A stretch of 64,000 bases of DNA, taken from IMG/VR virus record IMGVR_UViG_2541047873_000001; one strand, given 5' to 3'. This document shows positions 1 to 64,000 of the stretch, piece by piece. The notes under the pieces are model-generated. The model did no database searches and had not been told where the DNA came from. It saw only the letters and a list, made by a program, of their open reading frames with translations. This stretch comes from a virus. Taxonomy: Duplodnaviria; Heunggongvirae; Uroviricota; Caudoviricetes. Position numbers and translations under genes: made by a program. Positions within the stretch are counted from its first letter, which is position 1. The number at the start of each line of letters is the position of its first letter.

Positions 1-870
1 GGTAATCAGAGCACTACCGGCAATGCTGCAACCGCAACGAAACTTCAGACGGCAAGAACAATCGGCGGGGTGGCATTTGATGGCACTGCCAATATCAACC
101 TGCCGGGTGTGAACATTGCTGGTAACCAGAACACAACAGGTAATGCTGCAACCGCTACAAAACTGCAAACAGCCCGCACAATCAACGGTGTTAAGTTTGA
201 TGGTTCTGCGAACATTTCGATACCAACAATTACGTCCAGAGGGCGTGTTACTGCGCTCACCAGTACAACGCAAGGTGCTACTACTGGATTGCAGATGTAT
301 GAGGCGTACAACAACGGCTATCCTTCTGCTTACGGGAATGTGCTTCATCTTAAGGGCGCAGCTGCCGCTGGTGAAGGCGAGTTGTTCATAGGTTGGAGCG
401 GTACAAGTGGTGCTCATGCGCCTGTACATGTACGTTCGCGACGAGATGCTGATACAGCCAGTTGGTCTGAGTGGGCGCAGGTCTACACATCGAAAGATTC
501 CATCCCTGGTGTAAATACCACGGGCAACCAGAACACAACTGGGAACGCGGCGTCTGCAACGAAATTACAAACGGCAAGAACTATTGGTGGTGTTTCATTT
601 AATGGCACCGCAAATATCGACCTGCCGGGCGTGAATAAAACAGGTAATCAGAGCACTACCGGCAATGCTGCAACTGCAACGAAACTTCAGACGGCACGCA
701 CAATCGGCGGGGTTTCGTTTGATGGTACAGCAAACATCAATCTTCCGGGCGTTAATATTGCCGGAAATCAAAATACAAGTGGTAATGCAGCTACAGCGAC
801 AAAGTTAAAAACTGCCAGAAAAATAAGTGGAGTGGCTTTTGATGGTTCTGCAGACATCAGATTAACGGCA
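1..870 (+). repeat. In-frame tandem ~120-bp repeats inside the fibre gene
   Basis: Segments 1-110, 118-225, 523-640, 641-760 and 761-870 are near-identical at DNA level (ggtaa[ct]cag..actacc/acagg[ct]aatgc[tg]gcaac[ct]gc..aaactgcaaacggc). Confidence 0.8.
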
Positions 871-1464
871 AGTCATGTTGGTGCGTTACCAACAACAGGT
901 GGTACTGTTACCGGTGAAATTATATCCAGCAGCCAAAATGCTATACGCCTAACTTATAATAATAACTATGGATTCCTAATAACTAATACTGGATATAGTT
1001 TCCAGATATCAACCACTGGGCAAAATGTTAATGGTGATGTCGTTTACACTCCATTAAAGATAGATGGCGGTGATGGTCGCGTAGAATTAGGACGTGCTGA
1101 TGGTCATGTAAGGGTTATGGGGAATTTATCTGCCGCTGGTCAGATTACCCCTGGTAACTATAGTAATTTCAACACGAAATATCAGGCTAAAAACACAGCA
1201 TATGCCAACATTCATGGATGGCATAAGGATACATCAACTAAGGTGATGATGCAGTGGGGGTTTATAACAAATTTAACTCCAGGAAGCGTGGTTAAATTTC
1301 CGACTGCTTTTCCTGAGGCGTGTGCGGTAGTTGTGATTTCGCCTCACAGCGGGAATGCTGTCAATTCAATTCTTTATACATACAACCACTCAGCCACTGG
1401 TTTTACAGTGAAAAGTAGCTCCACTGATAAAATATATGCACAGTATGTTGCTTATGGGTATTAA
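1..1464 (+). CDS. Tail fibre protein, 5'-truncated by the window edge
   Basis: Frame is open from position 1 (the ORF-track start at 70 is an internal GTG). At least five ~40-aa repeats GNQxTTGNAATATKLQTARTIGGVxFDGxANI typical of phage tail-fibre repeats; a Tfa gene follows. Confidence 0.85.
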   Translation, partial: GNQSTTGNAATATKLQTARTIGGVAFDGTANINLPGVNIAGNQNTTGNAATATKLQTARTINGVKFDGSANISIPTITSRGRVTALTSTTQGATTGLQMYEAYNNGYPSAYGNVLHLKGAAAAGEGELFIGWSGTSGAHAPVHVRSRRDADTASWSEWAQVYTSKDSIPGVNTTGNQNTTGNAASATKLQTARTIGGVSFNGTANIDLPGVNKTGNQSTTGNAATATKLQTARTIGGVSFDGTANINLPGVNIAGNQNTSGNAATATKLKTARKISGVAFDGSADIRLTASHVGALPTTGGTVTGEIISSSQNAIRLTYNNNYGFLITNTGYSFQISTTGQNVNGDVVYTPLKIDGGDGRVELGRADGHVRVMGNLSAAGQITPGNYSNFNTKYQAKNTAYANIHGWHKDTSTKVMMQWGFITNLTPGSVVKFPTAFPEACAVVVISPHSGNAVNSILYTYNHSATGFTVKSSSTDKIYAQYVAYGY

Positions 1465-1495
1465 AAATATAGTTAATTAGAATGAAGGTGCTTAA

Positions 1496-1918
1496 ATGGC
1501 AAAGTATTACAGCAAAGAGACTGGTGGTTTCTACGACGACAGACTAAAAGAAGATTACGATAAAAACGGTTCATGGCCGTCCGATACTGTACATATACCT
1601 GATGACTTATATGATGAATTGTTATCAGGGTATGGCAATGGGAAAATAATAATTGCAAATGGCGATGGTTATCCAATGTTATCTGACCCACAACCTATGA
1701 GCTTAGAGGATAGAGTCAGCATTGCTGAAAACACCAAAAGTAGTCTTATGAATGATGTGAGCATAAAAATATCAACGCTTCAGGATGCTGTTGATATGGA
1801 TATTGCCACTGATGAGGAAATAGAAATGTTGACAAAGTTAAAGAGGTATAGAGTTCTTCTTAATAGAGTTGACACTTCTGTTGATGCAGATATCTCATGG
1901 CCTGAGATGCCTGTATAA
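1496..1918 (+). CDS. Tail fibre assembly protein (Tfa, P1 U-like)
   Basis: 140 aa, directly downstream of the fibre gene; N-terminus MAKYYSKETGGFYDD is characteristic of Tfa chaperones; good spacing for an RBS. Confidence 0.8.
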   Translation: MAKYYSKETGGFYDDRLKEDYDKNGSWPSDTVHIPDDLYDELLSGYGNGKIIIANGDGYPMLSDPQPMSLEDRVSIAENTKSSLMNDVSIKISTLQDAVDMDIATDEEIEMLTKLKRYRVLLNRVDTSVDADISWPEMPV

Positions 1919-1960
1919 ACAATCATAACAATCCAATCAGCACTGCTTTTTTGATATTTC

Positions 1961-1989
1961 AAGCCCTCTTTTGTTGAGGGCTTTATTAG
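1961..1989 (+). terminator. Hairpin after the fibre-Tfa operon
   Basis: aagccctc-ttttgtt-gagggctt stem-loop followed by a T-rich stretch. Confidence 0.4.
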
Positions 1990-2378
1990 TGAGTGCTTTT
2001 GTGACCTTTTTTAGTAATACAATCCTTTGGTACAAAAAAGCCGCCGTCCAGTCAATGACGGCGGGCAAAATGAACACTCAGTTAGTGGTATCTGAGAGGG
2101 GGGCATTATATTCACTGAATGACGCTTGTGAAGACTCACATGTCATCATTTTGTCCTCAAGAATCAGCTCACATCTTGCGCATTCAAGCGTATTTCTCTT
2201 TAAAGCCGTGTTTGGACCATTTTGTTGATACGCGAATTTGGCATCCTCCACGCTCTGAGTGACGAGGTTTACGGACCACCGGGCCATCATATGCATCCAT
2301 TTTGTGTGAATGGCATTTAGTCGGGAAATAACAAACTGGATAAGTTGAAGCCGCGTTAAACGTCATTTCTGGAGGGGT

Positions 2379-2705
2379 ATGTTTGCAGATTATGAAAATC
2401 TGGCTGTAGCAGTCATAACATCCCTGCTGAGTGGAACCGGCGTATTCCTTCTCGGAGTTAGAGACGGGCGCATTTCTGCGTCACTGCTCAACCTCGCGAG
2501 TGAATTGTTTACTGCAGTAACTGCCGGGCTTGCGGGGTTTTGGGTGGCTGATAGCTATGAATGGCCGGAAGGCATCATTTACTGCGTTGTTCTGATTGCC
2601 AGTAACAACGGAAGTGAAATTTTACAGGGCTTGAAGTCCAGAGCTAGTAACGTCTTGAATCTCTTAAGCGTAATAGCGAGTGGGGGAAAAGGTGGAGAGA
2701 AGTAA
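2379..2705 (+). CDS. Small membrane protein with three predicted TM segments; holin candidate (P1 LydA-like by size and position)
   Basis: 108 aa with three hydrophobic segments; GGAGGGG RBS; first gene of a block that ends in DarA/DdrB-like genes, as I recall for the P1 dar operon. Confidence 0.5.
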   Translation: MFADYENLAVAVITSLLSGTGVFLLGVRDGRISASLLNLASELFTAVTAGLAGFWVADSYEWPEGIIYCVVLIASNNGSEILQGLKSRASNVLNLLSVIASGGKGGEK

Positions 2706-3151
2706 TGGGTGACTTTGGAAATTATTTCATTTTTATCATGGCATTTGTTGCCGTTATTGACCGTTTCTTATTTCGTCGCAAGAGTGTTGATATTTTGAGC
2801 ATTGGCGAAGCTGTAGTGAAAGAGTCTGCTATAGCGTTTCCCGTGTCGCTTCGCGTTAAGCGAAGCTGGGTAAGCAATGCACAAATCGAATATTGGTTGC
2901 AGGACTTGAAAAATCCATCTGTGGTTATTTCGGGGAAAACAAGACCAGTTGACGCATCAAAACGCGGTGAGAGAGAAGAATATTTGCTCATCGACACGAA
3001 ATATCTTGAGCCAGCGAAGTGGGATCTAAAGGTCACATTGACTAACGGTAATTGCCGCCTGAATCCGCTTTATCGCATTTTCCCTATCAATGACTGCATA
3101 GAACGTCAGTTTATGATTGAAAAGTGTGAAGGAGACTGGAATGTCAAATAA
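2705..3151 (+). CDS. N-terminally membrane-anchored protein (P1 LydB-like by size and position)
   Basis: 148 aa; ATG overlaps the upstream stop (translational coupling); N-terminal hydrophobic helix. Confidence 0.4.
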   Translation: MGDFGNYFIFIMAFVAVIDRFLFRRKSVDILSIGEAVVKESAIAFPVSLRVKRSWVSNAQIEYWLQDLKNPSVVISGKTRPVDASKRGEREEYLLIDTKYLEPAKWDLKVTLTNGNCRLNPLYRIFPINDCIERQFMIEKCEGDWNVK

Positions 3152-3758
3152 ATCTAATTATGTTCTTCTTAATTATGATGAGTTAAACGAAAAGGGGCTG
3201 GCAAAACTCGTCAAAGAAATCGGTAAAGGAGGCTACAAGATAGCGAGGGTGATCCCCGCCAGTAATGGCAGGAAGAAAGACGGGATCATGACGCGCACGT
3301 TTACCCTTATCGGAATCGATGAGCAGACGATGGACGTTCAGGTTAATGATACTGGTGATATTTCTGGTGTAAAACTGAACGGAAAAATTGTTCCTTTCAA
3401 GCCAGTTAAAACGCTGATGGCTTTAGGGCAATCACTGGCTGCTTTATTTAATAAAGGCGCATCATCATTTCAGAAATCATTGGCGCGTAAGTTAGCTCGT
3501 GCGGCGAAAGATATTGATGATGGGAATAAGAAAATAAAAGGCGTTAAGTCCAATGCGCAGAAACTAGCAGAGGCAAAGGAATCTCGCGATGCGATCCGCG
3601 AGGATATTGAAAGGGCCAAAGAAAAATTAAATCAGGTGCAAGGTAATTCAGACCGCGCAACAAGAGAAACTGAAATCATTAGAACCGAGATGGCGCAGGA
3701 ACTGGCGAAAACTCGCGTATTGAAAGAAGAAATAGCGCGCCTGGAGGAAGATGCATGA
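3141..3758 (+). CDS. Coiled-coil protein, Hdf-like (homolog of DarA fragment)
   Basis: Start ATG at 3141 with an AGGAG RBS (the ORF-track start at 3117 is less likely); charged coiled-coil C-terminus resembles the central part of the next ORF. Confidence 0.4.
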   Translation: MSNKSNYVLLNYDELNEKGLAKLVKEIGKGGYKIARVIPASNGRKKDGIMTRTFTLIGIDEQTMDVQVNDTGDISGVKLNGKIVPFKPVKTLMALGQSLAALFNKGASSFQKSLARKLARAAKDIDDGNKKIKGVKSNAQKLAEAKESRDAIREDIERAKEKLNQVQGNSDRATRETEIIRTEMAQELAKTRVLKEEIARLEEDA

Positions 3759-5680
3759 TAAAGAAACCTATTCGAATAAATATCCAGTCCACTTTTGCAG
3801 ATACGCTCACTGGATATACGCCTAATCGTTGGGTGGCGGAAGATATCACCGAGGATGATTTACTTATCGAGCCTGCGACGCTGGAAGATATCGAGCTGGC
3901 CTATATGGGCAACGAAATTTTGGTAACTACCAATGAGGCAATGTTCGAAGCTTTAACCACAACAAAATTGCGGTTAGCGCAAACAATGCGAGCATTTGTC
4001 CGGGCGCTTAATCGCGGCCTGAATGGCACTGACATTGCTGCGGGTACGGATGAGGCAGGTGAATATGAAGACGGACGTAATAGTATCGGTGGGGCAATCA
4101 TTGGGCGCGTGCGCCGGGTTGCTAATATCCCTGTTGTAACAGCACAAATACCTCTAACCGATGGACAAACGACAAGCATAATTTTCCATTCTCCAACCGC
4201 AGACGGCACAAGAATTAAAGGGGATGACGAGCTGGTTGCGTTTCAGTTTCTTCTTAACAAAAGAAACGTTACGCATGTTGTTGCGCCAATCGGTGGGCGT
4301 GATGTATCTCTGAGCCAGGTGTGTCAGGCGCTTTCTAACCTCATTGAGCGTAACAGTGCAAAATTCAAAAAAGCAAAGGAGCGCCAGGACAAAATGAAGG
4401 CTGATATTGAGGGGTATCTCAATGAAGCCGACAAGCTGGCAGAAGAACGTTCTGTGCTGATTGAGCAGGTTGAAGACGCACAGCGGGGGCTGGCAGAGAA
4501 ACGCTCAACACTCAATGATATGCAGAATAAATTAGACGCACAAAAAGCCCTTAACGCGGAATTGCAGGCTAAGCGCGATAATTTATTGTCAGCTAAGAGC
4601 CAAGGAACTAAAGAGCGTGCCTTCAATGATCAACTGCGACACATAAAACATAATCTTGCTACAGAAGGCCAAACAACGCTGGATAATGGTGCTGTAGTTA
4701 AGTATGTCACGTCAGGCAGTGATAGCTTTGTCACGATTGAGGCACCAGAAGGCAATTTCAGTATTGATGTCAGTGCTGTTAAAGGTGGGAGTTCAGCGGA
4801 CGCTGCAACCAAATTACTTAAAGCCTATCGTGAACATAATGCTGATCAATACAAAGTGGATGTGTTGCCGGGCCAGCCTGAGCCAACTGATCAGCCGCAG
4901 CCTGAACAGGAGCCACAACCAGCATCACATCCTGATCCCCTGGAGGTTGGTAAATATCGCTATGCGCTACAATCTCGCCCGGCGGGTGTTGGTGCGGTTC
5001 CTGAAGGAAATAAAGCTGTACTTGACCGTCCTGATCAGGCTGATCCGTATTACGAATATGCTCGTCACGGAATCATTACGTATGACCGCAAACTGACAGA
5101 CGAAGAAGTCAGTCAGTACGAATTACGCTATCTGCCTGATGACGATGAACTGAGAGGGATGGCGAACGAGCTGGTTGCGTCCAGCATGGTAAAACATATT
5201 GATGGCTATGTAGATCTGTTTGGAAGTGACCTGAAAACATTCAAGGCGCAAGTTAAAATTCTTTTCCGCAAAGCGTTCCCGAACGTGGCATATCCACTTG
5301 GTGATGGGGAGAACCTTTTCATTATGGACGTGTATAACGCCCTTCAAAATCATTCAAGCGAAGTAAAAACAGATCCTGTAGTTGAGCCAGAATCGCAACC
5401 TGCACCAGCACCAGAACAGGAGCCGGAGCCAGAAGAAGCGGGTGAATCAGCAAGCGAAGCTGACCAGGAAGCAGATAAAGCGCTTGAGTACCTGAAATCC
5501 GTTCCGGAGCAGTTCACATCCCGCGATCTGACGGTCATAAGTGCTGAACTTGATCATGTGCAGGAAGCTGCAAACGCTCTTATCAGTGCTGGTCGATATG
5601 ACGAGAACGAAGCAACTGTAGGTGCAGCCGTTGACTACCTGATCAATATTCTGGCTGAAATTCAGCAGGGAGGTGCTTAA
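3755..5680 (+). CDS. darA: DarA-like internal head / antirestriction protein
   Basis: 641 aa, close to the ~639 aa I recall for P1 DarA; coiled-coil centre and PE/PQ-rich linkers; sits in a lydAB-hdf-darA-ddrA-ddrB-like order. Assignment is positional plus size, not motif-based. Confidence 0.5.
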   Translation: MIKKPIRINIQSTFADTLTGYTPNRWVAEDITEDDLLIEPATLEDIELAYMGNEILVTTNEAMFEALTTTKLRLAQTMRAFVRALNRGLNGTDIAAGTDEAGEYEDGRNSIGGAIIGRVRRVANIPVVTAQIPLTDGQTTSIIFHSPTADGTRIKGDDELVAFQFLLNKRNVTHVVAPIGGRDVSLSQVCQALSNLIERNSAKFKKAKERQDKMKADIEGYLNEADKLAEERSVLIEQVEDAQRGLAEKRSTLNDMQNKLDAQKALNAELQAKRDNLLSAKSQGTKERAFNDQLRHIKHNLATEGQTTLDNGAVVKYVTSGSDSFVTIEAPEGNFSIDVSAVKGGSSADAATKLLKAYREHNADQYKVDVLPGQPEPTDQPQPEQEPQPASHPDPLEVGKYRYALQSRPAGVGAVPEGNKAVLDRPDQADPYYEYARHGIITYDRKLTDEEVSQYELRYLPDDDELRGMANELVASSMVKHIDGYVDLFGSDLKTFKAQVKILFRKAFPNVAYPLGDGENLFIMDVYNALQNHSSEVKTDPVVEPESQPAPAPEQEPEPEEAGESASEADQEADKALEYLKSVPEQFTSRDLTVISAELDHVQEAANALISAGRYDENEATVGAAVDYLINILAEIQQGGA

Positions 5681-6048
5681 TGGCTATCTCTGTTTTAGAA
5701 CGCCTGAAATTAGGTAAAGAGCTATCAGATCTAATGCAGGCGCAGAAAACCGCGCCAGTATTGCAACGCGTCTCAATTGGTAAGCAGATTGTTGATGTGA
5801 TGCTTAAACTGGGGCTTGGGGCTGCGGCCCAATCAGTATCGGATCCGCAGGCGCAGCCAGATACTGTTGCAGGTGACATTCCTAAGATAGTGACAGACTT
5901 CCTTGGAGGTGCATTCACAAAGTCCACGCAAATGGAATTTATTGATGCGCTACGTGGGATCTCAAACTATGTAGGCGAGTTCCTTACGTTGGAACAGGCT
6001 AAAGAGCAGACCATAAGCTGGGTGAAAGCCAACGGTTATGCAGGGTAA
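5680..6048 (+). CDS. DdrA-like small protein
   Basis: 122 aa; start overlaps the darA-like stop; position matches ddrA in the dar operon. Confidence 0.4.
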   Translation: MAISVLERLKLGKELSDLMQAQKTAPVLQRVSIGKQIVDVMLKLGLGAAAQSVSDPQAQPDTVAGDIPKIVTDFLGGAFTKSTQMEFIDALRGISNYVGEFLTLEQAKEQTISWVKANGYAG

Positions 6049-6141
6049 TCAAAGGGGCTGAAATGCCCCTTTCACTTTCCTGTAAGTCCATAAATCACAC
6101 ACTTTTTACACTTCCTGCTTTCTATGTAAGGGGAGTGTATT

Positions 6142-9100
6142 TTGAACAAGTCAGTTACTTCCGCGCTATCCGAAGCAGCAGACATTAACAGTGTTATTGC
6201 GCTGGTTTCTTCATTAGAGAGGCGAGAAACACGCCAGGGGCGCAGTAGTTACGTAGTCACCAGTAAAGGGGCAGAGGTAAAGACGGCTTTTAAGGTCGTT
6301 GATGCCAGCAGTCTGATCATTTCGAACAACCTTGACGGTACGATTAATCCGGCCTTCCCGGAAGAACTCCAGCCACGTGACCGTACACGGCTATCCAGCA
6401 AACTCCAGGTTAACCGTATTGCCTCCAATTTACGCCCGGCACAATTAACGGATTCCGGCATGAGCAGCCACGGAGCGCCGATAGTTGGTCCGGACAACGT
6501 TGTTGAATCCGGCAACGGAAGGAGCATGGGTATCTGGCGTGCCTATGAGCAAGGGCAGGCGGATGAATATCGCCAGTACCTGATCGATCATGCAAAAGAG
6601 TTTGGTCTGAATCCTGACGACATTTCACAAATGTCTATGCCCGTATTGGTGCGCGAAAGACTCACTGATGTTGATCGTGCGCAGTTCGCCCGCGATTCAA
6701 ACATCAGCGATCTGCAAGAGATGGCTGCAAGTGAAAAAGCGTATGCGGATGCGCAATTTCTCACTGAGAGCGTCATGGCGCTATTTAATCCTTCAGATGA
6801 TGGGAATCTACTGGCGCGGTCCAATGATGCGTTTATTCGTGCGTTTTTGCGCGAAATAGGTGATACGGCGACGGCAGGTTTGCTTACAGCCGATGGGCGT
6901 CCAACGAAACAACTTATCGACCGCATCCAGAATGCAATTTTTGCCAAAGCGTACAAGGATGAAAGGCTTGTTCGGTTGGTGGCGGAAGAGCCAGATCCGG
7001 AAATGCGTAACATCCTTACCGCATTAAATACGGCAGCCAGCGATTTTGCGCAAATGCAGTCGCTTTCAGGTGATGTTCACCATGACACGGTAACCGGACT
7101 GGTAGACGGTATAGAGCAATTGAATGGTCTGGATAAACAGGCTATTGCCGCGCTACAGGAAGCAATTAACCTTGTTCGTGAAGCAAAAGATAACGGTCAG
7201 GCAGTAGAAGAGGTGATCGCACAGCGTGGATTGTTTGGAGATAGCACTCCGGAAGCAGAAGCGCTTGCTCTGTTTATTGTTGCCAACAACCGAAGCGCTA
7301 AGCGAATGGGGGCAGCTTTCAAGAAACTGGCGCAAAAAATTAACGATGAACTTATTCACCAGCAACAAGCGTTAGGCGATATGTTCGGCGGCGGAGATGT
7401 CGATCTGCGTAGCATTTTATCTGCCGTTTCTGATGAAATTGAGGCTGAGTATGGCGAAGGTAAAGGGCTTAATTTCGCCATGTTCGAATCGGTTTCGGGA
7501 GATGTCGAACCATACATTTCAAAGCTAATTGCTGATGCGACCAGCGTGGAGGACTTGATCCGAATCGTGAAGGCGTCAGAAAAAATTAAGGAGTCCGCAA
7601 AAAAAATAAAGCGCAATGTATTTTTGGAACTTGGTTTTTATATTCGCAATGTCACCGTTAATGAGATTAAGGCGTGGGCTAAACGTTATGGATACAGCAA
7701 CGCTGTGTTAACAACGATGTTATTGTCTTATCAACGCAGCAATTTTTATGCTAACGCACTGCGTGACGCGATTGAAAAAGGAGATGAAGCTCCTTCACTC
7801 GCAGATGAAAGAAATATTGATTGTGACATTGAAACGTTTTGCAATATGTCAGAAGAAGGCGTGCCCGCTGAACAATTTATACGTGTTTTACATAATGCAG
7901 CAAAACATATTCCTGATGACTTTAGCATTGATGAATTGCGCAATGGTTGTCTTGTTTGGTTAGGTAACTATTTAAAATCTCCAGCGTCTATTGCAGAGAA
8001 AACAGCTTTAAGATTTAGAAAGGAAATGAATAAAGCTGGAAGCGCAGAAGAGATGGTGCGCATAATCCAAAATACTTTGAAGTTATTCAAAAAGAGCTTG
8101 CATAATATCAACGATATTATGGCGGCTGGTAGGAAAATAACAGCCAGCGTCGGAGTTAGCTCCGAACTAACGGCAGAGGAGATCGCTGATGCGTATATTG
8201 AGACACTTGTCAGGCTTAAGGAGATAGTGGAATTAGCAGAGCATTCCTCATATTACGGAATCAAGGAGCGCGTTGACTTTACTATAGAACAAATCAATAA
8301 AGTTAGGTCAAATAAGGAAAAACTCACTGACTACCTTGCTGAGGTTTTGCACCAGAATGATCATGGGATTGGATATGATCTGAAAAAAATGCTTGTTTTT
8401 AATCTGGACATACCGGAAGACTTGCAAGCAGAATTATATGAAATAGCTTCATTAACACGTGGACAAAAAGCCTATCCTAATGCGCTTGAAAATGTAGTAC
8501 ATAAAAAAGTCAGAGCCGCATTTGACATGATTCTTGAATCGTCAAATGTGTCACATGACCAGTCTAAGGAATGGAGTCGTGGGATTGCTATTTCTGATGA
8601 AGCAGAGCAGTTAAGTGGTCACGATAATGAAACTTTCTCCCGTAAAGCATACAGTATTCGCGAGACAATTGAAAAAGCCTATATTATTTCAGGAGGGACT
8701 TTATCTACATTAAAAAATATTAACCACAAGAACAATGTTCGTGCTTTTGCAAGTCGAAATGGGAATATAACAATTGATGCTAATAGTGATCATGAGCGTG
8801 TATTATGGCATGAAATAGGTCACCATATAGAACATTCAAATCCCCATCTATTGGAGAGGGCCAAAGCCTTCATTAAATCAAAAACTAACGGTAAAGTTTC
8901 TTATCATAATATTGGTAGCCGTGGCAGTGCTGAGTATTTGGTGCGAACCGACCTAAGTCATGGATATATGTCTAAAATTTATATGGAAAATACGGTAAGT
9001 TCTGTCAGCGGCAGATTTATATCAAAGCCACCTGCATTAAGCAATTGCAGGGCGACTGAGATTTTTTCTATGGCCTTGCAGATGTATGCCGATCCTGAGC

Positions 9101-9183
9101 AGGCGACTAACTCTGTATTAAACAATGACGGCGTGCTGGAATTTTTCTTGGGATGTATGAAGGAGTTGCAAAATGAAGTATAG
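6142..9183 (+). CDS. Large DdrB-like protein
   Basis: 1013-aa ORF after a short hairpin (6051-6076); size and position fit P1 DdrB; no catalytic motif recognised. Confidence 0.45.
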   Translation: MNKSVTSALSEAADINSVIALVSSLERRETRQGRSSYVVTSKGAEVKTAFKVVDASSLIISNNLDGTINPAFPEELQPRDRTRLSSKLQVNRIASNLRPAQLTDSGMSSHGAPIVGPDNVVESGNGRSMGIWRAYEQGQADEYRQYLIDHAKEFGLNPDDISQMSMPVLVRERLTDVDRAQFARDSNISDLQEMAASEKAYADAQFLTESVMALFNPSDDGNLLARSNDAFIRAFLREIGDTATAGLLTADGRPTKQLIDRIQNAIFAKAYKDERLVRLVAEEPDPEMRNILTALNTAASDFAQMQSLSGDVHHDTVTGLVDGIEQLNGLDKQAIAALQEAINLVREAKDNGQAVEEVIAQRGLFGDSTPEAEALALFIVANNRSAKRMGAAFKKLAQKINDELIHQQQALGDMFGGGDVDLRSILSAVSDEIEAEYGEGKGLNFAMFESVSGDVEPYISKLIADATSVEDLIRIVKASEKIKESAKKIKRNVFLELGFYIRNVTVNEIKAWAKRYGYSNAVLTTMLLSYQRSNFYANALRDAIEKGDEAPSLADERNIDCDIETFCNMSEEGVPAEQFIRVLHNAAKHIPDDFSIDELRNGCLVWLGNYLKSPASIAEKTALRFRKEMNKAGSAEEMVRIIQNTLKLFKKSLHNINDIMAAGRKITASVGVSSELTAEEIADAYIETLVRLKEIVELAEHSSYYGIKERVDFTIEQINKVRSNKEKLTDYLAEVLHQNDHGIGYDLKKMLVFNLDIPEDLQAELYEIASLTRGQKAYPNALENVVHKKVRAAFDMILESSNVSHDQSKEWSRGIAISDEAEQLSGHDNETFSRKAYSIRETIEKAYIISGGTLSTLKNINHKNNVRAFASRNGNITIDANSDHERVLWHEIGHHIEHSNPHLLERAKAFIKSKTNGKVSYHNIGSRGSAEYLVRTDLSHGYMSKIYMENTVSSVSGRFISKPPALSNCRATEIFSMALQMYADPEQATNSVLNNDGVLEFFLGCMKELQNEV

Positions 9184-9466
9184 CATTGTGAGTCCCGCTG
9201 GGATTAGAGGGATTGTTGAATGCTCTGATGACGGCACATTGCGTATATTTGAAGGCGATATTTCGGAAGAAAATATTGCGCAAGATTTACGCTTTATCAA
9301 CACAAATTCCGCAATGGGGATCGTGAATACCATTCATGCCGATGGGGTGTTTGTTCTGCGGAGCCTGGAAACTGTTGGCTGGGAGGTTGAGTGGCCAGAG
9401 GTGGAAGGAGATCCTGACGACGAAGACGATACTGGCGAATCATATCAAGACATTGATGTGAATTGA
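9173..9466 (+). CDS. Hypothetical acidic protein
   Basis: 97 aa; AAGGAG RBS; overlaps the upstream stop; terminator follows. Confidence 0.4.
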   Translation: MKYSIVSPAGIRGIVECSDDGTLRIFEGDISEENIAQDLRFINTNSAMGIVNTIHADGVFVLRSLETVGWEVEWPEVEGDPDDEDDTGESYQDIDVN

Positions 9467-9479
9467 TATGATTGATAAT

Positions 9480-9502
9480 CCCGCCGTCAGGCGGGTTTTT
9501 TT
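9480..9502. terminator. Rho-independent terminator between convergent genes
   Basis: cccgccgtcaggcggg hairpin plus a T7 run. Confidence 0.65.
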
Positions 9503-9764
9503 AGCGTGGTGTAAGAATAAATTCAGGATGCTCTCCAGCAAGCAATAACAGGTACTCAAATTCACCAGCCATAAGGCGTCTCGGTTTATTTCTATCTTCT
9601 TTGAATTGCCAAGCCCGGAGTTGATACCCCATTTTGTGGGCTAACTCCGTTTGCGTTAGCCCCATTCGCTGGCGGATTTCAATTATGGTTTCCGGGGTGT
9701 TTGGTGGGAGTTGTTTCACAATATGCCCTTTGCCAATGCTGTGATTCGCAACGAAGTATATCAT
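9501..9764 (-). CDS. XRE-family HTH regulator (Hxr-like)
   Basis: 87 aa with MGLTQTELAHKMG helix-turn-helix signature. Confidence 0.55.
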   Translation of the reverse strand: MIYFVANHSIGKGHIVKQLPPNTPETIIEIRQRMGLTQTELAHKMGYQLRAWQFKEDRNKPRRLMAGEFEYLLLLAGEHPEFILTPR

Positions 9765-9776
9765 CGTTGAATCGAT

Positions 9777-10079
9777 TCACAGAGCTGCGCCGAACAGACC
9801 GCAGCATGGCATCCCTTCATCACAGTACCTGGCCCATTCTTTTTGGCATTCTTCTGTTTGCGCGTATTGGCTTAACGCGTCATCCAGCATATCCCAGGCC
9901 TTATAGGAATCCTCTGCAACGCTAAACAAAGTCCTGCCTTCCCGGCTTAGAATTTGCAGATTGTAAATGTTTTCATTGCTCAGACATGCGTGGCTGATAT
10001 GCATGTAAACCGACCATGCAGGAACTCGATTTTTGATAGCAAGTTGGTGTAATTTGGAGTTAATTAAAGAGCTTTTCAT
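9777..10079 (-). CDS. Hypothetical protein
   Basis: ATG at 10079 (MKSSLINSKL); the ORF-track start further upstream is less likely. Confidence 0.3.
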   Translation of the reverse strand: MKSSLINSKLHQLAIKNRVPAWSVYMHISHACLSNENIYNLQILSREGRTLFSVAEDSYKAWDMLDDALSQYAQTEECQKEWARYCDEGMPCCGLFGAAL

Positions 10080-10262
10080 GGAATTTCTCCGCAGCAAAGT
10101 GGTCAACTTTTTTAATCTTAATACGCACAATGTGCATATTCAAGTTTTATTCTTCACTTTGTTACGAGAGGGGCCAGCCAATATTTCTAGTTGAAAAGAT
10201 CCATCATCAAAAATCACATACTGACTATGCTGCCGCAAACTGAAAACATTTCGCGGTGACTC

Positions 10263-11948
10263 ATGGCAACGAAAGACAAAAACAAAGGCTTTCTGTCGGC
10301 ATTGAAGAAAGCCTTCAACAGTGGCGATGTCACGCCTGCTGATCCGGTCGTTTTTACAAGCGGTCATAGTGTCGTTGCGCGTTCTGGTCTGTCTGCTTTA
10401 CGTCCGGGTATCCTGGGTGGCAATAGCGATGGCATGACAAGCGCGGCAGATACAGTATCAATTTCGGCAGAACTGCCCGGCGACCGCCTGCAAAAATACA
10501 ACATACTGGAGACGATGGCGAAAAGTCCGACTATCTCCACAGCATTAAACATTCACATTGCGCATTCTCTGGCTCCATCAAAAAAAACAGGCCTCGCATT
10601 TATTCTCGCTCCGAAAAATGGGGCAGATAAGGAGGCTGTAAGTCGATGTGAGGAATTGACCGCTGATTTAAGCTCAATGATTAATGATGGCCTGCCATCG
10701 TGGGCCATGATCATGGCTATTTTCGGTGTGTCGTATATCCGTCCATATGCAGAGCAAGGGAAGGGGATAACTGGAATTGAGTCGAGCTATTACACGCTCC
10801 CTCATTTCGTTCAGGAGTTTTATCGCGGTAGCCAACTTGTCGGATTCAGCGGTGATTACATTCTGGATACGCATACTTTGCGCAGAGTTATAACCGAACC
10901 ATGGAATCTGGTTTCCATGAAAAACCCGTACTGGACGCCTCAGCATAATGTAATGCCAGTAACTTACGGCACTAAAGGCTATTCCTTGCTTAGTGAACAG
11001 CAGGACAAGCCGTTAATGGAGACGCAGAACTACGGTACGTCATTTCTTGAATACAGTTATGAACCCTACCTGAATTTATGTGCCGCGCTTGCTGCGCTGA
11101 AAGCAACGCGAAACAACGCTGCAAAAATTGATCGCCTGATTGCACTCACAACGAACACGATAGATCCGGTAAATGCGGCGAATTATACGCGCGGGGTCAG
11201 CCAGGCACTGAAGCGTCATAGCGACCTCGTAGCGCAACGGTCGATTAATTCTAATGCTCTCCCATCTGTACTTAACCATCTGATACCCGTCATGGGGGAT
11301 GGGAAGAACGGGATCACCATTGATACGCAATCTATACCCGCAGATATCAGTGGTATCGAAGACGTTATGTTTCATCTCCGACAGCTCGCGGCAAGCCTCG
11401 GTATTGACGCAACAATGCTTGGCTGGGCTGATCAGATGAGTGGTGGACTTGGAGAAGGCGGTTGGCAGCAAACAGCTATCCAGGCCGCCTTACGCGCGAA
11501 CTGGATCAGACAGGCCGCCCAGCGGACTATTTATCGGCTTCATGACATTCACCTCGCTTATAAATACGGGAAGGTTTACACCGAAAAAAACCGTCCTTAT
11601 GACGTGCAATTCAACTCAATGAACACAGCTATCCAGGAAGAGGAAAACCGAGAGCTGGATGCGCGCGCCAACTTCGTAGCTGTCATCTCGCAAATAATGG
11701 ACCAGATCCAGAACAACCCGAAACTGGCGGGTAGCGACGCGTTTATGCGTTATCTGTTCACCGAACAGCTTTGTATCGACGATGACACTCTCAACGTAAT
11801 GATCAAAGAGTTTAAAGCGAATGAATCAGAGCAAAACAACGAGCATGGTATGTACGAATCCGCGCCGTTGTCGTCCGGTGACGATCCGGAAAACTGGACG
11901 CAAGAACAATTAATCAACTTTGCAAAATTTGTGATGAGCAATAATTAA
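10263..11948 (+). CDS. Putative portal protein (Prt-like, positional)
   Basis: 561 aa, followed by a 332-aa gene, mirroring the P1 prt-pro pair; no Walker motifs, so not a terminase. Confidence 0.4.
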   Translation: MATKDKNKGFLSALKKAFNSGDVTPADPVVFTSGHSVVARSGLSALRPGILGGNSDGMTSAADTVSISAELPGDRLQKYNILETMAKSPTISTALNIHIAHSLAPSKKTGLAFILAPKNGADKEAVSRCEELTADLSSMINDGLPSWAMIMAIFGVSYIRPYAEQGKGITGIESSYYTLPHFVQEFYRGSQLVGFSGDYILDTHTLRRVITEPWNLVSMKNPYWTPQHNVMPVTYGTKGYSLLSEQQDKPLMETQNYGTSFLEYSYEPYLNLCAALAALKATRNNAAKIDRLIALTTNTIDPVNAANYTRGVSQALKRHSDLVAQRSINSNALPSVLNHLIPVMGDGKNGITIDTQSIPADISGIEDVMFHLRQLAASLGIDATMLGWADQMSGGLGEGGWQQTAIQAALRANWIRQAAQRTIYRLHDIHLAYKYGKVYTEKNRPYDVQFNSMNTAIQEEENRELDARANFVAVISQIMDQIQNNPKLAGSDAFMRYLFTEQLCIDDDTLNVMIKEFKANESEQNNEHGMYESAPLSSGDDPENWTQEQLINFAKFVMSNN

Positions 11949-11961
11949 CCGGAGGGAAATA

Positions 11962-12960
11962 ATGCAATCACTGAATACCGTTACGGATCGCTTCTCCCTG
12001 GTAGAGAAAATCCGCAAACACACACCTCAGAACAATCGCAATTACGTTATCCAGTCGGTACGAGACACATTCAACTCGCCAGAAACAAAAGAGCGTATCG
12101 CACTGGGTGAGATGTATGGTTATTACGGTCATGGTCGCCGGGCGATGCACTATAACAAAACGAAAAGCCTGGACTTGCCGGAAGTCTCTGTTGTGATGGT
12201 AGATGGGAAGCCTGTTGTATTGGAGAACGTGCCGTCAAACAGGACTATCGACATTTCAATTGACGACAACGGCATTGTTACCCATACACAGGAAATACTG
12301 GATACGGACACCGGACGTATTGTTCAGGGTATGATTAATTCTGGCGCAGGTGGTTGGTCATGGGCTACATCTGGTCCAGATTACTCTGTATCCCTGGTAA
12401 AGTCTTTTCACGGTTTTGATTACGTAACTGTGCCTAACTATATCAGCCTCGACAAGAAAAGCCTGATGCTTGAATCAGCAGAAGAACGCGACGCGGCGAT
12501 TCATGCGGCACTTATCGAACAAGGTTTTACCGATAATGCTGCTACGGATCTGGTTCACCACTTTTCAGCAATGAAGAGTCAGCAAGCCATATTCGAATCA
12601 GCACAACGTGAAGTTCTGGAGTCGGAACTGATACATCTTGAAGTGGAAAATATGCAGCTTCGCGACAAACTACGCGACCAGGCCGCGATGATGGAAAGCC
12701 AGGGGGAGAACGCGAAGAAATGCCGCCGTATTTTGCGTGATGCTATCCAGGAAATGCCTGTTTTTATCAGCGCAGAACAGCGCCGGGCGCTCTGCCGTAT
12801 GCAGTCAGAGGATGATGCACGCATTGTCGCAGCGATGCTTGAATCCCTGGGGGCTAATGCCACTTATGGTCTGCCAATATCAGCCAATAAACAACAAGAA
12901 ATACCGGTGAAAGAGAACAAGACGGTGACTCCGCTGATCTTTGTGTCTAAGAGGATGTGA
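11962..12960 (+). CDS. Putative head maturation protease or scaffold (Pro-like, positional)
   Basis: 332 aa directly after the portal-like gene; coiled-coil C-terminus. Confidence 0.35.
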   Translation: MQSLNTVTDRFSLVEKIRKHTPQNNRNYVIQSVRDTFNSPETKERIALGEMYGYYGHGRRAMHYNKTKSLDLPEVSVVMVDGKPVVLENVPSNRTIDISIDDNGIVTHTQEILDTDTGRIVQGMINSGAGGWSWATSGPDYSVSLVKSFHGFDYVTVPNYISLDKKSLMLESAEERDAAIHAALIEQGFTDNAATDLVHHFSAMKSQQAIFESAQREVLESELIHLEVENMQLRDKLRDQAAMMESQGENAKKCRRILRDAIQEMPVFISAEQRRALCRMQSEDDARIVAAMLESLGANATYGLPISANKQQEIPVKENKTVTPLIFVSKRM

Positions 12961-12973
12961 GCTAAAAGCTAGC

Positions 12974-12990
12974 TTAATTTTCTAACACAG
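12974..12990. promoter_or_regulatory. Operator-like site (TTAATTTTCTAACACAG)
   Basis: Copy of the dispersed AATTTTCTAACA motif, 14 bp after the stop of the upstream gene. Confidence 0.5.
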
Positions 12991-13159
12991 TGTGTTTTTA
13001 TACACTGTTGATCCGACGGCACGTGATCGAGTAGGATCGCGGTCACTGCTCCGGTAGCGACTGCCAAAAAAAGCAAAAGCCGCTGAGTAGCGGCTTTTGG
13101 GTGTATAAATCCACTGGCATAGATTTATACGGTAGATAGATTTTTCACGGAACTATCTG

Positions 13160-14122
13160 GTGAGTATTTTAAATTCAGTTTCAGTTACTTTCAACACTTC
13201 TGAGTATAAAAACAACACTGAATACCACAAAAAAATCAAAGGTCATCAGTTGAGTTTTTTTGCTCGTCATAGCGGTTTTCTTTCCCCTTCACATAGCGCC
13301 ATTATTGCCGAGTTCGCCAACCTGGCAGGAGCTACCGATGAATACATGATCCGTCGCTCATATGCGGATATGTCCGAGATTACAGGACGCAGTATTTCTA
13401 CTGTGCGCCGGGCATTTGCCGAAGCGACGAAGTGCGGAATGCTTGTTAAGCAGCATCAGGTAGCGAATAACAATGCTCAGGTGTGTAACGTGTACCGGTT
13501 TACAACACAATTTCTCCACTTCATTCATGTAGCAATGGAGATAGGGAGTAAGCAGGGCATCAAATTTGCCAACGCCACAAAACTGGTTAAGCAGTTGATT
13601 TCAAAGGTTCGTTATTTTTTTGAAACTGGGAACCCCCTGTTCAAATTGAACAAGTCCCCCCATGTTCAAAATGAACAGCCAATAGAAAATAAGAGTCACT
13701 CTATAGCCAAAAGAAGAGAAAGATCATGCGCGGTTCAGCCAAAGGCTTCACCAGCAGATAGTTCTCAAGCGGATAATGGGGGGCTGGATAAAAAACCAGT
13801 AATCAGGGAAGAACATACCAACCACTGCCTGGCGGCGGCAAAAGCGAGAGCTGCAAAGCGTCGTTCAGATGAGGGGCACGCAAAACGGCAGGCTCTGTAT
13901 CGTACCGCTGAAAAGCTGGCAAAAAAATTTGCATGGATACGTAGTGCCGCTACAGCAGTGAATAAGCCTAAACAATCCAGTGCCCTGGATTTCTCAATGG
14001 ATTATTCTGGCTCCCAGGGGTGTGCAAACATTGGTGAAGCCTTTGACCTGATGAAACAGCGTGGCTATCGGTCTGAATTTGACCGGGAAGACTGGTCAAT
14101 TCCGGAGGGCTTTCGGGGATGA
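13160..14122 (+). CDS. HTH DNA-binding protein, possibly from a replication or kil module
   Basis: 320 aa; winged-helix-like segment MSEITGRSISTVRRAFAEATKCGMLV; basic C-terminal half; operator sites on both sides. Confidence 0.4.
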   Translation: MSILNSVSVTFNTSEYKNNTEYHKKIKGHQLSFFARHSGFLSPSHSAIIAEFANLAGATDEYMIRRSYADMSEITGRSISTVRRAFAEATKCGMLVKQHQVANNNAQVCNVYRFTTQFLHFIHVAMEIGSKQGIKFANATKLVKQLISKVRYFFETGNPLFKLNKSPHVQNEQPIENKSHSIAKRRERSCAVQPKASPADSSQADNGGLDKKPVIREEHTNHCLAAAKARAAKRRSDEGHAKRQALYRTAEKLAKKFAWIRSAATAVNKPKQSSALDFSMDYSGSQGCANIGEAFDLMKQRGYRSEFDREDWSIPEGFRG

Positions 14123-14177
14123 TGTTGCGATTGACTGTACAATAACCGTGCGGCGGGAATTTCATCGCTCGAAAATG

Positions 14178-14210
14178 TATGTTAGAAAATTAAATTGATG
14201 TTTCTAATCA
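14178..14210. promoter_or_regulatory. Bipartite operator upstream of the icd-ant locus
   Basis: tatgttagaaaatt..N..tttctaatca inverted half-sites; a further weak half-site at 14269-14277. Confidence 0.55.
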
Positions 14211-14284
14211 AGAATGTATGATTTACATTGTCACTAAAAAACAGCATTTGATAAAAATTCTGTTGATCTTTCTAATGTTCAGGC

Positions 14285-14520
14285 TTATATTCATGCCGTC
14301 GTAGCAAATTCTGCGACCAGGTTTGACAGCCTGAATACTTACGCGGACAACCGCACATTTCCGATATTGCGGTATTTTTGTGTCCGTAAAACCACGTTAC
14401 GCCCGAATTATGGTGGGGCGTGATGGGGAGGCTTCGGCCTGCTGGTTTCGTAAGTGCCAGTCTGTCAACCCTGTCACGTCCTGCCACCTGTTTGACAGCG
14501 GGTCGCAGGTTGTTTATCAA
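14285..14520 (+). ncRNA. Candidate C4-like antisense RNA or immI leader (approximate bounds)
   Basis: ORF-free leader before icd with a UUCG-loop hairpin (gaggcttcggcctg) and repeated ttgacag / ctgtcaa complementary elements, resembling the P1 c4-icd-ant layout. Confidence 0.3.
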
Positions 14521-14537
14521 CTTACGAGGCCGTAACT

Positions 14538-14762
14538 ATGGTTAATGCCAATCATTGCTCACGTCCAGAATTCATCTGGCGTTTCCACTCCCTGCAAAAA
14601 CATTGTGATCACTTCGCAATTGCCGCAACTGAAAAAGAAGCCCGTTCTCTGATCCCTGATCAGTATGGCGTTCTCACTGGTCGTTTCTCTACTTCCCCAC
14701 AACCAAACACTAATCCCTGGTATCGCAATATTACCAATCCCGGCATTGCGGAGGCTCACTGA
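14538..14762 (+). CDS. icd: Icd-like cell division inhibitor
   Basis: 74 aa immediately upstream of and overlapping the Rha/Ant gene; paralog of 52369..52584 (EFIWRF..C..H..AATE.EAR motif). Confidence 0.55.
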   Translation: MVNANHCSRPEFIWRFHSLQKHCDHFAIAATEKEARSLIPDQYGVLTGRFSTSPQPNTNPWYRNITNPGIAEAH

Positions 14763-15469
14763 TGGATATCTGCATTCTCGAAAAACTATCAATGACCAGC
14801 ATTGAGATTGCGGAGCTGGTGGGAAGTCAACACTCTGACGTTAAACGTAGTATTGAGCGTATGGTTGCTCGAAGCATTATCCGAAAACCGCCAATGGCTG
14901 TTTTCGAAAAAATCAATAACTTAGGATTGCGTCGTGGCGTTGAGGCTTACGTCTTCGAAGGCGAGCAAGGCAAACGAGACAGCATTATTGTCGTTGCGCA
15001 GCTCTCTCCGGAATTCACCGCCCGGCTGGTGGACCGCTGGCGCGAACTGGAAGAACAAGTACGCCAGCCGTTGACCGAAATAGAGATGATCGCTGCAATG
15101 GCTGCGAATGCAGTTCAGCAGCAAAAGCGGCTTCATGCTGTTGAGTCAAAGGTTAGCCAGGTCGCTGAAACCGTCGAGCAGATCAAGAAAGGCAACATAC
15201 CAGAAGGCTACATTGGCTACCGCCAACTGGCGGCGAAATGCGGCCTGACTGAAGCCAAATGCCGTAACCTGGTCAACGCTTACCGGATCCCCACAGATAC
15301 GCATGAGTTTTTGACGCCAGAGGGGGTATTGTCGCGTCGTACTATTGTGGCCTTATCTCCCTTCATGAATGCCTTTACCCTGATGATGTCGGAGGCTGAA
15401 CACCGAGGAAAACGCTGGTATCACCCAAGGATGGGGCAATTCCAGGTAATCGGTTGGGGAGGCGAGTGA
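14762..15469 (+). CDS. ant: Antirepressor, Rha/Ant family
   Basis: N-terminal TSIEIAELVGSQHSDVKRSIER (Rha-type) and conserved central/C-terminal blocks shared with 52584..53525. Confidence 0.7.
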   Translation: MDICILEKLSMTSIEIAELVGSQHSDVKRSIERMVARSIIRKPPMAVFEKINNLGLRRGVEAYVFEGEQGKRDSIIVVAQLSPEFTARLVDRWRELEEQVRQPLTEIEMIAAMAANAVQQQKRLHAVESKVSQVAETVEQIKKGNIPEGYIGYRQLAAKCGLTEAKCRNLVNAYRIPTDTHEFLTPEGVLSRRTIVALSPFMNAFTLMMSEAEHRGKRWYHPRMGQFQVIGWGGE

Positions 15470-15666
15470 TGGACATCATGCAGGCGGTAAAAAAAATCAG
15501 GGAAGGACAGGCTGAAGTGTGCCGCCGTAAAGCATGGAGTGTTGGTGTATGGGTCTGGCCTGATAATAGCTCTACTACTGGATGGTTTTGTATTAATGGA
15601 TACCAGATCCGGGAAGTCGATTTATCGACGGCGGATGCAGTCGGTAATGATTGGATCGTAACTTGA
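15454..15666 (+). CDS. Small DUF2829-like (Tad2-like) protein
   Basis: 70 aa, AVKKIREGQAEVCRRKAW...DAVGNDWIVT; homologous to the C-terminal extension of the second Ant copy. Confidence 0.45.
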   Translation: MGRRVMDIMQAVKKIREGQAEVCRRKAWSVGVWVWPDNSSTTGWFCINGYQIREVDLSTADAVGNDWIVT

Positions 15667-15674
15667 AGTGTGAT

Positions 15675-15699
15675 GCCCCGGCTTGGCCGGGGCTTTTTT
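15675..15699 (+). terminator. Rho-independent terminator
   Basis: gccccggcttggccggggc hairpin plus a T6 run, between convergent genes. Confidence 0.65.
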
Positions 15700-16183
15700 A
15701 TGCCTCATTAGTTGAGGTTGCTGCGTCTCCGACTGGTAACAGAGCTGTATTGCGTGGTTCGCCAGCAGGCCAGCGATAGCCAGACACTCTTGATGTTGGG
15801 AATGCGCGAATATTAACAGCATCCCCCTGGTTCCCACCCAAGACAAGCAGATCGCCATTGGCGCGGTGTCCGACAACAAAGCCTACATGCCCACCGCCTG
15901 CGCGAGTAAATACAACGATACATCCGTATGCCGGTGTATCTAATTTCTCGCCCCAATCCAGATAGGATTTTGCCGACTCAAATCTTGTTGAGCGGATACC
16001 TACACGTTCCAGCATTGCACCAACAAATGCAGCGCACCACGGCGTTTCGTCGTCTTTAATTCCGCTGCGCTTAATATCCCGCCAGAACTGAACGATCTCA
16101 GGATTGTGTTTCGCTCCTTTTATTTCGGTGACTCCAATATTTTTACGGGCCTCAATAAGCCAGCGAGGTTCAATGTTTGCCAT
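15698..16183 (-). CDS. Cys/His cell-wall hydrolase candidate (NlpC/P60 or CHAP-like, TIGR02594-type)
   Basis: 161 aa with PWCAAFVGAMLE and GHVGFVVG motifs typical of papain-like peptidoglycan hydrolases. Confidence 0.45.
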   Translation of the reverse strand: MANIEPRWLIEARKNIGVTEIKGAKHNPEIVQFWRDIKRSGIKDDETPWCAAFVGAMLERVGIRSTRFESAKSYLDWGEKLDTPAYGCIVVFTRAGGGHVGFVVGHRANGDLLVLGGNQGDAVNIRAFPTSRVSGYRWPAGEPRNTALLPVGDAATSTNEA

Positions 16184-16320
16184 ATATTTCTCCCGCTCAT
16201 GGGTTAATAAGTAGGCAAACTATGGTGAGTATGTGATTTTGACGGTAGTGTCGTTCATCCCTGAAAATAACATTCTCCATACCCTCTCAAACCGAACCGC
16301 TTAAGGCGGATTTAACGGTT

Positions 16321-19300
16321 TTGAGGGGGCTTCCTTTGGACAAAATAATTGATTCAATTAGCCAGGCCACCAGCATTGGGGCGCTGATTGAAATTGTTAG
16401 TCGGTTGCATAAACCGCGAGCTGTAGTGACCTTTGGCGTTAAGAAAGTCGATGGCGTCAGTATTCAGAAAACACGCCGGACAGCAAACAACGCCGCAGTA
16501 GATCTTCTTAATTCCCTTCCGCCCGGCTTCGATGGAGCGAAATTAACTGACGAACAGCGTCAGATTCTTGCCGGGTATACCGGTGAAGGCGGCCTGACAG
16601 ATGGTGAGGGCAGCCAATACGAATACTATACGCCACAGTTTATGGCAGAAGGTATATGGGATCTCTTCGGCGACTACGGTATTGATAGCGGTCACGTACT
16701 GGAACCGTCAGCAGGCACAGGTATTTTCCAGGAGACAAAACGGCAGGGCATGATAATGACCAGCGCCGAACTGTCTCCGATCTCCGGTCGAATAAACCAG
16801 CTTTTGCACCCGGAAGATGATGTGAATATCGGGGCGTTTGAGGCGCTGGCGGCGAAAGATGCAATGTATGACCACGCAGTTGGTAACGTACCGTTTGGCG
16901 AAGGGCGTTCCGGCGTCGCCGGGCTTGATCCGGCATATGCAAACGAGAAGAACGTTGGCAATTATTTTGTGCTGCGCACGATCGACAAGGTTAAGCCTGG
17001 TGGGCTAATTGTATTGGTGGTGCCGAATGGCATGACCGATGGTACGAAATACAAAAAATTGCGCGATAAAGTCAGCCGTAAAGCGGAATTTTTGGGCGCG
17101 CATCGTATGCCTTCTGGTACGTTCAGCGAATCCGGTACAGATACCGTGGTGGACGTATGGGTATTGCGTAAACACCCGGAAACCTTCCTGGAGATGATCC
17201 CCGACACGGATGATGCAACGCTCAAATCGGCAAACGTCCTTTGGGATACCTTCCTCAAAGGGAAATGGTTTACAACCGAAGGGAAGCGATTTGTTTACGG
17301 CGACATGGAACGCACCAGCTTCCGCAATACCCTGGTGGTGAAAAAGGACGGTCGTGTATCCAATGAGTCGATGAAAACCGCGTTATCACGCCGCTTTGAA
17401 AGCCGTATTAATTGGGATTTGCTCGGAGTAACTACCCAGGCATGGCAGGGCGCAAAAGTAGGGGATAAGCGTCTTGTAGGCGGTATCTGGCATGAGTTTG
17501 ATGGCCTGAAATGGGTTAAGGACACGACAACCAAATCCTCCGCGCTTGATGTAAGTCGATATGGTGTTTCGACGTTTGGCGATCTGCAGATCGCGTTCCA
17601 GTCAACAAACGGGATTCTGGCTTTGTCATGGGACCAGATATCGGCGATCGCGTCCGACTATCCATCGGTTGTCAGTGATGAAGTGGCAGCAATGATTCGC
17701 TTTGCTGGCAAACAGCGAGAAAAAGACAGGGAGCGCGTTATGCGCGGTGCGTTGATAGGGCAGTTGATCAACAAGGCACTTGATTTGCGTAACCTGGGGG
17801 TGAACGTTGATGACAAACTGGCAGATGCATCCCGCCTGGCGGCAGCAGAAGTTGCGAAGTATGGACCACCGCACGCGATTAAGCTGAATGGGCTTGCTGA
17901 AGCTGGCGCTAAAAACTGGATGACGTTCACTGGCAATGTGAAACAGGATGGTTCCACTTCTGACCTTCTGGCAGGGCGACTTGATGTAACGGATGGTGCT
18001 GCCGGTATTGACTTTACACGTCCGGAACAAGTGATAGCACATCTTTTCAGTGATGTAGCCCTTAATCCTATAACGCTGGGCGACTTTCGTGAGGCGTTTG
18101 CTGGTGAACTGCCAGAGGACGACGACGCGGCCCTTGAATACCTGGCGAAATTTGATGATATCGCTATTGATGGGTATGGCTGCCTGCTGCCGATGGACCG
18201 CGCCACCAGCGGCGATATTGTAACCAAAACAGCATTGCTGGTGGGCTGGCGTGATGCATCAACAGGTGAGCAGAAAGCGAACTTTGAGCGTCAGTTGGCG
18301 AAAATCGAAGAGAAACGCATTTTCACGCCACTAAATAAAGTCACCGTTAATCTGAACGCCCGCTGGCTGGATCGCCGCTTGATAAAAGAGTTCCTGGCAG
18401 AGCAGGGCTATGACGAGTTTAAGTACACTGAACCTGATCTGAAGGTCGTCGATGGCATTCTGGTATCTCCGGACGATTACGAAGGTAAGGACGGGGTATT
18501 TACCGGCTATCAGCTACGAACCGTAAACGGCAAAAACGGGAATGAGTTCAAGAAGGCCAACAATAAAGACGGCTTCCTGAACCAGTTAGAAAACTACCTG
18601 AACGGTGTTAAACCGCGTGGGCAGAACGCTAACGAGTACCTGGATAAAATTGCTCAACTGGAAGTTAGCTTTAACGACTGGTTACGCACCCACCCGCAGG
18701 CGGATCAGATAGCCCGTGACTATAACGACGCATTCAATGGCTTCATTCCGTTCACGCACTCTAACGCACCGCTTGGCCTGGAAGGGATTAGTGGAAAGCG
18801 CATTCCTCTGACTTATCAGAATGAAGAAGTTCGTCGCTTATCAGAAGATGGGCGCGGCATCATGGGATTTGGCACCGGGCTGGGTAAAACCACGACCGCG
18901 CTTGCGCTTGAGGCGTATAACTTCGAAACAGGTCGTACTAAACGCACGTGTATTGTTGTTCCGAAGGCGGTTTATCAGAACTGGTATCACGAGGCACAGA
19001 GCTTCTACAGTGCTGATGCCTTCGCCAATATGATGTTTATCGGTCTGGATGAAGTTCGTGATGACAGCGGAAATATTCTGACCGCTCCGGTGCTTGATGA
19101 AAATGGCGAACCCCGCCTCGACAGTAACGGGCAGCCTCTTACCAGAAATGTTGTGAAAGAGTCCGCCAGCGCCGTTATCGTTCAGCGCATGAACATGATC
19201 CCGTCGTCAAATTGGCGAACGGTCATCATGACAAAAGAACAATTCGCGTCTATCCCGCTACGAGAAAAAACCATCGAGGAGAACTCACAGCAAGCTGTCT

Positions 19301-22300
19301 TTAATGCTGTGGAAATGGGGCGTCTTGACCTGGCGTCTGGTAAACACCGTGATGCGCAGAAGAAGAACAAGATTAAGGATCAGGCCGCGAATACCGGTAC
19401 AACGAAGAAGCAGAATATCCCGTACTTTGAGGATATGAACTTCGATAGCGTGATAGCCGACGAGGGGCATAACTACCGCAACTCCTTTAATGCCGGGCGT
19501 GAAGCGGGACAACTGGCATATTTGCCTAACCCGGCAGTATCCAAGATGGCCCGCGACATGGCTGTAAAAGCTGCGTACATGATGAAACGCAACAACGGGC
19601 GTGGTGTAGTCATGCTGACGGCAACACCGCTGGTGAACAGTCCGATTGATGCCTTCAACATGCTGTCTACTGTCATTCCGCAGGAAGAGTGGATGCGCAT
19701 GGGCATCATTACGCCTGATGATTTCGTTCGTGTGTTTGGTAAAACAGCCACAGTTCAGGTCCAGAAAATTTCCGGGGAAGTGGAAGAGAAGCAGGGGCTG
19801 GTTGGCTTCCAGAACCTTGATGGCCTGCGTGGCATTTTCCATCGCTGGACTACTCTGAAGACTGCTGCGGACGTCGGGGCGACGGTTAAAATCCCTGATA
19901 TTGTCGAGAATACCTTGCAGATCCCGATGACAGGGGAGCAGGAGGCTGCTTATGAAGAGCTTCGTAAGCGTGCACAGGAGTTAAGTAGTAAAGATGCGCT
20001 GACGGTTGATGAAAACGGGCATATCACAAACGAAAAACCGGATGATTTCATCTTCTCCATCATCCGCGACATGGATAAGGTTGCTATAGATCCGGATCTG
20101 TATGCCAGTGCGATTACATTCCAGTTCCCCGTTGAGCTTGCAGACAAGGTAAAAGCTATTGCTGATGCCCTGCCAAAAGTAGCTGGCGGTAAAGTGGCAG
20201 ATGATGCAGACGAGGCCGAAGAAGACGGCGCTGGTGGGCTGGTTAGTACGCGCACCAGTAAGGTAGTGAAGACCACCTTTAGTGAACATCCGGCGCATGT
20301 TGAAATACGTGCCAGCATTGAACTGGAAGCTGAAATACTGAAGGCCATTGCTGCCGCCGGGATTGATATGCAGCAGGTATCACACCCAATCCCGCCGAAG
20401 TATGCCGCGCTGATCGAAAACCTTCGTGAAGGTCTGAAGAACGGTAAACAAATTGTCTTCATTGATGAAAAAGCCCAGCACCAGAAGCTGCGCCGTATTA
20501 TCGCCAGTGCACTGCAAATGCCGGAGCAGGAGATAGGCATTATCAATGCGACGACCGTTAGCCAGGCTGGCGGCATCAAGCTGAAGAAGGTGAATAAGCC
20601 GACTGAACCTACTCCGAATAAAAACGGTGAATACAAAGAAGGGGCATGGGAAACCTACTACAGCAAACTTGCCCAATATGAGGATTATCTCTCAGCTAAA
20701 AATGATGCTGGCCTTGAGGGTATGGAAGGCATTGCCGCCGACTATAACGAAGGGCGCACGCGCATAATTATCTGTAACAAGAAGGCTGAAGTAGGTATTA
20801 ACCTGCATATCGGGACAACCGATATCCACCACCTGACACTACCCTGGACACCAGCCAGTATCGACCAACGAAATGGGCGCGGTGCGCGCGTAGGTTCACC
20901 GCAAGAGAAGGTCAATGTTCACTACTATTGTGGCAAAGGCACATTCGACGACTTCCGTCTGGATACGCTGAAACGTAAGAAAGACTGGATCAAGATGGTG
21001 ATGACCTCCGACATGTCAGAGATCGCCAATGGTGATGCGGATGATGCTGATGAACGCGCCATTATGCTGGCGGCAAACCCGGAAGAACGCCGCGCAATCA
21101 TGGCTCGCCAGGCGCAAGAGCGTGAAGAACGTCTGAAACTGAAAGCACAGCGCGAGGCCAACAATGCTCTCGATATCTACCTGAAAGCGGCAAACGCCGC
21201 TGGAAAAGATATCGGCATGATGGAGACAGAACTGAAAAGCGCGATGGAACAGATAGAGTATTACCAGCGAAATCTTGACGACCTGATAAAAGCGGGTACG
21301 AACAGGAATGGGCAAAAATTCGCGCTTGAGCAGTTGAGTAGCTACAGAAAACGTGCGCGGGTGCTGCGGTTTGCGATCACCAGGGCAAAAGACGCGGATA
21401 CCATAATGAAACGCTCTCGTGGTGATGTGGAGCGCGCTATTAAGTCTGGTGTGCTGGATATCAGTATCGATGTTATTCAGAACCCACAGGAATATATGCG
21501 CACTGACAAGAATATCCTGTTGCATAAAGGTAGTTATTACCGTGCAGTCATTGATGATCGCGAAACAACAGCGATTGTCCGGGTGGAAAAAATTGACGGT
21601 GAAAAAGCACAATACCTCTGCCGTATCGCCTGGCTGGATAGAGCAAGTCGTTACGCTCGATCACCGGGGTCAATCGTTACATTGCCGTTTGACTCTGTGA
21701 TTGAAGCGGTAACTTTTGAAGAGGGGGTAGCTGAATCGCGCGCAACGGCTGCGCGTGGTGTTCAGTGCCACCAGCTATCAACAATACTTACTCGCGATCA
21801 GTTCTATGATGCTATTCGCAATGGGGTAATGAATGTTATTGCTGGTAAACCTGGTAATGCATGGGGCGGTGGGTCAGCTATTAAATACTGGGCATATCGT
21901 ACAGATGATGGTCAGATCGCGCTGTCATCGGCCTATGATGGCGTGATAGGCCAAAAAATCGGGCGAGCATCGGATATAGCACCTGAACGATGGATATATC
22001 CAGATGGCAACGATGAGGCGCTGAAGCGTGAAGTGGCAAAAATACAAGCCAGTGATAACCCGCTGAATATCGTGGACGGCGAGGGATTCCTCCAGGCATT
22101 GTATGGGTATGATTACATCCAGGGAATGCAGGCATGGGGCGCACAGGCAACGATGGATGATGTTGTCCAGGAGTTCGAAAACTGGATGGCTGGGCGTGGT
22201 CTGTCAGGTCGTTCGCTTAATAAAGTCACTTCTGAAGATATTCTTAGCTTGTTCCGCAAACCGTCCGGAGAAGGTCTGGAATCATTCTGGAGGACCGTGC

Positions 22301-23172
22301 TGGCATACCGTTTATTCAAGGGCAGAATGAAAGCCTTTAGCAATATCGATGATATTGAACGGATGTTTAATCAGGTCAAGATCGCCAAAATTAAGACGAA
22401 GATCGAAAAAACACGTTCTGCGCTGGTGGCCTGGCGCGATGCATTGTTTGAGCAATATAAATCACTCAGTGATGCAGATGGATGGGCGGCATTGGAACAG
22501 TTGGCGAATAATGGGGTAGATGGAGCGAAACTCGCCATAGTCCAGGCTGATAACCCCCTGGAATCACCGGCAGCACAGTGGATTAAGGTGGGGGCTGTCA
22601 TCAATGCATTTGATGAAAAACACATTAGTAAGGACGATTTTGCTGATGCTGTTTCTGTTAATCGCCTGGTAGAAATGGCTACCCGCCGCGCCCGTGAGTT
22701 GAAAGACGGTGACTATGTGAATGAGTTGCCGGATGCGCTCAAATCAGCAACGTGGCAAGACTATGTATCGCTGAAAAACGGCGGGGCAACCGAATCAGAG
22801 ATCGCGGAAAGGCTTGAACAGGCTGAAAGCAAAAGAGAAGAGCAGGCGGCAGTGGCTGAAGCCAGAGCTGATGAAGCGGCGAATGATGACTATATCATTG
22901 TGGTTAATGATAAGCCGATTCGCGCTAAGGCGCGTGTTCGCGGGCGCTGGTGGAGTGTCAGCGAGGACGTCGGTGCGGTTTATCTCATTGCCGACCAACC
23001 TGGTTCCTCGACAATACGGAACGCCAAAGACGCGATTAAGAAGATTGGCGGGCGTTTCTGGAATTTTGAAGCAAACCCGGTTGCTGATGTGAACTTTGAC
23101 CGTCCTGCATGGATGGTATCTACGCGTTACTCGGTAGATGAACTGCGTAAAATAATCGCCGATGCGGCCTAA
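16321..23172 (+). CDS. darB: DarB-type antirestriction protein (N6-adenine methyltransferase plus DExH helicase)
   Basis: 2283 aa; SAM motif EPSAGTGIF and NPPF-like GNVPFG; Walker A GFGTGLGKTTTA and DEGHNYRN box. Start is uncertain (TTG at 16321 or 16336). Confidence 0.8.
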   Translation: MRGLPLDKIIDSISQATSIGALIEIVSRLHKPRAVVTFGVKKVDGVSIQKTRRTANNAAVDLLNSLPPGFDGAKLTDEQRQILAGYTGEGGLTDGEGSQYEYYTPQFMAEGIWDLFGDYGIDSGHVLEPSAGTGIFQETKRQGMIMTSAELSPISGRINQLLHPEDDVNIGAFEALAAKDAMYDHAVGNVPFGEGRSGVAGLDPAYANEKNVGNYFVLRTIDKVKPGGLIVLVVPNGMTDGTKYKKLRDKVSRKAEFLGAHRMPSGTFSESGTDTVVDVWVLRKHPETFLEMIPDTDDATLKSANVLWDTFLKGKWFTTEGKRFVYGDMERTSFRNTLVVKKDGRVSNESMKTALSRRFESRINWDLLGVTTQAWQGAKVGDKRLVGGIWHEFDGLKWVKDTTTKSSALDVSRYGVSTFGDLQIAFQSTNGILALSWDQISAIASDYPSVVSDEVAAMIRFAGKQREKDRERVMRGALIGQLINKALDLRNLGVNVDDKLADASRLAAAEVAKYGPPHAIKLNGLAEAGAKNWMTFTGNVKQDGSTSDLLAGRLDVTDGAAGIDFTRPEQVIAHLFSDVALNPITLGDFREAFAGELPEDDDAALEYLAKFDDIAIDGYGCLLPMDRATSGDIVTKTALLVGWRDASTGEQKANFERQLAKIEEKRIFTPLNKVTVNLNARWLDRRLIKEFLAEQGYDEFKYTEPDLKVVDGILVSPDDYEGKDGVFTGYQLRTVNGKNGNEFKKANNKDGFLNQLENYLNGVKPRGQNANEYLDKIAQLEVSFNDWLRTHPQADQIARDYNDAFNGFIPFTHSNAPLGLEGISGKRIPLTYQNEEVRRLSEDGRGIMGFGTGLGKTTTALALEAYNFETGRTKRTCIVVPKAVYQNWYHEAQSFYSADAFANMMFIGLDEVRDDSGNILTAPVLDENGEPRLDSNGQPLTRNVVKESASAVIVQRMNMIPSSNWRTVIMTKEQFASIPLREKTIEENSQQAVFNAVEMGRLDLASGKHRDAQKKNKIKDQAANTGTTKKQNIPYFEDMNFDSVIADEGHNYRNSFNAGREAGQLAYLPNPAVSKMARDMAVKAAYMMKRNNGRGVVMLTATPLVNSPIDAFNMLSTVIPQEEWMRMGIITPDDFVRVFGKTATVQVQKISGEVEEKQGLVGFQNLDGLRGIFHRWTTLKTAADVGATVKIPDIVENTLQIPMTGEQEAAYEELRKRAQELSSKDALTVDENGHITNEKPDDFIFSIIRDMDKVAIDPDLYASAITFQFPVELADKVKAIADALPKVAGGKVADDADEAEEDGAGGLVSTRTSKVVKTTFSEHPAHVEIRASIELEAEILKAIAAAGIDMQQVSHPIPPKYAALIENLREGLKNGKQIVFIDEKAQHQKLRRIIASALQMPEQEIGIINATTVSQAGGIKLKKVNKPTEPTPNKNGEYKEGAWETYYSKLAQYEDYLSAKNDAGLEGMEGIAADYNEGRTRIIICNKKAEVGINLHIGTTDIHHLTLPWTPASIDQRNGRGARVGSPQEKVNVHYYCGKGTFDDFRLDTLKRKKDWIKMVMTSDMSEIANGDADDADERAIMLAANPEERRAIMARQAQEREERLKLKAQREANNALDIYLKAANAAGKDIGMMETELKSAMEQIEYYQRNLDDLIKAGTNRNGQKFALEQLSSYRKRARVLRFAITRAKDADTIMKRSRGDVERAIKSGVLDISIDVIQNPQEYMRTDKNILLHKGSYYRAVIDDRETTAIVRVEKIDGEKAQYLCRIAWLDRASRYARSPGSIVTLPFDSVIEAVTFEEGVAESRATAARGVQCHQLSTILTRDQFYDAIRNGVMNVIAGKPGNAWGGGSAIKYWAYRTDDGQIALSSAYDGVIGQKIGRASDIAPERWIYPDGNDEALKREVAKIQASDNPLNIVDGEGFLQALYGYDYIQGMQAWGAQATMDDVVQEFENWMAGRGLSGRSLNKVTSEDILSLFRKPSGEGLESFWRTVLAYRLFKGRMKAFSNIDDIERMFNQVKIAKIKTKIEKTRSALVAWRDALFEQYKSLSDADGWAALEQLANNGVDGAKLAIVQADNPLESPAAQWIKVGAVINAFDEKHISKDDFADAVSVNRLVEMATRRARELKDGDYVNELPDALKSATWQDYVSLKNGGATESEIAERLEQAESKREEQAAVAEARADEAANDDYIIVVNDKPIRAKARVRGRWWSVSEDVGAVYLIADQPGSSTIRNAKDAIKKIGGRFWNFEANPVADVNFDRPAWMVSTRYSVDELRKIIADAA

Positions 23173-23208
23173 CAGATAAGGAGCGGCCCCAACCGGGGCC
23201 GAATTTGA

Positions 23209-23643
23209 ATGACGACATTAATTGACACTGTAAAACCGACGGAATCCTACCTTGAGGACATTTTGCCGCAGGCGCTCAATGGCAGGAGTGAAGAGGCGTT
23301 TCTGGATGCATATCTGGATGGCATGGCGGAAAGGCTGAAAAGAGATCCACAGCTTTATCATCTTTATGGGCCGTGGTGGCCTGCGCTTAAAACGTTATTG
23401 CTGGAGCGTGGCGACATATCATTTGGACAAGTTGTAGATAGTGATGTGGCAGAAATCTACAAAATGAGTCGCCCGGCGCTTACGGTTTTAGCCGGGCATC
23501 TGTATTCGAGCGATCGCCTGGAAAATGACGCGGTATACAATCCCGTTCATGCTCTGGAAGTCGCGCCTTATGCTGATGATACAGAGCCATACGTATACAC
23601 AAGTTACGACGAGTCTATAGAGAAATATCGAATCGTGGGGTAG
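23209..23643 (+). CDS. Hypothetical protein
   Basis: 144 aa with RBS, directly after darB. Confidence 0.4.
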   Translation: MTTLIDTVKPTESYLEDILPQALNGRSEEAFLDAYLDGMAERLKRDPQLYHLYGPWWPALKTLLLERGDISFGQVVDSDVAEIYKMSRPALTVLAGHLYSSDRLENDAVYNPVHALEVAPYADDTEPYVYTSYDESIEKYRIVG

Positions 23644-23645
23644 CC

Positions 23646-23906
23646 ATGCGGAAGAATCGTAGGTTTACGATCGACGACTTAAAAGCGTACTCACAAGGGA
23701 AGGGATACGCCCTTGAATACCACCGTTATAAGCGGGTATTTACCCTGCGGCATATAGAAAACCCTTCGAAATGGGGATGGATTTATTTTCCGCACACTGA
23801 CGATAAGCTGGTGGGACTTGTTGATGATTTATCCTATGAAGGATGGATGATTGCTATCGACAAGGCGGTTACGGAAATTAACGAACCTGATAAAATAAAC
23901 CATTAA
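23646..23906 (+). CDS. Hypothetical protein
   Basis: 86 aa, tightly coupled to the upstream ORF. Confidence 0.4.
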   Translation: MRKNRRFTIDDLKAYSQGKGYALEYHRYKRVFTLRHIENPSKWGWIYFPHTDDKLVGLVDDLSYEGWMIAIDKAVTEINEPDKINH

Positions 23907-24080
23907 AAATAACAAGTTGGGTAAATGACATACAATTTACCCGGCTTGTTGACCCGCATCACCATTTACTCTAAAAACAAGTCCGACCTGTTGCATCCGC
24001 CTATCTCTTCAGTAGTATTCCCCTCGGTTTTGATAAAACTAACGCTCTTGTTATTATCGTGTTCATGATTTCAGGAAGTT

Positions 24081-24094
24081 TGTGTTAGAAATTT
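24081..24094. promoter_or_regulatory. Operator-like site (TGTGTTAGAAATTT)
   Basis: Reverse-orientation copy of the dispersed motif, overlapping the start region of the VRR-NUC gene. Confidence 0.5.
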
Positions 24095-24095
24095 G

Positions 24096-24539
24096 ATGCG
24101 AAGACGCAGGCATCATAGTGCGTATTCTGAAATATCCCCGCACGCTGCTGCACTGAGAGAGTTAGAAAGAAATCCTGACTTATTAAAACGGAATTACGAA
24201 CATTACGAACAGGTTCGCGTTCTGGATTGGCTGTATCGCAACATGCGATACGTGTATGAGCACACACACTCAACACCGAACGGCGGCCTGAGAGGCAAAA
24301 GGACAGCCATTAAGATGGTGGCAGAAGGTCAGAAGAAGGGCTATCCGGACCTTTCTATTGACCTTGCTCGTGGTGGGTATCACGGAATGCGCATTGAGAT
24401 GAAGCACGGGAGAAACCGTCTGACTCCCGAACAGCTCGTCTGGATGACTCGCCTCACGGAAGCAGGCTATTACTGCTTTGAGGCGCGCAGTGCCGATGAA
24501 GCCATAAAAGCTATCACGGAATATGTAAATCTTGATTAA
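24096..24539 (+). CDS. VRR-NUC domain nuclease
   Basis: GYPDLSI...GMRIEMKHGRNRLTPEQLVWM matches the VRR-NUC PD-(D/E)xK signature. Confidence 0.6.
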   Translation: MRRRRHHSAYSEISPHAAALRELERNPDLLKRNYEHYEQVRVLDWLYRNMRYVYEHTHSTPNGGLRGKRTAIKMVAEGQKKGYPDLSIDLARGGYHGMRIEMKHGRNRLTPEQLVWMTRLTEAGYYCFEARSADEAIKAITEYVNLD

Positions 24540-24553
24540 ACGGAGAAATCGTT

Positions 24554-24754
24554 TTGCGTTTACTTAACGTGGCTGAACTTATCCCTGCCGGTGCTAACGT
24601 TGTTGCTCGTCGCTGCTCATGGCCTCATTCTTTCTGTATAGAGCTTAAAAAGATGGATGATGGGGCATTAGAAGCCCGAAACATAGTTACCGGCGACAAG
24701 GTATGCATTACCCCGGAAAGCGCGAAAGCCAATGATTGGGAGTTTGTTCATTGA
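24554..24754 (+). CDS. Small DUF2829-like (Tad2-like) protein
   Basis: 66 aa, AELIPAGANVVARRCSW...AKANDWEFV; TTG start with GGAG RBS (GTG at 24569 is an alternative). Confidence 0.4.
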   Translation: MRLLNVAELIPAGANVVARRCSWPHSFCIELKKMDDGALEARNIVTGDKVCITPESAKANDWEFVH

Positions 24755-25062
24755 GCAGAAAACACCACGTAAATCTGACGTTTGCTGATGACGCCGGAAG
24801 AACCAGAAGCATAACCATGAAAGTTGCTTCCAGGAAAGTAACCGCGCCACTTATACGAGAGGCCGTAAGTGAACTTGATATGAGTGAGAATGCAGCTCTG
24901 TTATCGGTAAGCTGGCTGGGGAAAATGACGGATCAGGAATACTCGGATGGTATACCCCACGGTGAGCGGCAGATAGTAAAGCGCGCGTTTAGAATTTCAG
25001 AGGTAGTTGTCGTACTGATAGCTTTGATTTATATGGCATACATGCTACTCCAACACGTCTAA
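24736..25062 (+). CDS. Hypothetical protein with C-terminal TM anchor
   Basis: 108 aa; C-terminal VVVLIALIYMAYMLL hydrophobic helix. Confidence 0.35.
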   Translation: MGVCSLSRKHHVNLTFADDAGRTRSITMKVASRKVTAPLIREAVSELDMSENAALLSVSWLGKMTDQEYSDGIPHGERQIVKRAFRISEVVVVLIALIYMAYMLLQHV

Positions 25063-25073
25063 ACGGTCATAAA

Positions 25074-25097
25074 CCCGCCAGTTGGCGGGTTTTTTTG
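25074..25097 (+). terminator. Rho-independent terminator
   Basis: cccgccagttggcggg hairpin plus a T8 run. Confidence 0.7.
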
Positions 25098-25135
25098 TTG
25101 CCTGAGTCTTTTTATTGAAATTGCATACTAATAAA

Positions 25136-25153
25136 ATATGTTAGAAAACTAAT
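25136..25153. promoter_or_regulatory. Operator-like site (ATGTTAGAAAACT)
   Basis: Motif copy ~20 bp upstream of the 402-aa gene. Confidence 0.45.
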
Positions 25154-25172
25154 TTCAAGAAAGGGAACAAAC

Positions 25173-26381
25173 ATGAGTCAGCAAGTAGAATCATCAAGCC
25201 TGGAGATCATCTCAACCGCAATTGAAACGCTGCGGACACAAATCGCGCTTATACAGAAACGAAATCCGGGCGATGACCTGTCAAAGCGACTGCATGAGAG
25301 CGTCATTGCCACTACAGATAACCTGGTGGCGGAAATCAACCAGCTCCTTGATGATGGGGCAGTTGATTACAATAAGCTGGTGGATCAGTTTGAGGAATAT
25401 CAGCAAGCCGTTAATGATGGCTTGATCCGTTTTTCTCAAGTCACTGGTGTATCAGCGACAGTTGAAAGCCTGGGGGATGCAGTTAATCAATTTGCCGCGA
25501 ATATGCGTAATGAGATCGGCAATCTGGAGGCGCGTCTTGAGCAGGCAAATACACTGCGCAAATCTGCTGAAGTCGATTTGAGTCGTTACAAAAAAGACTA
25601 TCCGCCAAGCCTGACAAAACGACTGGATGTTGCGGAGAAAGATAACCGCACGCTGAAAAGAGAGCGTCGGGAACTAAAAGAGCGTTTAACCAAGCTAAAT
25701 CAGCAATGCGTTGAGTATCAAGGCGAACTCGTCACACTGCGTAAAAAGTTAGCAGCGGCGCAGAGCATTATTGAAACATTGAAACGAGAGTGCTCAGAGC
25801 TTGGTCATGATCTGAATCGCGCCTGTGGCATGGGGCAAAGGCCAGAGACATTCCCGCTAATGTATGACGGAAGAGAAGCTATTGCCTATATCCATGAGTT
25901 TCCGCATGGTCTGGTCGCGGAGACTGGGCAACGTGGCGAAGCGTTGCTGACGGCAAATTACCATCAGCAAATCAGAACCAGCCGCCTGCTGACGATGGAT
26001 GTGATCCCGTCAGTATGGGGAACGCCGCTTTACTACCGAATTCCTGGCTTCGAAACTGACTGGAATACCGACATAGACGAATGTCTGGCAGATAAAATTA
26101 TGGCGTACCTTGAAACGGATTTTCCACGCTTGCATCGCCGGATTATGGACTCTAAGGATGCACCGATCGACGAATTGAAAATGCGTCCAGAGACGTTGGA
26201 GGCAATCAAGCAGACTGAGTTTGATACAGTGTTCAGTGTGGCCTGCATTCCAAGCAGCTTTCATGAAAGCATTCCGTTCATGCAGGGCGATCGCCGTCAG
26301 GAAATAATTGATGCTTGCCGGGTATGGGCGAACGAGTGGGATAAGAAGAACGGTGGAGTTGAAAATCTTTACGGGAAATAA
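25173..26381 (+). CDS. Coiled-coil protein of unknown function, bracketed by operator sites
   Basis: 402 aa; long coiled coil (residues ~100-210) and a globular C-terminus; good RBS. Confidence 0.5.
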   Translation: MSQQVESSSLEIISTAIETLRTQIALIQKRNPGDDLSKRLHESVIATTDNLVAEINQLLDDGAVDYNKLVDQFEEYQQAVNDGLIRFSQVTGVSATVESLGDAVNQFAANMRNEIGNLEARLEQANTLRKSAEVDLSRYKKDYPPSLTKRLDVAEKDNRTLKRERRELKERLTKLNQQCVEYQGELVTLRKKLAAAQSIIETLKRECSELGHDLNRACGMGQRPETFPLMYDGREAIAYIHEFPHGLVAETGQRGEALLTANYHQQIRTSRLLTMDVIPSVWGTPLYYRIPGFETDWNTDIDECLADKIMAYLETDFPRLHRRIMDSKDAPIDELKMRPETLEAIKQTEFDTVFSVACIPSSFHESIPFMQGDRRQEIIDACRVWANEWDKKNGGVENLYGK

Positions 26382-26415
26382 TGTGTTAGAAAATTAAAAT
26401 TGTTTTTCTAACATA
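26382..26415. promoter_or_regulatory. Palindromic operator pair
   Basis: tgtgttagaaaattaaaattgtttttctaacata: perfect inverted half-sites gttagaaaa / ttttctaac. Confidence 0.6.
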
Positions 26416-26532
26416 TTGATTATGTAGTTAACTTAACATAGAATTTTTCGTGCTGGTGGGGAGCTTCCCATGTCGCTTGCGGGTTTGATAGTCACTTCAT
26501 TGTCTTTCCCCACCAGCATCAAACAATTTTAA

Positions 26533-26546
26533 GTGTTAGAAAGTAA
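26533..26546. promoter_or_regulatory. Operator-like half-site (GTGTTAGAAAGT)
   Basis: Motif copy 120 bp downstream of the palindromic pair. Confidence 0.4.
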
Positions 26547-27726
26547 ATTTTAAGGTAAGGGAAAGCTCCGGCACCGTGCAAATACATGCCCGGCAGGTTT
26601 AGTGCGTAAAGTGGTTTCAGCGAGAGCATTTTACGGAGTAAACGACAGTGACTTGAGCCACGGAAGGTCTTTTTATGGTGTTCATTGATGATGATCTGGC
26701 AGTGAGTATGTTAAGTGGGCCAGGCTGCATCGGGTCATCATCAGTGCACATCCTCAACGTTAAGGAGGCGCAGAGTTGGGTTTTCCTCTTATTTTGCTGA
26801 CTCTGAGTCTCCTTAACGTTGCGGTAATGCACCTATGCGGATGTGGCCTTGCATTGTGTCTTGAAAGAATGGGGTAAGGCCGGGGATATTCCCAGGGGGA
26901 GGCACCCCCGCTGCAACGAACAGCCATAGACGGCAGTCGAGTGATGAAAACGTGAAAAGACTTTAAACCTCGTTACGGCTGGCGTGGCAAACGCGACAAC
27001 CGGGATAGGACGGTGACGGGCGGAGAGAGAGCCGCTTCAAGATAAAAGCCGACTATGGATTCCTTTCTGCGGGCCTTTGAAAGTGAATCTTGCTCAGGCA
27101 GTCGGCTTTTATGTTGATACGTAGCGATAACCGCGACAGGCGCGGCGGTAAGTATGGCGGGGTTATTCCTTCCCCGTTGAGGACACCGAGTTGCCAGGTT
27201 GACCATACGCCTAAGTGGCAATACCGCGAGTGGGATATTTGCCCACCTTCGGGTGGGTGTTTTTTCAGTGTTTTCGTCATGGTTAGCGACTTTGCGGCGG
27301 TTTAGAACCCGACCATTAAAGTAAATGCAAACGATGATCTGATGATGGTAGCGGCCTAAGAAGCCTGACGCCACGGGGTATGAGTCGTCCCCCGTCAAAA
27401 AATCGACCGCAGAGTGTCCCCGTCTGTGTATTAGGGAACGGGGAGGCATAACAGGCAAGGGCGCTGGTGTGATTAACCAGATGAATGAGAAGGGTCAGGT
27501 CTTTCTGGTCAGCGCCCTTACCTGTTACGTCCCTCCCGCGTAACAGCCATTGGTTAATGGCTTTCTGGGATAATGTCTTGTAACGGGTATATCCCGTCAT
27601 GCTGAAGGCGCTAATCACGCTGGAAGCCAGGGTTATGCATCCCCTGTTACCGAATTGCAGCCAGGGCGCGGTGCGCCGAAAAGCATACGGAGGTGGAAGC
27701 CCTCGCCGGAGACGTACCCGGCAAGT

Positions 27727-27803
27727 GATGGTGTAGCTCAGTAGGATAGAGCAGCAGCCTTCTAAGCTGTCGGTCGGTGGTTCGAATCCACCCACCATCG
27801 CCA
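27727..27803 (+). tRNA. tRNA-Arg (anticodon UCU)
   Basis: Hand-folded cloverleaf: acceptor gatggtg/caccatc, D arm gctc/gagc, anticodon loop cuUCUaa, T loop ggtgg-ttcgaat-ccacc, encoded CCA. Confidence 0.8.
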
Positions 27804-27808
27804 ATTTA

Positions 27809-27895
27809 GGGGAGTTAGTCCGTAGGGGTAGCGGGGTAGACTGTAAATCTACTGTCATTGCGACTCGGATGGTTCGACTCCATCACTCCCCACCA
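27809..27895 (+). tRNA. tRNA-Tyr (anticodon GUA), long variable arm
   Basis: Acceptor ggggagt/actcccc, anticodon arm gtaga-cuGUAaa-tctac, long variable arm, T arm gatgg-ttcgact-ccatc, CCA; resembles E. coli tRNA-Tyr. Confidence 0.7.
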
Positions 27896-27899
27896 AATT

Positions 27900-27975
27900 G
27901 CCGGTTTAGCTCAGTTGGTAGAGCGCCTGCCTTGTAAGCAGGATGTCAGCGGTTCGAGTCCGTTAACCGGCACCA
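27900..27975 (+). tRNA. tRNA-Thr (anticodon UGU)
   Basis: Acceptor gccggtt/aaccggc, D loop agctcagttggtagagc, anticodon arm cctgc-cuUGUaa-gcagg, T loop ttcgagt, CCA. Confidence 0.85.
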
Positions 27976-27983
27976 ACACAACA

Positions 27984-28056
27984 GGTAAGGGTATTTTGCG
28001 ACGTCGGAGATCGCCGAGCTTGGCAGAGGGTTCGAATCCCTACGAAGTACCCTTAC
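27984..28056 (+). other. tRNA-like element or pseudo-tRNA (T arm plus 10-bp terminal stem; no anticodon arm, no CCA)
   Basis: ggtaagggta...tacccttacc terminal helix encloses a gggttcgaatccc T-arm-like hairpin; too short for a complete tRNA. Confidence 0.25.
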
Positions 28057-28163
28057 CGTTGTGATGAATGCACAGGCTGATGTGCCGCAACTACAGTAGT
28101 GCGCGCTTTGCGGGGCTTGCTACAACCCTGTGTCGGAGTTCAGCACCGACCATCACAATCACT

Positions 28164-28250
28164 GGAGAGTAGGGAGCATGGTGCTCAAGCGGTCTTGAAA
28201 ACCGTCCCATTGCGCAAGCGATGATGGTTCGATTCCATTACTCTCCGCCA
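28164..28250 (+). tRNA. tRNA-Ser (anticodon UGA), type II
   Basis: Acceptor ggagagt/actctcc, anticodon arm gcggt-cuUGAaa-accgt as in E. coli tRNA-Ser(UGA), long variable arm, T loop ttcgatt, CCA. Confidence 0.7.
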
Positions 28251-28679
28251 GCGCAACGTTAAGAGTATTTGGCTAATTAAGCGAATGCCGGAAGCAGAAC
28301 CGGATCACCAAATGCGTACAGGCGTCATCGCCGCCCAGTCAGCCAAATGCTCTTACCATTGCGGTGAATGCGGCTAAGCGCACGCGGAACAGTTAAAACA
28401 GTAAAGGTGGTCTTTTTACTGGCGTAACGAGAATCCATAAGTGATCCGGCGTTAATTGTTAACTGGTTAACGTCACCGGGAGGCACCCGGCACCGCAACC
28501 TAACAGCAATGGCGTTTTGTCTTAAAAGGTGGCTGCAAGTGATGGATTTTTGGGCGTTTGCCGATAAAAACCCGGAGTGGACATTATTGTTTCTGCTGGT
28601 GGTTGCATACGGGGTAGAGCAAGCGGCAAAAGCCTTACGCGGTTCTGGCAAAAAGCGTAAGCGTAATTAACAGTAATCT

Positions 28680-28755
28680 GGCCCTTTAGCTCAGTGGTTA
28701 GAGCGGGCGACTCATAATCGCACGGTCACCGGTTCAAGTCCGGTAGGGGCCACCA
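28680..28755 (+). tRNA. tRNA with CAU anticodon, most like tRNA-Ile2 (AUA-decoding); elongator Met not excluded
   Basis: Near-complete resemblance to E. coli ileX-type tRNA as I recall it (GGCCCUUUAGCUCAGUGGUUAGAGC...CUCAUAAUCGC...GGUUCAAGUCC...GGGGCCACCA). Confidence 0.8.
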
Positions 28756-29207
28756 CATTTGGTTGTAACACGGCGTATGGCACATGCGTCGTTAGCGGTC
28801 TGGTGTAGCTGTTAGGTACCTTTTACTAACACTGCATGGGCACACCAGGTAGCCGGAATGTGCAAGCCCCGTTCATAGCGTCGGACTGCGGATTCACCAT
28901 CCTGGCGATTCGGTGTGACAGCCGGAAGAGCACGGCGTACAACAGGAAAAGGCGTTTAATTAGCGTGAGCGCCGTTTCCGTTGTGGTAATTGCGGCTATG
29001 CGCTCGTGACGAAGCCATTTTCATTCACTACGTTCTGATAAGTGTCGTCGCCGGGCGTGGCTAACCTGGCAGGTGGAGGCACCACCGCCACAACTCCTTT
29101 CAATTCATCATATAGCCGCTCAGGCTGTAACCCTTAATTAATACGAAGTTACGACGTCACTACCGGTTCAGCCGGGGGATAGTCGCGCGTGTAAAAAAGG
29201 AGACGTT

Positions 29208-29783
29208 ATGTTAACGGCGAACGATAACGCGTATTTAGAAGATGATCTCGTTTTGAGTGACTTTATAGGGCGACGAGAATGCTGGACGCAAAAGCGCGAG
29301 GAGCTTTATGCAGCGTTAGTTCGTAAAGGCGTCAACATCGAAACCGCACAGAACGGTGATATGACAGTGGTAAGTGTTGGACTGCACGGCGTAAGTGTGT
29401 CAGCAATCAATCATGAGCCGTACATTGCGTTATCCGAGTCGATGGTAAGGTTAGTTAAGTTCCTGAAGTACACAGAAGCGAATAACGTGCTCATCGCCAA
29501 AAAGAACATCCCGTTCTCATCGGCCTTTTACTGGATGATGAAGGGGCTTGATGCCCGGCGAACATCATGGCCTAAAGGGAGCTATATATCGATGCTCCGT
29601 GGCAGTGTTGGTAGCAAAGAAAAGCTCGTCGAATTCCTGCCGGAAGAGGCATTCGATATTGTTGAAGGTTGTGATGTGATGGTTATGCCTCGCCTGGTAA
29701 TGATGAATGGGGATTTACAGGCGCAGACAGACTGGTTTGCAACTGGAGTTGATATTATCGCTACTGACTGGGAGGTTTTTTGA
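29208..29783 (+). CDS. Hypothetical protein with C-terminal DUF2829-like module
   Basis: 191 aa; AAGGAG RBS; C-terminus FYWMMKGLDARRTSW...DIIATDWEVF. Confidence 0.45.
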   Translation: MLTANDNAYLEDDLVLSDFIGRRECWTQKREELYAALVRKGVNIETAQNGDMTVVSVGLHGVSVSAINHEPYIALSESMVRLVKFLKYTEANNVLIAKKNIPFSSAFYWMMKGLDARRTSWPKGSYISMLRGSVGSKEKLVEFLPEEAFDIVEGCDVMVMPRLVMMNGDLQAQTDWFATGVDIIATDWEVF

Positions 29784-30163
29784 TGTACGAGGCTACTAAA
29801 TTACGCACTGAGGATGCGATGCACATTGGTTGGGACATCATCACCTGCAAGATAACATCATGCAAGGCTACACGCACAGACGCCGGACACAAGAGCACAA
29901 TATCAGGTTATGTCGTGATGTCAGTCAGGAGTGTGCGCATACGCTTCAGATGGAAAGCCAGCCAGGTTACATCATCAATGCCGCTTACCGTCGAGCAGGA
30001 TTATTTATGCTTACCCGAAATAGACGGAGCGTTGCTGGTGGGCAATAGTGGTCGAAAAGCCGATTTTGAAGCCAGTCTGAAGATGGCGCAGGCGGTGATC
30101 AACAAACATAAAGGGAAGTGGGAGGCAAAAGTTAAGCATGTTGTTCGTTTATCCCGCTGGTAG
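29780..30163 (+). CDS. Hypothetical protein
   Basis: 127 aa, start overlaps the upstream stop. Confidence 0.35.
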   Translation: MMYEATKLRTEDAMHIGWDIITCKITSCKATRTDAGHKSTISGYVVMSVRSVRIRFRWKASQVTSSMPLTVEQDYLCLPEIDGALLVGNSGRKADFEASLKMAQAVINKHKGKWEAKVKHVVRLSRW

Positions 30164-30194
30164 TGTTAGCAAATTGATATTAATTTTCTAATAC
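30163..30194. promoter_or_regulatory. Bipartite operator upstream of the lpa-like/pac operon
   Basis: gtgttagcaaattgatattaattttctaata inverted half-sites. Confidence 0.5.
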
Positions 30195-30270
30195 ATCATG
30201 TTTTTGACAGTCTTCTCAGTATTAACAAGCTGATTATCATCCCCTCGGTCTTTTTCTATCCGGGGGATAA

Positions 30271-30663
30271 ATGGAGCAAATCAGTAGCGCCGAAATAGCG
30301 GATATCATGATCAGGGCTAACTGCTATCTGACGGTCACCGAAATCACCAGCCGTGCAAAAGCACAATATCCTCACCTTCATGTGTCGCGCGTAAACGTAA
30401 ATAACATCATACGTTTTTTTGTTCGTTCCAGTCGTGCCATTTGCGAAATAGACGACCGCGTATACCCCCGGAAATATTGGTTACATGGCCTGAATGGATA
30501 CCAGTTCAAGGTGCGCGGGCGCACTCCTGAATTCGGTCGGCTGTTGGTGAAAAACACCAACCGAAAGATAGAAGCTCAATTACGAAAGGAGCAGCGTCAG
30601 TTGGTGGCGATGACTAACCAGCTATGGAACGCCGCTGTGAAAAAACGTGAGGCTTCCCTATGA
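30271..30663 (+). CDS. Putative late-gene activator (Lpa-like, positional)
   Basis: 130-aa gene between an operator and pacA, as lpa sits in P1 (from memory); no motif support. Confidence 0.35.
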   Translation: MEQISSAEIADIMIRANCYLTVTEITSRAKAQYPHLHVSRVNVNNIIRFFVRSSRAICEIDDRVYPRKYWLHGLNGYQFKVRGRTPEFGRLLVKNTNRKIEAQLRKEQRQLVAMTNQLWNAAVKKREASL

Positions 30664-32024
30664 CGTTAATTAACTGGGAAGCGCATCGAGCTAAGTTCCT
30701 GGAGTTAAGAGAAGAAACCGGGATCACCATAAAAGAATATTGCGAGCAGCATGACCTCAGCTTTAACACCGCCAGAAAGCATCTCAATATGAAAAAAAAT
30801 GAGGTTAAGGCGAAAGCTAAGGCTGCCGGGAAAAGTACAAAACAGCGCGCAAAAAGCAGCGCCACCGGCTCAAAAAAAGAGCAAAAAAAGGCTGATAAAA
30901 GCACAGAATTTACAAAAACTGACAAATCGTTAGCTGGTGGACGGTTCCGCGCCATGCCGCAAAAACAAAATGCGGATCACAAAGAAAAGCCAAGTAATAA
31001 CAACAAGATACACAAGGATGTGAAGGGATCATTTTGTGATGAAATGGGAGAAATGATCCCTAAAAGCAGCGAAAAAGCCCAACGAAACAAGGGATCATTG
31101 CAAATGATCCCTGACTCATCAGCTCAAAGCGCCACTTTGCCTGCCACCAACGTCGCCCGTGAGATGATGAAGAACGGCGCGACTGAACATTTACGACTTG
31201 CGATACAGATGGCGCAGGAACGAGCAATTCAGTATCAGGCCATCGTTGACCAGGAAGCGGAGCGACTACAGGAAGAGATTGACGCCCTCGGCGATACACA
31301 GCCAGAGGGGATGCACCCAGGGCAGCGTCTTCTCGGCCTAATAAGCGATGCGGCCTACTACATGAATGACTTTATCAGTAGGTTGGCAGCCATCTACCAG
31401 ACCGAGCAGAAGCTACGCCAGGGGGATGAAAAACTTGCGCAGGGCGCGCGTCAGCAGGCATTCAGGGAGGCTGAGGCCAGAGAAAAACTGGCGATTGCCC
31501 GCCTGCAAGCCGAGCAGCGTGGCAAAGAGATTGAGTATCGCATTGGCGCTGACGCACGCGCCGCCAGGGTTATCGCCGCCGCTATACGTATGCGTGAGCG
31601 CGAGGAGCTGGACGATATAGGCGTAGCTGAATATATCGAGCGGCAGGGCGTCAGTGTCCCGGCTATCCTGGCGGCACGAGCGGCAAAAGCGATCTCACTT
31701 CTGGAGCCTCCGGTTTCTGACGTTAACGATGTTGATGATGAGCAACTGGATAAAGAGGCGAAGCAGTTTGCCGAGCAACAAGCTGGACTCCCACAATGGC
31801 TTGCACAACGCCGGGCTGAAGTAGCGAAAATCGTTGATAGGCTTGGGATGGGGGATTACGACCGGAACGGAGAACGTAAAGCCGGTGAATTTGAGGCCAA
31901 TGATGAAGACCTGAATATAGACCCTTCCGCCACGGCTGATATCTACGGTGATTATGACGCGGGGGATACCGGTTTTGATGCTGTAGATGACGAGATTGCG
32001 ATAGACCAGCCGGAGGATGACTAA
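30660..32024 (+). CDS. pacA: Pacase small subunit PacA
   Basis: 454 aa with N-terminal HTH-like region, lysine-rich linker, acidic C-terminus; directly upstream of the large terminase; contains the GATC-hexamer cluster. Confidence 0.6.
   Translation: MTLINWEAHRAKFLELREETGITIKEYCEQHDLSFNTARKHLNMKKNEVKAKAKAAGKSTKQRAKSSATGSKKEQKKADKSTEFTKTDKSLAGGRFRAMPQKQNADHKEKPSNNNKIHKDVKGSFCDEMGEMIPKSSEKAQRNKGSLQMIPDSSAQSATLPATNVAREMMKNGATEHLRLAIQMAQERAIQYQAIVDQEAERLQEEIDALGDTQPEGMHPGQRLLGLISDAAYYMNDFISRLAAIYQTEQKLRQGDEKLAQGARQQAFREAEAREKLAIARLQAEQRGKEIEYRIGADARAARVIAAAIRMREREELDDIGVAEYIERQGVSVPAILAARAAKAISLLEPPVSDVNDVDDEQLDKEAKQFAEQQAGLPQWLAQRRAEVAKIVDRLGMGDYDRNGERKAGEFEANDEDLNIDPSATADIYGDYDAGDTGFDAVDDEIAIDQPEDD
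30970..31112. other. Candidate pac site: cluster of five Dam (GATC) hexamers inside pacA
   Basis: GATC at 30975, 31027, 31055, 31093 and 31106, arranged as GGGATCATT / AATGATCCC inverted units; P1 pac is a hexamer cluster of this kind inside pacA. Confidence 0.5.
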
Positions 32025-33532
32025 TGGCTGGTGGTCGTAAGATTAAGTGCGTCACCAGTGATCCACGTTGGCGCGATATGGTTATCAGGTATCGATACAA
32101 CTTTACCCAGGCGGTTGTCGATATTTTTGGGATGTTACCCTCCCACCAGCAGCAGCAGATCATTCAGTCAGTGCAGGAGACGGGGAGCAGGACGACCGTT
32201 ACGTCCGGACACGGAACGGGTAAGTCGTCCCTTACCGCGATGTTGCTACTAATTTTCATGATCCTGTTCCCCGACGCCCGCGTCATTATTGTTGCGAACA
32301 AAATAGGCCAGGTAAAAACAGGCGTATTCAAATACGTGAAACAGTTTTGGGCGAATGCTGTTAAGCGTCACGGCTGGTTACAGACCTATTTTGTCCTGTC
32401 TGACACCATGTTTTATGAGCGTTCCCGTAAAGGGATATGGGAAGTGCTCTGTAAAGGTTATCGACTCGGTAACGAAGAGGCACTGGCGGGGGAGCACGCT
32501 GAGCATTTACTGCTAATCCTTGATGAAGCATCGGGCATATCCGATAAGGCGATTAACGTCATGACGGGGGCGTTAACGCAGAAAGATAACCGTATGCTCA
32601 TGCTTTCCCAGCCTACGCGTCCAAGCGGTTACTTTTATGAATCTCACCATTCAAGGGCAAAGGCAGAAGGCAATCCGGAAGGTGTCTGGACGGCAATAGT
32701 CCTTAACTCTGAAGAATCACCATTCGTTGAACCGAGCTTTATTCGTGAGAAATTGCTGGAGTACGGCGGCAGGGATTCGCTGGAGTACATGGTTAAGGTG
32801 CTGGGCCAGTTCCCGCGTGCAATTAACGGGTATTTGCTTGGTCGTGATGAGTGCGACCGCGCCGCACGGCGTAAAGTGTTGCTGGAGAAAGATTGGGGCT
32901 GGGTAGCGACCGCTGACGTCGGTAATGGTCGCGACAAATCGGTGCTCAATATATGCAAAGTATCCGGTTATCGTGAGAAACGACGCGTTGTGAACTTTAA
33001 GATACTGGAGATGCCAGGCACTATGGACCCGTTGGCTTTTGCCGACTTTATCTATAACGAATGCACTCCTGATAAATACCCGAACATCACCATTGCTGTG
33101 GATGCTGATGGCTTTGGTTCAGATACGTGTGCGCAGCTTGTCCGCCGTGGTGCTAATCCCGTTCGCATCCGTTGGGGTAAGCCTATGTTTGCGCTAAGAG
33201 ACAGAGAACGCTTTGTCAATCAGCGTGCTTACGCCAATATTATGGCAGGGGATGCCATTAAATCAGGGCGTATGCGTATCGATAGTGACCCCAAAACCGC
33301 AGATCAGGCATCAAAAATCCCGTATATGCTTAACGAAGAAGGGAAGGTAGCGATGATGCGCAAGGAGCACATGCGGCAGAAGTTAAACATCAAGTCGCCG
33401 GACAGATGGGATACCTACTGCTTCACTATGCTGGTGGATTACGTGCCTGCTAATGAAGACATTGGCGCAGAACTCGCAACATTCCGCGATCAGGTGTTGG
33501 CAGAAGTGGATATTCCTGATATTGACATTTAA
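32024..33532 (+). CDS. pacB: Terminase large subunit PacB
   Basis: Walker A GHGTGKS and Walker B LLILDEASG; 502 aa; start overlaps the pacA stop. Confidence 0.85.
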   Translation: MAGGRKIKCVTSDPRWRDMVIRYRYNFTQAVVDIFGMLPSHQQQQIIQSVQETGSRTTVTSGHGTGKSSLTAMLLLIFMILFPDARVIIVANKIGQVKTGVFKYVKQFWANAVKRHGWLQTYFVLSDTMFYERSRKGIWEVLCKGYRLGNEEALAGEHAEHLLLILDEASGISDKAINVMTGALTQKDNRMLMLSQPTRPSGYFYESHHSRAKAEGNPEGVWTAIVLNSEESPFVEPSFIREKLLEYGGRDSLEYMVKVLGQFPRAINGYLLGRDECDRAARRKVLLEKDWGWVATADVGNGRDKSVLNICKVSGYREKRRVVNFKILEMPGTMDPLAFADFIYNECTPDKYPNITIAVDADGFGSDTCAQLVRRGANPVRIRWGKPMFALRDRERFVNQRAYANIMAGDAIKSGRMRIDSDPKTADQASKIPYMLNEEGKVAMMRKEHMRQKLNIKSPDRWDTYCFTMLVDYVPANEDIGAELATFRDQVLAEVDIPDIDI

Positions 33533-33556
33533 AAGCCCCGGCGATTCGGGGCTTGT
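33532..33556 (-). terminator. Hairpin terminator for the leftward gene
   Basis: agccccggcgattcggggct hairpin; the T-run is on the minus strand. Confidence 0.45.
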
Positions 33557-33569
33557 GGGTGGCTTGCGA

Positions 33570-34607
33570 TTACCAGAGTTTTGCCGCGTACATCGTTTGT
33601 GTGAATGTGTACCCATAGCGTTCTTCAACGCTTTTACCGTATTTTTTCCTGGCTTCAGTAAGGCGGATGCCTGTCAGGTCATCGCCGGAGGCAATCATAA
33701 CTTCCAGTAGTTCCAGGTCCATTTTATCCAGCCTTGCCATTGCATCTTTAGCCTCTTGAATTTTCCGGCTAACGATCTGGTGTATGGCTGGATCGGCTTC
33801 GGCCAGCATTTTATCTGATTTGTTTTTTAAACTCTGATTGCGGATATCAATGTTTCTCAGGATATATGACTTCACGACATAGCTTGGCTGCTGCTTTTCC
33901 AGATCACGAACCCGATAAAGGTCAAATTCGCCGAGAAGTCCGCACGGAAGCGGTTTAATGCCAGTGTAAATGGTAAGGGTGCGGCGCTCACCAACGTTGT
34001 TAACAACGGGAATCTCTGTGTTTGCTTTTTTTGCAAAGATCAGCGCACCGTGCGTACCCACTCTGAAGCGTGAAAGTCCATTGTTGCCCTCGATATTGGT
34101 GGTAATCACCACATCGGTATAACCTTCTTTTCTTGCGCGGTATACCTCGCCCTCACGTTCAGCGGCGAAGAATCTGCGTTCTTCTTCAAGCGCACCGACA
34201 ACCTGTGAAAATATCCTGTTTTTCATGCTTTTCTTTATAGTTTTATCGTATTTTTTCAACAGGTCTTCGCGCGTAAATGTTCTCGTTGTGGTTGCGCTTT
34301 GCATAACGATATGCGTACTCTGATTAGTATCCTCAACAATGAATGGGATCGGTAAATAAACCGACTCAACAATGTTTGAGGCTTTGTCATCATCCTTGCG
34401 ACACAGATCAACAAAGGCTTTCCATTCGGCTACGCATTTTTCAGCTTCTTCTAATACAGCCGGATCATGTGTTAATGCAACATGGCGAAATTCCTCGCCA
34501 ACATAACTGGTATCATGGAAAACAGAGTTTGCGACCACCAGCTCTTTCCACCGTTCAGCGGTTTGCAGGAACCGTTTGTACTCATTCTCGATCGACTTCT
34601 TACTCAT
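33570..34607 (-). CDS. Candidate C1-type immunity repressor (positional inference only)
   Basis: 345 aa (ATG at 34607, MSKKSIENEY; the ORF-track N-terminal extension crosses operator sites). Divergent from the recombinase gene, with operator copies in its 5' region; sits between pacB and the lox-like site where c1 lies in P1. Confidence 0.35.
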   Translation of the reverse strand: MSKKSIENEYKRFLQTAERWKELVVANSVFHDTSYVGEEFRHVALTHDPAVLEEAEKCVAEWKAFVDLCRKDDDKASNIVESVYLPIPFIVEDTNQSTHIVMQSATTTRTFTREDLLKKYDKTIKKSMKNRIFSQVVGALEEERRFFAAEREGEVYRARKEGYTDVVITTNIEGNNGLSRFRVGTHGALIFAKKANTEIPVVNNVGERRTLTIYTGIKPLPCGLLGEFDLYRVRDLEKQQPSYVVKSYILRNIDIRNQSLKNKSDKMLAEADPAIHQIVSRKIQEAKDAMARLDKMDLELLEVMIASGDDLTGIRLTEARKKYGKSVEERYGYTFTQTMYAAKLW

Positions 34608-34623
34608 TATTCCTACTCGATTT

Positions 34624-34637
34624 AGTTTTCTAACATA
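34624..34637. promoter_or_regulatory. Operator-like site (AGTTTTCTAACATA)
   Basis: Motif copy 17 bp upstream of the candidate repressor start. Confidence 0.5.
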
Positions 34638-34710
34638 AAAGTCCTGTGACAAATTTATGCCGAATAACAAGGTGAGTAAAGGATAAAACCGCTTTTTTTT
34701 GATTGTTCCT

Positions 34711-34722
34711 ATTAGAAAATGT
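34711..34722. promoter_or_regulatory. Weak operator-like half-site (ATTAGAAAATGT)
   Basis: One-mismatch variant of the motif in the repressor/recombinase intergenic region. Confidence 0.3.
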
Positions 34723-34802
34723 AACCAGGAGCGGCTACCGCATGGCTGACGGATTTGCGAAGTGATCTGGTCGGTGTTTTTTTGGGAAAAAGTCCCGATT
34801 TC

Positions 34803-34834
34803 TAACTTTAAATAATTGGCATTATTTAAAGTTA
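34803..34834. other. rox-type recombination site (14-bp inverted arms, 4-bp spacer)
   Basis: taactttaaataat-tggc-attatttaaagtta is the reverse complement of the rox sequence TAACTTTAAATAATGCCAATTATTTAAAGTTA as I recall it; 150 bp upstream of the Cre-like gene. Confidence 0.85.
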
Positions 34835-34986
34835 GGCTATAATCTCCAGTAAACAGGCAGTATTGACAAGGATGAAAAATCATGCCTCGAATCAAAGGCT
34901 TGAATTTTGAAAATTAACTTATAACTACCCTGTCAGTTTTCTATTTTTCACGTAGCGTTATCTGTATATAGAGGTTTAATAGTTTC

Positions 34987-36015
34987 ATGGGTGAACTAGT
35001 TATCTCCGGCGGTTCTGGTGGTTTTCTGCGCGATATTGGCACCGAATACCAGGAAGCTGCAAAAAACTTTATGCAGTTCATGAACGACCAGGGAGCTTAT
35101 GCCCCAAATACACTTCGTGATCTCCGTCTGGTGTTTCATTCCTGGGCGCGGTGGTGTAACTCGCGCCAGCGCCCCTGGTTCCCGATTACGCCGGAAATGG
35201 CCCGCGAGTATCTTCTCCAGTTGCATGAGGCCGATCTGGCTTCGACCACCATTGATAAGCACTATGCCATGCTTAACATGCTGCTTTCGCAATGTGGCCT
35301 CCCGCCGCTGTCGGACGATAAAAGTGTGTCTCTGGCCATGCGGCGCATCCGGCGCGAAGCGGCAACGGAAAAAGGCGAGCGAACAGGCCAGGCTATACCG
35401 TTGCGGTGGGATGATCTGAAATTGCTCGACGTGTTGCTGTCCCGTTCCGAGCGGCTGGTGGACCTGCGCAATCGGGCGTTTCTCTTCGTGGCATACAATA
35501 CCCTGATGCGTATGTCAGAAATCTCGCGCATCCGCGTCGGAGATCTGGACCAAACAGGTGACACTGTAACGCTGCATATTTCACACACGAAGACCATCAC
35601 GACCGCCGCAGGACTTGATAAGGTGCTTTCTCGTTACACTACCGCCGTACTGAACGACTGGCTGGAGGTGTCCGGACTTCGAGAACATCCGGACGCGGTG
35701 CTATTCCCGCCAATACACCGCAGTAATAAGGCCAGAATCACGACAACGCCCCTTACTGCACCTGCAATGGAGAAAATATTCAGCGATGCCTGGGGGTTGC
35801 TGAACAAACGAGATGCCACGCCGAACAAGGGAAGATACCGGACGTGGACAGGCCATAGTGCGCGTGTTGGTGCGGCAATTGATATGGCTGAGAAACAGGT
35901 GTCAATGGTCGAGATCATGCAGGAAGGCACATGGAAAAAGCCCGAAACACTTATGCGATATTTGCGCCGTAGCGGGGCATCCGTTGGTGCAAATAGTCGC
36001 CTGATGGATTCATAA
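34987..36015 (+). CDS. dre: Dre-type tyrosine recombinase (Cre homolog)
   Basis: 342 aa, colinear with P1 Cre from memory (HSWARWC, SVSLAMRRIRRE, AYNTLMRMSEISRIRVGD, WTGHSARVGAAIDMA); cognate rox site upstream. Confidence 0.9.
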   Translation: MGELVISGGSGGFLRDIGTEYQEAAKNFMQFMNDQGAYAPNTLRDLRLVFHSWARWCNSRQRPWFPITPEMAREYLLQLHEADLASTTIDKHYAMLNMLLSQCGLPPLSDDKSVSLAMRRIRREAATEKGERTGQAIPLRWDDLKLLDVLLSRSERLVDLRNRAFLFVAYNTLMRMSEISRIRVGDLDQTGDTVTLHISHTKTITTAAGLDKVLSRYTTAVLNDWLEVSGLREHPDAVLFPPIHRSNKARITTTPLTAPAMEKIFSDAWGLLNKRDATPNKGRYRTWTGHSARVGAAIDMAEKQVSMVEIMQEGTWKKPETLMRYLRRSGASVGANSRLMDS

Positions 36016-36016
36016 A

Positions 36017-36030
36017 TTAATTTTCTAACA
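36017..36030. promoter_or_regulatory. Operator-like site (AATTAATTTTCTAACA)
   Basis: Motif copy immediately after the recombinase stop. Confidence 0.45.
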
Positions 36031-36087
36031 ATCTTTTTAGACAGTGCATTTTAATGTAAAGTACCCTCGCCTATTGCGGAGGGTACT

Positions 36088-36432
36088 TTGCACAATCGTA
36101 TTACGGAATCAAAACGCTTCACTGTTGACGGTTACACCATAACCTTCACTGCGGGCGTTAAGCGCGACCAGGCGGTCGTGGTGTTCGGTGTTATGACCGG
36201 GCTTGATGCCGTTCCCGTGTTTAACCTCGAAAAAAACTGGCGAAATCTGGAGGAAGCTGAACGCTACGTCCGGAAAGTAACCGTCATTGCTGCTGAAAAA
36301 CTCCTGGCCCACTATCAGGAAAATTATCGCGCTATGACCGAGAAAATTAACCATGTTTTCACTCGCCCCACCAGCGGCTTCATTGCCCCTGATGCAAATG
36401 CCGGGCGCTATCCGGCAAGGGGGCGCAAATGA
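36088..36432 (+). CDS. Hypothetical protein
   Basis: 114 aa; TTG start with GGAGGG RBS embedded in a hairpin. Confidence 0.35.
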   Translation: MHNRITESKRFTVDGYTITFTAGVKRDQAVVVFGVMTGLDAVPVFNLEKNWRNLEEAERYVRKVTVIAAEKLLAHYQENYRAMTEKINHVFTRPTSGFIAPDANAGRYPARGRK

Positions 36433-36917
36433 AAACTTACTACCCATCCCTGAACTGCTATCCAACCACTAATCCTGAGCTGTCAGGGAAACTTCTGTCC
36501 CTCCTGGCTGATAGTCCTGATGAATGGCATAAGCCTGGTGATATCAACACACAGTTCCCTGAGTACGGGTGTATCCGCACCAGAAATGAGCTGAAGAACC
36601 TCATTGCTCACGGTTTTGTCCGTCACCGTAGCGGGAAAGGCTATCAGTTGGCCATCCCACAAGGAGAGGCAAGAGAACTCTTTGGCTATCGAGAAAGCCA
36701 GACGCAAGCGCGGGTGATCGCAGAAATTATCCGTAATGGCAGCGTCTATGCCCGCAAATTCTGGCTGTCTGGCGGTGGTGATGCATCACAGTTCTTGCGT
36801 GCTGTGCGATCGCTGGAGGAACAAGGTGTTATCGAGAATACCTGCGTCTCCGTTCCGACCGCTCCGCATATCAAACGCCGGATTTATACATTTACCCGGA
36901 GAGCTAAAAAGCAATGA
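36429..36917 (+). CDS. Hypothetical protein
   Basis: 162 aa, overlapping start/stop with neighbours. Confidence 0.4.
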   Translation: MKTYYPSLNCYPTTNPELSGKLLSLLADSPDEWHKPGDINTQFPEYGCIRTRNELKNLIAHGFVRHRSGKGYQLAIPQGEARELFGYRESQTQARVIAEIIRNGSVYARKFWLSGGGDASQFLRAVRSLEEQGVIENTCVSVPTAPHIKRRIYTFTRRAKKQ

Positions 36918-37408
36918 TTAACGTGAAAGTGAAACGCCTTCATCCGGCGGCAAAACTCCCCGTTTACGCCACCGCCGGATCGGCGGCGATGGATTTTGTT
37001 GCTGTTGAAATAACGCCGGGTATCGATAGCAACGGCGCTATTTCCTCAAGCTGGTGGGTGCATACCGGCCTCGCTATGGCGATCCCTCCTGGCTGGTGTC
37101 TGAAACTTTATCCTCGTTCCGGATTGGGCTGCAAAAAGCATACGCGCCTGGCTAACTGCGTAGGAATTATCGACTCCGATTATCGCGGTGAAATCAAAGC
37201 AAAACTGATTACAGATCCCGGTGGTGAAGGCGTTTGCCTCAAGCCAGGAATGGCGGTCATGCAAGGCATTTTTGAGCGTGTTGAACCGGTATCGCTGGTA
37301 GAAGTTGATGAACTCGATGAAACAGAGCGAGGTGCTGGTGGCTTTGGTAGCACATCGGAAGACCGCATTGAAATCAAGCGTACACCGCTTCAGTACGCAA
37401 AGTTTTAA
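36914..37408 (+). CDS. dut: dUTP diphosphatase
   Basis: Conserved dUTPase motifs ATAGSAAMDF, GIIDSDYRGEI and RGAGGFGSTS. Confidence 0.9.
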   Translation: MINVKVKRLHPAAKLPVYATAGSAAMDFVAVEITPGIDSNGAISSSWWVHTGLAMAIPPGWCLKLYPRSGLGCKKHTRLANCVGIIDSDYRGEIKAKLITDPGGEGVCLKPGMAVMQGIFERVEPVSLVEVDELDETERGAGGFGSTSEDRIEIKRTPLQYAKF

Positions 37409-37422
37409 GTAGAGGAAAGGCT

Positions 37423-38073
37423 ATGAATAACATGCCAACGAAAGAGCTTTTTAAGTTCCTTCCCAAATACAAAGCTCACAAAAACGTTAGTGCATCGAAA
37501 ATCAAAAATGTTGTTATTTTCGGCGTAACTGATGCCCCACTTTGGGGCTGCATCGAACTCGTTGAACCAAAAGGGGCAACAGTTTGTGTTGACGCAATGT
37601 TTTTACAAAAACACCGACCAAAAACTGGCGGGTATCTGATCGTTTATGAAAACGGTTATCTGTTCTATGCCCCGGAGAAACCATTTGAGGAATGCTATGG
37701 CCTGGTTAACGACGCCTCCAAAAATGGAACCACGGTCATCATTACGGATGACAACGGCGTGATGATTAATCTTACTGGGAGCGTAACTATTTCTGCTGGT
37801 GGCATCACCACCCAGCAAGAAGAAATCGACCTTGAAGCAGCCGACTTCTCTGATGCGCTAATGTGGTTGAAGGAAGGCAAGAAAGTTGCCCGACGCGAGT
37901 GGAAAGGCGAAAAGCAATTCTGCTGGTTAGTTCTCGCTGGAAGCGTCAATTTACACGGCATTCACGTTCCTTATGGTGACCATTTTGTATTGAAAGATGC
38001 ACAAAATATGGACAGCGTTTGGTTGCCGTCTGTGGATGATTTACTGGCCTGTGACTGGTTTGTTGTGGAGTGA
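37423..38073 (+). CDS. Two-domain protein with C-terminal DUF2829-like (Tad2-like) module
   Basis: C-terminus FSDALMWLKEGKKVARREWKG...DDLLACDWFVVE. Confidence 0.5.
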   Translation: MNNMPTKELFKFLPKYKAHKNVSASKIKNVVIFGVTDAPLWGCIELVEPKGATVCVDAMFLQKHRPKTGGYLIVYENGYLFYAPEKPFEECYGLVNDASKNGTTVIITDDNGVMINLTGSVTISAGGITTQQEEIDLEAADFSDALMWLKEGKKVARREWKGEKQFCWLVLAGSVNLHGIHVPYGDHFVLKDAQNMDSVWLPSVDDLLACDWFVVE

Positions 38074-38079
38074 TTTAAC

Positions 38080-38877
38080 GTGGAAAATACCAAGAACATT
38101 CAATATCGCCTGCGTAACGGCCTGCTGGTGGATGTAAACGATGATATGTCCCTGCCCTTTGCCACCATTGAGCGAACCATCCTTACATACCTGGGTTTAG
38201 ACGAAGAGTTAGATAGTGAGAATGGCATTGCTATCTGGCGTGACGGAAAAACGGGAGTCAGACGTTTTATTACGGCAAGAGGCATTCAGTGCACACAGGA
38301 AGAATTGTTTGAACTGGCGCAGTCTTATGGATGCATCGCGTTAGATCCCCTGCATGACCCAGCCATAGCGCAACAACTCATTCGAGAGCTGTCGCTTTCG
38401 GTCACGCCAATAATCTTCCGCCAGGGAACCTTAACCGGCACATGGCGTGTAGAACGCATCTCTAAATATCAGCCATATAATATCCATTTGAACGGCACTA
38501 TTACTGGTGTGGATCAACCAGTAGCAGGTGAAAACAAAGACCTGGAACTTGCAGTAATGATGGCTGCTTGTCGCGTGCTTGGCCTGGGCAAGCAGATGTT
38601 TATCCATTTCCCAAACGGCGCGGAAGGCGAAGTAGAGCTGATTTCCTGCGACTTTTCCTTAACCTGGATGCTTGATGAATTCCTGGACAAAACAGTATTC
38701 CGTGCTGAAGAACTGGATATGTATGTCACCTCAAGTATTCCTAATGACGTGAAAGTTGAGGCCATCGCTACAGCCAGGGCGAAATGCCGTGCGGCGATTG
38801 CAGAACAGGCCAAAGAAGAACAGTCCGATGAAGTCGCGGCAGATGTGGAAGCAGAGGATGCTGATGCTGACGCCTAA
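38080..38877 (+). CDS. Hypothetical protein with acidic C-terminal tail
   Basis: 265 aa; GTG start; terminator downstream. Confidence 0.4.
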   Translation: MENTKNIQYRLRNGLLVDVNDDMSLPFATIERTILTYLGLDEELDSENGIAIWRDGKTGVRRFITARGIQCTQEELFELAQSYGCIALDPLHDPAIAQQLIRELSLSVTPIIFRQGTLTGTWRVERISKYQPYNIHLNGTITGVDQPVAGENKDLELAVMMAACRVLGLGKQMFIHFPNGAEGEVELISCDFSLTWMLDEFLDKTVFRAEELDMYVTSSIPNDVKVEAIATARAKCRAAIAEQAKEEQSDEVAADVEAEDADADA

Positions 38878-38928
38878 AAGCAAGAAATTAGCTGGCTGAC
38901 AGCAGAAAAAATCATTGAGTGATAGTAG

Positions 38929-38958
38929 GAAGCCCGCTTGGTTGAGCGGGCTTCTTTT
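38929..38958 (+). terminator. Rho-independent terminator
   Basis: gaagcccgcttggttgagcgggcttc hairpin plus a T run. Confidence 0.55.
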
Positions 38959-39338
38959 CAAATATTGGAACCATATAGTTCACGTAGTTTTTCCGCTACT
39001 GAAGATACGGGGATTTCACCAGTTGCAGCCCCCACCGCAAGTTCCACCAGCACGGGAGAATCATATACCTGTATACCGTTACGGCGTAGAAATAGCAGCG
39101 CACTGTTTAGCGCGGTACGCTTATTGGCATCATTGAATATATGCCCTCTCGCTGTAGCCACCAGGTAGGTGGCGGAGACTTCGAAAAGGTCGGTGATCTC
39201 TTCGTAGGCAACTCTGGCCTGAACTCTCCCGATAATGGCCTCTGCCCTACCCGGATCTGACATTCCCGGCAGGCCGCCGTAGCGGTTTATATTCGCATCA
39301 TGAAGCGCAATAAGTTCTTCCGGTGATATATGCCTCAT
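38958..39338 (-). CDS. doc: Doc toxin (Fic/Doc family)
   Basis: 126 aa, near-identical to P1 Doc as remembered ([17 protein letters not shown]...[15 protein letters not shown]). Confidence 0.9.
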
Positions 39339-39559
39339 TATCGGTTAACCAGTTCCTTGTTGGTGGAGTCCAGGGTGTCAAACAGGGATGCAAATTCAGC
39401 ATCCAGCGCCGCTTTTTTGTAGGCTTCGAAAGTAGCCTTGCTGACAATTACTGCTGGCTCACGGCCTCTGCGGGTGATTTCAACCTCTTCCCCTGCTTCA
39501 ACATTATTGAGCACTTCGCTAAGGTTGCCGCGTGCGGTACGGAAGTTAATGGATTGCAT
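39338..39559 (-). CDS. phd: Phd antitoxin
   Basis: [39 protein letters not shown]; ATG at 39559 (the ORF-track start is an upstream GTG); stop overlaps the doc start. Confidence 0.9.
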
Positions 39560-39565
39560 AAACAC

Positions 39566-39592
39566 CTCGTGTACTCGTTATGTGTACGCAAT
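39566..39592. promoter_or_regulatory. Putative Phd/Doc operator (repeated GTGTAC half-sites)
   Basis: cgtgtactcgttatgtgtacgca directly upstream of phd. Confidence 0.4.
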
Positions 39593-39667
39593 TATAGGTT
39601 TTAATGATGCTGAATACCACTTCTTGGTGCCTTAAATCCTCGAGATGCAGTCTTGCAATTGCTGGGA

Positions 39668-40090
39668 TTAAGCAGAATAAGTGGTTGGAATTCTGAGCAG
39701 TAATCCAATCTTGGCTATGTGCTCATATGGCAGCTCTCCGGTTTTACCATCATGTATCGAGGCTATCAGATTCAATTCATGCGCCGCTTTACGAATTTCA
39801 GTTTCTGATGGAACAAGGCGAAAACCGATGGGTAACATTTTGATATAGAAAGGTAATAGTTCGTACTTCACCCGTAACTGTGCTGCCGCATCTTTCAAAT
39901 CATGGATGATTTCTTGTTTTAAGTCAGAGCGGGGATTCGATAGCTTTGCTTGGTTAGACAATAACAGATGCGATATTTCCCCCAACTGTTCCTTGAATGA
40001 AATGTAAGACTCAACCCCCTTGATGATGAGTCGACCTAGGACAAAAACGCTTACTCCAGTGACAACAGTGACAAAAGCAGACGAACTCAT
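39668..40090 (-). CDS. Small membrane-anchored protein of unknown function
   Basis: 140 aa, N-terminal TM helix, somewhat AT-rich; inserted between phd-doc and humD. Confidence 0.4.
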   Translation of the reverse strand: MSSSAFVTVVTGVSVFVLGRLIIKGVESYISFKEQLGEISHLLLSNQAKLSNPRSDLKQEIIHDLKDAAAQLRVKYELLPFYIKMLPIGFRLVPSETEIRKAAHELNLIASIHDGKTGELPYEHIAKIGLLLRIPTTYSA

Positions 40091-40224
40091 TCGCGTACCT
40101 AAAAAGAGAATTATAACCTCATCTTATCTTCAAGTGAGTAACCGCGTCTAATGGGAGGAATCATTTAAATGGCCAGGGCGATATAGGTCCAGTCATGCCT
40201 CTCTATGGTTTCTCTGAAAACAAA

Positions 40225-40614
40225 TCATATAGCAGGACTATCATCAAATTCACCGCCCCTGGCGTCATTGATAATGTGGGTGATCACACCAAAAACAGCA
40301 TTACTGCCCGTGTATCCATCGTCATCCACTGGTAACGCCTCTTTCTTCCCGGTGCTTAAATCCTCCAGGTGCTGGCGCGGATACTTCCTGTATCTCTTTA
40401 TGCGATATTCACCCTCCATAGCGCATATAAGCAGTGAACCATCAACCGGAGTAAGTGAGGAATCAACCACCAGCAAAGCACCTTGCAATATTCCCTCACG
40501 GTGATGGCTGTCTGCCGCCCGCATGAAGTAGGTCGCAGAAGGATGTCTGATTAGTTGCTGATCAAGAGAAATTCGGCTTTCAACATAATCCGCCGCAGGA
40601 GAAGGGAAGCCCAT
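40225..40614 (-). CDS. humD: HumD (UmuD homolog, S24 peptidase-like)
   Basis: 129 aa as in P1 HumD; UmuD-type C-terminal core; LexA box in its promoter. Confidence 0.75.
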   Translation of the reverse strand: MGFPSPAADYVESRISLDQQLIRHPSATYFMRAADSHHREGILQGALLVVDSSLTPVDGSLLICAMEGEYRIKRYRKYPRQHLEDLSTGKKEALPVDDDGYTGSNAVFGVITHIINDARGGEFDDSPAI

Positions 40615-40633
40615 AGCGTTTTACCTCAATAAT

Positions 40634-40653
40634 ACTGTTTATTCATACAGTAT
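40634..40653. promoter_or_regulatory. LexA (SOS) box
   Basis: TACTGTTTATTCATACAGTA fits CTGT-N8-ACAG, 20 bp upstream of the humD start. Confidence 0.65.
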
Positions 40654-40737
40654 ACATTGAAAAGGCATAGTTTGTGAAAGCGGGGTTTGTAGGCGCGCCA
40701 CGCTGGGGGCTAATCACATTTCTCCCCCAGCTTGCCG

Positions 40738-40989
40738 TTATTTTTTTGGTGCATCCTCGTTCTGATACACCGGATCGCTCCCTTTTGGCAACTGGAGGCT
40801 TAACTGCCGGTAGTGCCGTAGCCGTTCCATGAAATAGGCGCGCAGGTTTTCCGGTTGCTCACGGGCCACCTGCTCTGCAATCACAGGTATATTCAGCCGT
40901 TCTTTGTAAGCAACGCCGCTGGCGGCAAGGTCTACGTTCACCTTGTCTCGCTCTTCCTGGCTTTTAGCTGCTATATTTCGATCTGACAC
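40738..40989 (-). CDS. Hypothetical protein
   Basis: 83 aa, upstream of humD on the same strand. Confidence 0.4.
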
Positions 40990-41021
40990 AAGAAACCTCC
41001 AGGAGTTAGTGGATCAGGCAC

Positions 41022-41372
41022 ATGCACAATAACGTTCTCAATGTTAGCCGTTCAATTCAGACAATCAGGGACTGCACCAGTGTGGTGGCATCAATCCCAT
41101 TGCGAAACAGCATAGACGAACTGCAAATTCGTGTATTGAATCCGAATCAGGCTAATAAGCAATTGCGCTTTATTTTGACGCTGAAAAGTGAAACAGAGGG
41201 GATAAAGCACAGCGTAAAAGTGTTTTCTGAGGCCATTCTGCTTAATGGGAAGCTCCGGCATCTGATAAGGCCAGAACGTCAATATCCTGACGTCCTGGCG
41301 CGAGAAAAAGACCTTCTTTCTGAAGTTCAGGATAGGGTGATCGATTTCGTCAAATGCTATCCCCTGCATTGA
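41022..41372 (+). CDS. Hypothetical protein
   Basis: 116 aa; lone rightward ORF with a competing antisense ORF. Confidence 0.3.
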   Translation: MHNNVLNVSRSIQTIRDCTSVVASIPLRNSIDELQIRVLNPNQANKQLRFILTLKSETEGIKHSVKVFSEAILLNGKLRHLIRPERQYPDVLAREKDLLSEVQDRVIDFVKCYPLH

Positions 41373-41624
41373 GGGCAGATGTTCCCTTCCGCAAAGTAGG
41401 GAAAACTGCTATCAAGTTCATCACACCATCTGCGATGGTCGTAGCACCAAAACGCCTCCCACGGTGCACGGAAATACTTCATCCATCAGGACACGCGATC
41501 AGGTATATCTGCTGGTGGCAGTTCTTCTGGCAATAATTTGCCTGATAATTCCCTTTCCGCCCGCGACAGCATTTTTTTGAGGCTCGCGTTCTCTTTTTCA
41601 AGCTCATCTACGCGCACCTGTAAT

Positions 41625-42077
41625 TCAGCTTTCGTTGGCATGGTCCGCCTCATGCTTTTCAGCCACCAGCGGCAATAAAGCCCTGGCCATCTTATGAACC
41701 AACAGAGCATCGATAATGCCAAGCGTATGCCCCGGCTTAATGTTTAATGCCGCCTCAAGGTGACACCTTTCCAGGTCACTTTTCTCGGCTTGTTTATGAT
41801 GATCTGGCGTAATAACGTCGCCCAAAACACGGCTAATTCTTTCTCGTAATTGCTGGGTGCCAGCACACTTGATCGCTGTATCGTGGAGACGGTTAACCAG
41901 TTCGCGATAAACATGCGGCTTAATTCGGATACGTTCACCGGTGACGCCCTTTCCTGGTGCTGGCACCGAACTATCCGGAATATCCGGATAGTTGCCAGCC
42001 AGTCTGCGCAAAACAGCCTTAACACCCTCAATACGGTCATCATCGCAATTTTCCAGCGTATCTATGCGGTCGTGCAT
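41625..42077 (-). CDS. Hypothetical protein sharing a domain with the C-terminus of the DUF4406 protein
   Basis: HVYRELVNRLHDTAIKCAGTQQLRERISRVL parallels HIYRELVNALRDIAAVYHGTEQLRERLAHTI in 50097..50708. Confidence 0.4.
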   Translation of the reverse strand: MHDRIDTLENCDDDRIEGVKAVLRRLAGNYPDIPDSSVPAPGKGVTGERIRIKPHVYRELVNRLHDTAIKCAGTQQLRERISRVLGDVITPDHHKQAEKSDLERCHLEAALNIKPGHTLGIIDALLVHKMARALLPLVAEKHEADHANES

Positions 42078-42131
42078 GATGATTGCGTTATCAATATCAG
42101 GATTGCCGGTCCACTCATTACCGCGATTGGA

Positions 42132-42707
42132 TTAGGCAGCCTGGTTGCCGCGTACTGGTTGATTCTCGGCTTTACCCTGTCTGTCGTCGCTGCATGAATG
42201 CCCTTCCAGCCAGACCAGTGCTTGTCGCATGAAATACGCAATATGCTTGCCGTGGTAATCGTCTTCATCGATGTGAAAAGCGATACTGCGGATATATTCA
42301 ATTGCGTTTTCAATGGCCTCCGGCGTTACCGGTGCTGACATATTTTGATTTTGGAGTGCCAAGACGCGGCTGGCATCCTCTACGCCTTTAACTGCATCTG
42401 CGCAGTAGTTATAGCGATTGCATTCCACTAACTTCTGCTTGAGATTTTCAATTGCTTGTGCGACATCAGCCTGCAATTCCGGAACTGGCGGAGTGGCATA
42501 TAACGGCACCCACTTTGGTGCTTTATCCCCGACCGAACGCTGATACCAGTCACCCGGTTTGTATTCATAAAACTCACCAACAGGCTCTGCTTCCAGCGAT
42601 GCCAGCGCAATTTCATAAGCACGGCGCTCAATATTGTCTCGCACGTCCAGACTGCCTATGCGCTCTTTGATTTCTTTAATCAGTTCTTTGTCGGTTAAAG
42701 TGGTCAT
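42132..42707 (-). CDS. Hypothetical protein
   Basis: 191 aa within the long leftward operon. Confidence 0.4.
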   Translation of the reverse strand: MTTLTDKELIKEIKERIGSLDVRDNIERRAYEIALASLEAEPVGEFYEYKPGDWYQRSVGDKAPKWVPLYATPPVPELQADVAQAIENLKQKLVECNRYNYCADAVKGVEDASRVLALQNQNMSAPVTPEAIENAIEYIRSIAFHIDEDDYHGKHIAYFMRQALVWLEGHSCSDDRQGKAENQPVRGNQAA

Positions 42708-42717
42708 AAATTATGCC

Positions 42718-43251
42718 TCAGTTGTATCCGATTGGATTAACCGCAACAATAACGCCATCCGCGAACAAATCTTTAATGAGGTGTTCGCTCGGCTCGCCTT
42801 TTTCGTACTCTTCAATAAGGTAAGTGTCTCCATCCTCATTGATATAAACTGGAAGAATGGAACCGTTGATGAAGTAGGTTCCGTTGTTATCGAGGATTTT
42901 TGCCTCGGCGATTTGTTTTTTGGTAAAAAGATCTTCTTTTTTCAAAGTTGCCATATCTGTTTCCTTATGTGGGTTAATTTTATTGTGTAGCTTCCTGAAT
43001 GGGGTCCACACTATATCGATATACAGTTCAACTAACGGTTCAAATACTTTCCCCATTAGAACAGTCACTAATATTGAGGCTATTGGTATCAGCAACACGA
43101 AAAACAGAATGATAAACAGCAATTCTATTGCTCTACTCTTTCGCGGATATTCTTTTCTGAATAAAGTGGGCATTTCCTCCCCATTAAATGCCTCAATGAT
43201 TTCTCCAGTGTTTTGCGCTGCACCTGAATTATCTTTAAATCCTTCTTTCAT
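42718..43251 (-). CDS. Membrane protein, AT-rich gene
   Basis: 177 aa with a central TM helix; an internal ATG at 42954 with RBS could give a separate 78-aa product. Confidence 0.35.
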   Translation of the reverse strand: MKEGFKDNSGAAQNTGEIIEAFNGEEMPTLFRKEYPRKSRAIELLFIILFFVLLIPIASILVTVLMGKVFEPLVELYIDIVWTPFRKLHNKINPHKETDMATLKKEDLFTKKQIAEAKILDNNGTYFINGSILPVYINEDGDTYLIEEYEKGEPSEHLIKDLFADGVIVAVNPIGYN

Positions 43252-43979
43252 CGTTTGCTATCTTCCTCACACCCAAGATATGAAAGAGATGTAATTGCTT
43301 TTGCACGGAAACCACCAACCTTGCTAAGTGCGCTTTTAAGTGCGTCAAGGTCAGATTGTGATTTGATCATGAAAGTTAACCGCGCAATTCCAGACATAGA
43401 GTCAGAACCATTCACTGCGTTGTAGTGATATATGTATCGGGTGACTGATTGAGTCACGCCCTCCTGCTGGTGGTTTATATTGGCGTCCTGTCTTGTGTTG
43501 GCCTGCTCCAACTCTTCGATACGTTCAGCCATCGCAGCACACTCTTCAAAGTTGCTTAATGCTTTTCGCTCCGATTCAGCGCATTGTTTTTCCAGTTCTG
43601 CTATGCGCTTACCTCCATCCGCGATTACTCCCTCGTAATGCTCGCGCTGCTCGTTGAGTTTTGATTTTGCCGACTCCAGTTGTTTTGTTAGTTCCGCAAT
43701 ACGGCAAACATCGTTGATACGCGTTTCCTCTAATGCGTTGATCTCATCCAGTAGTGCCAGCGCAACTTTTGGTGGGATAGCCGCGATATAACGGGCATTA
43801 GCACCAGCATTCCTTTGCCCATCAATGCCAGGCCAGTCAATAAAGTATCCGCAATGCCTACCCTCAGACGTGCGCGAAGGATAAATGCCGTTATGACCCG
43901 GCAAAATATATGCTACCCATTCATCTTGCGTTGCCTGTTCCGCCGCCTCGCGCAGTTCTTGATAGTTAATTTTGCTCAC
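43248..43979 (-). CDS. Ea22-like coiled-coil protein
   Basis: N-terminus MSKINYQELREAAEQATQDEW, shared with 48436..49122; typical of ead/Ea22-like prophage proteins. Confidence 0.5.
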   Translation of the reverse strand: MSKINYQELREAAEQATQDEWVAYILPGHNGIYPSRTSEGRHCGYFIDWPGIDGQRNAGANARYIAAIPPKVALALLDEINALEETRINDVCRIAELTKQLESAKSKLNEQREHYEGVIADGGKRIAELEKQCAESERKALSNFEECAAMAERIEELEQANTRQDANINHQQEGVTQSVTRYIYHYNAVNGSDSMSGIARLTFMIKSQSDLDALKSALSKVGGFRAKAITSLSYLGCEEDSKR

Positions 43980-44232
43980 TGGTTGCCTCCGCTTCCCACG
44001 TTTTCAGACTTTCACCACAGAACGGGCAAAATGAAATTCGAATCGGCGATTTAGAAAACTCGCCTGACCGCAGCATGATCAGGTCTTGTGAATGAATTAA
44101 TGCATGGTTATAGATTTTGTATTTCAGCAGACCTTTTCGCGTCGTGTATTCAGCGTCATGTTCCAGGGATTGCGTCAACGCCGCGCACGGTTCTATCTTG
44201 TTGCCATTAATTTGGCATTTTGACTCACTCAC
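43966..44232 (-). CDS. Hypothetical Cys-containing small protein
   Basis: 88 aa, in-operon. Confidence 0.3.
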   Translation of the reverse strand: MSESKCQINGNKIEPCAALTQSLEHDAEYTTRKGLLKYKIYNHALIHSQDLIMLRSGEFSKSPIRISFCPFCGESLKTWEAEATSEQN

Positions 44233-44815
44233 TGGTTGCCCCCTGAATACGCTTAAACTCGATTACCCATACCCACGGGTTAGATAGCCAGTTATCCTGC
44301 CCGTAAATACTGCGCCAGATATCACCAAAACCAACGCGATAAACAGCTTCAGGTGGCGTAATCTTGTACGTCGCCGGAGTTGCGCCTTCTGCTTTAGCAT
44401 CTGCCTCGCTCATGTCATGCAGCCGTTCCACACGCACGTCGGTAATTTCCAGAAGAATGCGCGATGCCCAGCGCGGCATGTGAATTGATGGCGTCCACTT
44501 TTCTGATACTGGTTTATTACAAACATCGACCGGAACCCGGTGCGTTTGTTCTGTCCAGGAGTTACGCACGCTTGCGCGATAAACCAGCGTTGCGACGTCC
44601 GTCGCTTTGCCATGTACCCGGTAGGTTTCGCGAACCCAAATACGATCGCCCGGTTGACCATATGGACAATGCTTGGCAAGCAACTCTGCGGCAACTGCTC
44701 GTCCATAGAATTTTTCTTCAACAATCCTGCGAGTCTGTGTTTTATTCCCGCCAAGAATTGCCCGGACCATCTCATCGTTAAAAATCATCCCGCGTTCTTT
44801 CATTTTTTGATCCAC
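44225..44815 (-). CDS. Conserved phage protein of unknown function
   Basis: 196 aa; N-terminus MIFNDEMVRAILGGNKTQTRR recurs in prophage proteins. Confidence 0.4.
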   Translation of the reverse strand: MDQKMKERGMIFNDEMVRAILGGNKTQTRRIVEEKFYGRAVAAELLAKHCPYGQPGDRIWVRETYRVHGKATDVATLVYRASVRNSWTEQTHRVPVDVCNKPVSEKWTPSIHMPRWASRILLEITDVRVERLHDMSEADAKAEGATPATYKITPPEAVYRVGFGDIWRSIYGQDNWLSNPWVWVIEFKRIQGATSE

Positions 44816-44819
44816 TCCA

Positions 44820-45815
44820 TCAGTTATTGAACGTGATCACTCCGCGCTCGATGGCGAAGTCGAAAAGCTGGTTGGCGGCTACGTAAAGGCGTATGCCATG
44901 TGCTTTTTCCCATGCCCGGACATCGTTTTCTGCGCTTCTGGCGCATTCATCGCAAAGAGGAACGGCCCAGCGATCGTGTTCGTTTAACGAGCGGGCGCGG
45001 TACATGAACGGGTGATTAACTTTGCCTCCGCATCCGATGCACGGACGAGAAATCACAAACCGGAGATAAGCCGGGCTTTTACCGAGAACCGCTTTTGGTC
45101 GGCGCATATACAGCAGGCCGGAATCCTCATCTACAGACAGGTTGACGATCTGCTCTGCGGTTATGTCCACCAGCTCACGGGTGCTGTGCTCCCAGGTGAT
45201 ATCCGATTCTTTCAGTGTGCCGGTAGGGATTTCCTGTTTTGGCTGACAAAATGCAATGCGACCGGCTTCATCTGGCAGCTCGTCTTTCAGATTCCGGCGA
45301 ATGGCCCAAAAAGTGAGTTCAACCATGCTCAGATCGCGTTCTGGCGGTAGTTTTAACTCGCTCGCAGCCCAGTTCATAACCCAGTTGGCACGATTCAGGG
45401 ATAACTGGTCATCCAGCTTGCCGTACCCCTTCATCATGTATTCCGCATCATGCTTCCAGCACAGGCGAACGGCAGAGCCGTTATAGAAATGAGTGGTTAG
45501 CTGGTGGCTGCAATCGCGCTTATCGTGCGCCTGGCAATCGTGGATATTGGAACTTACCCAATGAACAAGCGAATCTTCACCGCCTAATGCGTTAAATACG
45601 CGCTCGCTTTGAAAAAATGCTTTCAGAGACTGGTTGGCAACCAGCGAATAGTTCAGATCCACTACGCCATCTGGCGTGTTTTCAGCCTGTTCGCGCGGAA
45701 GTGGAGAGATAATGAAACGGCGACCTGCGCCAATGTAGTTGCTGGTGGGCTTGTCTACCGGAAAGACAGCCACACCAGCTCCGTTTACGAAATGAGGTGT
45801 GATTATTGCACTCAT
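44820..45815 (-). CDS. DUF968-like protein with C-terminal Cys cluster
   Basis: 331 aa; CIGCGG...PLCDEC motif. Confidence 0.35.
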   Translation of the reverse strand: MSAIITPHFVNGAGVAVFPVDKPTSNYIGAGRRFIISPLPREQAENTPDGVVDLNYSLVANQSLKAFFQSERVFNALGGEDSLVHWVSSNIHDCQAHDKRDCSHQLTTHFYNGSAVRLCWKHDAEYMMKGYGKLDDQLSLNRANWVMNWAASELKLPPERDLSMVELTFWAIRRNLKDELPDEAGRIAFCQPKQEIPTGTLKESDITWEHSTRELVDITAEQIVNLSVDEDSGLLYMRRPKAVLGKSPAYLRFVISRPCIGCGGKVNHPFMYRARSLNEHDRWAVPLCDECARSAENDVRAWEKAHGIRLYVAANQLFDFAIERGVITFNN

Positions 45816-45856
45816 AATGTATACCGACTCTGTTTTGTTCCGAGCGGTAAAATAAT

Positions 45857-45888
45857 ATGTTAGAAAATTAAAATCAATATTCTAACAC
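45857..45888. promoter_or_regulatory. Bipartite operator
   Basis: atgttagaaaattaaaatcaatattctaaca inverted half-sites, intergenic. Confidence 0.55.
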
Positions 45889-45919
45889 GGTTATGAGTGC
45901 ATAAACGATGTGTTCAGGA

Positions 45920-46606
45920 TTACGGCTGTCCTCCCTTCACCTGCTTTAGCGTCAGATTTCCGCAAAAAACCGCGCCAGTGTCTATGTAGTGCTGGTTCCA
46001 GAAAGATTTCGGGCTGTTTACTGGCGTATGCCCGAAAATAAAGCTATCTGCACCAGTGATCATTCCACCAACACCATCAACCGCGTCATAAAATCGCTCA
46101 CGCCGCCAGGTAACATTGAGATCGCTAACAGGTTTACCAAACTGGTATTCGTTATCAGGATAGTCGGCATGGGCTATAACGATAGTTTTATGCCCGGTGT
46201 TCAACTCAATGATATAGGGTAAACGTCTTACCAGCTCCACCAGCGCCCTGGCTAATATTTCCCGATCAGCGTCCAGCATGAAGAACCATTGGCCGCCATT
46301 CATTAGCCAGTTATTCACGTTGCCTGCGGGGCTTAACGCATCGATCATTAATCGCTCGTGGTTTCCCATAACCGACCGAAACCAGGGCATCTGCAATAGC
46401 TCCAGGCATTCAACATTTTCGGTGCCGCGATCGATAAGGTCGCCAACCGATATCAGTAAATCCTGTGTCGGGTCAAAGTCCACACGATGAAGTTCAGACA
46501 TCAATCTGGTGTAGCAACCATGCAGATCACCAACAACCCATATGTTTCTGTAGCCTGAACCATCAATACGGCTATATAAATTCACTTCATGCAGCGCCTG
46601 GGTCAT
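45920..46606 (-). CDS. ppp: Ser/Thr protein phosphatase (lambda PPase / P1 Ppp-like)
   Basis: GDLHGC, GDLIDRG and GNHE metallophosphatase motifs; ATG at 46606 overlaps the upstream stop. Confidence 0.8.
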
Positions 46607-46914
46607 GCGGCAACCTTCTCCCGCAGCCAGATACAAACCGGGCCATCTTCAGTGTCATGAATAGAGCCAACAAACCATCCTTCGCCCTCTGGTCGCTCTG
46701 GTTCCCAGGCGGCAATATCGGGACCATCTGCGTCCAGATTAAAATGATCTTCATCCATACTGCGAATAGTCCACTGAAGATTATTTTCCTTCATCCAGGC
46801 GTCAAATTCCTCAGTGGATATATATTCACGATCTGCGCAAAACTTTTCATACTCCGGATGTGTCCAGCAGCCATATTCATCACGTTCTACCGGCATTTCT
46901 TTAATGATGCTCAC
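46603..46914 (-). CDS. Hypothetical protein
   Basis: 103 aa, coupled to ppp. Confidence 0.4.
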
Positions 46915-47135
46915 TCTTCATCCTCCAAGTCGGCAACGGCCTCCATCACATCAGAACCGCGAATAACCTCAAAAGCACGGCAGGCCATTTCAAACACCTG
47001 TTGTTCTTGCGGATGCGGTGACTCCCAATACTTAAAACCAGGTCGATGCTCGTAACCCAACATGGAATAAAAATCGCCAGCAAGTTCAATCGCGGCATCA
47101 ACAAGTTCGCGATTTGTCATCGTCTGTTCTGTCAT
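46911..47135 (-). CDS. Hypothetical protein
   Basis: 74 aa, coupled. Confidence 0.35.
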   Translation of the reverse strand: MTEQTMTNRELVDAAIELAGDFYSMLGYEHRPGFKYWESPHPQEQQVFEMACRAFEVIRGSDVMEAVADLEDEE

Positions 47136-47407
47136 TTTGTTTTCTCCTGTCTGAACATCACTATCATCAGGTCGCCTTTTGTCGCTATCCTGGCTGTTGT
47201 ACCTGGTTCAATGCGGCTAAGCTCAAATGCGTCATAGAACGCTTCTAATGCCTTCTGGCGTAGTTCCTGTTTGCGCCGTTTTTTCCACTGTTTTAGGAAA
47301 ATGGAACCCAGCCATCGCCATGTACGGGACATGATGTAAAGCCAACCGAGAAGTGCCAGACCGGTATTTAGGAGCGTATCGATCGTTATTGTCGTGTCGA
47401 TATTCAC
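47132..47407 (-). CDS. Small membrane protein
   Basis: 91 aa with TM helix LLNTGLALLGWLYIM. Confidence 0.35.
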   Translation of the reverse strand: MNIDTTITIDTLLNTGLALLGWLYIMSRTWRWLGSIFLKQWKKRRKQELRQKALEAFYDAFELSRIEPGTTARIATKGDLMIVMFRQEKTK

Positions 47408-48114
47408 TGGCTGCCTCCTTTGCGAAGCTGTTCAGCAATACTTACGCATATCTCTGCGCCTCTAATCAGCCCCGGAACGTTCTTGTTTGGCCCAACTTCA
47501 CCATCGACAAAATCAATCATCGCGTTACGAGCCATATCCACGCCCTGCGCACGTACTTCAGCCAGGAAAGCATCGGTGGCTGGGGTGTCAACACGGATAC
47601 TGTCGCGCAAGATGAAAAATGCATTGAGCATTCCAGTCTCTGGCACTTCATCCTGATGCTTCTCATACGCATCAAGAGCCTTCATCATCTCAGCTCCGAA
47701 TGGTTGAGGGTGCACAGACTTCAGCTCCGCATTCTCCGCCGCCAGCACCACGCGTTCGCTCTCCAGTTCTGTAATGCGCCGTCTTGCAGCATCCAGTTCA
47801 ATCGACAATTTTCCCAACTGCTCTTTATGCTTCTTGTATTCCTGATATGCGTGCCAAGACTGACCTTTGCGCACACTATCCGTGATATCAGTAATCTGTT
47901 CTGGTGTTAGCGTGGTCAGTGGCTGTGCTGGGAAAATCAGCACTTTCCCGGCATCCCAATCAAAACCCACCTGAATTGACTGAACCTCAACTGATGGTGT
48001 TGAACCGATGCGACCAGGCGAATGAACAACGATCGTTACATTCATATCGCGACGATGGCTGTGGTTGTTGGACAAAATACGATTCACCAACTCCGAGAAT
48101 TTGGAAAATTTCAT
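47404..48114 (-). CDS. Ea22-like family protein
   Basis: ATG at 48114 ([10 protein letters not shown]) overlapping the upstream stop; C-terminus related to 49119..49793. Confidence 0.4.
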
Positions 48115-48434
48115 GCTGATTCCCTTTGCTCTTCCTGGATAATGTTGTTGCAATCTTTCACGCACTCGTTGCAGATGAAAACGTTGTCCCCGGCAATTAA
48201 CTTTTTAACGGTGTGCTGGGATTTGTTGCAGAAGCTGCAATAAAGCGTTGGACTGGCTGATACGGATGGTGCGCCAGATGTCAGCCGCGCGATGTCGTTC
48301 TTGCGACGCAATATCACACGGCTGCACTCGACCAGCATCTCCGGGGATATATCCTCCTCCGTGGCGAGCGCCTCCAGACGTTCGAGCAAGCGAAATACTT
48401 TTTCCTGGGTGATTGCAGAATGCGATGTGGTCAT
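48111..48434 (-). CDS. Stand-alone ClpX-type C4 zinc-finger (ZBD-like) protein
   Basis: [39 protein letters not shown] closely parallels the ClpX N-terminal zinc-binding domain; AAGGAGAG RBS; no AAA+ module. Confidence 0.55.
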
Positions 48435-48435
48435 C

Positions 48436-49122
48436 TCACTCTCCTTTGAGGCGAATGCCAGCGGCACGGGAATCATTCCATCGCTTTACTTCTTCACGAA
48501 TTACGTCAATGCATTCTTTCGAATCCATTAGGTAATCTTCATCAAAAAGCCTTTCCTGTTCGTTTTCTATCGCAACAATGATTGCTTCAACTAACTTTTG
48601 TGCCTGAGAACCACTTTCTAACTCTGCAATGCGCTTCTCTGCGGCTTCCAGCTTCTCGCGCATATCGTCAACGTACTCGACCAGAGATCCGCCAGCAGGA
48701 ATTTCGCACTCCTCGACCAGTTGGAAGTAGATATCAGCTGCGGCCCGTGTGTTGCTATGCCTAGCGTCGCCCATCTCACCTTCACGAAGAGCATCGCGTT
48801 CGGCGGTAAGATTGGCTATTTTGCTGTCTTTGCCTTCAAGCTCAACGCGCAGCTTCCCTACCGTTAGCGCAATATCCTCGTTCTCCTGGTCGCGGCGTTT
48901 GATGTATTGCTGGTTTCTTTCCCGTTCACCCAGTAGTGCCAGCACGGTTTCTGGTCCGGCCAGAAATTTGAAGGCGTTGAGCGCATCAATATCCACACCG
49001 TAATCTTTAAGTTCCTGTTCACTTAACAAATCATCATCAGCTGGCAACATTAACAGGCGTTCCATTGCTGGAATTGCACGTTCCGCCGCCTCACGCAGTG
49101 CCTGGTAATTAATTTCGCTCAT
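48436..49122 (-). CDS. Ea22-like coiled-coil protein
   Basis: N-terminus [16 protein letters not shown], paralogous to 43248..43979. Confidence 0.5.
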
Positions 49123-49793
49123 TGGTTGCCTCCTTTGCGAAGCTGGGCAGCGAACCTATCAGCTGCATCCGCGCAAGCAGAAGCAACGGAATCAAAAAAT
49201 GGATCATCTCCTGTATCGCGCATCGTCAAAGCGAATGCCTCCACCCCTTGTGCCTGTATTTCTACAAGGGATGCCTTAGATGTACTGCTTTTCGCCTCGC
49301 CTAATTCGTTATGAGCGATGTTCGCTATACATGCGATGTCTATATCTGGATGATTAATTGGGCAATGGCTAAGAATTGCCTCAAGTGCTGCTTTTTTGCT
49401 TTGGCATTCCGCCACCAGCGCCCCGCAATTGCTTTCCAGCTCTGCAATACACTTTTTAGCGGCCTCCAGCTCAACACGCAGATTCTCAAGCGTTAGAGCC
49501 TTCTCCACGTTCTCGTCCAGCAGTTCAATCACATCAGGATCGCTACCATCAACTACTGATATGCGCGAATTTTTGTAATGCTCGTCAGCATAAGTTCGTC
49601 CAGTTTTGAAGCATCCGTCATCCTCCATGCCGGAACAGGCATAAACAACATGTGATCCAGATATGCGCTGCATTGACATTTCCTCGCCACAAACAGGGCA
49701 TTTAGGCGCTGGTTTCGGTGAATAACGTTCACGTAACGGATAGTAAAGCTCGATCTCCGCCAGTTGCTCTGGCGTTAAACCTTCAGACTTCAT
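49119..49793 (-). CDS. Ea22-like protein with Cys-rich N-terminal region
   Basis: C-terminus matches 47404..48114; CPVCGEE...C..C motif. Confidence 0.45.
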   Translation of the reverse strand: MKSEGLTPEQLAEIELYYPLRERYSPKPAPKCPVCGEEMSMQRISGSHVVYACSGMEDDGCFKTGRTYADEHYKNSRISVVDGSDPDVIELLDENVEKALTLENLRVELEAAKKCIAELESNCGALVAECQSKKAALEAILSHCPINHPDIDIACIANIAHNELGEAKSSTSKASLVEIQAQGVEAFALTMRDTGDDPFFDSVASACADAADRFAAQLRKGGNQ

Positions 49794-50100
49794 GTACTCT
49801 CCTTTCGAAATAAACGTACTGATTAATCATTCCCAGGGGCATTTCGAGTTTTTCTGCGATCTCACGGCGGGGAACACCACACTGATGAAGCTGCCGCGCC
49901 AGTTCTATATCGCTCTGCCGGTATTTGGCTGACTGGTGAAAGTCTCCTTTCAGAATCATGCTGATCCGCAGTTGCCGCGCTTTAGTCCTGACAGCACCAC
50001 CGGTACGCCCGATCAGTCTCCCAATACCCTCGACTGTCATAGTCCCGGCGCACTGGCGGAGTATCATGATTTCTGCCCTTCCCCATCCCCGCCAGCTCAC
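49783..50100 (-). CDS. Hypothetical protein, possible HTH
   Basis: 105 aa; ARQLHQCGVPRREIAEKLEMP resembles a helix-turn-helix. Confidence 0.35.
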   Translation of the reverse strand: MSWRGWGRAEIMILRQCAGTMTVEGIGRLIGRTGGAVRTKARQLRISMILKGDFHQSAKYRQSDIELARQLHQCGVPRREIAEKLEMPLGMINQYVYFERRVHEV

Positions 50101-50708
50101 GCAGAACTCCTTCTAACCAAAAGAACGCCATCTTCAGAAACAACGTTGCAGGACTTCAGGTAATTCATTGCCTCTTTCGGTAATGGATTCTTTGGATCGG
50201 CGCTTGCCAGGGATTTCGATAACCTCATGATAAATTTGATCATTACCTTCTGACGGAGCTTGTGCTCATGAGATGCAGACAGGTAATAGGAAATGGTATG
50301 GGCTAAACGCTCACGAAGCTGTTCTGTGCCGTGATATACAGCAGCGATATCACGCAGTGCATTGACCAGTTCCCGGTAAATATGCGGAGCAACCTGGCAT
50401 TCAATGTTGGTTGGTGACTCATAAATTACATTCAGCCCCAGCTTTTGAGCCAGCTCGTGCTCTGCACGAGCGCCAACTGATTCCTCCCACCCCTTGAGCA
50501 AATAGACCGCATTAGCCGAACGCACCATTGCAAGGCAAATATCCATGTATTCGCTCTGGCAGAGGCCAGCAGGTAACAGCGCCGGATTCAGAACAATATG
50601 CCCTACCTCCATCAGCTCTTTTGCTTTCGAAAAAAACGCTGTGCGGTTGTAGTCGGGATAACCAGTCATCGGACCCGCGATGTAAATTTTCATAATGCGT
50701 TTTGACAT
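50097..50708 (-). CDS. DUF4406 (nucleoside 2-deoxyribosyltransferase-like) protein with extra C-terminal domain
   Basis: MKIYIAGPMTGYPDYNRTAFF...GHIVLNPA signature; ATG at 50706-50708 overlaps the stop of the small ORF upstream (TGATG). Confidence 0.5.
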   Translation of the reverse strand: MSKRIMKIYIAGPMTGYPDYNRTAFFSKAKELMEVGHIVLNPALLPAGLCQSEYMDICLAMVRSANAVYLLKGWEESVGARAEHELAQKLGLNVIYESPTNIECQVAPHIYRELVNALRDIAAVYHGTEQLRERLAHTISYYLSASHEHKLRQKVMIKFIMRLSKSLASADPKNPLPKEAMNYLKSCNVVSEDGVLLVRRSSA

Positions 50709-50860
50709 CAAAGTTTCCCCAGGAACGTTACGCAAAAGTTGATGAGAGCAAAGAGTTCAATGCCCAGCTCAAACAACGCCAGGACAGTGAAAAACAGGGC
50801 ATATAGCAACCCAATTTCTGTACCGGATTGCTGGTGGATTGCACTTATTGCGACAAGCAT
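50708..50860 (-). CDS. Small hydrophobic peptide (~50 aa), first gene of the leftward operon
   Basis: GGAGG RBS, then MLVAISAIHQQSGTEIGLLYALFFTVLALFELGIELFALINFCVTFLGKL; not in the ORF track (under 60 aa). Confidence 0.3.
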   Translation of the reverse strand: MLVAISAIHQQSGTEIGLLYALFFTVLALFELGIELFALINFCVTFLGKL

Positions 50861-50904
50861 CATGACCTCCTGATATAGCGTCTGAAAAAAAGTATCTTCA
50901 TTTT

Positions 50905-50938
50905 GTGTTAGAAAATCAATTTTGATTTTCTAACACAT
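50905..50938. promoter_or_regulatory. 34-bp palindromic operator between divergent operons
   Basis: tgtgttagaaaatcaa-tt-ttgattttctaacaca: perfect 16-bp inverted repeat. Confidence 0.65.
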
Positions 50939-50980
50939 TTGATCAACCATAGCGGCGATGTAGACAAACCGGGTATTTCT

Positions 50981-51556
50981 ATGAAGCAAAGCTATTGGGA
51001 GAAACAGACACAAAAAGCCCTGCAAAAACTGGCTGATCCGAAATGGCGGGAGGAACAAAGGGCAAAGCGTCTTCAGCAAGCTCAACGCCAGCAGCAGCGT
51101 GCGCGAGAAAAAGCCGCATCGCCTGAATATCGGCAAAAGAAAATTGAAAAAGCGAAGCAATATGAACAGCGAAGAAAAGAGAAGGCCGCTTCTGCTCCTG
51201 TCAAAAAAACTCGCGCGTCACGCGGCCTGAAAGGCAGAACACTCACAGCAGATGAGCGCCGGATACAAACTGCCATCGGTGCTCTCCCCTGCATTGCCTG
51301 CCATATGCACGGACAGCATAGCCCTGTGGTATCCCTGCACCACATCTTCGGAAGAACAGCAGAGAACGCGCATAAATACGTCCTCCCTTTGTGTAAATGG
51401 CACCATCAACACGCAGCGCCAGCAGAGATCCGCGAGCAATACCCCTGGTTGGTTCCTGTTCATGCTGATGGAAAAATAGGCGGCAAAGCAGATTTCAGGC
51501 GGCACAATGCTGATGAAATGACGTTGTATCAGATGGTGACTGAATTAATAAATTAA
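50981..51556 (+). CDS. Ref-like HNH-type nuclease (recombination enhancement function-like)
   Basis: Basic N-terminus, then His/Cys cluster CIACHMHGQHSPVVSLHHIFG...PLCKWHH; sits next to an operator as ref does in P1. Start is uncertain (50939 or 50981). Confidence 0.45.
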   Translation: MKQSYWEKQTQKALQKLADPKWREEQRAKRLQQAQRQQQRAREKAASPEYRQKKIEKAKQYEQRRKEKAASAPVKKTRASRGLKGRTLTADERRIQTAIGALPCIACHMHGQHSPVVSLHHIFGRTAENAHKYVLPLCKWHHQHAAPAEIREQYPWLVPVHADGKIGGKADFRRHNADEMTLYQMVTELIN

Positions 51557-51568
51557 TTTTCTAACATT
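51551..51568. promoter_or_regulatory. Operator-like site (AATTAATTTTCTAACATT)
   Basis: Motif copy immediately after the ref-like stop. Confidence 0.45.
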
Positions 51569-51887
51569 TTAAGTTGAATTATGAGATCCACCGTTGTACA
51601 TTCACAACCGATTGGTACACCGGTCAACTTTTTGAGACAAACCGTTTGGTTTTTCGTATGATTGCCGCCGCCATACCAATGGCGGTGCAATATAGGTGGC
51701 TGAAAAGCCCCCGTTGACTCACGGTGTTCCAGCCTTTATTGCGCCGCCACCAGACCGTGGAACAGTCGATGGCGGCTCCGAAAGCAAGGAGTCACTACAC
51801 TATGAACAGCTACTGTCTTTTCCCATCACTCGTTGTCCGCCACTCACGCGATAATCTGCATTCTTTACTCGCGCTGGGGGTGTCAAA

Positions 51888-52055
51888 ATGACCGTTCGCT
51901 ACCTCAACTTTCAAATCCAGAACATCACTGGCGGTTGCTATGACTGGTTTGTCACTCTCGGAAAAGAAGTGATCACCGGGAAGCTGGATGAAGTGAAAGC
52001 TAAAGCAATGGCCTACGCCTGCAAGCAAGCCCAAAAGAAGAAAAGAAAAGCATAA
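51888..52055 (+). CDS. Small basic protein (55 aa), tentative
   Basis: GGGGG RBS then MTVRYLNFQIQNITGGCYDWFVTLGKEV...KKKRKA; terminator follows. Confidence 0.25.
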   Translation: MTVRYLNFQIQNITGGCYDWFVTLGKEVITGKLDEVKAKAMAYACKQAQKKKRKA

Positions 52056-52160
52056 GAAAACACACAGTTGCGCCCTGGCATTATCGTGGGGTATATTTCT
52101 ACGGCACCTTAGAAAAACGGGTGCCGGGATTGGAACCCCGGATAATGCAAAAGGCGACAC

Positions 52161-52184
52161 AGACGCCGAAAGCGTCTTTTTTTG
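52161..52184 (+). terminator. Rho-independent terminator
   Basis: agacgccgaaagcgtct hairpin plus a T7 run. Confidence 0.6.
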
Positions 52185-52199
52185 TGTCATGCCATCGCA

Positions 52200-52345
52200 C
52201 AGCCATGCGTAGCGTTTAGCTCAGAGATCAATGGTAGTGCTGGCTGGGCTGCCGAAAGGCAGGCCGGTTCCCTTTTGCGCCGGTAGTTCCAACCCAGTCA
52301 GTGCTACCGCCATTGAGATTGGAACCTCACGCGGTAGCTCCTTAA
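52200..52345 (+). ncRNA. Candidate C4-like antisense RNA or immI leader, second copy (approximate bounds)
   Basis: GAAA-loop hairpin ggctgccgaaaggcagcc-like and elements complementary to the icd RBS region (ggaggctgcc); same architecture as 14285..14520. Confidence 0.3.
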
Positions 52346-52368
52346 ATTAGCAAAAGGAGGCTGCCAAT

Positions 52369-52584
52369 ATGGCTACTATCCCTACCCCAACTCATTCTGA
52401 ATTTATCTGGCGTTTCTATTCCTGCCAAAAACACCTCTATATCTGCGTAATGGCTGCTACCGAAGCAGAGGCGCGCTCATACCTTCCCGAAGAACCCTGT
52501 ATTTTTGCTGCTCGCTTCACTCTTGATGCGATGGAGATCCTCAATTACTGGAATCTGCCGATGAACTGCGTGGAGGTGCACTGA
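52369..52584 (+). CDS. icd: Icd-like cell division inhibitor, second copy
   Basis: 71 aa, paralog of 14538..14762; overlaps the start of the second Ant gene. Confidence 0.55.
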   Translation: MATIPTPTHSEFIWRFYSCQKHLYICVMAATEAEARSYLPEEPCIFAARFTLDAMEILNYWNLPMNCVEVH

Positions 52585-53525
52585 TGAATCTGTCCATCTC
52601 TCAAAAAGCGACAATGACCAGCATTGAGATCGCGGAACTGGTGGGAAGTCGTCACTCTGATGTTAAACGCAGCATCGAAAGACTTGTTGCTAAAGGAGTT
52701 ATCCAACATACGCCATTGGCTACAGTTGAGAATAATCAATCACTTAGCCCTAATAAATACACAAAAGCCTATTTCTTCGAAGGCGAACAAGGCAAGCGCG
52801 ATAGTATTATCGTCGTCGCGCAGCTCTCTCCGGAATTCACCGCCCGGCTGGTGGACCGCTGGCGCGAACTGGAGAATGTCAGGGGACCGTTAAAATCAAA
52901 AGCCGAAATCCTGGCTGAAATGGCGCAAATGCATCTTGAGCATGAACGCAGGATCAACGCCGTAAATGCCCAGGTAGCCGAGGTATCGGCACAAGTGTCC
53001 AGGGTCACCGAAACACTTGAGCAGATCAAGAAAGGCAATATTCCAGAAGGCTACATTGGCTATCGCCAGTTGGCGGCAAAATGCGGCCTGACTGAAGCCA
53101 AATGCCGCAACCTGGTCAACGCTTACCGGATACCCACTGATACGCATGAGTTTTTAACTCCCGACGGTTTGCTTGCGCGACGCTCCATTGTGGCCCTGGC
53201 CCCCTTCCGGAAAGCCTTTAAGCAGGTTATGTCGGAGGCAGAACCACGTAACAAACGCTGGTATCATCCCAGGATGGGGCTATTTCAGGCCATTCACCAT
53301 CCTGTGCCTGAAAGTCCAAAGGCAAACCTGTCGTTGCATACCGCCAGAGAGAAGATTAAAACAGGGTATGCAACCGTATGCCGTCGAGCATCCTGGCCTG
53401 AAAGTGTCTGGGTATGGCCCGAAAGAGGCTCACGGAAAAACTGGCGCACCATTCGCGACGGCAAGATCTGTGCGATTGATTTACAGCCAGAAGATGTAGC
53501 AGCGACCGACTGGATTGTTAGTTAA
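52584..53525 (+). CDS. ant: Antirepressor (Rha/Ant family) fused to a C-terminal DUF2829-like module
   Basis: Rha-type N-terminus; 56-bp block identical to the first ant; C-terminus TVCRRASWPESVWVWP...AATDWIVS. Confidence 0.7.
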   Translation: MNLSISQKATMTSIEIAELVGSRHSDVKRSIERLVAKGVIQHTPLATVENNQSLSPNKYTKAYFFEGEQGKRDSIIVVAQLSPEFTARLVDRWRELENVRGPLKSKAEILAEMAQMHLEHERRINAVNAQVAEVSAQVSRVTETLEQIKKGNIPEGYIGYRQLAAKCGLTEAKCRNLVNAYRIPTDTHEFLTPDGLLARRSIVALAPFRKAFKQVMSEAEPRNKRWYHPRMGLFQAIHHPVPESPKANLSLHTAREKIKTGYATVCRRASWPESVWVWPERGSRKNWRTIRDGKICAIDLQPEDVAATDWIVS

Positions 53526-53532
53526 TAGATTT

Positions 53533-53555
53533 GCCCCGGTCATGCCGGGGCTTTA
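53533..53555 (+). terminator. Hairpin terminator
   Basis: gccccggtcatgccggggc hairpin plus a short T run. Confidence 0.5.
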
Positions 53556-53563
53556 ACTACTAA

Positions 53564-53902
53564 GTGACCGGACACAGCAAAATGTATGCCACGAAAAAAA
53601 TTGATTTCACTTATTCTTCCGCCACAATTGAGCGGCGCTTCACCCTCATTAGAGAGTTGGAACTGTCAAAAGTCTGGTATCAAATTCTACTGGATGAAGA
53701 GTTCTCACTGATGATAATGGCTAAAAAAGAAGCAATGCCGAATGACCGGCATAAAGTCATTGCCAGCCTTGACCTGGTGACAAACAGATACTGGGAGACA
53801 GAGGAACTGCGTGAAGCGGGAGTAATTCGTGACCTGATGGAGAGTTCCGTTCCCCGCCGCTATCGTGCGGGAAACGAAATCTCCGTGATTAAAGGGGCTT
53901 AA
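53564..53902 (+). CDS. Hypothetical protein
   Basis: 112 aa; start ambiguous (53564 or 53582). Confidence 0.35.
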   Translation: MTGHSKMYATKKIDFTYSSATIERRFTLIRELELSKVWYQILLDEEFSLMIMAKKEAMPNDRHKVIASLDLVTNRYWETEELREAGVIRDLMESSVPRRYRAGNEISVIKGA

Positions 53903-54342
53903 AGCTCACCAGCACGCTGTTTTTCAAGCGTAGATTTAACATTGGGCGCTTTCCCTTTAAAAGAATGGAAAGTGCCACATTTTTCTGTTTTAACCTCGCG
54001 CAGAGCTTCGCCATCGGCGTTCTGCCATTGATGAGATAACGTCATATCACCGCGAGAAGGAACATCCAGCGAGTACAACGTGTAAGTTCCCCCCATCTCG
54101 GCATACTCCTGGAACACATAGCTCATTACGTCAGATTCAGTTTTCCGGTGCGCGTTATCAACCTTATTCCCATTCAGAAATATGGCGTTCGGATAGATTT
54201 TTATATCAAACCTACCGCACTTTACCTGCAAATTCCCAGCATTAGCAATCAAAGGAAAAAACATTAATGCCGCTATAGCCAGCTTATTCAAGTTTGATGT
54301 CTTTGTTGAAGAAAATGGTTTCTCTTTTTTTATGCGTATCAT
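53899..54342 (-). CDS. Exported protein with signal peptide
   Basis: ATG at 54342 with GGAG RBS; N-terminus MIRIKKEK...LAIAALMFFPLIANA is signal-peptide-like. Confidence 0.4.
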   Translation of the reverse strand: MIRIKKEKPFSSTKTSNLNKLAIAALMFFPLIANAGNLQVKCGRFDIKIYPNAIFLNGNKVDNAHRKTESDVMSYVFQEYAEMGGTYTLYSLDVPSRGDMTLSHQWQNADGEALREVKTEKCGTFHSFKGKAPNVKSTLEKQRAGEL

Positions 54343-54385
54343 TTCATTAACTCCAGACATTGTTGTCTTTTCATCCAATTTGAGG

Positions 54386-55015
54386 TTAATTAGTACAATT
54401 CATTTTTGCAGCGACTTCGGCTACCCCACGATCAATGTAAGGCTGCTCACTTAATATCTTTTGGATCTCACTACGAATGCATTCCGCTGTAGGTTGCTTA
54501 GGTGCTTGTTTTTGCTTCGCGGATCGTTCAAGTTCCATCATGTTATTGAATCCTGCCACATCACTTTGCCGAAGCATCCCTTTCCGGATAAGAAACTGCT
54601 GCCCTTCAGGCACCCAAGCCAGCATATACAAAGGCTGCAATAGATCTCCCATTCCTTGCTGACGATAAAGCTCAAACTGCAACACGCCGTTACTTAACAC
54701 CGACATTGTGTCTTTGGTGGAATACCCTGTCTTTTGTATGGCTTTGCCTGTTTCATCTGCTGCATATGCAAATACACAGAACTCAATGTTGCTTTTAAAG
54801 AATGGCTCTACAGGTTTCAGCGGGATATTTTCTTTCTGGCAATAGTTTGAAACTTCATCAGGCGTATAGTTTGTTTTGGCGTTTCGCAACACCTTCAGCC
54901 CAGCCTCATACTTTGCAGGTAACGCGCCTGCATAGGCAGCATTAAGAGAAACTCCCCCCAATATAACCGCGAGCACTGCTCCCAAAACCCTTAACTTCAC
55001 AAAACCATCCTTCAT
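54386..55015 (-). CDS. Exported protein with signal peptide
   Basis: ATG at 55015; N-terminus MKDGFVKLRVLGAVLAVILGGVSLNAAYA is signal-peptide-like. Confidence 0.4.
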   Translation of the reverse strand: MKDGFVKLRVLGAVLAVILGGVSLNAAYAGALPAKYEAGLKVLRNAKTNYTPDEVSNYCQKENIPLKPVEPFFKSNIEFCVFAYAADETGKAIQKTGYSTKDTMSVLSNGVLQFELYRQQGMGDLLQPLYMLAWVPEGQQFLIRKGMLRQSDVAGFNNMMELERSAKQKQAPKQPTAECIRSEIQKILSEQPYIDRGVAEVAAKMNCTN

Positions 55016-55280
55016 GTAAACAAACTGAAGTTTTATGTTACAAAAACAAACATCTACGCCAAAATGACTTAGGCCAAATTCAGCGCGAATAAAAAAATCA
55101 AAAAAATTGTTGACACTATTCTGGAAATCACAATCTGGACAAAATCCATTGCGCAAACGGCTCCCGTTGAAGGTTCTTTTGACGACTAACTTTCAGCCGA
55201 TGCGCGGTAGGGAGTCATAACGCCAAAGCAGGCCGCCATGTGCGGCCTTTTTTTGTGCCTGCTATCGTGGAGTAAAAGCC

Positions 55281-55934
55281 ATGCAAAAGATCGCAATATT
55301 CAGTCTTTCTACTAACAAGCCGCTGATGGCTACGGCAGTCCTGAAAGACGGCGCGCTTGTAATTGACAAAGTAAAGCCGCTCCCTGCATCTGCTATTGAA
55401 CAAAAACGAAAAATTCCACCAGCAATTGCCGAGCTGCGTAAAAGTGAATTTAAGGTGCTGGTTGACGAAATCACGCCAACCATTTCAGCCGGTACAGGTG
55501 CCAGCCAGGTAACATTAAAAACACGGCACGCCGACGGCAGAGCAGCGATCATTGTCGGCATGGAGAGATACCGGGAGCTGAAACTACAAAGGCTGCTATC
55601 CCTGCCTGACAAGAACAAAGGGGCATTTGAGATCCCCGACTCTATCGTCGATACCGAATACAACGGCAACGGTGAAGAGGTTTATCGAGTTAACTGGCAA
55701 GATATCCGACCAGAGCACATCCTGATGATTCTGTGCTGCTATGCAACGGTATACCACAATGTTGCCAGCGCGGATTACCTGAAACAAATGACAGGAGCGG
55801 TAGAGAAAGAAAACAAAGCAGGGATAATGGCCTCGTTCCTGTCCATTATCAGCGATCAAAAAGCTAAAGCAGGAAATACCCAACCAAAATCGCTGGCCGG
55901 GCAAGTAATTGATGAAGATACGGTGATACTTTAA
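55281..55934 (+). CDS. Hypothetical protein
   Basis: 217 aa; preceded by a hairpin plus T-run at 55230-55255. Confidence 0.4.
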   Translation: MQKIAIFSLSTNKPLMATAVLKDGALVIDKVKPLPASAIEQKRKIPPAIAELRKSEFKVLVDEITPTISAGTGASQVTLKTRHADGRAAIIVGMERYRELKLQRLLSLPDKNKGAFEIPDSIVDTEYNGNGEEVYRVNWQDIRPEHILMILCCYATVYHNVASADYLKQMTGAVEKENKAGIMASFLSIISDQKAKAGNTQPKSLAGQVIDEDTVIL

Positions 55935-56265
55935 TCAACTCAGTAGCTTTGTTAACTCCCTTAATACCAGGTAGAAGAGTAACAAAAATACTAACGCCAG
56001 TATTTGCGTGGTCAACGAGGCGTTCATAAACAGAACAATTAGCTTTAACAATTCGAGAATAACGTCCATGTCATTCACACTATTTAATTTTTAATCTACA
56101 GCCAGCAAACAATGAAGCTGGCCCCCGCATAAAGATTAATGAAAGTCACTTGTCACCAGTGAGGGGATTTATGAACCACATCCCCCTGAACTGGTGGACT
56201 GTCTATTTCTCGCATTTCACACCCTGCATACAGTTCCCCCCAGGTTATGACTGTGAGGAACTGTT

Positions 56266-56595
56266 ATGAGTTACAGCAGGCTCGACGATCGATGCATTGA
56301 AGACGATGTGCTGCGCGCACTATTCCATCAGGAGATGATCAAGCGGGTATCGGAGTACCACTCCGATAATTTCCAGTACACGATAAAAATTGATGAGGTT
56401 TATCGCTCAGACCTGGCGGCCTATCGCGCCTATGGCAACGCTGATTTGCGCTGGGTATTTCGCGTGCTGGTGGGCCATGAGTCAGAAATGGAAGAAATGC
56501 CGGTAGGGACAACGTTAACTCTTCCTGACGCAGCATGGCTAAGAAACAAGATTCGCGATTACGCTGGCTCGGCACCGGAGATAGAAAATGCCTGA
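56266..56595 (+). CDS. Hypothetical protein
   Basis: 109 aa, coupled to the next gene. Confidence 0.4.
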   Translation: MSYSRLDDRCIEDDVLRALFHQEMIKRVSEYHSDNFQYTIKIDEVYRSDLAAYRAYGNADLRWVFRVLVGHESEMEEMPVGTTLTLPDAAWLRNKIRDYAGSAPEIENA

Positions 56596-57784
56596 CTTCC
56601 TGAAAAATCAGGACGGGCGATATATCACTGACGGCCTGTCCTCTAAGGATTTCACACGCGTATTTGAACTCATCAGGAAAGAGCAAAACCGCAAACGCCG
56701 CCAGGCGCACAGGACACTCACGCCGGGCAGGCTTAGGAATAAATCAGCCGAAGACATTCTTAAGCTGGGGAAAAAGAAAGGCGGCACGTTCTTTACGCGT
56801 GACGATCTGAAAGGCTTCGAAAAGCTGCGAAGCAAAGCACGCGAAAAATACGACAGCAAGACGGCTGGCATTACATACGCACAACTGGTAGCGTCCAGCC
56901 AGGCTATCGATATTAAGCGAGCAAATAACGCCGTAGACGACGGTTCTGGTATCAAAAGAGCTACGCCCGTATCTCTTCGTCACAATGTGATTAATATCCG
57001 CGTGGAAGCGTCCGATATATCCGTTCACCAGCACCACATTGTCCGGGTACGTTTTGAAGAATGGGATCAGATGGTCGATGACATCGCAGAAGACGATAAA
57101 TCAGCCCTGAAAGTCACAAAATCACTGTGTGCCGGGCGAGTGTCTTTCGATTGTGACTGCGGTCGCCATCAATACTGGTATCGCTACATCGCCACTGCGG
57201 GTAACTTTGCCCTGGCCCCGCCAAAAGAATACGCCTATCCAAAAGTTCGCAACCCTAAGCTGCAAGGCGTCGCCTGTAAACATGTGATCCACTCAATGAC
57301 ACGACTACAGTCTGCCAGTTGGCAGATGAGTATTGCTCGCGCCCTGCAAAAAGCTGCAACGCAAGTTGCCTTTGGTGACGATCGCCGCCGCACGACAAAA
57401 CACTTCACAAAAGAAGACGAGAAGGCGTTCAATCGAAACCGTAGCAGCAAAACGAATGTTGAGGCAGCTAAACGTGAATGGAAGCTCTATCAGAAACGCC
57501 AGGCCGCTTTAAGCACAAAACTGGCAAAGGACAACGGCAAGATTGACAAGCTACGTGACCAGCTGACCAGGGCCAGAAAGTTGTCCGATGCACAGAAAAA
57601 ACGGGCAGCAGCAAAAGAAGCAGCCTTGCAACGTGAGAAACAGAAAAACAAGGAGCTTCAGCAACGCCTTGCCGATCAATTCGCACTGAAGAAGCAAGCG
57701 TTCATTGATGCGCTGGTCATGACAGGAACGTCACCTGAGCAAGCTGAAAAAATGTTTATGGAGTATGTGAAGAAAGGTTCTTAA
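56588..57784 (+). CDS. Hypothetical protein with SWIM-type zinc finger and basic coiled-coil C-terminus
   Basis: CDCGRHQYWYRY...CKH fits CxCxnCxH. Confidence 0.4.
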   Translation: MPDFLKNQDGRYITDGLSSKDFTRVFELIRKEQNRKRRQAHRTLTPGRLRNKSAEDILKLGKKKGGTFFTRDDLKGFEKLRSKAREKYDSKTAGITYAQLVASSQAIDIKRANNAVDDGSGIKRATPVSLRHNVINIRVEASDISVHQHHIVRVRFEEWDQMVDDIAEDDKSALKVTKSLCAGRVSFDCDCGRHQYWYRYIATAGNFALAPPKEYAYPKVRNPKLQGVACKHVIHSMTRLQSASWQMSIARALQKAATQVAFGDDRRRTTKHFTKEDEKAFNRNRSSKTNVEAAKREWKLYQKRQAALSTKLAKDNGKIDKLRDQLTRARKLSDAQKKRAAAKEAALQREKQKNKELQQRLADQFALKKQAFIDALVMTGTSPEQAEKMFMEYVKKGS

Positions 57785-57792
57785 TTTACAAC

Positions 57793-57816
57793 AAAGGCGG
57801 TTATCCCGCCTTTTAT
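57793..57816. terminator. Bidirectional terminator
   Basis: aaaggcggttatcccgcctttt hairpin between convergent genes. Confidence 0.6.
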
Positions 57817-57817
57817 A

Positions 57818-58555
57818 TTACTTGTCCTTTGATGTCGATTGAGACTCATATATTGTCTCTACGTCATCTATTAGTTTATTAATACCCCACAATCCAGTGT
57901 CTTTATAAAAATCGCTTTCTTCAATTGCTTTTAATAAATCGGCAAAATCTTCTTGGGTGGAAATTCTTTTCTTTTTTGCTTTATATACATCGACAATTAC
58001 TTTTATGCCGTGATACAGAGCCAATCTGGCACTCTCAGTCTCTCTCTTCTTCTCTTCAATTGCAGACAATAATTTATATTGATCTTCTGTTTGCTTTTCT
58101 AGACTTAAAAGCTTGCTCTCTTTTTGCTTCAAGTTGATCTGCAACTCTTTTATTCTTGCCCTCTCTTCTAAATCAAACTCATAGTCAATGTATCTAATTC
58201 TTGCATAGTTCCTGCCTGTTGCTTTTGATATATACATTGTTATATAAGGCATTACCACTGACGCAGTGGTTCCATATATAAATGGCATAACAAAATGAGC
58301 CACAAACGGAGATACAATGATGGGGCCAACATAAGGAAAGTGATATTTCTCACCAACCCATACTATAGACAATGTTGTATATATATCGTACTTTGATTTA
58401 AATAATATAATAATATCCTGCCAGTTAACGACAAAGAAAGAAACCACAACATATGCAAACAACTTATTGAATAACTTGTCTCTTATGGCTTCTTCTATTG
58501 TGTTCCTGACTGTGACATTTTCATCTTTATTTTCTAATGATGAATCTTTGCTCAT
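57818..58555 (-). CDS. AT-rich gene for a multi-TM membrane protein with cytoplasmic coiled coil; exclusion or abortive-infection candidate
   Basis: ATG at 58555 (MSKDSSLENK); ~33% GC by eye against ~50% in flanks; three hydrophobic helices then a KE-rich coiled coil; downstream of higA on the same strand. Confidence 0.45.
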   Translation of the reverse strand: MSKDSSLENKDENVTVRNTIEEAIRDKLFNKLFAYVVVSFFVVNWQDIIILFKSKYDIYTTLSIVWVGEKYHFPYVGPIIVSPFVAHFVMPFIYGTTASVVMPYITMYISKATGRNYARIRYIDYEFDLEERARIKELQINLKQKESKLLSLEKQTEDQYKLLSAIEEKKRETESARLALYHGIKVIVDVYKAKKKRISTQEDFADLLKAIEESDFYKDTGLWGINKLIDDVETIYESQSTSKDK

Positions 58556-58616
58556 ATAAAAATTCAAACCTTCTTATCTTTATTTTTGGTGAAGGCGGTC
58601 TTCCAGACCGCCAAAC

Positions 58617-58976
58617 TCAAACACCAACCAGGCTTTCAAGAGGAATGCCAAACTGGGAATGTAAACGACGAATCATAGGTAACGTCAAATTTCGCGTGCC
58701 ATTAAGCACTTCGTAAACACGGTTTGACTTACCAATTGCCGGTTCCAGATCCTTCACTGTCAGCCCTTGCTGTTCCATACGAAACTTAATGGCTTCAATA
58801 GGTGATGGTGGCTCAATTGGGTAATGCTTTTTCTCGTACTCTTCGATGAGCAGGCACATTACTTCAAAGAAATCGCCTTCCGGTGTGTTCATTTCCGGTT
58901 CGTTATCGAACATCGGTTCGACCGCACGCAGTGCGGCCTCATAATCTTGTTCTGTACGGATAGGTTTAATGTTCAT
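58617..58976 (-). CDS. higA: HigA antitoxin (HTH)
   Basis: MNIKPIRTEQDYEAALRAVEPMFDNEPEMNTPEGD...MIRRLHSQFGIP matches the HigA family. Confidence 0.85.
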   Translation of the reverse strand: MNIKPIRTEQDYEAALRAVEPMFDNEPEMNTPEGDFFEVMCLLIEEYEKKHYPIEPPSPIEAIKFRMEQQGLTVKDLEPAIGKSNRVYEVLNGTRNLTLPMIRRLHSQFGIPLESLVGV

Positions 58977-58979
58977 GAT

Positions 58980-59282
58980 TTACTCCAGTTCTATTGTATC
59001 CGCTTCAATGGCATCATATTCCTTATGTGTTCCAATAAACTTAACGAACATCCATCCTCGCTGATAAGCAATTGCGACAATTAACCTGTAATCATTTCCC
59101 TTAATATTAAACACCACGCGCCTGTTTTTAAGGATGCTGGCTGTCCGGTACTGTTCTTTGATCTCAGCCGGATTTTTCCAGTCAGCCTTTGTTGCTTCAT
59201 CAACCCATGCCTTTAATGGCTGTTCTGCATCGGGATTCTTCGCCCAGAAATCCCTTAGTGTTTTTACCGAAATTATTTTCAT
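58980..59282 (-). CDS. higB: HigB toxin (RelE/ParE superfamily mRNA interferase)
   Basis: ATG at 59282 (MKIISVKTLRDFW...GNDYRL...THKEYD); toxin-first order. Confidence 0.85.
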   Translation of the reverse strand: MKIISVKTLRDFWAKNPDAEQPLKAWVDEATKADWKNPAEIKEQYRTASILKNRRVVFNIKGNDYRLIVAIAYQRGWMFVKFIGTHKEYDAIEADTIELE

Positions 59283-59312
59283 CACAGATTCCTTCTCTCT
59301 GAAAGTATAGTA

Positions 59313-59357
59313 GTCCCAATATGGGACAATGTAAAGCACTTTAGTCCCATGCTGGGA
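59313..59357. promoter_or_regulatory. higBA operator palindromes
   Basis: gtcccaatatgggac and tcccatgctggga palindromes overlapping the higB promoter. Confidence 0.5.
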
Positions 59358-59426
59358 TATGAATTGAAATCACAATCTCCAGACAATGCCCCTCGATACC
59401 AGATAAATCGACCTTTGAGGACGCTT

Positions 59427-60218
59427 ATGGGCCGTTTTGATGAATGGCTTGCTGATGATGCAAGCCTGATGAGAAAGGGAACAGAACATGACAGCACGCA
59501 GAGAGAAGAGACAACGACGGTTGAAGCGAATGAAGGAAGCACAACGGAAAATGGGAATGTCAGTGCAGGGCCATTCAGTATTCTGGAAGAGCACGCCGCC
59601 ACCCAATCTAATAGCCATGATAATTGGCCTGATAATGCTGGTGACTCTGTTACGGAAGTGATTGAACCTGACATCGCTCCCCTACCGGCATCGCTCGCTA
59701 ACAGAGAACCAAACCAGCAGCTTAAAACCCGATATAACGGACACAAAGCGTTCAACGACCAGATCCGCGCCGATTGGATGCTCATTATTGAATCAAGCCC
59801 TGACGCATTCGAGGCGCTTTTATATCGCCCGGCTGATGGCACCTATGGCGTCGTAAACGATGAAACAGGTGAAGAGTCATTCACGCAACTGGACAACAAC
59901 CAGCGTGAGCTTACCTATCTGGAACCGGAAATCGTATACGTCCTGGACAACCCGGACGGAAGGGATTCGTTTCATGCCATTGATGCCGATGGAGAACAGG
60001 ATGGTCTTGCTGATGAAGTGCTAATCCTGCGTATTGCTGCAAACAACGTACCTGTTGGTTCAATCCTGGAATGGAACGAAGAAATGGCGAATGGCCTCGC
60101 CCGCCGCTGGTGGTACGTGCACCGAATCTTCAGCTACGGAACACAACACGTCGGCTCCCTTTATTACTGCATCCCGGCTAGGAACTTTGATACCACTCAA
60201 AACGGAGTGATCGAATGA
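59427..60218 (+). CDS. Hypothetical acidic protein (start uncertain)
   Basis: ORF 59349..60218; an internal ATG at 59427 avoids overlap with the higB promoter. Confidence 0.35.
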   Translation: MGRFDEWLADDASLMRKGTEHDSTQREETTTVEANEGSTTENGNVSAGPFSILEEHAATQSNSHDNWPDNAGDSVTEVIEPDIAPLPASLANREPNQQLKTRYNGHKAFNDQIRADWMLIIESSPDAFEALLYRPADGTYGVVNDETGEESFTQLDNNQRELTYLEPEIVYVLDNPDGRDSFHAIDADGEQDGLADEVLILRIAANNVPVGSILEWNEEMANGLARRWWYVHRIFSYGTQHVGSLYYCIPARNFDTTQNGVIE

Positions 60219-60982
60219 CATCCAACAAAACTCTCCTGTCCCGCATTGGCGAGTGGCAGACAACGCGTACTGGAAAATTCCAGACAACTGGTCTGGAAAG
60301 AGTGGATAACGCTTTTGCTACGCTAATCAGCGACATTTTTTCTGACGTAACGCTGGTGGAACCAGCAAAAGAAGAAAGGCGCTTTGCATCATTCCTGAGT
60401 CGCCCACCAGCGGAGCGTGTTTATGTTGCCCGTTTTGATAACGCGGTCGAGTTCCTTAAAGCGGTTCGCCGTGCTAATGCCGGGCAAGGGAGAAAGCCAG
60501 AGAATCCGAACATTAATCGCGATGCGCTCCCTCTGATTAATATCTCGCGCTCAATGGATATCAGCTATATCAACAATGACCAGCAGATAGACCGCAAAAG
60601 CTGTGATCACTTCTGCGAACCTGACAGCGGTATGCCTTTAGTAGCCCTGGAATACACCCAGGCAAATCTGACGTATGACGTTACGTTAATGGCGACGGAT
60701 AAGGCGACCATGAGTCTGATGTGTAATTCGCTAGGAGCACGTCTTCGCTTGATGGCAGGAACGCAGTTTGAAGCAACAACCCCGCTGGTACGAGTACCCG
60801 TCCCGCTAATTTGCGCGGTTCAGGATGCTAAAGACATCAGTTTTACTGATGTTTCAGCCCCAATTGGGGAAGAGCGTATTTATGCTGCACAAACGGCAAT
60901 TAGTGTTATAGCAGACGTGATCACCGCCTGGGAGCTGGACGCGAAACGAATTATTACTGAAACCTCTCTGAGAATGGGGTAA
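60215..60982 (+). CDS. Hypothetical protein, possibly part of a baseplate module
   Basis: 255 aa, coupled to neighbours. Confidence 0.35.
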   Translation: MTSNKTLLSRIGEWQTTRTGKFQTTGLERVDNAFATLISDIFSDVTLVEPAKEERRFASFLSRPPAERVYVARFDNAVEFLKAVRRANAGQGRKPENPNINRDALPLINISRSMDISYINNDQQIDRKSCDHFCEPDSGMPLVALEYTQANLTYDVTLMATDKATMSLMCNSLGARLRLMAGTQFEATTPLVRVPVPLICAVQDAKDISFTDVSAPIGEERIYAAQTAISVIADVITAWELDAKRIITETSLRMG

Positions 60983-60985
60983 GCC

Positions 60986-61966
60986 ATGTCCCAGGAGCTA
61001 CAGCAATACTTTCTACAGTCCATTACCATCAACGGAAACAAAGTGCCCAGGGAGTGGATATTCACTGCCGTATATGTGGAAAAGGCAAACCTGCGAGCAC
61101 CATTGCTGAAACTGGAAATTCACGACATTACCGGCACCATAATTGATGACTGGAAAACAAAATACGGCGCAGCACTGGTTGCAGAGATGGGAGATCCACA
61201 AGGCAATTCAGGCACGTTTAAAACAACTTTTTTCGTAACATCTGCGGTGCTGGCTGGTGATGTCATCACGGTCATTGCAGTCAGTGAAGACGTTCGGATA
61301 TTTAAGATCCCCGCTATACGGGCTAACCTGCATACAAATAAAACGCCTGATACCATTTTCAAGACGTATACCGGTACACTGAAAATCGCCTCCAGCGCAT
61401 TGAAACGAAGCTGTACGTACCATCTTTCCGCCGGGGAAAAACCCTCCAAAATGCTATCTGAAATGGCCCGCGATAAAGGCGCTTTATGCTGGGCCTGCCG
61501 TGGTCAGTTTAACTTTTATACATTAGCTGACCTTATGAAAGCCAAACCATCATTCACCTATGAAGGGAACAACCCCAGGGCGGAATACACGATTTCAAAA
61601 ATGAGGCTTATACAGCAAGAGTATGCCGTTACGGCAAATACTCAGTATCGATTTACCGGCTATTCAATGACTGAAGGCTATGTCGAATATGGCGATAGCT
61701 CACTTCCAATACGCTATATATCCGATCCGGATATGGAAACTCTGCGCAATATGCAATTGTCGCTCGTACCCAAAATGGATATTGAGGTCGCGGGTAATCC
61801 CGACATCACGCCGGGAATGGTTATTGAGATCCTCGTGTATCGTTACGACCAGGAAAATAAGCTGGACGAATCGTTGCCTCGTAAGCTGTTGGTGAAAAAC
61901 GTAGCCCATTTTGAGGACCGGATCGGCTATACAACACGAATGATATTAGGAGTACCCAACCAGTGA
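60986..61966 (+). CDS. Putative baseplate or tail protein
   Basis: 326 aa directly upstream of the gpV-like spike gene. Confidence 0.35.
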   Translation: MSQELQQYFLQSITINGNKVPREWIFTAVYVEKANLRAPLLKLEIHDITGTIIDDWKTKYGAALVAEMGDPQGNSGTFKTTFFVTSAVLAGDVITVIAVSEDVRIFKIPAIRANLHTNKTPDTIFKTYTGTLKIASSALKRSCTYHLSAGEKPSKMLSEMARDKGALCWACRGQFNFYTLADLMKAKPSFTYEGNNPRAEYTISKMRLIQQEYAVTANTQYRFTGYSMTEGYVEYGDSSLPIRYISDPDMETLRNMQLSLVPKMDIEVAGNPDITPGMVIEILVYRYDQENKLDESLPRKLLVKNVAHFEDRIGYTTRMILGVPNQ

Positions 61967-62640
61967 AACGCAGAGCGCAAATCGTAGGGACCAAACACCC
62001 TGCCGGACTTATGCGAGCGCAGGTCCGCATACTGCCTGACTGGAACGGTGTACCGGATGAAGACCTCCCATGGGCAGAGTATCAAATGCCTATCGGTAAC
62101 GCCTTTACACCTACAGTCAGCGGCGATTTAGTCTGGGTCGAATTTCCTTATCTGGATGCTAAAGGCAGGATAGACACGCGCCGACCTTTAATCGTTGGTG
62201 CGGCGCAGGATGCCCCAGGAGGCGTACCAAATGTGCCTCCGGAAGCCTCCGGACAAGGAAGTGGATGGTCGCCAGAAGAAGTTGATGGTGCCCCTGCCCG
62301 CCCCCAGTTTTCGGCGACTGAAGATTTTGTTATTCACCGAAACAATATCCTTGAGGTCAGAACGGCTGGCGGTGGCTATGAAATAGCAAACACCGCCGCA
62401 GGATCAAGGATAGGGATGAACGAATCCGGCCAGATTTACATAATCGGCCCGGCGAATATAGTGCTTAATGCTGGAGGTGAGGTTAACGTCAAATCAAGCA
62501 GCAAAACCAATGTATCCTCAGATGGAGACGTTAATGTAAAAGGCAGCAATGTAACCGTCGCAGCTGATGGTGATATAGCCCTGAAAGCTGGTGGCGCGCT
62601 AAAAGCAACAGCGAGCAATTTCTCCTTTGTGAAGGGATAG
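61963..62640 (+). CDS. Baseplate hub/spike protein (gpV / gp5-like)
   Basis: N-terminal OB-fold-like RILPDWNGVP...GDLVWVEF...RPLIVG and Gly-rich beta-helical C-terminus. Confidence 0.5.
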   Translation: MKRRAQIVGTKHPAGLMRAQVRILPDWNGVPDEDLPWAEYQMPIGNAFTPTVSGDLVWVEFPYLDAKGRIDTRRPLIVGAAQDAPGGVPNVPPEASGQGSGWSPEEVDGAPARPQFSATEDFVIHRNNILEVRTAGGGYEIANTAAGSRIGMNESGQIYIIGPANIVLNAGGEVNVKSSSKTNVSSDGDVNVKGSNVTVAADGDIALKAGGALKATASNFSFVKG

Positions 62641-62654
62641 CAAAATGCAAAACT

Positions 62655-62688
62655 GTATTAGATAATTGAGTTTTATTTTCTAACACAG
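62655..62688. promoter_or_regulatory. Bipartite operator upstream of rdgC
   Basis: gtattagataattgagttttattttctaacacag, with a degenerate left half-site. Confidence 0.5.
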
Positions 62689-62690
62689 TT

Positions 62691-63605
62691 TTGCTAAACA
62701 TGAGATTAGTCGCCTTTAAAAACATATACGTCTATCGCCTTGCCCGCGAAATAAAACTGGACTCAACCACCGTTAGTGATGCCTTAAGCCAATTCACATT
62801 CACTCCATGCGCATCACAAGAAATGGCAAAAGTCGGATGGGTGCCGGTTCTGGCTGACAACCTGATCCATGAATACCACGGTTTTCTACTTCTCCAGCAA
62901 CAGCGAGAAATTAAGCTCCTGCCCTCTCATGTCATTAAGGAGGAAGTGCAGAAAAAAGTGGAAAAGCTCGAAAATGAGCAATCTCGTAAGCTGAAGAAGT
63001 CGGAAAAAAACACCCTGAAGGATGAAGTTCTCCACTCTTTGTTGCCTCGTGCATTCACTCGCAAATCATTGTCGCGAATCCTTATTGATCGCGACAACTA
63101 TCTGGTCTTCGTAGAAGCTTCCAGCGCCAGAAAAGCTGAAGAAATGCTGGCGCTCTTACGTAAATCACTTGGCAGCCTGCCAGTGATTCCATTCACGCCG
63201 ATAGAACCGCTCGAAATGACTATGACCGAATGGTTCAAGTCAACATTTCCTCAAGGCTTTAAAGCAGGCGAAGAAGCCATATTGAAATCTCTGTTCGATG
63301 ACGGCGGCGCAGTTCGTTGCAAGAAAGTAGACCTACAGTCAGAGGAAATAATGACTCATATTGAAGCCGGAAAAGTTGCAACAACAGTTGCAATCAACTG
63401 GCAGGACCGCGCGACCTTCAGGTTAAACGATGACATGAGCATCAAAGCACTGACGTTTTGCGATGATCTCTATGACCAGAACGATGACATCGACCGTGAA
63501 GATGTTGCCCAGCGATTTGATGCTGACTTCATTCTGTTCACAAGCGAATTATCCGCGATGTTTAGCTCGCTGGTGGAGGCCATTGGCGGTGAAGCAGAGC
63601 ATTAA
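62691..63605 (+). CDS. rdgC: Recombination-associated protein RdgC
   Basis: Colinear with E. coli RdgC from memory (FTPC.SQ.MAK.GWVP, LKDEVLHSLLPRAF, ALLRKSLGSLPV, EDIDREDVAQRFDADFIL). Confidence 0.9.
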   Translation: MLNMRLVAFKNIYVYRLAREIKLDSTTVSDALSQFTFTPCASQEMAKVGWVPVLADNLIHEYHGFLLLQQQREIKLLPSHVIKEEVQKKVEKLENEQSRKLKKSEKNTLKDEVLHSLLPRAFTRKSLSRILIDRDNYLVFVEASSARKAEEMLALLRKSLGSLPVIPFTPIEPLEMTMTEWFKSTFPQGFKAGEEAILKSLFDDGGAVRCKKVDLQSEEIMTHIEAGKVATTVAINWQDRATFRLNDDMSIKALTFCDDLYDQNDDIDREDVAQRFDADFILFTSELSAMFSSLVEAIGGEAEH

Positions 63606-63621
63606 TAACCGACCGCTGGCG

Positions 63622-64000
63622 GTGAGTCTTTGTGATTATACAGGGAATATGGTTTCCCCCTGGCTGGAACACGGCATTGATGCAGTCATTGTCGATCCGC
63701 AACACCAGGAGTCCGGCAGCCAATTGATGGAGTCAGGTGCTGTACTCACACGTATCAGCGCAATTATTGACAGTGATGAGGTCTACAATTTCCTTCGGAA
63801 AAATTTGCACAGAGTTGTATTTTTAGCCGGTTTCCCTCCGTGTACTGACCTGGCTGTATCTGGCGCACGCTGGTTCGCAGATAAAGCGAAAAAAGATCCG
63901 GTTTTCCAGTTCAAAGCAATGCAGGTTGTCTGGCAGTGTTACGACATTGCAAAGATGATTGGTTGCCCGTACATGATTGAAAACCCGGTCAGCCAAATAT
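63622..64000 (+). CDS. Partial ORF (3'-truncated by window edge), possible Cys-dependent pyrimidine-modifying or C5-methyltransferase-like enzyme
   Basis: VVFLAGFPPCTDLAVSG resembles motif IV (GFPCQ.FS) of C5-cytosine methyltransferases, but no clear motif I; GTG 63622 or ATG 63649 start. Confidence 0.3.
   Translation, partial: MSLCDYTGNMVSPWLEHGIDAVIVDPQHQESGSQLMESGAVLTRISAIIDSDEVYNFLRKNLHRVVFLAGFPPCTDLAVSGARWFADKAKKDPVFQFKAMQVVWQCYDIAKMIGCPYMIENPVSQI

Follow-up and report, generated by a model that had tools for sequence, protein, structure and literature searches.

The locus described here raises the question how a small phage protein that carries the zinc-binding domain (ZBD) found at the N-terminus of ClpX, and no ATPase, might bear on proteolysis by the ClpXP protease of the host. 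It lies in a window of 64,000 nucleotides, the whole stretch of DNA that was analysed, which is a D6-like, P1-related phage-plasmid. An earlier note had placed a 107-aa open reading frame at 48111-48434 and had described its product as a bare, stand-alone ZBD. The reading frame was found exactly there on the minus strand, but half of its product is a conserved helical hairpin that is specific to the protein family, so that the following features were assigned:

48111-48434, minus strand: CDS of the 107-aa two-domain protein, start ATG at 48434, stop codon included
48279-48434, minus strand: N-terminal family-specific domain, residues 1-52, from the AlphaFold2 model and the family alignment
48249-48278, minus strand: linker, residues 53-62, of low predicted confidence (pLDDT <50 at residues 56-59)
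48129-48248, minus strand: ClpX-type C4 ZBD, residues 63-102, from Pfam and PDB matches and the ClpX alignment
48441-48446, minus strand: Shine-Dalgarno sequence AAGGAG, 6 nt 5' of the ATG, within the closing codons (L K G E) of the Ea22-like gene upstream

The product reads MTTSHSA...QEEQRESA, and copies 100% identical to it are present on plasmids NZ_CP069647 and NZ_CP085065. A longer, 121-aa reading from an ATG at 48476 was dropped, as the Shine-Dalgarno sequence, in agreement with the strong ribosome-binding site proposed before, precedes the ATG at 48434 instead; the longer form would moreover overlap the upstream gene, and PGAP as well as most homologues begin with MTTSHSA.

The sole Pfam match of the 107-aa protein was zf-C4_ClpX (PF06689; E=9.8e-18, 64.2 bits against a cut-off of 27), which spans residues 65-101 and covers profile positions 2-39 of 39; no other zinc-finger family in Pfam matched. 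By sequence, the closest solved structures are those of the E. coli ClpX ZBD (1ovx and 2ds5/2ds6/2ds8; E=1e-15 to 4e-15), among them 2ds8, the complex of the ZBD with the SspB tail. Matches to ClpX of other taxa were poorer (Listeria, 4e-10; Neisseria, 3e-8; E. coli, 1e-15), a gradient consistent with mimicry of the ClpX of the host. The motif quoted earlier as nearly identical to the ClpX ZBD was correct: 28 of 39 residues are shared with ClpX of E. coli K-12, and across the family 28-32 of 39 (72-82%). An AAA+ module was not found, since the NCBIfam ClpX equivalogs TIGR00382 and NF003745 matched solely at model positions 5-50 and remained far below their cut-offs (47.5 and 43.6 bits against 359 and 371).

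The predicted zinc ligands are arranged as CxxC-x18-CxxC, with C66, C69, C88 and C91 aligned to C14, C17, C36 and C39 of ClpX; all four cysteines are invariant in the 27 distinct sequences of the family, as are F16, I28, G30, I35 and V40 in ClpX numbering. Published mutagenesis located F16 and I46 of ClpX in the hydrophobic pocket for trigger factor, lambda O, SspB and RssB (PMC7804408). Both positions are retained in the alignment, where F68 of the phage protein corresponds to F16 and is invariant, and I98 corresponds to I46 and is I or V in 25 of the 27 sequences. Surface differences between the copy in the window and ClpX include G18N, E23T, P31D, S32N, D41K, L42D and R48Q. Several of these changes affect positions conserved in ClpX and are seen within the phage-plasmid clade (G18 to N/K, P31-S32 to D/E-D/N), with L42 to D in the window's own copy.

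The AlphaFold2 monomer model of the protein is of moderate quality (mean pLDDT 73, pTM 0.35). The predicted fold of the ZBD consists of two beta-hairpins and a C-terminal helix, as in ClpX, and Foldseek against the PDB returned 2ds6, 2ds5 and 2ds8 as top matches with a probability of 1.00. That the E value was just 1e-3 and the rmsd on 2ds6 3.1 Å across 38 residues can be ascribed to the moderate quality of the model.

Residues 1-52 are predicted to form a helical hairpin with helices at 10-26 and 31-52. Eleven of its residues (E11, E18, R19, E21, E26, E27, E36, R43, R44, D47 and L51) are invariant in both subfamilies described below. No Pfam or NCBIfam family was detected for residues 1-60, and an exhaustive HMMER search with these residues against 1.84 billion representatives yielded nine hits, seven of which belong to the two-domain family or its truncated forms; the other two are repetitive proteins of unclear relation. 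Judged by sequence, the hairpin is thus unique to this phage family and always accompanies the ZBD, save in the truncated forms and the two repetitive proteins. Meaningful matches of fold searches with the hairpin against the PDB and BFVD were limited to the ZBD part, and BLASTP gave no alignment with the anti-adaptor IraP, for which an approximate sequence was used. The linker is a mosaic joint at which the same ZBD is joined to other N-termini as well. A conserved family-specific hairpin that makes up half of the protein argues for a function more specific than that of a passive decoy.

Comparison with host clpX revealed a long separate history. DNA identity is 59%, identity at third codon positions 47%, and synonymous sites are saturated (pS 0.83-1.0); a recent capture of host clpX was rejected on these values. 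When 5426 E. coli genomes were searched by blastn, the gene was hit in 195 of them (about 3.6% of complete genomes) and clpX itself never. Between the two subfamilies dN/dS amounts to 0.19-0.33, which together with the saturated synonymous sites indicates that the likeness of the ZBD to ClpX has been kept by selection. Within the phage-plasmid clade, dN/dS was 0.24-0.40 for the N-terminal domain and 0.65-0.98 for the ZBD, the latter from few sites.

As an object the gene is already known, being annotated as 'ClpX C4-type zinc finger protein' in RefSeq and grouped in PHROG 6797, function unknown, whose profile matched residues 1-106 on positions 1-106 of 107 (E=1.1e-56). It occurs in early-type operons of three temperate phage lineages; D6-like and SSU5-like phage-plasmids and P88-like P2 phages are among the carriers. 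Two subfamilies can be distinguished, a phage-plasmid type and a P2-like/P88 type (ParM-ParR-ZBD), and the ZBD of the latter is even nearer to ClpX in sequence. Relatives were present in 197 IMG/VR contigs, and the reading frame is intact, at a coverage of at least 80%, in 110 complete E. coli genomes. Among roughly 860 plasmids matching this region about 94 carry the gene, and P1 and P7 were absent from the tblastn hits of the 107-aa protein in the phage collection; the gene is therefore accessory and dispensable. In a full-text search of the literature, neither a phage ZBD protein that had been characterised nor a phage inhibitor of ClpX of this kind came to light, nor did any paper on the protein itself. 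A role as a component of a defence system was rejected, since PADLOC-DB gave no match at E<=0.01 for ten proteins comprising the protein itself, its operon neighbours and the P88 homologue.

The genomic context was described by the following features:

45920-50863, minus strand: block of 11 genes joined by overlaps of 1-11 nt or a 1-nt gap, from ORF layout and family assignments
50904-50937, no strand assigned: perfect inverted pair of the 16-mer TGTGTTAGAAAATCAA with a 2-bp spacer, candidate immunity-repressor operator
50891-50919, minus strand: weak candidate sigma-70 promoter TTGATT-17 nt-GATACT, with 8 of 12 consensus positions

The block begins with a 51-aa ORF, a DUF4406 gene, a DNA-binding-like gene and two Ea22-like genes; the ZBD gene follows, and after it come an Ea22-related gene, a DUF4752 gene, two small ORFs and a lambda-type phosphatase. 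The ZBD gene is counted as the seventh of the 11 translationally coupled genes. The stop codon of the preceding gene (TGA at 48436-48438) lies just ahead of its ATG, and its own stop overlaps the next start codon as ATGA. Gene order is identical in plasmid NZ_CP104667 and phage D6, and the block appears to form a single polycistronic unit. The Ea22-like neighbours end in ...QLRKGGNQ, ...QLRKGGSQ or ...IRLKGE. These tails were considered as SspB-like ClpX-binding motifs and rejected, as they encode the embedded Shine-Dalgarno sequences AAAGGAGG or AAAGGAG of the coupled downstream genes and are without the hydrophobic position of the LKxh / LRVVK motif (PMC7226468).

Control of this leftward operon by an operator, as the earlier note had proposed, is borne out as far as sequence can tell. 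Sites matching TGTGTTAGAAAATCAA with at most three mismatches number 16 in the window against 0.72 expected, and their dispersal resembles that of P1 C1 operators. The perfect inverted pair lies just upstream of the block's first gene, between the block and a rightward ref-like gene; phage D6 and the nearest plasmid, NZ_CP104667, have conserved this site, and it overlaps the candidate promoter, which scored under the threshold of the promoter scan. The ORF in the position of C1 (33570-34607) showed no Pfam family, so that it can be named as the repressor of the 16-mer sites only presumptively. Provided that this is indeed an operator, the gene would be on in lytic growth and off in the lysogen, where the stability of Phd matters for addiction.

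Phd had been suggested as an example of a protein whose degradation the ZBD might alter. The window indeed holds phd, whose product is 100% identical to P1 Phd, together with doc and a UmuD'-type humD, yet nothing ties phd-doc or humD to the ZBD gene, and no evidence emerged that Phd has to engage the ZBD to be degraded. A Phd/Doc-family pair is nearby in 4 of 43 P2-like loci, and humD is found within 4 kb in 9 of 32 Ea22-context loci. P1 possesses phd-doc and, like P7, gave no tblastn hit, which argues against the ZBD gene as a general partner of phd-doc; an obligatory linkage to either system was rejected on these observations.

What, then, might the protein do? An isolated ClpX ZBD added in trans inhibits the RssB-mediated breakdown of sigma-S by ClpXP in vitro, as a competition assay has demonstrated (PMC7226468), and a decoy mechanism therefore has a direct biochemical precedent. 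Together with the retention of F16 and I46 in the phage protein, this analogy suggests that a decoy or anti-adaptor is the best reading. We tentatively propose, at somewhat less than even confidence, a small two-domain protein whose free ZBD acts as a competitor of ClpX in the binding of adaptors and substrates. The protein would be produced in lytic growth from an early operon under repressor control, and its ZBD would bind the same docking motifs in trans and titrate adaptors and ZBD-dependent substrates off ClpXP. The choice of ClpXP substrates would thereby be re-programmed and the protease would not be shut down, so that ZBD-independent degradation, for example of a bare ssrA tag, would continue. 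Such selectivity is expected, since ClpX without its N-domain still degrades ssrA-tagged proteins (PMC9963277). The hairpin may confer avidity through oligomerisation or specificity for one partner, and the phage protein is probably a dimer.

Some observations do not sit easily with this proposal. For a bare decoy the conserved N-terminal domain would be superfluous, and the high dN/dS of the ZBD in the phage-plasmid clade, along with its altered ClpX-conserved surface positions, speaks against the competition for ClpX ligands outlined above. The moderate AlphaFold2 model and the accessory status of the gene were also counted against it.

The conserved hairpin leads to a related explanation, which we regard as unlikely on balance, namely that the phage specifies an adaptor or anti-adaptor of its own: the hairpin would bind one specific phage or host protein, and the ZBD would either deliver this protein to ClpXP or lock a host adaptor such as RssB or SspB in an inactive complex, in the manner of the Ira anti-adaptors. 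Conservation of the N-terminal domain equals that of the ZBD, with 11 residues invariant across subfamilies; the domain evolves under stronger constraint than the ZBD in the phage-plasmid clade and occurs virtually only alongside it; in 27 of 43 P2-like loci, moreover, the gene is translationally coupled to a conserved ORF of 104-112 aa. Against this, the domain shows no similarity to Pfam, NCBIfam or PADLOC families or to the approximate IraP sequence, and a helical hairpin is too generic to be assigned by fold. We also know of no described site where a free ZBD could dock on ClpX and so allow delivery. Equally directed at ClpX, and quite improbable in our estimate, is a poisoning of its subunits, in which the phage ZBD would heterodimerise with the ZBD of newly made ClpX, break the trimer-of-dimers arrangement of the N-domains and disable ZBD-dependent recognition inside the hexamer. 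The ClpX ZBD is a dimerisation domain according to the title of Wojtyra et al. 2003 (via PMC7804408). The core hydrophobics I28, I35, V40 and I47 of ClpX vary little or not at all among the phage sequences, and overall identity to the host domain is 72-82%. The ClpX ZBD dimer is, however, described as very stable and formed between subunits of one hexamer, so that a free domain would be expected to exchange with it slowly, and the phage protein has a probable oligomerisation hairpin of its own.

The zinc ribbon could also serve purposes unrelated to proteolysis, merely as a dimerisation or nucleic-acid- or protein-binding module of some regulator. PF06689 is known in other architectures, and the term zf-C4_ClpX appears once in an article on cyanobacterial sigma-factor architecture (PMC11119718); the relaxed constraint on the ZBD in the phage-plasmid clade, the replacement of some ClpX-conserved surface residues, and neighbours (Ea22-like, DUF4752, DUF4406) that offer no proteolysis context point in the same direction. 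We nevertheless consider this improbable, because the host ZBD identity of 72-82% has been kept despite saturated synonymous divergence and is higher still in the P2-like subfamily, the pocket residues are kept, and no other zinc-finger family matches. A non-functional remnant of a captured clpX 5' end, finally, might be suspected from a short accessory gene in a highly mosaic region, and is effectively refuted by conservation: the intact reading frame in 110 complete E. coli genomes and the relatives in 197 IMG/VR contigs, the low dN/dS between subfamilies and the preserved translational coupling and Shine-Dalgarno sequence all contradict it, as do the conserved N-terminal domain, which is not derived from clpX, and the DNA identity of 59% to clpX, which blastn in E. 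coli never hit.

Returning to a ZBD that competes with ClpX, the phage protein shares with E. coli ClpX the C4 motif, the predicted fold, the pocket residues F16 and I46 and 28 of 39 residues (up to 32 in the family), and differs from it in the missing AAA+ ATPase, the preceding hairpin, the temperate phage that encodes it and a DNA sequence long diverged from clpX. The activity in trans proposed by analogy would equal that of the laboratory-made ClpX fragment of Micevski et al. 2020 (PMC7226468), with the differences that a natural gene would be the source of the competitor and that an extra domain is present. The E. coli anti-adaptors IraD, IraM and IraP are likewise small proteins that block substrate delivery to ClpXP and leave the protease itself uninhibited (PMC7226468); unlike the phage protein, they bind RssB via unrelated folds. 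ZBD-only proteins of other phages, represented by PHROG 12435, PHROG 5259, an unannotated ORF of Caulobacter phage Cr30 and a 65-aa protein of Pseudomonas phage PP9W2, show that stand-alone ClpX-type zinc fingers recur in unrelated phages; these proteins of 58-79 aa are without the N-terminal hairpin and uncharacterised. Among phage modulators of host AAA+ proteases, T4 PinA and T7 Gp4.5 act on Lon, lambda CIII on FtsH and lambda RexB on ClpXP/ClpAP. Like these, the protein is a small accessory phage product that would shield phage or antitoxin proteins from a host protease, but it has no sequence relationship to any of them, and to our knowledge none of the four copies a domain of its protease.

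One may go further and speculate, with rather more doubt than confidence, that D6-like and SSU5-like phage-plasmids, P88-like P2 phages and, independently, Cr30 and PP9W2 encode mimics of the ClpX docking domain that act as viral anti-adaptors. Adaptor- and ZBD-dependent proteolysis by ClpXP would be selectively switched off, basal activity would stay intact, and the hairpin would give target specificity. SspB/ssrA, RssB/sigma-S, UmuD/UmuD'-HumD, lambda O/MuA-type proteins and possibly antitoxins are candidate clients. If true, this would be the first natural 'domain decoy' against substrate selection by a bacterial AAA+ protease.

Should the protein prove to be without effect on ClpXP, it would be one more uncharacterised accessory gene, already named after its domain in databases. 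ClpXP sets the stability of replication initiators, transposases, SOS mutagenesis proteins, sigma-S, ssrA-tagged products and several antitoxins. If the protein is a decoy ZBD or an anti-adaptor of natural origin, it would provide a simple genetic tool by which adaptor-dependent proteolysis by ClpXP could be turned off in vivo; whether the element's own ClpXP clients, such as Phd and the UmuD'-like HumD, are protected in lytic growth would become testable. It would mean that phages tune the choice of proteins made by the host protease instead of blocking the protease.

The open reading frame at 48111-48434 encodes a ClpX-type zinc-binding domain (ZBD) without an AAA+ ATPase, and the observation in the earlier note of a stand-alone ClpX ZBD was right in every particular, with Pfam, PDB and NCBIfam in agreement. 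Its surroundings are organised as follows.

48111-48434, minus strand: ZBD gene, open reading frame of 107 aa
48436-48438, minus strand: TGA stop of the gene upstream of the ZBD gene
48441-48446, minus strand: Shine-Dalgarno sequence AAGGAG of the ZBD gene, 6 nt ahead of the ATG

The last of these bears out the strong ribosome binding site claimed previously, and the stop of the ZBD gene and the start codon of the gene that follows overlap as ATGA. A version of 121 aa starting from an ATG at 48476 is mechanically possible; it runs into the upstream gene and is used neither by PGAP nor by most homologues.

The single Pfam match of the protein was zf-C4_ClpX (PF06689; E = 9.8e-18, 64 bits, cut-off 27), which aligns residues 65-101 with the full 39-position profile. 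An ungapped codon alignment, the comparison proposed in the earlier note, revealed that 28 of the 39 core residues are the same as in the E. coli K-12 clpX product. The nearest solved structures by sequence were those of the E. coli ClpX ZBD (1ovx, 2ds5/2ds6/2ds8; E = 1e-15 to 4e-15), whereas the Listeria (4e-10) and Neisseria (3e-8) ClpX proteins matched less well. Because the NCBIfam ClpX equivalogs align by their first ~50 positions only, well under cut-off, the protein contains no ATPase. An AlphaFold2 model based on a 23-sequence alignment (mean pLDDT 73, pTM 0.35) predicted two helices (residues 10-26 and 31-52), then a linker of low confidence (53-62), followed by short strands and a further helix (89-106). 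Foldseek against the PDB returned ClpX ZBD crystal structures as top matches, including the complex of the ZBD with the SspB tail (2ds8); their probability was 1.00, yet E was ~1e-3 and the rmsd 3.1 Å. The assignment to the ClpX ZBD is secure.

As an annotated object, the gene is not new, because RefSeq/PGAP and PHROG already list such proteins and its database name is taken from its domain. Phage D6, which is a plasmid prophage related to P1, covers 74% of the window at 89% identity, and the closest relatives are E. coli plasmids of ~90 kb, e.g. NZ_CP104667, in which RefSeq uses the name "ClpX C4-type zinc finger protein" (WP_021551796.1). The protein also belongs, over its full length, to PHROG 6797 (function unknown; E = 1e-56). 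Older GenBank/RefSeq records (D6, P88, many plasmids) carry the name "carboxylate--amine ligase", which is evidently wrong and has no sequence support; newer PGAP runs replaced it by the zinc finger name. By blastn, 195 of 5426 complete E. coli assemblies hold a relative, split about evenly between plasmids and chromosomes, all with the identical PGAP name. PLSDB contains 94 plasmids with a copy spanning at least 80% of the protein, and 197 IMG/VR contigs encode a relative. No paper on what the protein does turned up in full-text literature searches. The gene is real, under selection and widespread.

Comparison with E. coli clpX revealed saturated synonymous differences (proportion 0.83-1.0) at 28-32 identical residues out of 39, with a nucleotide identity of 59% overall and 47% at third positions. 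Between the two subfamilies described below, the whole gene had a dN/dS of 0.19-0.24 and the ZBD one of 0.25-0.33. Together, these values indicate that selection has kept a ClpX-like protein sequence over a long time. Fresh capture of clpX or a decaying fragment is ruled out by the saturated synonymous sites and retained residues, and the gene is all but certainly no dead remnant. In 27 distinct ZBDs of the family, there is no variation from ClpX at the four cysteines, F16, I28, G30, I35 and V40 (ClpX numbering), and position 46 is I or V in 25. Systematic departures from ClpX concern G18 (N/K), E23 (A/T) and R25 (K), joined in the phage-plasmid clade by P31-S32 (D/E-D/N); the window's copy has D at position 42, where ClpX has L. 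Within this clade, dN/dS was 0.65-0.98 for the ZBD versus 0.24-0.40 for the hairpin, calculated from few sites (48129-48248 against the D6 and PhiR41_1 homologues), and ZBD changes cluster in the C-terminal helix at positions 41, 42, 45 and 48. The raised ZBD values could reflect either a loosened constraint or diversification at the surface of this helix.

The earlier note had proposed that the free ZBD is a decoy altering ClpXP proteolysis; this idea is incomplete in that it ignores the N-terminal domain. An exhaustive HMMER search of 1.84 billion representative proteins yielded just nine matches to residues 1-60, seven sharing the two-domain architecture, whole or truncated, and two repetitive proteins of unclear relation; among these matches, the hairpin was never seen joined to any other domain. 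The family falls into two subfamilies sharing invariant E11, E18, R19, E21, E26, E27, E36, R43, R44, D47, L51 and S53. The phage-plasmid type occurs in D6-like plasmids (~90 kb) and SSU5-like/CMS-2020a-like ones (~108 kb), always among Ea22-like genes. The P2-like type (MQHIDREKAQRLIERMEALAKEE...) is that of P88 (Xuanwuvirus) and of numerous chromosomal prophages, in the order replication endonuclease, ParM, ParR-like gene, ZBD gene, variable region, portal gene. Among 77 IMG/VR loci, 43 were of the ParM-ParR-ZBD kind and 32 of the Ea22 kind. In five P88-like prophages (L003, L005, L007, L008, L009), the variable cargo before the portal gene was an XF1762-family gene, an Ea22-like gene or a Phd/Doc-family pair. 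An ORF of 104-112 aa (function unknown) was present in 27 of the 43 P2-like loci, with a 4-nt overlap with the ZBD gene in the annotated L003, L005 and L009. Two singleton proteins, P0022 and P0024, both single-contig mosaic recombinants, carry an identical ZBD module on Ea22-like coiled-coil N-termini in place of the usual hairpin; as the joint lies in the linker, these fusions show the linker to be a recombination joint.

The ZBD gene is the seventh of an 11-gene run on the minus strand from 50863 down to 45920, joined by overlaps of 1-11 nt or a 1-nt gap, with its order unchanged in D6 and NZ_CP104667.

50863-45920, minus strand: 51-aa ORF, DUF4406, DNA-binding-like, two Ea22-like, ZBD protein, Ea22-related, DUF4752, two small ORFs, lambda-type phosphatase
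50904-50937: perfect 16+16 bp inverted repeat TGTGTTAGAAAATCAA-tt-TTGATTTTCTAACACA, between the block's first gene and a divergent ref-like gene
50919-50891: promoter-like hexamers TTGATT-17-GATACT, matching 8 of 12 consensus positions, under the scan threshold and the only ones visible

A dispersed 16-mer, TGTGTTAGAAAATYAA, occurs in 16 copies in the window, spread over 12974-62687 (up to 3 mismatches), versus 0.72 expected, a number reached in none of 100 shuffles. Two inverted pairs are formed, and the sites, including 26382-26415, 45856-45871 and 50904-50937, are conserved in matching positions of D6 and NZ_CP104667. P1 has dispersed asymmetric C1 operators, which the scattered 16-mers resemble in pattern; because of this likeness, the block is probably under repression in the lysogen and switched on by induction. 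The ORF occupying the place of c1 matched no Pfam family. The leftward operon described earlier is supported at the sequence level by the coupled 11-gene block and the conserved inverted pair; its operator control is what we infer, with a sub-threshold promoter candidate.

Ea22-like genes repeatedly end in ...LRKGG(N/S)Q-stop or ...IR(L/I)KGE-stop (47404-47430, 48436-48450 and 49119-49140, minus strand, in the window; also in comparison loci L001, L004 and L007). These tails were considered as a ClpX-docking motif and rejected, being the coding face of an embedded Shine-Dalgarno sequence (AAAGGAGG or AAAGGAG) for the coupled next gene. The Ea22-like protein of 49119-49793 (minus strand) has an N-terminal zinc-ribbon segment (CPVCGEEM...YACSG...C) with weak, sub-threshold matches to Lar restriction-alleviation and other zinc-ribbon families.

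Stand-alone ZBDs also occur in other phages: two PHROGs, 12435 and 5259, are ZBD-only, and BFVD contains ZBD-only proteins of 58-65 aa, e.g. from Pseudomonas phage PP9W2. Caulobacter phage Cr30 encodes one in an unannotated ORF of 73-79 aa (1486-1725, plus strand), which shares sequence, in another frame, with the end of annotated gp169 and the whole of gp170. Some jumbo phages have full-length ClpX instead, e.g. Bacillus phage G gp258 beside a ClpP-like protease. The recurrent, independent occurrence of stand-alone ZBDs in unrelated phages argues for a useful activity.

In principle, published work backs a decoy mechanism. SspB and RssB share a binding region on the ZBD, which overlaps the lambda O binding site (PMC7804408), and compete for this platform (PMC7226468); increasing amounts of isolated ZBD inhibited RssB-mediated sigma-S degradation by wild-type ClpXP (Micevski et al., PMC7226468), and removal of the N-domain leaves ClpX able to degrade ssrA-tagged proteins (PMC9963277). 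On these grounds, one would expect a free ZBD made by the phage to titrate away adaptors as well as ZBD-dependent substrates, with basal ClpXP activity untouched. Such a decoy is our best explanation, tentatively held and somewhat short of an even chance; the idea is a reasonable one with a precedent in vitro, and no publication of it could be found. Conservation of the hairpin hints at extra avidity or at a specific partner and so keeps alive a role as adaptor or anti-adaptor, which we regard as possible, if unlikely. A ClpX-independent role appears improbable, and heterodimerisation with nascent ClpX more improbable still.

Genes with ClpXP-related products, possible clients and a phd-doc addiction module among them, lie 7-9 kb leftward of the ZBD gene.

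38958-39338, minus strand: doc, 92% identical to P1 Doc over the tblastn alignment 38967-39338
39341-39559, minus strand: phd, 100% identical to P1 Phd
40225-40614, minus strand: UmuD'-form S24 peptidase (HumD-like), starting MGFPSPAADY like processed UmuD
40738-40989, minus strand: homologue of DNA polymerase III theta (hot)

Phd is a ClpXP substrate; the effect on it that was previously proposed is unlikely in the lysogen if the operon is expressed in the lytic phase only. As UmuD' is brought to ClpXP by UmuD, which is tethered to the N-domain in the manner of SspB, the HumD-like protein stands out as a concrete candidate to be protected. The ties of the ZBD gene to phd-doc and humD are loose: a Phd/Doc-family pair adjoins only 4 of 43 P2-like loci, humD lies within 4 kb in only 9 of 32 Ea22-context loci, and P1 and P7 are absent from the tblastn matches to the ZBD protein, P1 itself having both phd-doc and humD.

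If true, the decoy would be a phage protease modulator or anti-adaptor of the same kind as those already known, differing from them in that it would work by a copy of the protease's own docking domain.

Follow-up and report, generated by a model that had tools for sequence, protein, structure and literature searches.

A separable membrane-protein cassette in the higA terminator of a P1/D6-like phage-plasmid, with a proposed role in protecting the carrier cell

The window, by which we mean the whole 64,000-nucleotide stretch that was analyzed, is a P1/D6-like phage-plasmid, and between its tail genes 25 and 7 lies an antisense islet of three genes, higB, higA, and a gene for a membrane coiled-coil protein. 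The left flank is the homologue of P1 gene 25 (56588..57784, plus strand; phrog_1722 and the D6 and P1 annotations) and the right flank the homologue of P1 gene 7 (59427..60218, plus strand; phrog_1906), which was placed with the annotations of P1 and of a RefSeq plasmid that is 99.9% identical. The longest open reading frame for the latter gene begins at 59349. In P1, as annotated, genes 25 and 7 are contiguous, 3 bp apart, with no islet at the site.

The first gene of the islet, higB (58980..59282, minus strand), encodes a predicted RelE-fold mRNA interferase toxin of 100 amino acids that matches Pfam PF09907 (E 3e-34; 117 bits against a cut-off of 27) and HigB structures in the PDB (5IFG/5YCL; 1e-7). 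Only 3 nt separate its stop from the start of higA (58617..58976, minus strand), which encodes a predicted HTH antitoxin/repressor of 119 amino acids that is similar to HigA in the PDB (2e-8). The best PADLOC scores of the two proteins are to PD-Lambda-2_A (1e-41) and PD-Lambda-2_B (7e-43), with HigA covering only positions 1–119 of the 402-position PD-Lambda-2_B profile. Its HTH_3 domain spans residues 63–115 and the protein stops four residues later, and neither Pfam nor the PADLOC profile gave any C-terminal extension or peptidase domain. The PF09907 toxin and the toxin-first gene order identify the pair, as far as sequence can, as a type II higBA toxin-antitoxin. The sole promoter-like minus-strand site upstream of the three genes is a sigma-70-like sequence 5′ of higB, TTTACA-17 nt-TACTAT (59307..59335, minus strand), and a repeat search found a 14-nt inverted repeat overlapping it, TCCCAATATGGGAC / GTCCCATGCTGGGA (59314..59357, no strand assigned). 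As higBA loci are known to autoregulate via promoter palindromes (PMC11980606), this repeat is a candidate operator to which HigA may bind.

Directly downstream of higB-higA and on the same, minus strand, as the initial annotation had it, is the gene for the 245-amino acid membrane protein (57818..58555), separated from higA by a 61-bp spacer. It begins with an ATG at 58555, a start supported by the MS.DSS N-terminus conserved among relatives. The gene is indeed AT-rich: its GC content, put at about 33% when the sequence was first read, is 0.333 (GC3 0.329), compared with 0.498 for the flanking tail genes and a mean of 0.478 (sd 0.037) for 738-bp windows across the 64 kb, making it the lowest-GC stretch of that length, some 4 sd under the mean. 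The recent acquisition that had been read from this composition is not borne out. The family has a GC content of 0.35–0.44 in every context, even next to P2-like genes at 0.615, so that low GC characterizes the family as a whole and is poor evidence for recent arrival at this locus; moreover, the alleles are old (dS 0.5–1.1) and under purifying selection (dN/dS 0.16–0.24).

Of the three hydrophobic helices and long coiled coil that had been proposed for the protein, the long helix stands, but there are only two transmembrane segments, the supposed third (TLSIVWVG) being part of a loop and non-hydrophobic in distant members. An N-terminal amphipathic helix is followed by TM1 (about residues 31–53), a loop of about 30 residues, and TM2 from about residue 83, and in an AlphaFold2 model (39-sequence input; pLDDT 87.4) the helix that begins as TM2 runs unbroken to residue 193, with a helical head at 201–244. 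Family alignments show the same architecture in proteins of about 200–270 amino acids: a conserved membrane half with hydrophobic segments of about 21 and 25 residues, in which N44 and W45 of TM1 and P91 of TM2 are invariant, and a variable C-terminal half, in which a helix some 110 residues long is followed by a small head. Since a crude heptad count made no single register stand out, the assignment as a coiled coil is drawn from the modeled helix and the composition. We infer an N-in/C-in arrangement, to which the charge bias lends weak support.

The family is rare, with 72 representatives retrieved by a profile search of 1.84 billion proteins, and the initial failure to recognize it is matched by the databases. 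Pfam searches with the protein and 39 relatives yielded only sub-threshold DUF6947 (E 0.004) and coiled-coil noise, NCBIfam gave no match, and PADLOC gave none at E values up to 1, relatives producing SMC-like coiled-coil matches only. Along its full length the protein belongs to phrog_8191 (E 6e-115), which all 39 tested family members match, with 33 of the 39 also matching phrog_4780 and phrog_13369; together with phrog_35327 and phrog_22645 these make five PHROGs, none of them functionally annotated, so that membership names the family and explains nothing about its function. A profile search of PDB sequences returned coiled coils only, and a fold comparison showed no similarity to known folds. 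Remote homology thus brought out nothing specific for the protein. No relative was found in GTDB at one genome per species, and megablast with a copy from a P2-like prophage hit nothing in complete E. coli genomes; tblastn of two relatives (P0029 and P0041) against phage records gave little besides D6 and two Vibrio inoviruses, and a literature search found no paper describing the family.

The manner in which the gene sits behind higA is informative. The spacer contains the hairpin GGCGGTCTGgaaGACCGCC (58594..58612, minus strand), followed by TTCACCAAAAA, which agrees with the earlier description of a hairpin lacking a T-run. In plasmids without the membrane gene the same stem runs straight into TTTGTTGT, and this comparison shows, at the sequence level, that the cassette splits the former higA terminator, with the stem on one side and the T-tract on the other. 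The stem thus forms the upstream cassette edge, and the downstream edge is a terminator hairpin, GGCGGgataaCCGCC followed by TTTGTTGT (57788..57810, minus strand), that is common to the convergent tail gene 25. The exchangeable, hypervariable cassette itself spans 57796..58593 (minus strand); DNA identity to sister phage-plasmids drops from at least 0.9 to 0.4–0.6 exactly between the two hairpins. A promoter scan found no promoter-like site in the spacer. Because the T-tract is displaced and the spacer is promoter-free, read-through from the higBA promoter is likely to be the source of membrane-gene expression, and the co-transcription that had been raised as a possibility becomes likely, the more so as promoter, higB, higA, and membrane gene have moved as one block of 1.73 kb. 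In a lysogen, the HigA-autoregulated higBA promoter would then drive the membrane gene by read-through. Alleles in other contexts must carry their own promoters, and so a promoter for the membrane gene may also lie inside higA at the present locus.

Comparison of close relatives of the plasmid indicates how the cassette behaves. Sister plasmids differ solely by its presence or absence, and this, together with the lack of any islet in P1, supports the view from genome comparison that the membrane gene is separable accessory cargo. Otherwise near-identical plasmids carry membrane alleles that are only 37–65% identical while their HigA (98–99%), HigB (99–100%), and gp25 (94–96%) are nearly constant. 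Diversifying selection was considered and ruled out, as a dN/dS of about 0.2 carries no signature of positive selection; that value argues instead that allele diversity reflects the swapping of old alleles and not fast evolution in place. The block mentioned above, 1,731 bp from promoter through membrane gene, is shared at 95% identity by another phage-plasmid and an IncFIB plasmid of Klebsiella pneumoniae, which have nothing else in common. Truncated or IS-disrupted copies occur in Klebsiella plasmids and one viral contig, and IS903B interrupts most Klebsiella copies, indicating that the gene is dispensable there. Nature provides a set of near-identical plasmids having higBA alone, higBA with one of several divergent membrane alleles, or some other toxin-antitoxin pair beside the membrane gene.

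Relatives of the membrane gene are found at accessory hot spots in other prophages and plasmids, where they often follow a HigA-type antitoxin gene directly and in some cases stand alone. The higB-higA-membrane order and strand, with spacers of 55–70 bp, recur in three replicon types whose HigBA pairs are mutually only 26–28% identical; in the third of these, 97-kb phage-plasmids of Citrobacter and Salmonella, HigBA or a HigA remnant is directly upstream. At loci whose HigB has given way to a different toxin-antitoxin pair, the membrane gene still adjoins HigA or what remains of it, and some relatives are linked to RelBE, TacAT, or DUF4145 genes. HigBA also occurs at the present site without the membrane gene. 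Conversely, the gene stands alone in P2-like prophages, where it lies either between V and S or at the ogr/D end; in distant P1-like elements, again at the 25/7 site; and in a Vibrio inovirus next to DUF2726. Defense-type genes neighbor some relatives, including AbiTii, an AAA_21 ATPase with a C5 methylase, a KAP NTPase, and DUF4145. In three unrelated tailed-phage backbones the gene is within or beside the tail and baseplate modules, and at the present locus and in P2-like prophages it runs antisense to the late operon; it is also found on non-phage plasmids and in filamentous phage. One member occupies an ordinary chromosomal setting beside asr and a peptidase gene, with no mobile-element context.

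From its hot-spot location, defense-type neighbors, and allele swapping, a role in phage defense or exclusion is plausible. We tentatively propose, with slightly less than even confidence, that the locus is an exchangeable “moron” cassette of a P1/D6-like phage-plasmid whose product, an inner-membrane protein of an uncharacterized mobile-element family, would defend the cell that carries it against rival phages or other mobile elements. The protein would oligomerize through its coiled coil; specificity or sensing would fall to the variable stalk and head in the cytoplasm, and the conserved membrane hairpin would be the effector, either keeping genomes from entering at the inner membrane or permeabilizing the membrane so that infection is aborted. 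higBA would supply regulated expression and addiction, as neighbor and carrier and not as obligate partner. A bolder form of the proposal, which we consider somewhat unlikely, is that the family is an unrecognized, widespread effector against phages and other mobile elements, of which the HigBA-linked form would be a new three-component module derived from a toxin-antitoxin; in it, transcription under HigA control would link activation of the toxin-antitoxin to a membrane protein that takes its specificity from the variable cytoplasmic stalk.

The same evidence has to be weighed for a closer tie to HigBA, in which the membrane protein would be a true third component, by analogy with the accessory genes of PD-lambda-2 or TAC systems; it would, for example, sense an envelope or infection signal and release HigB, or act as an effector made in greater amounts upon HigA loss. 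The recurrence of the three-gene arrangement with such divergent HigBA pairs in three replicon types, the travel of the three genes as one block, the retention of HigA or its remnant where HigB was replaced, and the best PADLOC scores, which are to components A and B of a system whose third gene is needed for defense (PMC9519451), all speak for it. However, HigBA exists at the same site without the membrane gene, the membrane allele changes while HigBA stays constant, HigA has no extension usable as a docking element, and the linkage to RelBE, TacAT, and DUF4145 suggests a shared hot spot or borrowed promoter instead of a specific partnership. The stand-alone copies in P2-like prophages and distant P1-like elements show that the gene is not an obligate partner of higBA, as judged by gene content, and the inovirus copy adds to this; a true third component seems to us quite unlikely. 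The gene could also act as a membrane toxin or addiction factor silenced by HigA repression, making the unit a two-toxin module. That would suit the small size of the membrane hairpin and its conserved polar residues (N44, W45), a position under the predicted HigA-repressed promoter, and the disrupted or truncated copies. The stand-alone copies have no adjacent regulator or antitoxin, however, and the IS903B interruption looks like a single inherited event and not repeated counter-selection, making this the least probable account by far and a very improbable one.

A different kind of explanation is that the protein serves the life cycle of the element or the physiology of the host, through lysis timing, tail function or injection, plasmid-prophage maintenance, or lysogenic conversion. 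Its place by tail and baseplate modules in three unrelated backbones, purifying selection that is steady and bears no sign of an arms race, and the chromosomal member are all consistent with this. But P1 and otherwise intact sister plasmids do without the gene, so that neither virion production nor maintenance requires it. Its antisense orientation to the late operon and its occurrence on non-phage plasmids and in filamentous phage also count against such a role, and alleles that diverge so strongly within a constant backbone agree poorly with housekeeping; we regard this explanation as unlikely. The position among tail genes also led us to consider tail-assembly interference (Tai), which was set aside, as neither a membrane protein nor a coiled-coil protein appears in the Tai paper.

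Phage-plasmid and prophage accessory islets are a main source of newly discovered defense systems, and three-gene derivatives of toxin-antitoxin pairs, such as PD-lambda-2 and TAC, are among the least understood. If the carrier-protection proposal is true, the cassette would represent a new single-gene exclusion family spread across P1-like, P2-like, and filamentous phages and plasmids of Klebsiella, E. coli, and Salmonella, and would show how a cassette that lands in a terminator borrows a toxin-antitoxin promoter. If there is no exclusion, the family still marks a conserved, exchangeable, and unstudied membrane function of temperate elements. In either case, the presence/absence and allele variants in near-identical plasmids make a clean natural experiment.

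Among known systems, the inner-membrane superinfection-exclusion proteins HK97 gp15, T4 Imm, and P22 SieA are small, accessory, and prophage-expressed, and HK97 gp15 is a moron among morphogenesis genes. The present protein resembles them as a small accessory membrane protein; none of the three is known to have a long cytoplasmic coiled coil, and PHROG, Pfam, and fold searches found no sequence or fold similarity to exclusion proteins, nor was any found to a catalogued defense protein. PD-lambda-2 is likewise a three-gene operon that opens with a HigB-like toxin followed by a HigA-like HTH protein, and its third gene is dispensable for neutralization but required for defense (Vassallo et al., 2022; PMC9519451). 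There, however, component B has an ImmA/IrrE peptidase domain at its C-terminus and a P4 phage antitoxin is a relative of component C (PMC9519451), whereas the present HigA has no peptidase domain and the third gene encodes a membrane coiled-coil protein without a PADLOC match; despite the strong PADLOC scores, membership was therefore rejected. TAC systems (HigBAC, CmdTAC) are similar in joining a third downstream gene to a type II pair, lie in variable regions of temperate phages, and act by abortive infection, but their third gene encodes a soluble SecB-like chaperone whose binding site is the ChAD extension at the C-terminus of the antitoxin (bioRxiv 10.1101/2024.02.24.581848; PMC11980606). 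With no SecB match in Pfam for the window protein or 39 relatives and no ChAD extension on HigA, this assignment was rejected as well. Closest to the first two genes is HigBA of E. coli K-12 (5IFG, 5YCL), which has a PF09907 toxin, toxin-first order, a C-terminal HTH in the antitoxin, and a promoter palindrome; that chromosomal locus has two genes, whereas the higBA described here has a third gene inserted in its terminator.

The membrane gene closes a compact three-gene islet at 57,788-59,357 on the minus strand. A sigma-70-like promoter (TTTACA / 17 nt / TACTAT) is predicted at 59335-59307 on that strand, overlapped by a 14-nt inverted repeat, and is the only promoter-like site that the promoter scan returned upstream of the islet genes on the minus strand. 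It precedes higB (59282-58980, minus), which encodes a 100-aa toxin (PF09907, E 3e-34), and, 3 nt beyond the higB stop, higA (58976-58617, minus), whose 119-aa product has an HTH at residues 63-115 by domain search; the two have relatives of solved structure in HigB and HigA of E. coli K-12 (5IFG, 5YCL). A 61-bp spacer containing the hairpin GGCGGTCTGgaaGACCGCC, then TTCACCAAAAA, leads to the 245-aa membrane gene (58555-57818, minus), whose ATG start is backed by the conserved N-terminus MS.DSS of its homologues. The islet ends in a second hairpin, GGCGGgataaCCGCC with TTTGTTGT, adjoining a convergent tail gene; this terminator hairpin (57793-57813) is two-way, in a 1.6-kb antisense islet at window 57784-59427. 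The initial annotation had described an AT-rich gene downstream of higB-higA on the same strand, and both points hold: at GC 0.333, the gene is the lowest 738-bp window of the 64 kb in a sliding-window run (mean 0.478, sd 0.037).

Plasmid 4 of E. coli MINF_7C (92.8 kb) has the 1.7-kb islet at 99.9% identity. The islet matches 118 plasmids from E. coli, Salmonella and Shigella, which with few exceptions are non-mobilizable and about 90 kb in size. It is present in 97 of 5,426 complete E. coli genomes, plasmid-borne every time, and the plasmid prophage D6 is the only phage record that has it. As the D6 flanks are annotated as P1 homologues (mat, 26 and 25 on one side; 7, 24, 6 and 5 on the other), and as genes 25 and 7 of P1 itself (L032 3277-3281) are separated by only 3 bp within one late operon, the islet is, by this comparison, an antisense insertion that, in D6-like elements as a lineage, splits a late tail operon. 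The longest ORF for gene 7 in the window starts at 59349, and the RefSeq call at 59427. Some D6-like plasmids carry a further RelE/ParE-HigA pair between mat and gene 26 (L004 903-1474), which brings the TA insertion sites of the tail-gene region to at least two. Elsewhere in the window, a low-GC segment (70-1918, GC 0.40) that may be an exchangeable receptor-binding tip holds a 464-aa tail-fibre-like ORF with repeated NQNT[TS]GNAA[ST]ATKL motifs and a 140-aa ORF resembling a tail-fibre assembly gene, and a 1,013-aa ORF (6142-9183) has a metalloprotease-like motif, HEIGHH, close to the C-terminal end and is low in GC in its 3' part (0.38 at 8001-8800).

Sister D6-like plasmids, from which gene presence and absence were read, show four states: higB-higA with the membrane gene, higB-higA without it, and another TA pair (a PF05015 toxin and a 112-aa HTH protein) ahead of higA, again with or without it. 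The membrane gene is thus cargo, as had been proposed. In plasmids that lack it, the same stem comes after the higA stop and leads straight into TTTGTTGT, making a normal intrinsic terminator; in those that have it, the T-tract is displaced by 0.8 kb and stands behind the cassette's own hairpin, so that the cassette has been placed between stem and T-tract. Because it splits the terminator, and because the promoter scan found no promoter-like site in the 61-bp spacer, read-through from the higBA promoter would be the most economical source of its expression, and the co-transcription suggested by the initial annotation is probable. The complete PF05015 HigB-like toxin and 112-aa HigA replace the PF09907 higB in many D6-like plasmids (L003 4334-5046; L004 3536-4247; D6, L011 4584-5295), leaving the 119-aa HigA orphaned, whether or not the membrane gene lies downstream.

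Compared with other D6-like elements, the window proteins are 98-99% (HigA), 99-100% (HigB) and 94-96% (gp25) identical, and the membrane protein 37-65%, with 47-70% in its N-terminal and 24-61% in its C-terminal half. DNA identity is at least 0.9 up to about 58,600, lies at 0.4-0.6 from there to about 57,790 and then rises again; these breakpoints coincide with the two hairpins. The dN/dS of the gene is 0.16-0.24 (0.11-0.20 in the N-terminal half, 0.2-0.4 in the C-terminal half) and dS between alleles is 0.5-1.1, values that rule against fast evolution in place as the source of the diversity and against a decaying gene. By these measures the alleles are old, under purifying selection and recombined into a constant backbone, and the earlier suggestion of recent acquisition is not supported. 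One viral contig has a copy shortened to 147 codons (L038 4001-4444).

A word-indexed search with the membrane protein returned 18 clusters, each of E. coli or Salmonella origin, and a profile search of 1.84 billion representatives gave 72 matches at E up to 1e-3, nearly all of 200-270 aa and aligned over their full length. The initial annotation recognised no family; likewise, none in Pfam, NCBIfam or PADLOC covers these proteins, comparing fold and sequence against solved and viral structures brought up generic coiled coils only, and a literature search found no paper on them. All 39 members tested match phrog_8191, and 33 of the 39 match phrog_4780 and phrog_13369, PHROGs that carry no functional annotation. 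In the consensus, a charged N-terminal helix precedes two hydrophobic segments, the first of about 21 residues, in which an Asn (N44) is invariant and a Trp nearly so, the second of about 25 residues, in which a Pro (P91) is invariant. A loop of about 21 residues separates the two, and beyond the second come a long helix and then a variable C-terminal part. An AlphaFold2 model from 39 sequences (pLDDT 87.4) has helices at 8-28, 31-53 (kinked at 44) and, uninterrupted, 83-193, a small helical head at 201-244, and a loop containing a short helix and a beta hairpin; Lys/Arg density weakly favours a cytoplasmic location for both termini. All family genes examined are AT-rich (GC 0.35-0.44), even next to P2-like genes at 0.615.

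Family genes occur in several other settings. A K. pneumoniae IncFIB plasmid has the identical gene order, with HigB (103 aa) and HigA (139 aa) just 26% and 28% identical to the window pair and a membrane protein 41% identical. This Klebsiella-type trio recurs in an 89-kb P1/D6-like viral contig, where the contig's own homologues of genes 7 and 25 flank it. The two replicons have no DNA in common apart from one 1,731-bp block, 95% identical, comprising promoter, higB, higA and membrane gene; the trio therefore moves as a unit. A second contig, with the first one's backbone and HigA, carries a further membrane allele. IS903B cuts the gene in many Klebsiella plasmids (L013 6001-7428 and about 50 others), and does so after about 139 codons in most large IncFIB plasmids; the copy in NZ_CP069846 is intact. 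A distinct family of 97-kb phage-plasmids, from Citrobacter and others, has HigB-HigA-membrane amid baseplate and tail genes or, alternatively, TacA and a GNAT toxin, a HigA N-terminal-domain remnant and then the membrane gene; in L025 (3122-3500), L026, L027 and L029 the TacA/GNAT pair and a strong terminator stand where the sister element L028 has HigB, and the remnant ORF persists. Links to other small toxin-type genes are to RelB-ParE/RelE, on an E. coli IncF plasmid, and to a DUF4145 protein gene that ends 12 bp ahead of the member. Members also stand alone: P2-like prophages have them in antisense orientation between V and S or, in one case, at the prophage end, following ogr/D; P1-like elements that are more distant and lack a TA pair have them at the 25/7 site too; and a Vibrio inovirus has one adjoining a DUF2726 gene. 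Other defence-type neighbours are two AbiTii paralogues, an AAA_21 ATPase together with a C5 methylase, and a KAP NTPase; one member is in an ordinary chromosomal setting, adjoining asr. Beside a V/S member, on the opposite strand, a 247-aa ORF (L019 4333-5076; weak HNH_5 match, E 7e-4) could be further cargo at this hot spot.

Comparative sequence evidence thus establishes the membrane gene as an accessory, exchangeable cassette that temperate elements and plasmids carry. It is often attached to a HigA-type operon, at the 3' end, and is also able to stand alone. Genes engaged in mobile-element conflicts usually occupy hot spots, lie antisense in late operons, exist as swapped old alleles, encode a membrane part that is conserved and a soluble part that varies, and have defence-type neighbours. 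Because the locus follows this pattern, we rank exclusion of phages or mobile elements, or abortive infection, first, at somewhat short of even probability; the membrane hairpin would be the effector, and stalk and head would set specificity. A defence role is in this sense plausible. The main rival, a true three-component HigBA system, is favoured by the block transfer of the trio and by the adjacency that HigA keeps to the membrane gene, but weakened by stand-alone copies and the independent swapping of the membrane allele; we rate it unlikely. That the gene serves the biology of the element itself, or acts in host physiology, is slightly less improbable than that, and a self-standing membrane toxin would be a distinctly long shot.

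The locus is a well-defined and experimentally easy test case for an unstudied protein family, and it differs from PD-lambda-2 and from TAC (toxin-antitoxin-chaperone) systems. PADLOC gives PD-lambda-2 A and B as the best models for the window HigB and HigA. PD-lambda-2B is an HTH-peptidase fusion and PD-lambda-2C a P4-antitoxin relative (PMC9519451); both were looked for, the islet contains neither, and PD-lambda-2 was rejected. TAC systems require a SecB-like chaperone and an antitoxin extension; the islet has neither of these. The pair upstream of the membrane gene is an ordinary higBA like the one in E. coli K-12, and the membrane protein belongs to unannotated PHROG families only. On these comparisons, the locus is best described as a TA operon with an added third gene, or as a prophage membrane moron.

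Follow-up and report, generated by a model that had tools for sequence, protein, structure and literature searches.

Phage D6 is a plasmid prophage related to P1. According to the GenBank annotation of P1 itself, the C1 operator Odmt (formerly Op68) overlaps the promoter Pdmt and is followed by the genes uhr, hrdC and dmt, the last of which is annotated as a 'bifunctional DNA methyltransferase' with an N-terminal half that matches PF00145 and a C-terminal half that matches PF02086 (Dam-type). A second described system is the 711-bp 'Dcm-like' gene to which the escape mutants from retron Ec86 map in phage K42 (KarlJaspers strain), and in whose product the residues C82, E128, K175 and K176 were chosen for mutation by an AlphaFold model superposed on DNMT3A (preprint 10.1101/2023.08.16.553469). 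K42 dcm raises the level of 5-methylcytosine (5mC) on the retron msDNA as measured by LC-MS, and the C82A/E128A/K175A/K176A mutant does not; the gene also triggers retron Ec86 and is toxic together with the retron, and both effects are lost in the quadruple mutant (preprint 10.1101/2023.08.16.553469). The CCWGG specificity of K42 Dcm was carried over from E. coli Dcm and is assumed rather than mapped, and the host used was dcm+ (preprint 10.1101/2023.08.16.553469). The published activity of the protein family discussed below is limited to this increase in bulk 5mC on msDNA, for which the host was dcm+ and the specificity assumed.

Here, we analysed the end of a stretch of 64,000 nucleotides (the window), the last 1.6 kb of which are 99.8% identical to the E. 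coli plasmid NZ_CP104667.1, 93–99% identical to several sibling plasmids and 76% identical to Escherichia phage D6. These matches identify the window as an E. coli plasmid prophage of the D6 kind, related to P1, and the region, read from its gene content, is the start of an early "DNA-handling" operon of the D6/P1 type, consisting of a predicted repressor-binding site, the gene for RdgC and the gene for a compact, putative C5 methyltransferase. Its features are the following (positions of the window; aa, amino acids):

62647..62694, no strand: predicted bivalent C1-type operator, two inverted motif copies, 48 bp
62700..63605, + strand: rdgC (orthologue of P1 hrdC), 301 aa; assigned by Pfam, NCBIfam and identity to P1 HrdC
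63575..63579, + strand: GGAGG, putative ribosome-binding site read from the sequence, inside the end of rdgC and 9 nt upstream of the GTG
63589..64000, + strand: 5′ 137 codons of the gene for the putative Dcm-like C5-cytosine DNA methyltransferase (PHROG 757 family), cut by the window edge
63625-63645, + strand: SLCDYTG, element at the position of motif I
63694-63696, + strand: codon of Asp36
63823-63864, + strand: LAGFPPCTDLAVSG, which holds the PPC motif
63832-63843, + strand: FPPC, with the codon of Cys85 at 63841-63843
63979-63987, + strand: ENP, motif VI equivalent

Since P1 has both hrdC and a C1-controlled Odmt operon with the C5/Dam enzyme Dmt, the operon in the window is a D6-lineage version of one already known from P1. 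We assign a probability of about 0.75 to the reading as a whole, namely a C1-repressed early operon with a compact Dcm-like C5-cytosine methyltransferase, in which we infer the repression, the promoter and the catalysis.

The rdgC gene and the start of the gene that follows

The name rdgC, given to the first gene in the preliminary description of this DNA, is borne out by a match over almost the whole length of Pfam PF04381 (E 1.2e-100; 337 bits, cutoff 25; positions 3-298 of the 298 in the profile) and by a score above the cutoff of the NCBIfam equivalog NF001462 (375.6 bits, cutoff 330), and PGAP calls the same 906-bp rdgC CDS in near-identical plasmids. From its homology to P1 HrdC (51% identity over 300 aa), the protein is predicted to be a recombination-associated DNA-binding protein and a modulator of RecA. 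The preliminary description had not associated RdgC with P1, which HrdC, encoded in a C1-controlled operon, corrects; because P1 hrdC belongs to the operon controlled by Odmt/Op68, an operator in front of rdgC is the expected arrangement and no novelty.

The reading frame of LAGFPPCTDLAVSG runs without a stop codon from before the end of rdgC to the end of the window. The gene likely starts at GTG 63589, with an overlap of 17 nt with the rdgC stop, and the same GTG is used in the annotation of D6. In the sibling plasmids, the PGAP start is ATG 63649, which yields a 206-aa product labelled 'hypothetical protein' and drops the first strand together with the motif-I loop (SLCDYTG), a segment that is clearly present in homologues. 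The continuation of the reading frame past position 64000, which the preliminary description had proposed to obtain, was taken from the 99.8%-identical plasmid NZ_CP104667, around 24900-25580; the portion encoded within the window is the same in both, and the full product has 226 aa with a predicted SAM-methyltransferase fold. Close relatives carry, directly behind the 226-aa gene and with an overlap of 8 nt, a gene for a Dam-type N6-adenine methyltransferase, which places the latter just past the window edge.

A compact methyltransferase family with a PPC motif

The search of the 226-aa protein against methyltransferase profiles, likewise proposed in the preliminary description, had a divided outcome. 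No Pfam methyltransferase family (PF00145 included) was matched at E <= 1 and no NCBIfam model was matched, whereas PHROG 757 'DNA methyltransferase' was matched with an E value of 3.1e-78. The family is large, with 7,679 proteins at E <= 1e-5 in a 90%-clustered collection, corresponding to 2,555 clusters at 50% identity, and none of the 120 family members listed carries a precomputed Pfam domain. tblastn matches were obtained in 1,571 phage records, among them T1-like, rV5-like, RB49-like, Jersey-like, Ackermannviridae, Campylobacter, Flavobacterium and cyanophage records.

Seven residues (D36, C85, E131, P133, K164, T166 and W169) are invariant in 98 diverse representatives of the family, and N132 is present in 93 of them. 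Because Cys85 is invariant in 98/98 representatives, PPC is not a chance tripeptide. From the comparison of motifs, the invariant pair Cys85 and Glu131 would be exactly the two residues that define the chemistry of C5 methyltransferases, the Cys nucleophile of motif IV and the Glu of motif VI. Conservation extends over five blocks: S-L-[FCY]-D-x-[TS]-G-x-M-x-x-P-W, F-P-P-C-T-D-L-A-V-S-G-A-R-W-F, I-E-N-P-V-S, Y-T-K-K-T-C-L-W-T-G-x-G-F-x-M-P and R-S-x-T-P-x-G-F-A-x-A-V. Within motif IV, there is an extra Pro, and the putative catalytic Cys is followed by Thr in place of Gln. At the position of motif I, the family consensus is [FCY]-D-x-[TS]-G; the D6 clade has C-D-Y-T-G, in which the last Gly alone is kept, and the members from Drexlerviridae have FDGSG, which corresponds to the canonical FxGxG. 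The earlier remark that there is 'no obvious motif I' is thus accurate for the canonical loop, which is degenerate here, but not for the position itself, which is occupied by the conserved S-L-[F/C/Y]-D-x-[T/S]-G-x-M-x-x-P-W. Neither SLCDYTG at this position nor ENP appeared in the preliminary description. KKTCLW and RSxTP are only ~35 residues apart, and a sizeable target-recognition domain of the kind that lies between motifs VIII and IX is not present.

None of the sequence-based methods assigned the protein significantly to the C5-methyltransferase family. The canonical C5 family PF00145 is the sole Pfam family that was matched by more than one member among the 98 representatives, with sub-threshold matches in four of them (best E 0.0039). 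When the family profile was aligned with an alignment of canonical C5 methyltransferases by hhalign, the result was not significant (probability 1.9%); the register of this same non-significant alignment places FPPC opposite TPCQ and ENP opposite ENV. The hhalign comparison of the family profile with P1 Dmt alone was not significant either, and BLASTP of the 226-aa protein against P1 Dmt found no similarity. Searches of PDB sequences by phmmer and hmmsearch, with single-sequence and profile queries, yielded no significant match; ornithine decarboxylase, KtrA and SdaI came up as possible PDB relatives with E >= 0.17 and were taken as noise.

The fold was assessed on an AF2 model of an 86%-identical orthologue, built from a 58-sequence alignment, rather than on the exact window protein (pLDDT 87.6, pTM 0.86). 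In the fold search with this model, C5 DNA methyltransferases rank first. The Foldseek matches in the PDB are weak (E ~1e-3) and are led by DNMT3B and DNMT3A, and in BFVD (viral models) canonical viral C5 methylases are nearest after the family itself. The model suggests a class I SAM-methyltransferase with a Rossmann-type fold that is closest to C5 DNA methyltransferases. A thymidylate-synthase-like enzyme, which the preliminary description had considered, was rejected, as the model is a Rossmann-type alpha/beta structure whose neighbours are SAM methyltransferases and SDRs and does not have a ThyA fold; a new pyrimidine-modifying chemistry is not indicated either, given this fold and a family member that forms 5mC.

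This family member is the K42/KarlJaspers enzyme. In the KarlJaspers gene bas06_0055 (711 bp), C82 lies in FPPC, E128 in ENP and K175/K176 in KKT, and the placement of these residues is the same in a Warwickvirus copy. BLASTP aligns residues 8-220 of the window protein to bas06_0055 with 38% identity (E 2e-42), and C82, E128, K175 and K176 of KarlJaspers correspond to C85, E131, K164 and K165 of the window protein. It follows from this full-length identity that the family has a characterised member. The proposal in the preliminary description that PPC resembles motif IV of C5 methyltransferases has gained support from three sides, namely the leading rank of these enzymes in the fold search, the invariance of Cys85 and Glu131 and the 38%-identical homologue reported to form 5mC.

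A further argument comes from the genomic slot. An E. marmotae sibling plasmid encodes an identical RdgC protein, and beyond the rdgC stop codon its DNA no longer matches the window; after rdgC it has a 762-aa PF00145 + PF02086 fusion (P1-type), and in this slot the window lineage has the gene for the compact PPC protein and then a separate Dam gene. This cassette exchange with a canonical PF00145-Dam fusion at the same slot suggests that the compact protein serves as a C5 methyltransferase, and argues for its functional equivalence to the canonical C5 module. We therefore read the 226-aa protein as a putative C5-cytosine methyltransferase, which, judged by its relatives, would form 5mC.

Two other views of the protein have to be weighed against this. 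The compact PPC family might act on cytosine C5 with low specificity or in a structure-specific manner (on ssDNA or hairpins) and not as a Dcm-type CCWGG enzyme, since there is no real target-recognition domain and the SAM loop is degenerate in the D6 clade; we regard this as unlikely, yet as the best of the alternatives. Less probable is that the protein is a relic, catalytically dead or at least not methylating DNA, with a DNA-binding or regulatory role or the activity of a DNMT2-type RNA m5C enzyme. The lack of a significant PF00145 HMM match, the missing target-recognition domain and the NCBI label 'hypothetical protein' would all suit such a relic, but across ~2,500 clusters at 50% identity there is no variation at all at the catalytic Cys, the catalytic Glu or the motif II Asp, which is the pattern expected from purifying selection on catalysis; moreover, the phenotype of the homologue depends on those residues, and the gene occupies a DNA-methylation slot beside Dam.

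The operator-type repeat in front of rdgC

Two 20-nt arms, 62647-62666 and 62675-62694, are inverted copies of each other (90% complementary) on either side of an 8-nt spacer, with operator cores at 62656-62666 (+) and 62675-62685 (-). The core motif TRTTAGAWAAT occurs in 12 copies within the window against 0.20 expected, a number reached in 0/100 shuffled windows, and 11 of the 12 copies are intergenic with respect to ORFs of 80 aa or more. The preliminary description had placed rdgC directly behind an operator copy; this agrees with the motif count, except that the site at 62647-62694 has two operator copies and not one, because the core of each arm of the inverted repeat is itself TRTTAGAWAAT. 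The same head-to-head geometry with an N8 spacer recurs at 45858/45877 and at 50906/50925. In the comparison with D6, both cores stand out as conserved islands, and the rest of the intergenic region has diverged.

The P1 operator consensus ATTGCTCTAATAAATTT was not found in the window with up to 3 mismatches allowed, and the operator was therefore derived from the repeats within the window itself. The consensus of the window, AATTTTCTAACACWTTT (other strand), agrees with the P1 C1 operator ATTGCTCTAATAAATTT at ~11-12 of 17 positions when the two are aligned by eye on CTAA, and by this alignment it appears to be a diverged cousin of the P1 site. A P1-type C1 operator was taken to be an asymmetric ~17-bp site with many repeats in intergenic or promoter regions, and the window motif is of this kind. 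With P1 C1 as the query, tblastn yielded a weak, full-length match in the window at 34589-33897 (-), with 241 aa aligned at 21% identity (E 1e-5), and an operator copy is located at 34710-34720, just upstream of this C1-like gene. The element thus appears to encode a cognate C1-family repressor, as a distant homologue. By analogy to P1, where Odmt/Op68 stands in front of uhr-hrdC-dmt, we infer that a C1-type repressor would bind to 62647-62694 and repress the operon. The operator probably overlaps the operon promoter, with GATAAT at 62661-62666 as the best -10 candidate; TAGCAA-17-GATAAT agrees with 8/12 promoter positions in a by-eye reading of the sequence, and a sigma-70 consensus scan returned no qualifying promoter at the operator.

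The palindrome in front of rdgC reaches beyond the conserved core. Its outer stem differs between the window and D6 and is complementary in each (GCAAAAC.../...GTTTTGC and CCATTT.../...AAATGG, respectively), and the rdgC ATG, which lies 6 nt past the palindrome, is not preceded by a Shine-Dalgarno sequence. As an alternative reading, the 48-bp palindrome could be primarily an RNA or DNA hairpin, either a terminator or stabiliser at the 3′ end of the baseplate operon upstream or an element of translational control that would mask the SD-less rdgC start. The predicted RNA fold of -18.7 kcal/mol (z = -3.45) speaks for a hairpin, as does an outer stem that has changed between the two phages and stayed complementary in both, and this outer complementarity is absent at the other bivalent site checked, 50906/50925. 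Against a primary hairpin function, the stem is not followed by a U-tract and was not reported by a terminator scan, conservation coincides exactly with the motif of which there are 12 copies, mostly intergenic, the N8 bivalent geometry is found at two other loci, and the homologous P1 operon is under a C1 operator. We hold a primarily hairpin-based function to be improbable, to about the same degree as a relic methyltransferase. The operator and hairpin roles are not mutually exclusive, and the operator could have an extra role as a hairpin beside the SD-less start codon of rdgC.

Proposed expression of the operon and comparison with known systems

In a lysogen, a C1-type repressor bound to the bivalent operator, which would cover the -10 candidate and the first ~20 nt of the transcript, would keep the operon off. 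Upon induction, RdgC, the compact 226-aa C5 methyltransferase and Dam would be expressed, with translation of the methyltransferase coupled to that of rdgC via the 17-nt overlap and the GGAGG sequence. In the proposed reaction, Cys85 of FPPC would attack C6 of a flipped-out cytosine and Glu131 of ENP would protonate N3, with SAM as the methyl donor, bound by Asp36 together with the degenerate loop at the motif-I position. Phage CmoX transfers a carboxymethyl group from Cx-SAM; that the present enzyme likewise combines the C5-methyltransferase fold and the retained Cys/Glu pair with the addition of a non-methyl group or with a cofactor other than SAM is the least probable of the alternatives and very unlikely. 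With methyl transfer as the preferred reading, the replicating phage DNA would gain 5mC before packaging, the progeny DNA would carry both 5mC and 6mA, and this methylation would presumably weaken restriction when the next host is infected. Repression in the lysogen would also spare the cell the reported toxicity of the enzyme and would not set off retron-type sensors. The model predicts that D6-like prophages methylate cytosine only after induction and that they could, upon induction, trigger defences of the retron-Eco1 type.

As a relative has already been shown to make 5-methylcytosine, the methyltransferase find is real yet largely ordinary: the window adds a member to a known, recently characterised phage enzyme family within a known operon architecture, and none of these findings overturns current understanding. 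The main value lies in annotation, as a large family (~2,550 clusters at 50% identity, 1,571 phage records) is without a Pfam or NCBIfam model, and the link to K42/KarlJaspers Dcm provides a name for genes that are now called 'hypothetical protein'. In addition, the compact enzyme and the PF00145-Dam fusion on near-identical backbones present a clean natural case of non-orthologous replacement at a fixed locus.

Compared with canonical C5 DNA methyltransferases (PF00145: M.HhaI, E. coli Dcm and the catalytic domain of DNMT3A/B), to which it has no significant sequence or profile match, the window protein has a degenerate motif I and KKT in place of QxRxR; with 226 aa it is ~100 aa shorter than M.HhaI (327 aa) and is without the large target-recognition domain. 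It is much closer to the Drexlerviridae Dcm-like protein of KarlJaspers/K42, the trigger of retron Ec86/Eco1, both being compact (~230 aa) and sharing FPPC, ENP, Y-x-KKTCLW and RS-x-TP-x-GFA-x-AV; the window protein differs in having CDYTG instead of FDGSG and in lacking an insertion of ~14 aa before KKT, and its gene belongs to a temperate plasmid prophage, where it is linked to a predicted C1-type operator and coupled to rdgC and dam, whereas K42/KarlJaspers is a lytic T1-like phage. The arrangement resembles Odmt(Op68)-Pdmt-uhr-hrdC-dmt of P1 in that a C1-type operator (predicted in the window) and a gene for an RdgC homologue are followed by C5-type and Dam-type functions. In P1, however, the operator is monovalent, uhr is an extra gene and a canonical C5 domain is fused to Dam in a protein of 754 aa, whereas the window phage has a bivalent operator and a separate C5 protein of a family that is unrelated at the sequence level. 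A direct counterpart is orf64 of phage D6, annotated as 'putative DNA-cytosine methylase', an orthologue with 84% identity that lies between rdgC and dam, begins with the same overlapping GTG and differs from the window protein by sequence divergence only.

Start codon of the compact PPC gene and alternative neighbours of rdgC

In sibling plasmids, PGAP places the start of the compact PPC gene, a C5-cytosine methyltransferase-like gene, at the ATG corresponding to position 63649, yielding a 206-aa product named 'hypothetical protein' that lacks two conserved elements, the SLCDYTG loop and the first strand. Both the homologues and the annotation of D6 agree better with a start at GTG 63589, which is preceded by GGAGG at a distance of 9 nt and makes the gene overlap rdgC by 17 nt.

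63589-63651, start region of the methyltransferase-like gene, equivalent to 6190-6252 of the related record L002
63589 onward, slot downstream of rdgC, compared with 4190-6478 of the Escherichia marmotae sibling plasmid NZ_CP056699.1

The RdgC protein of the E. marmotae sibling plasmids is identical to that of the window, and similarity breaks off at the rdgC stop codon: the slot that in the window lineage holds the compact PPC gene and a separate dam is filled in the E. marmotae plasmids by a 762-aa P1-type fusion of a canonical C5 (PF00145) and a Dam (PF02086) domain. One ENA contig protein (P0001, 305 aa) consists of the C-terminal part of RdgC continuing in frame into the complete PPC protein; a frameshift or an assembly error where the two genes overlap by 17 nt is a likelier origin than a genuine fusion.

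The compact PPC domain is also found inside far larger proteins, including P0241 (563 aa), P0339 (548 aa) and the BFVD models A0A6J5NPY6 (1126 aa) and A0A6J5SE15 (1397 aa, annotated 'Helicase/UvrB N-terminal'); at least one of these large proteins has a helicase annotation.

Putative repressor gene and bivalent operators

A tblastn search of the window with P1 C1 recovered a distant homologue (21% identity over 241 aa, E 1e-5) with an operator-like copy just upstream (34710-34720), and this is probably the immunity repressor gene of the prophage. The mechanical ORF list also contains a very long ORF of 2,283 aa (16321-23172, + strand).

about 33897-34589, - strand, C1 repressor homologue
45858-45887, bivalent operator site 1
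50906-50935, bivalent operator site 2
62656-62685, bivalent operator site 3
62647-62694, operator arms before rdgC, compared with about 4015-4062 of phage D6

At the rdgC operator, a predicted hairpin of -18.7 kcal/mol lies immediately 5′ of the rdgC ATG, which lacks a Shine-Dalgarno sequence. The outer 7-9 nt of both arms are not the same in D6 as in the window, yet they are complementary to each other within each phage; the bivalent site 50906/50925 shows no such pairing of its flanks. This pattern may reflect arms that evolved in concert, or else selection for a hairpin before the rdgC ATG. All three bivalent sites share the head-to-head geometry TGTTAGAAAAT-N8-ATTTTCTAACA; the operators within the bivalent sites of P1 overlap, with Oban ab and Oc1 ab covering 28 bp each.
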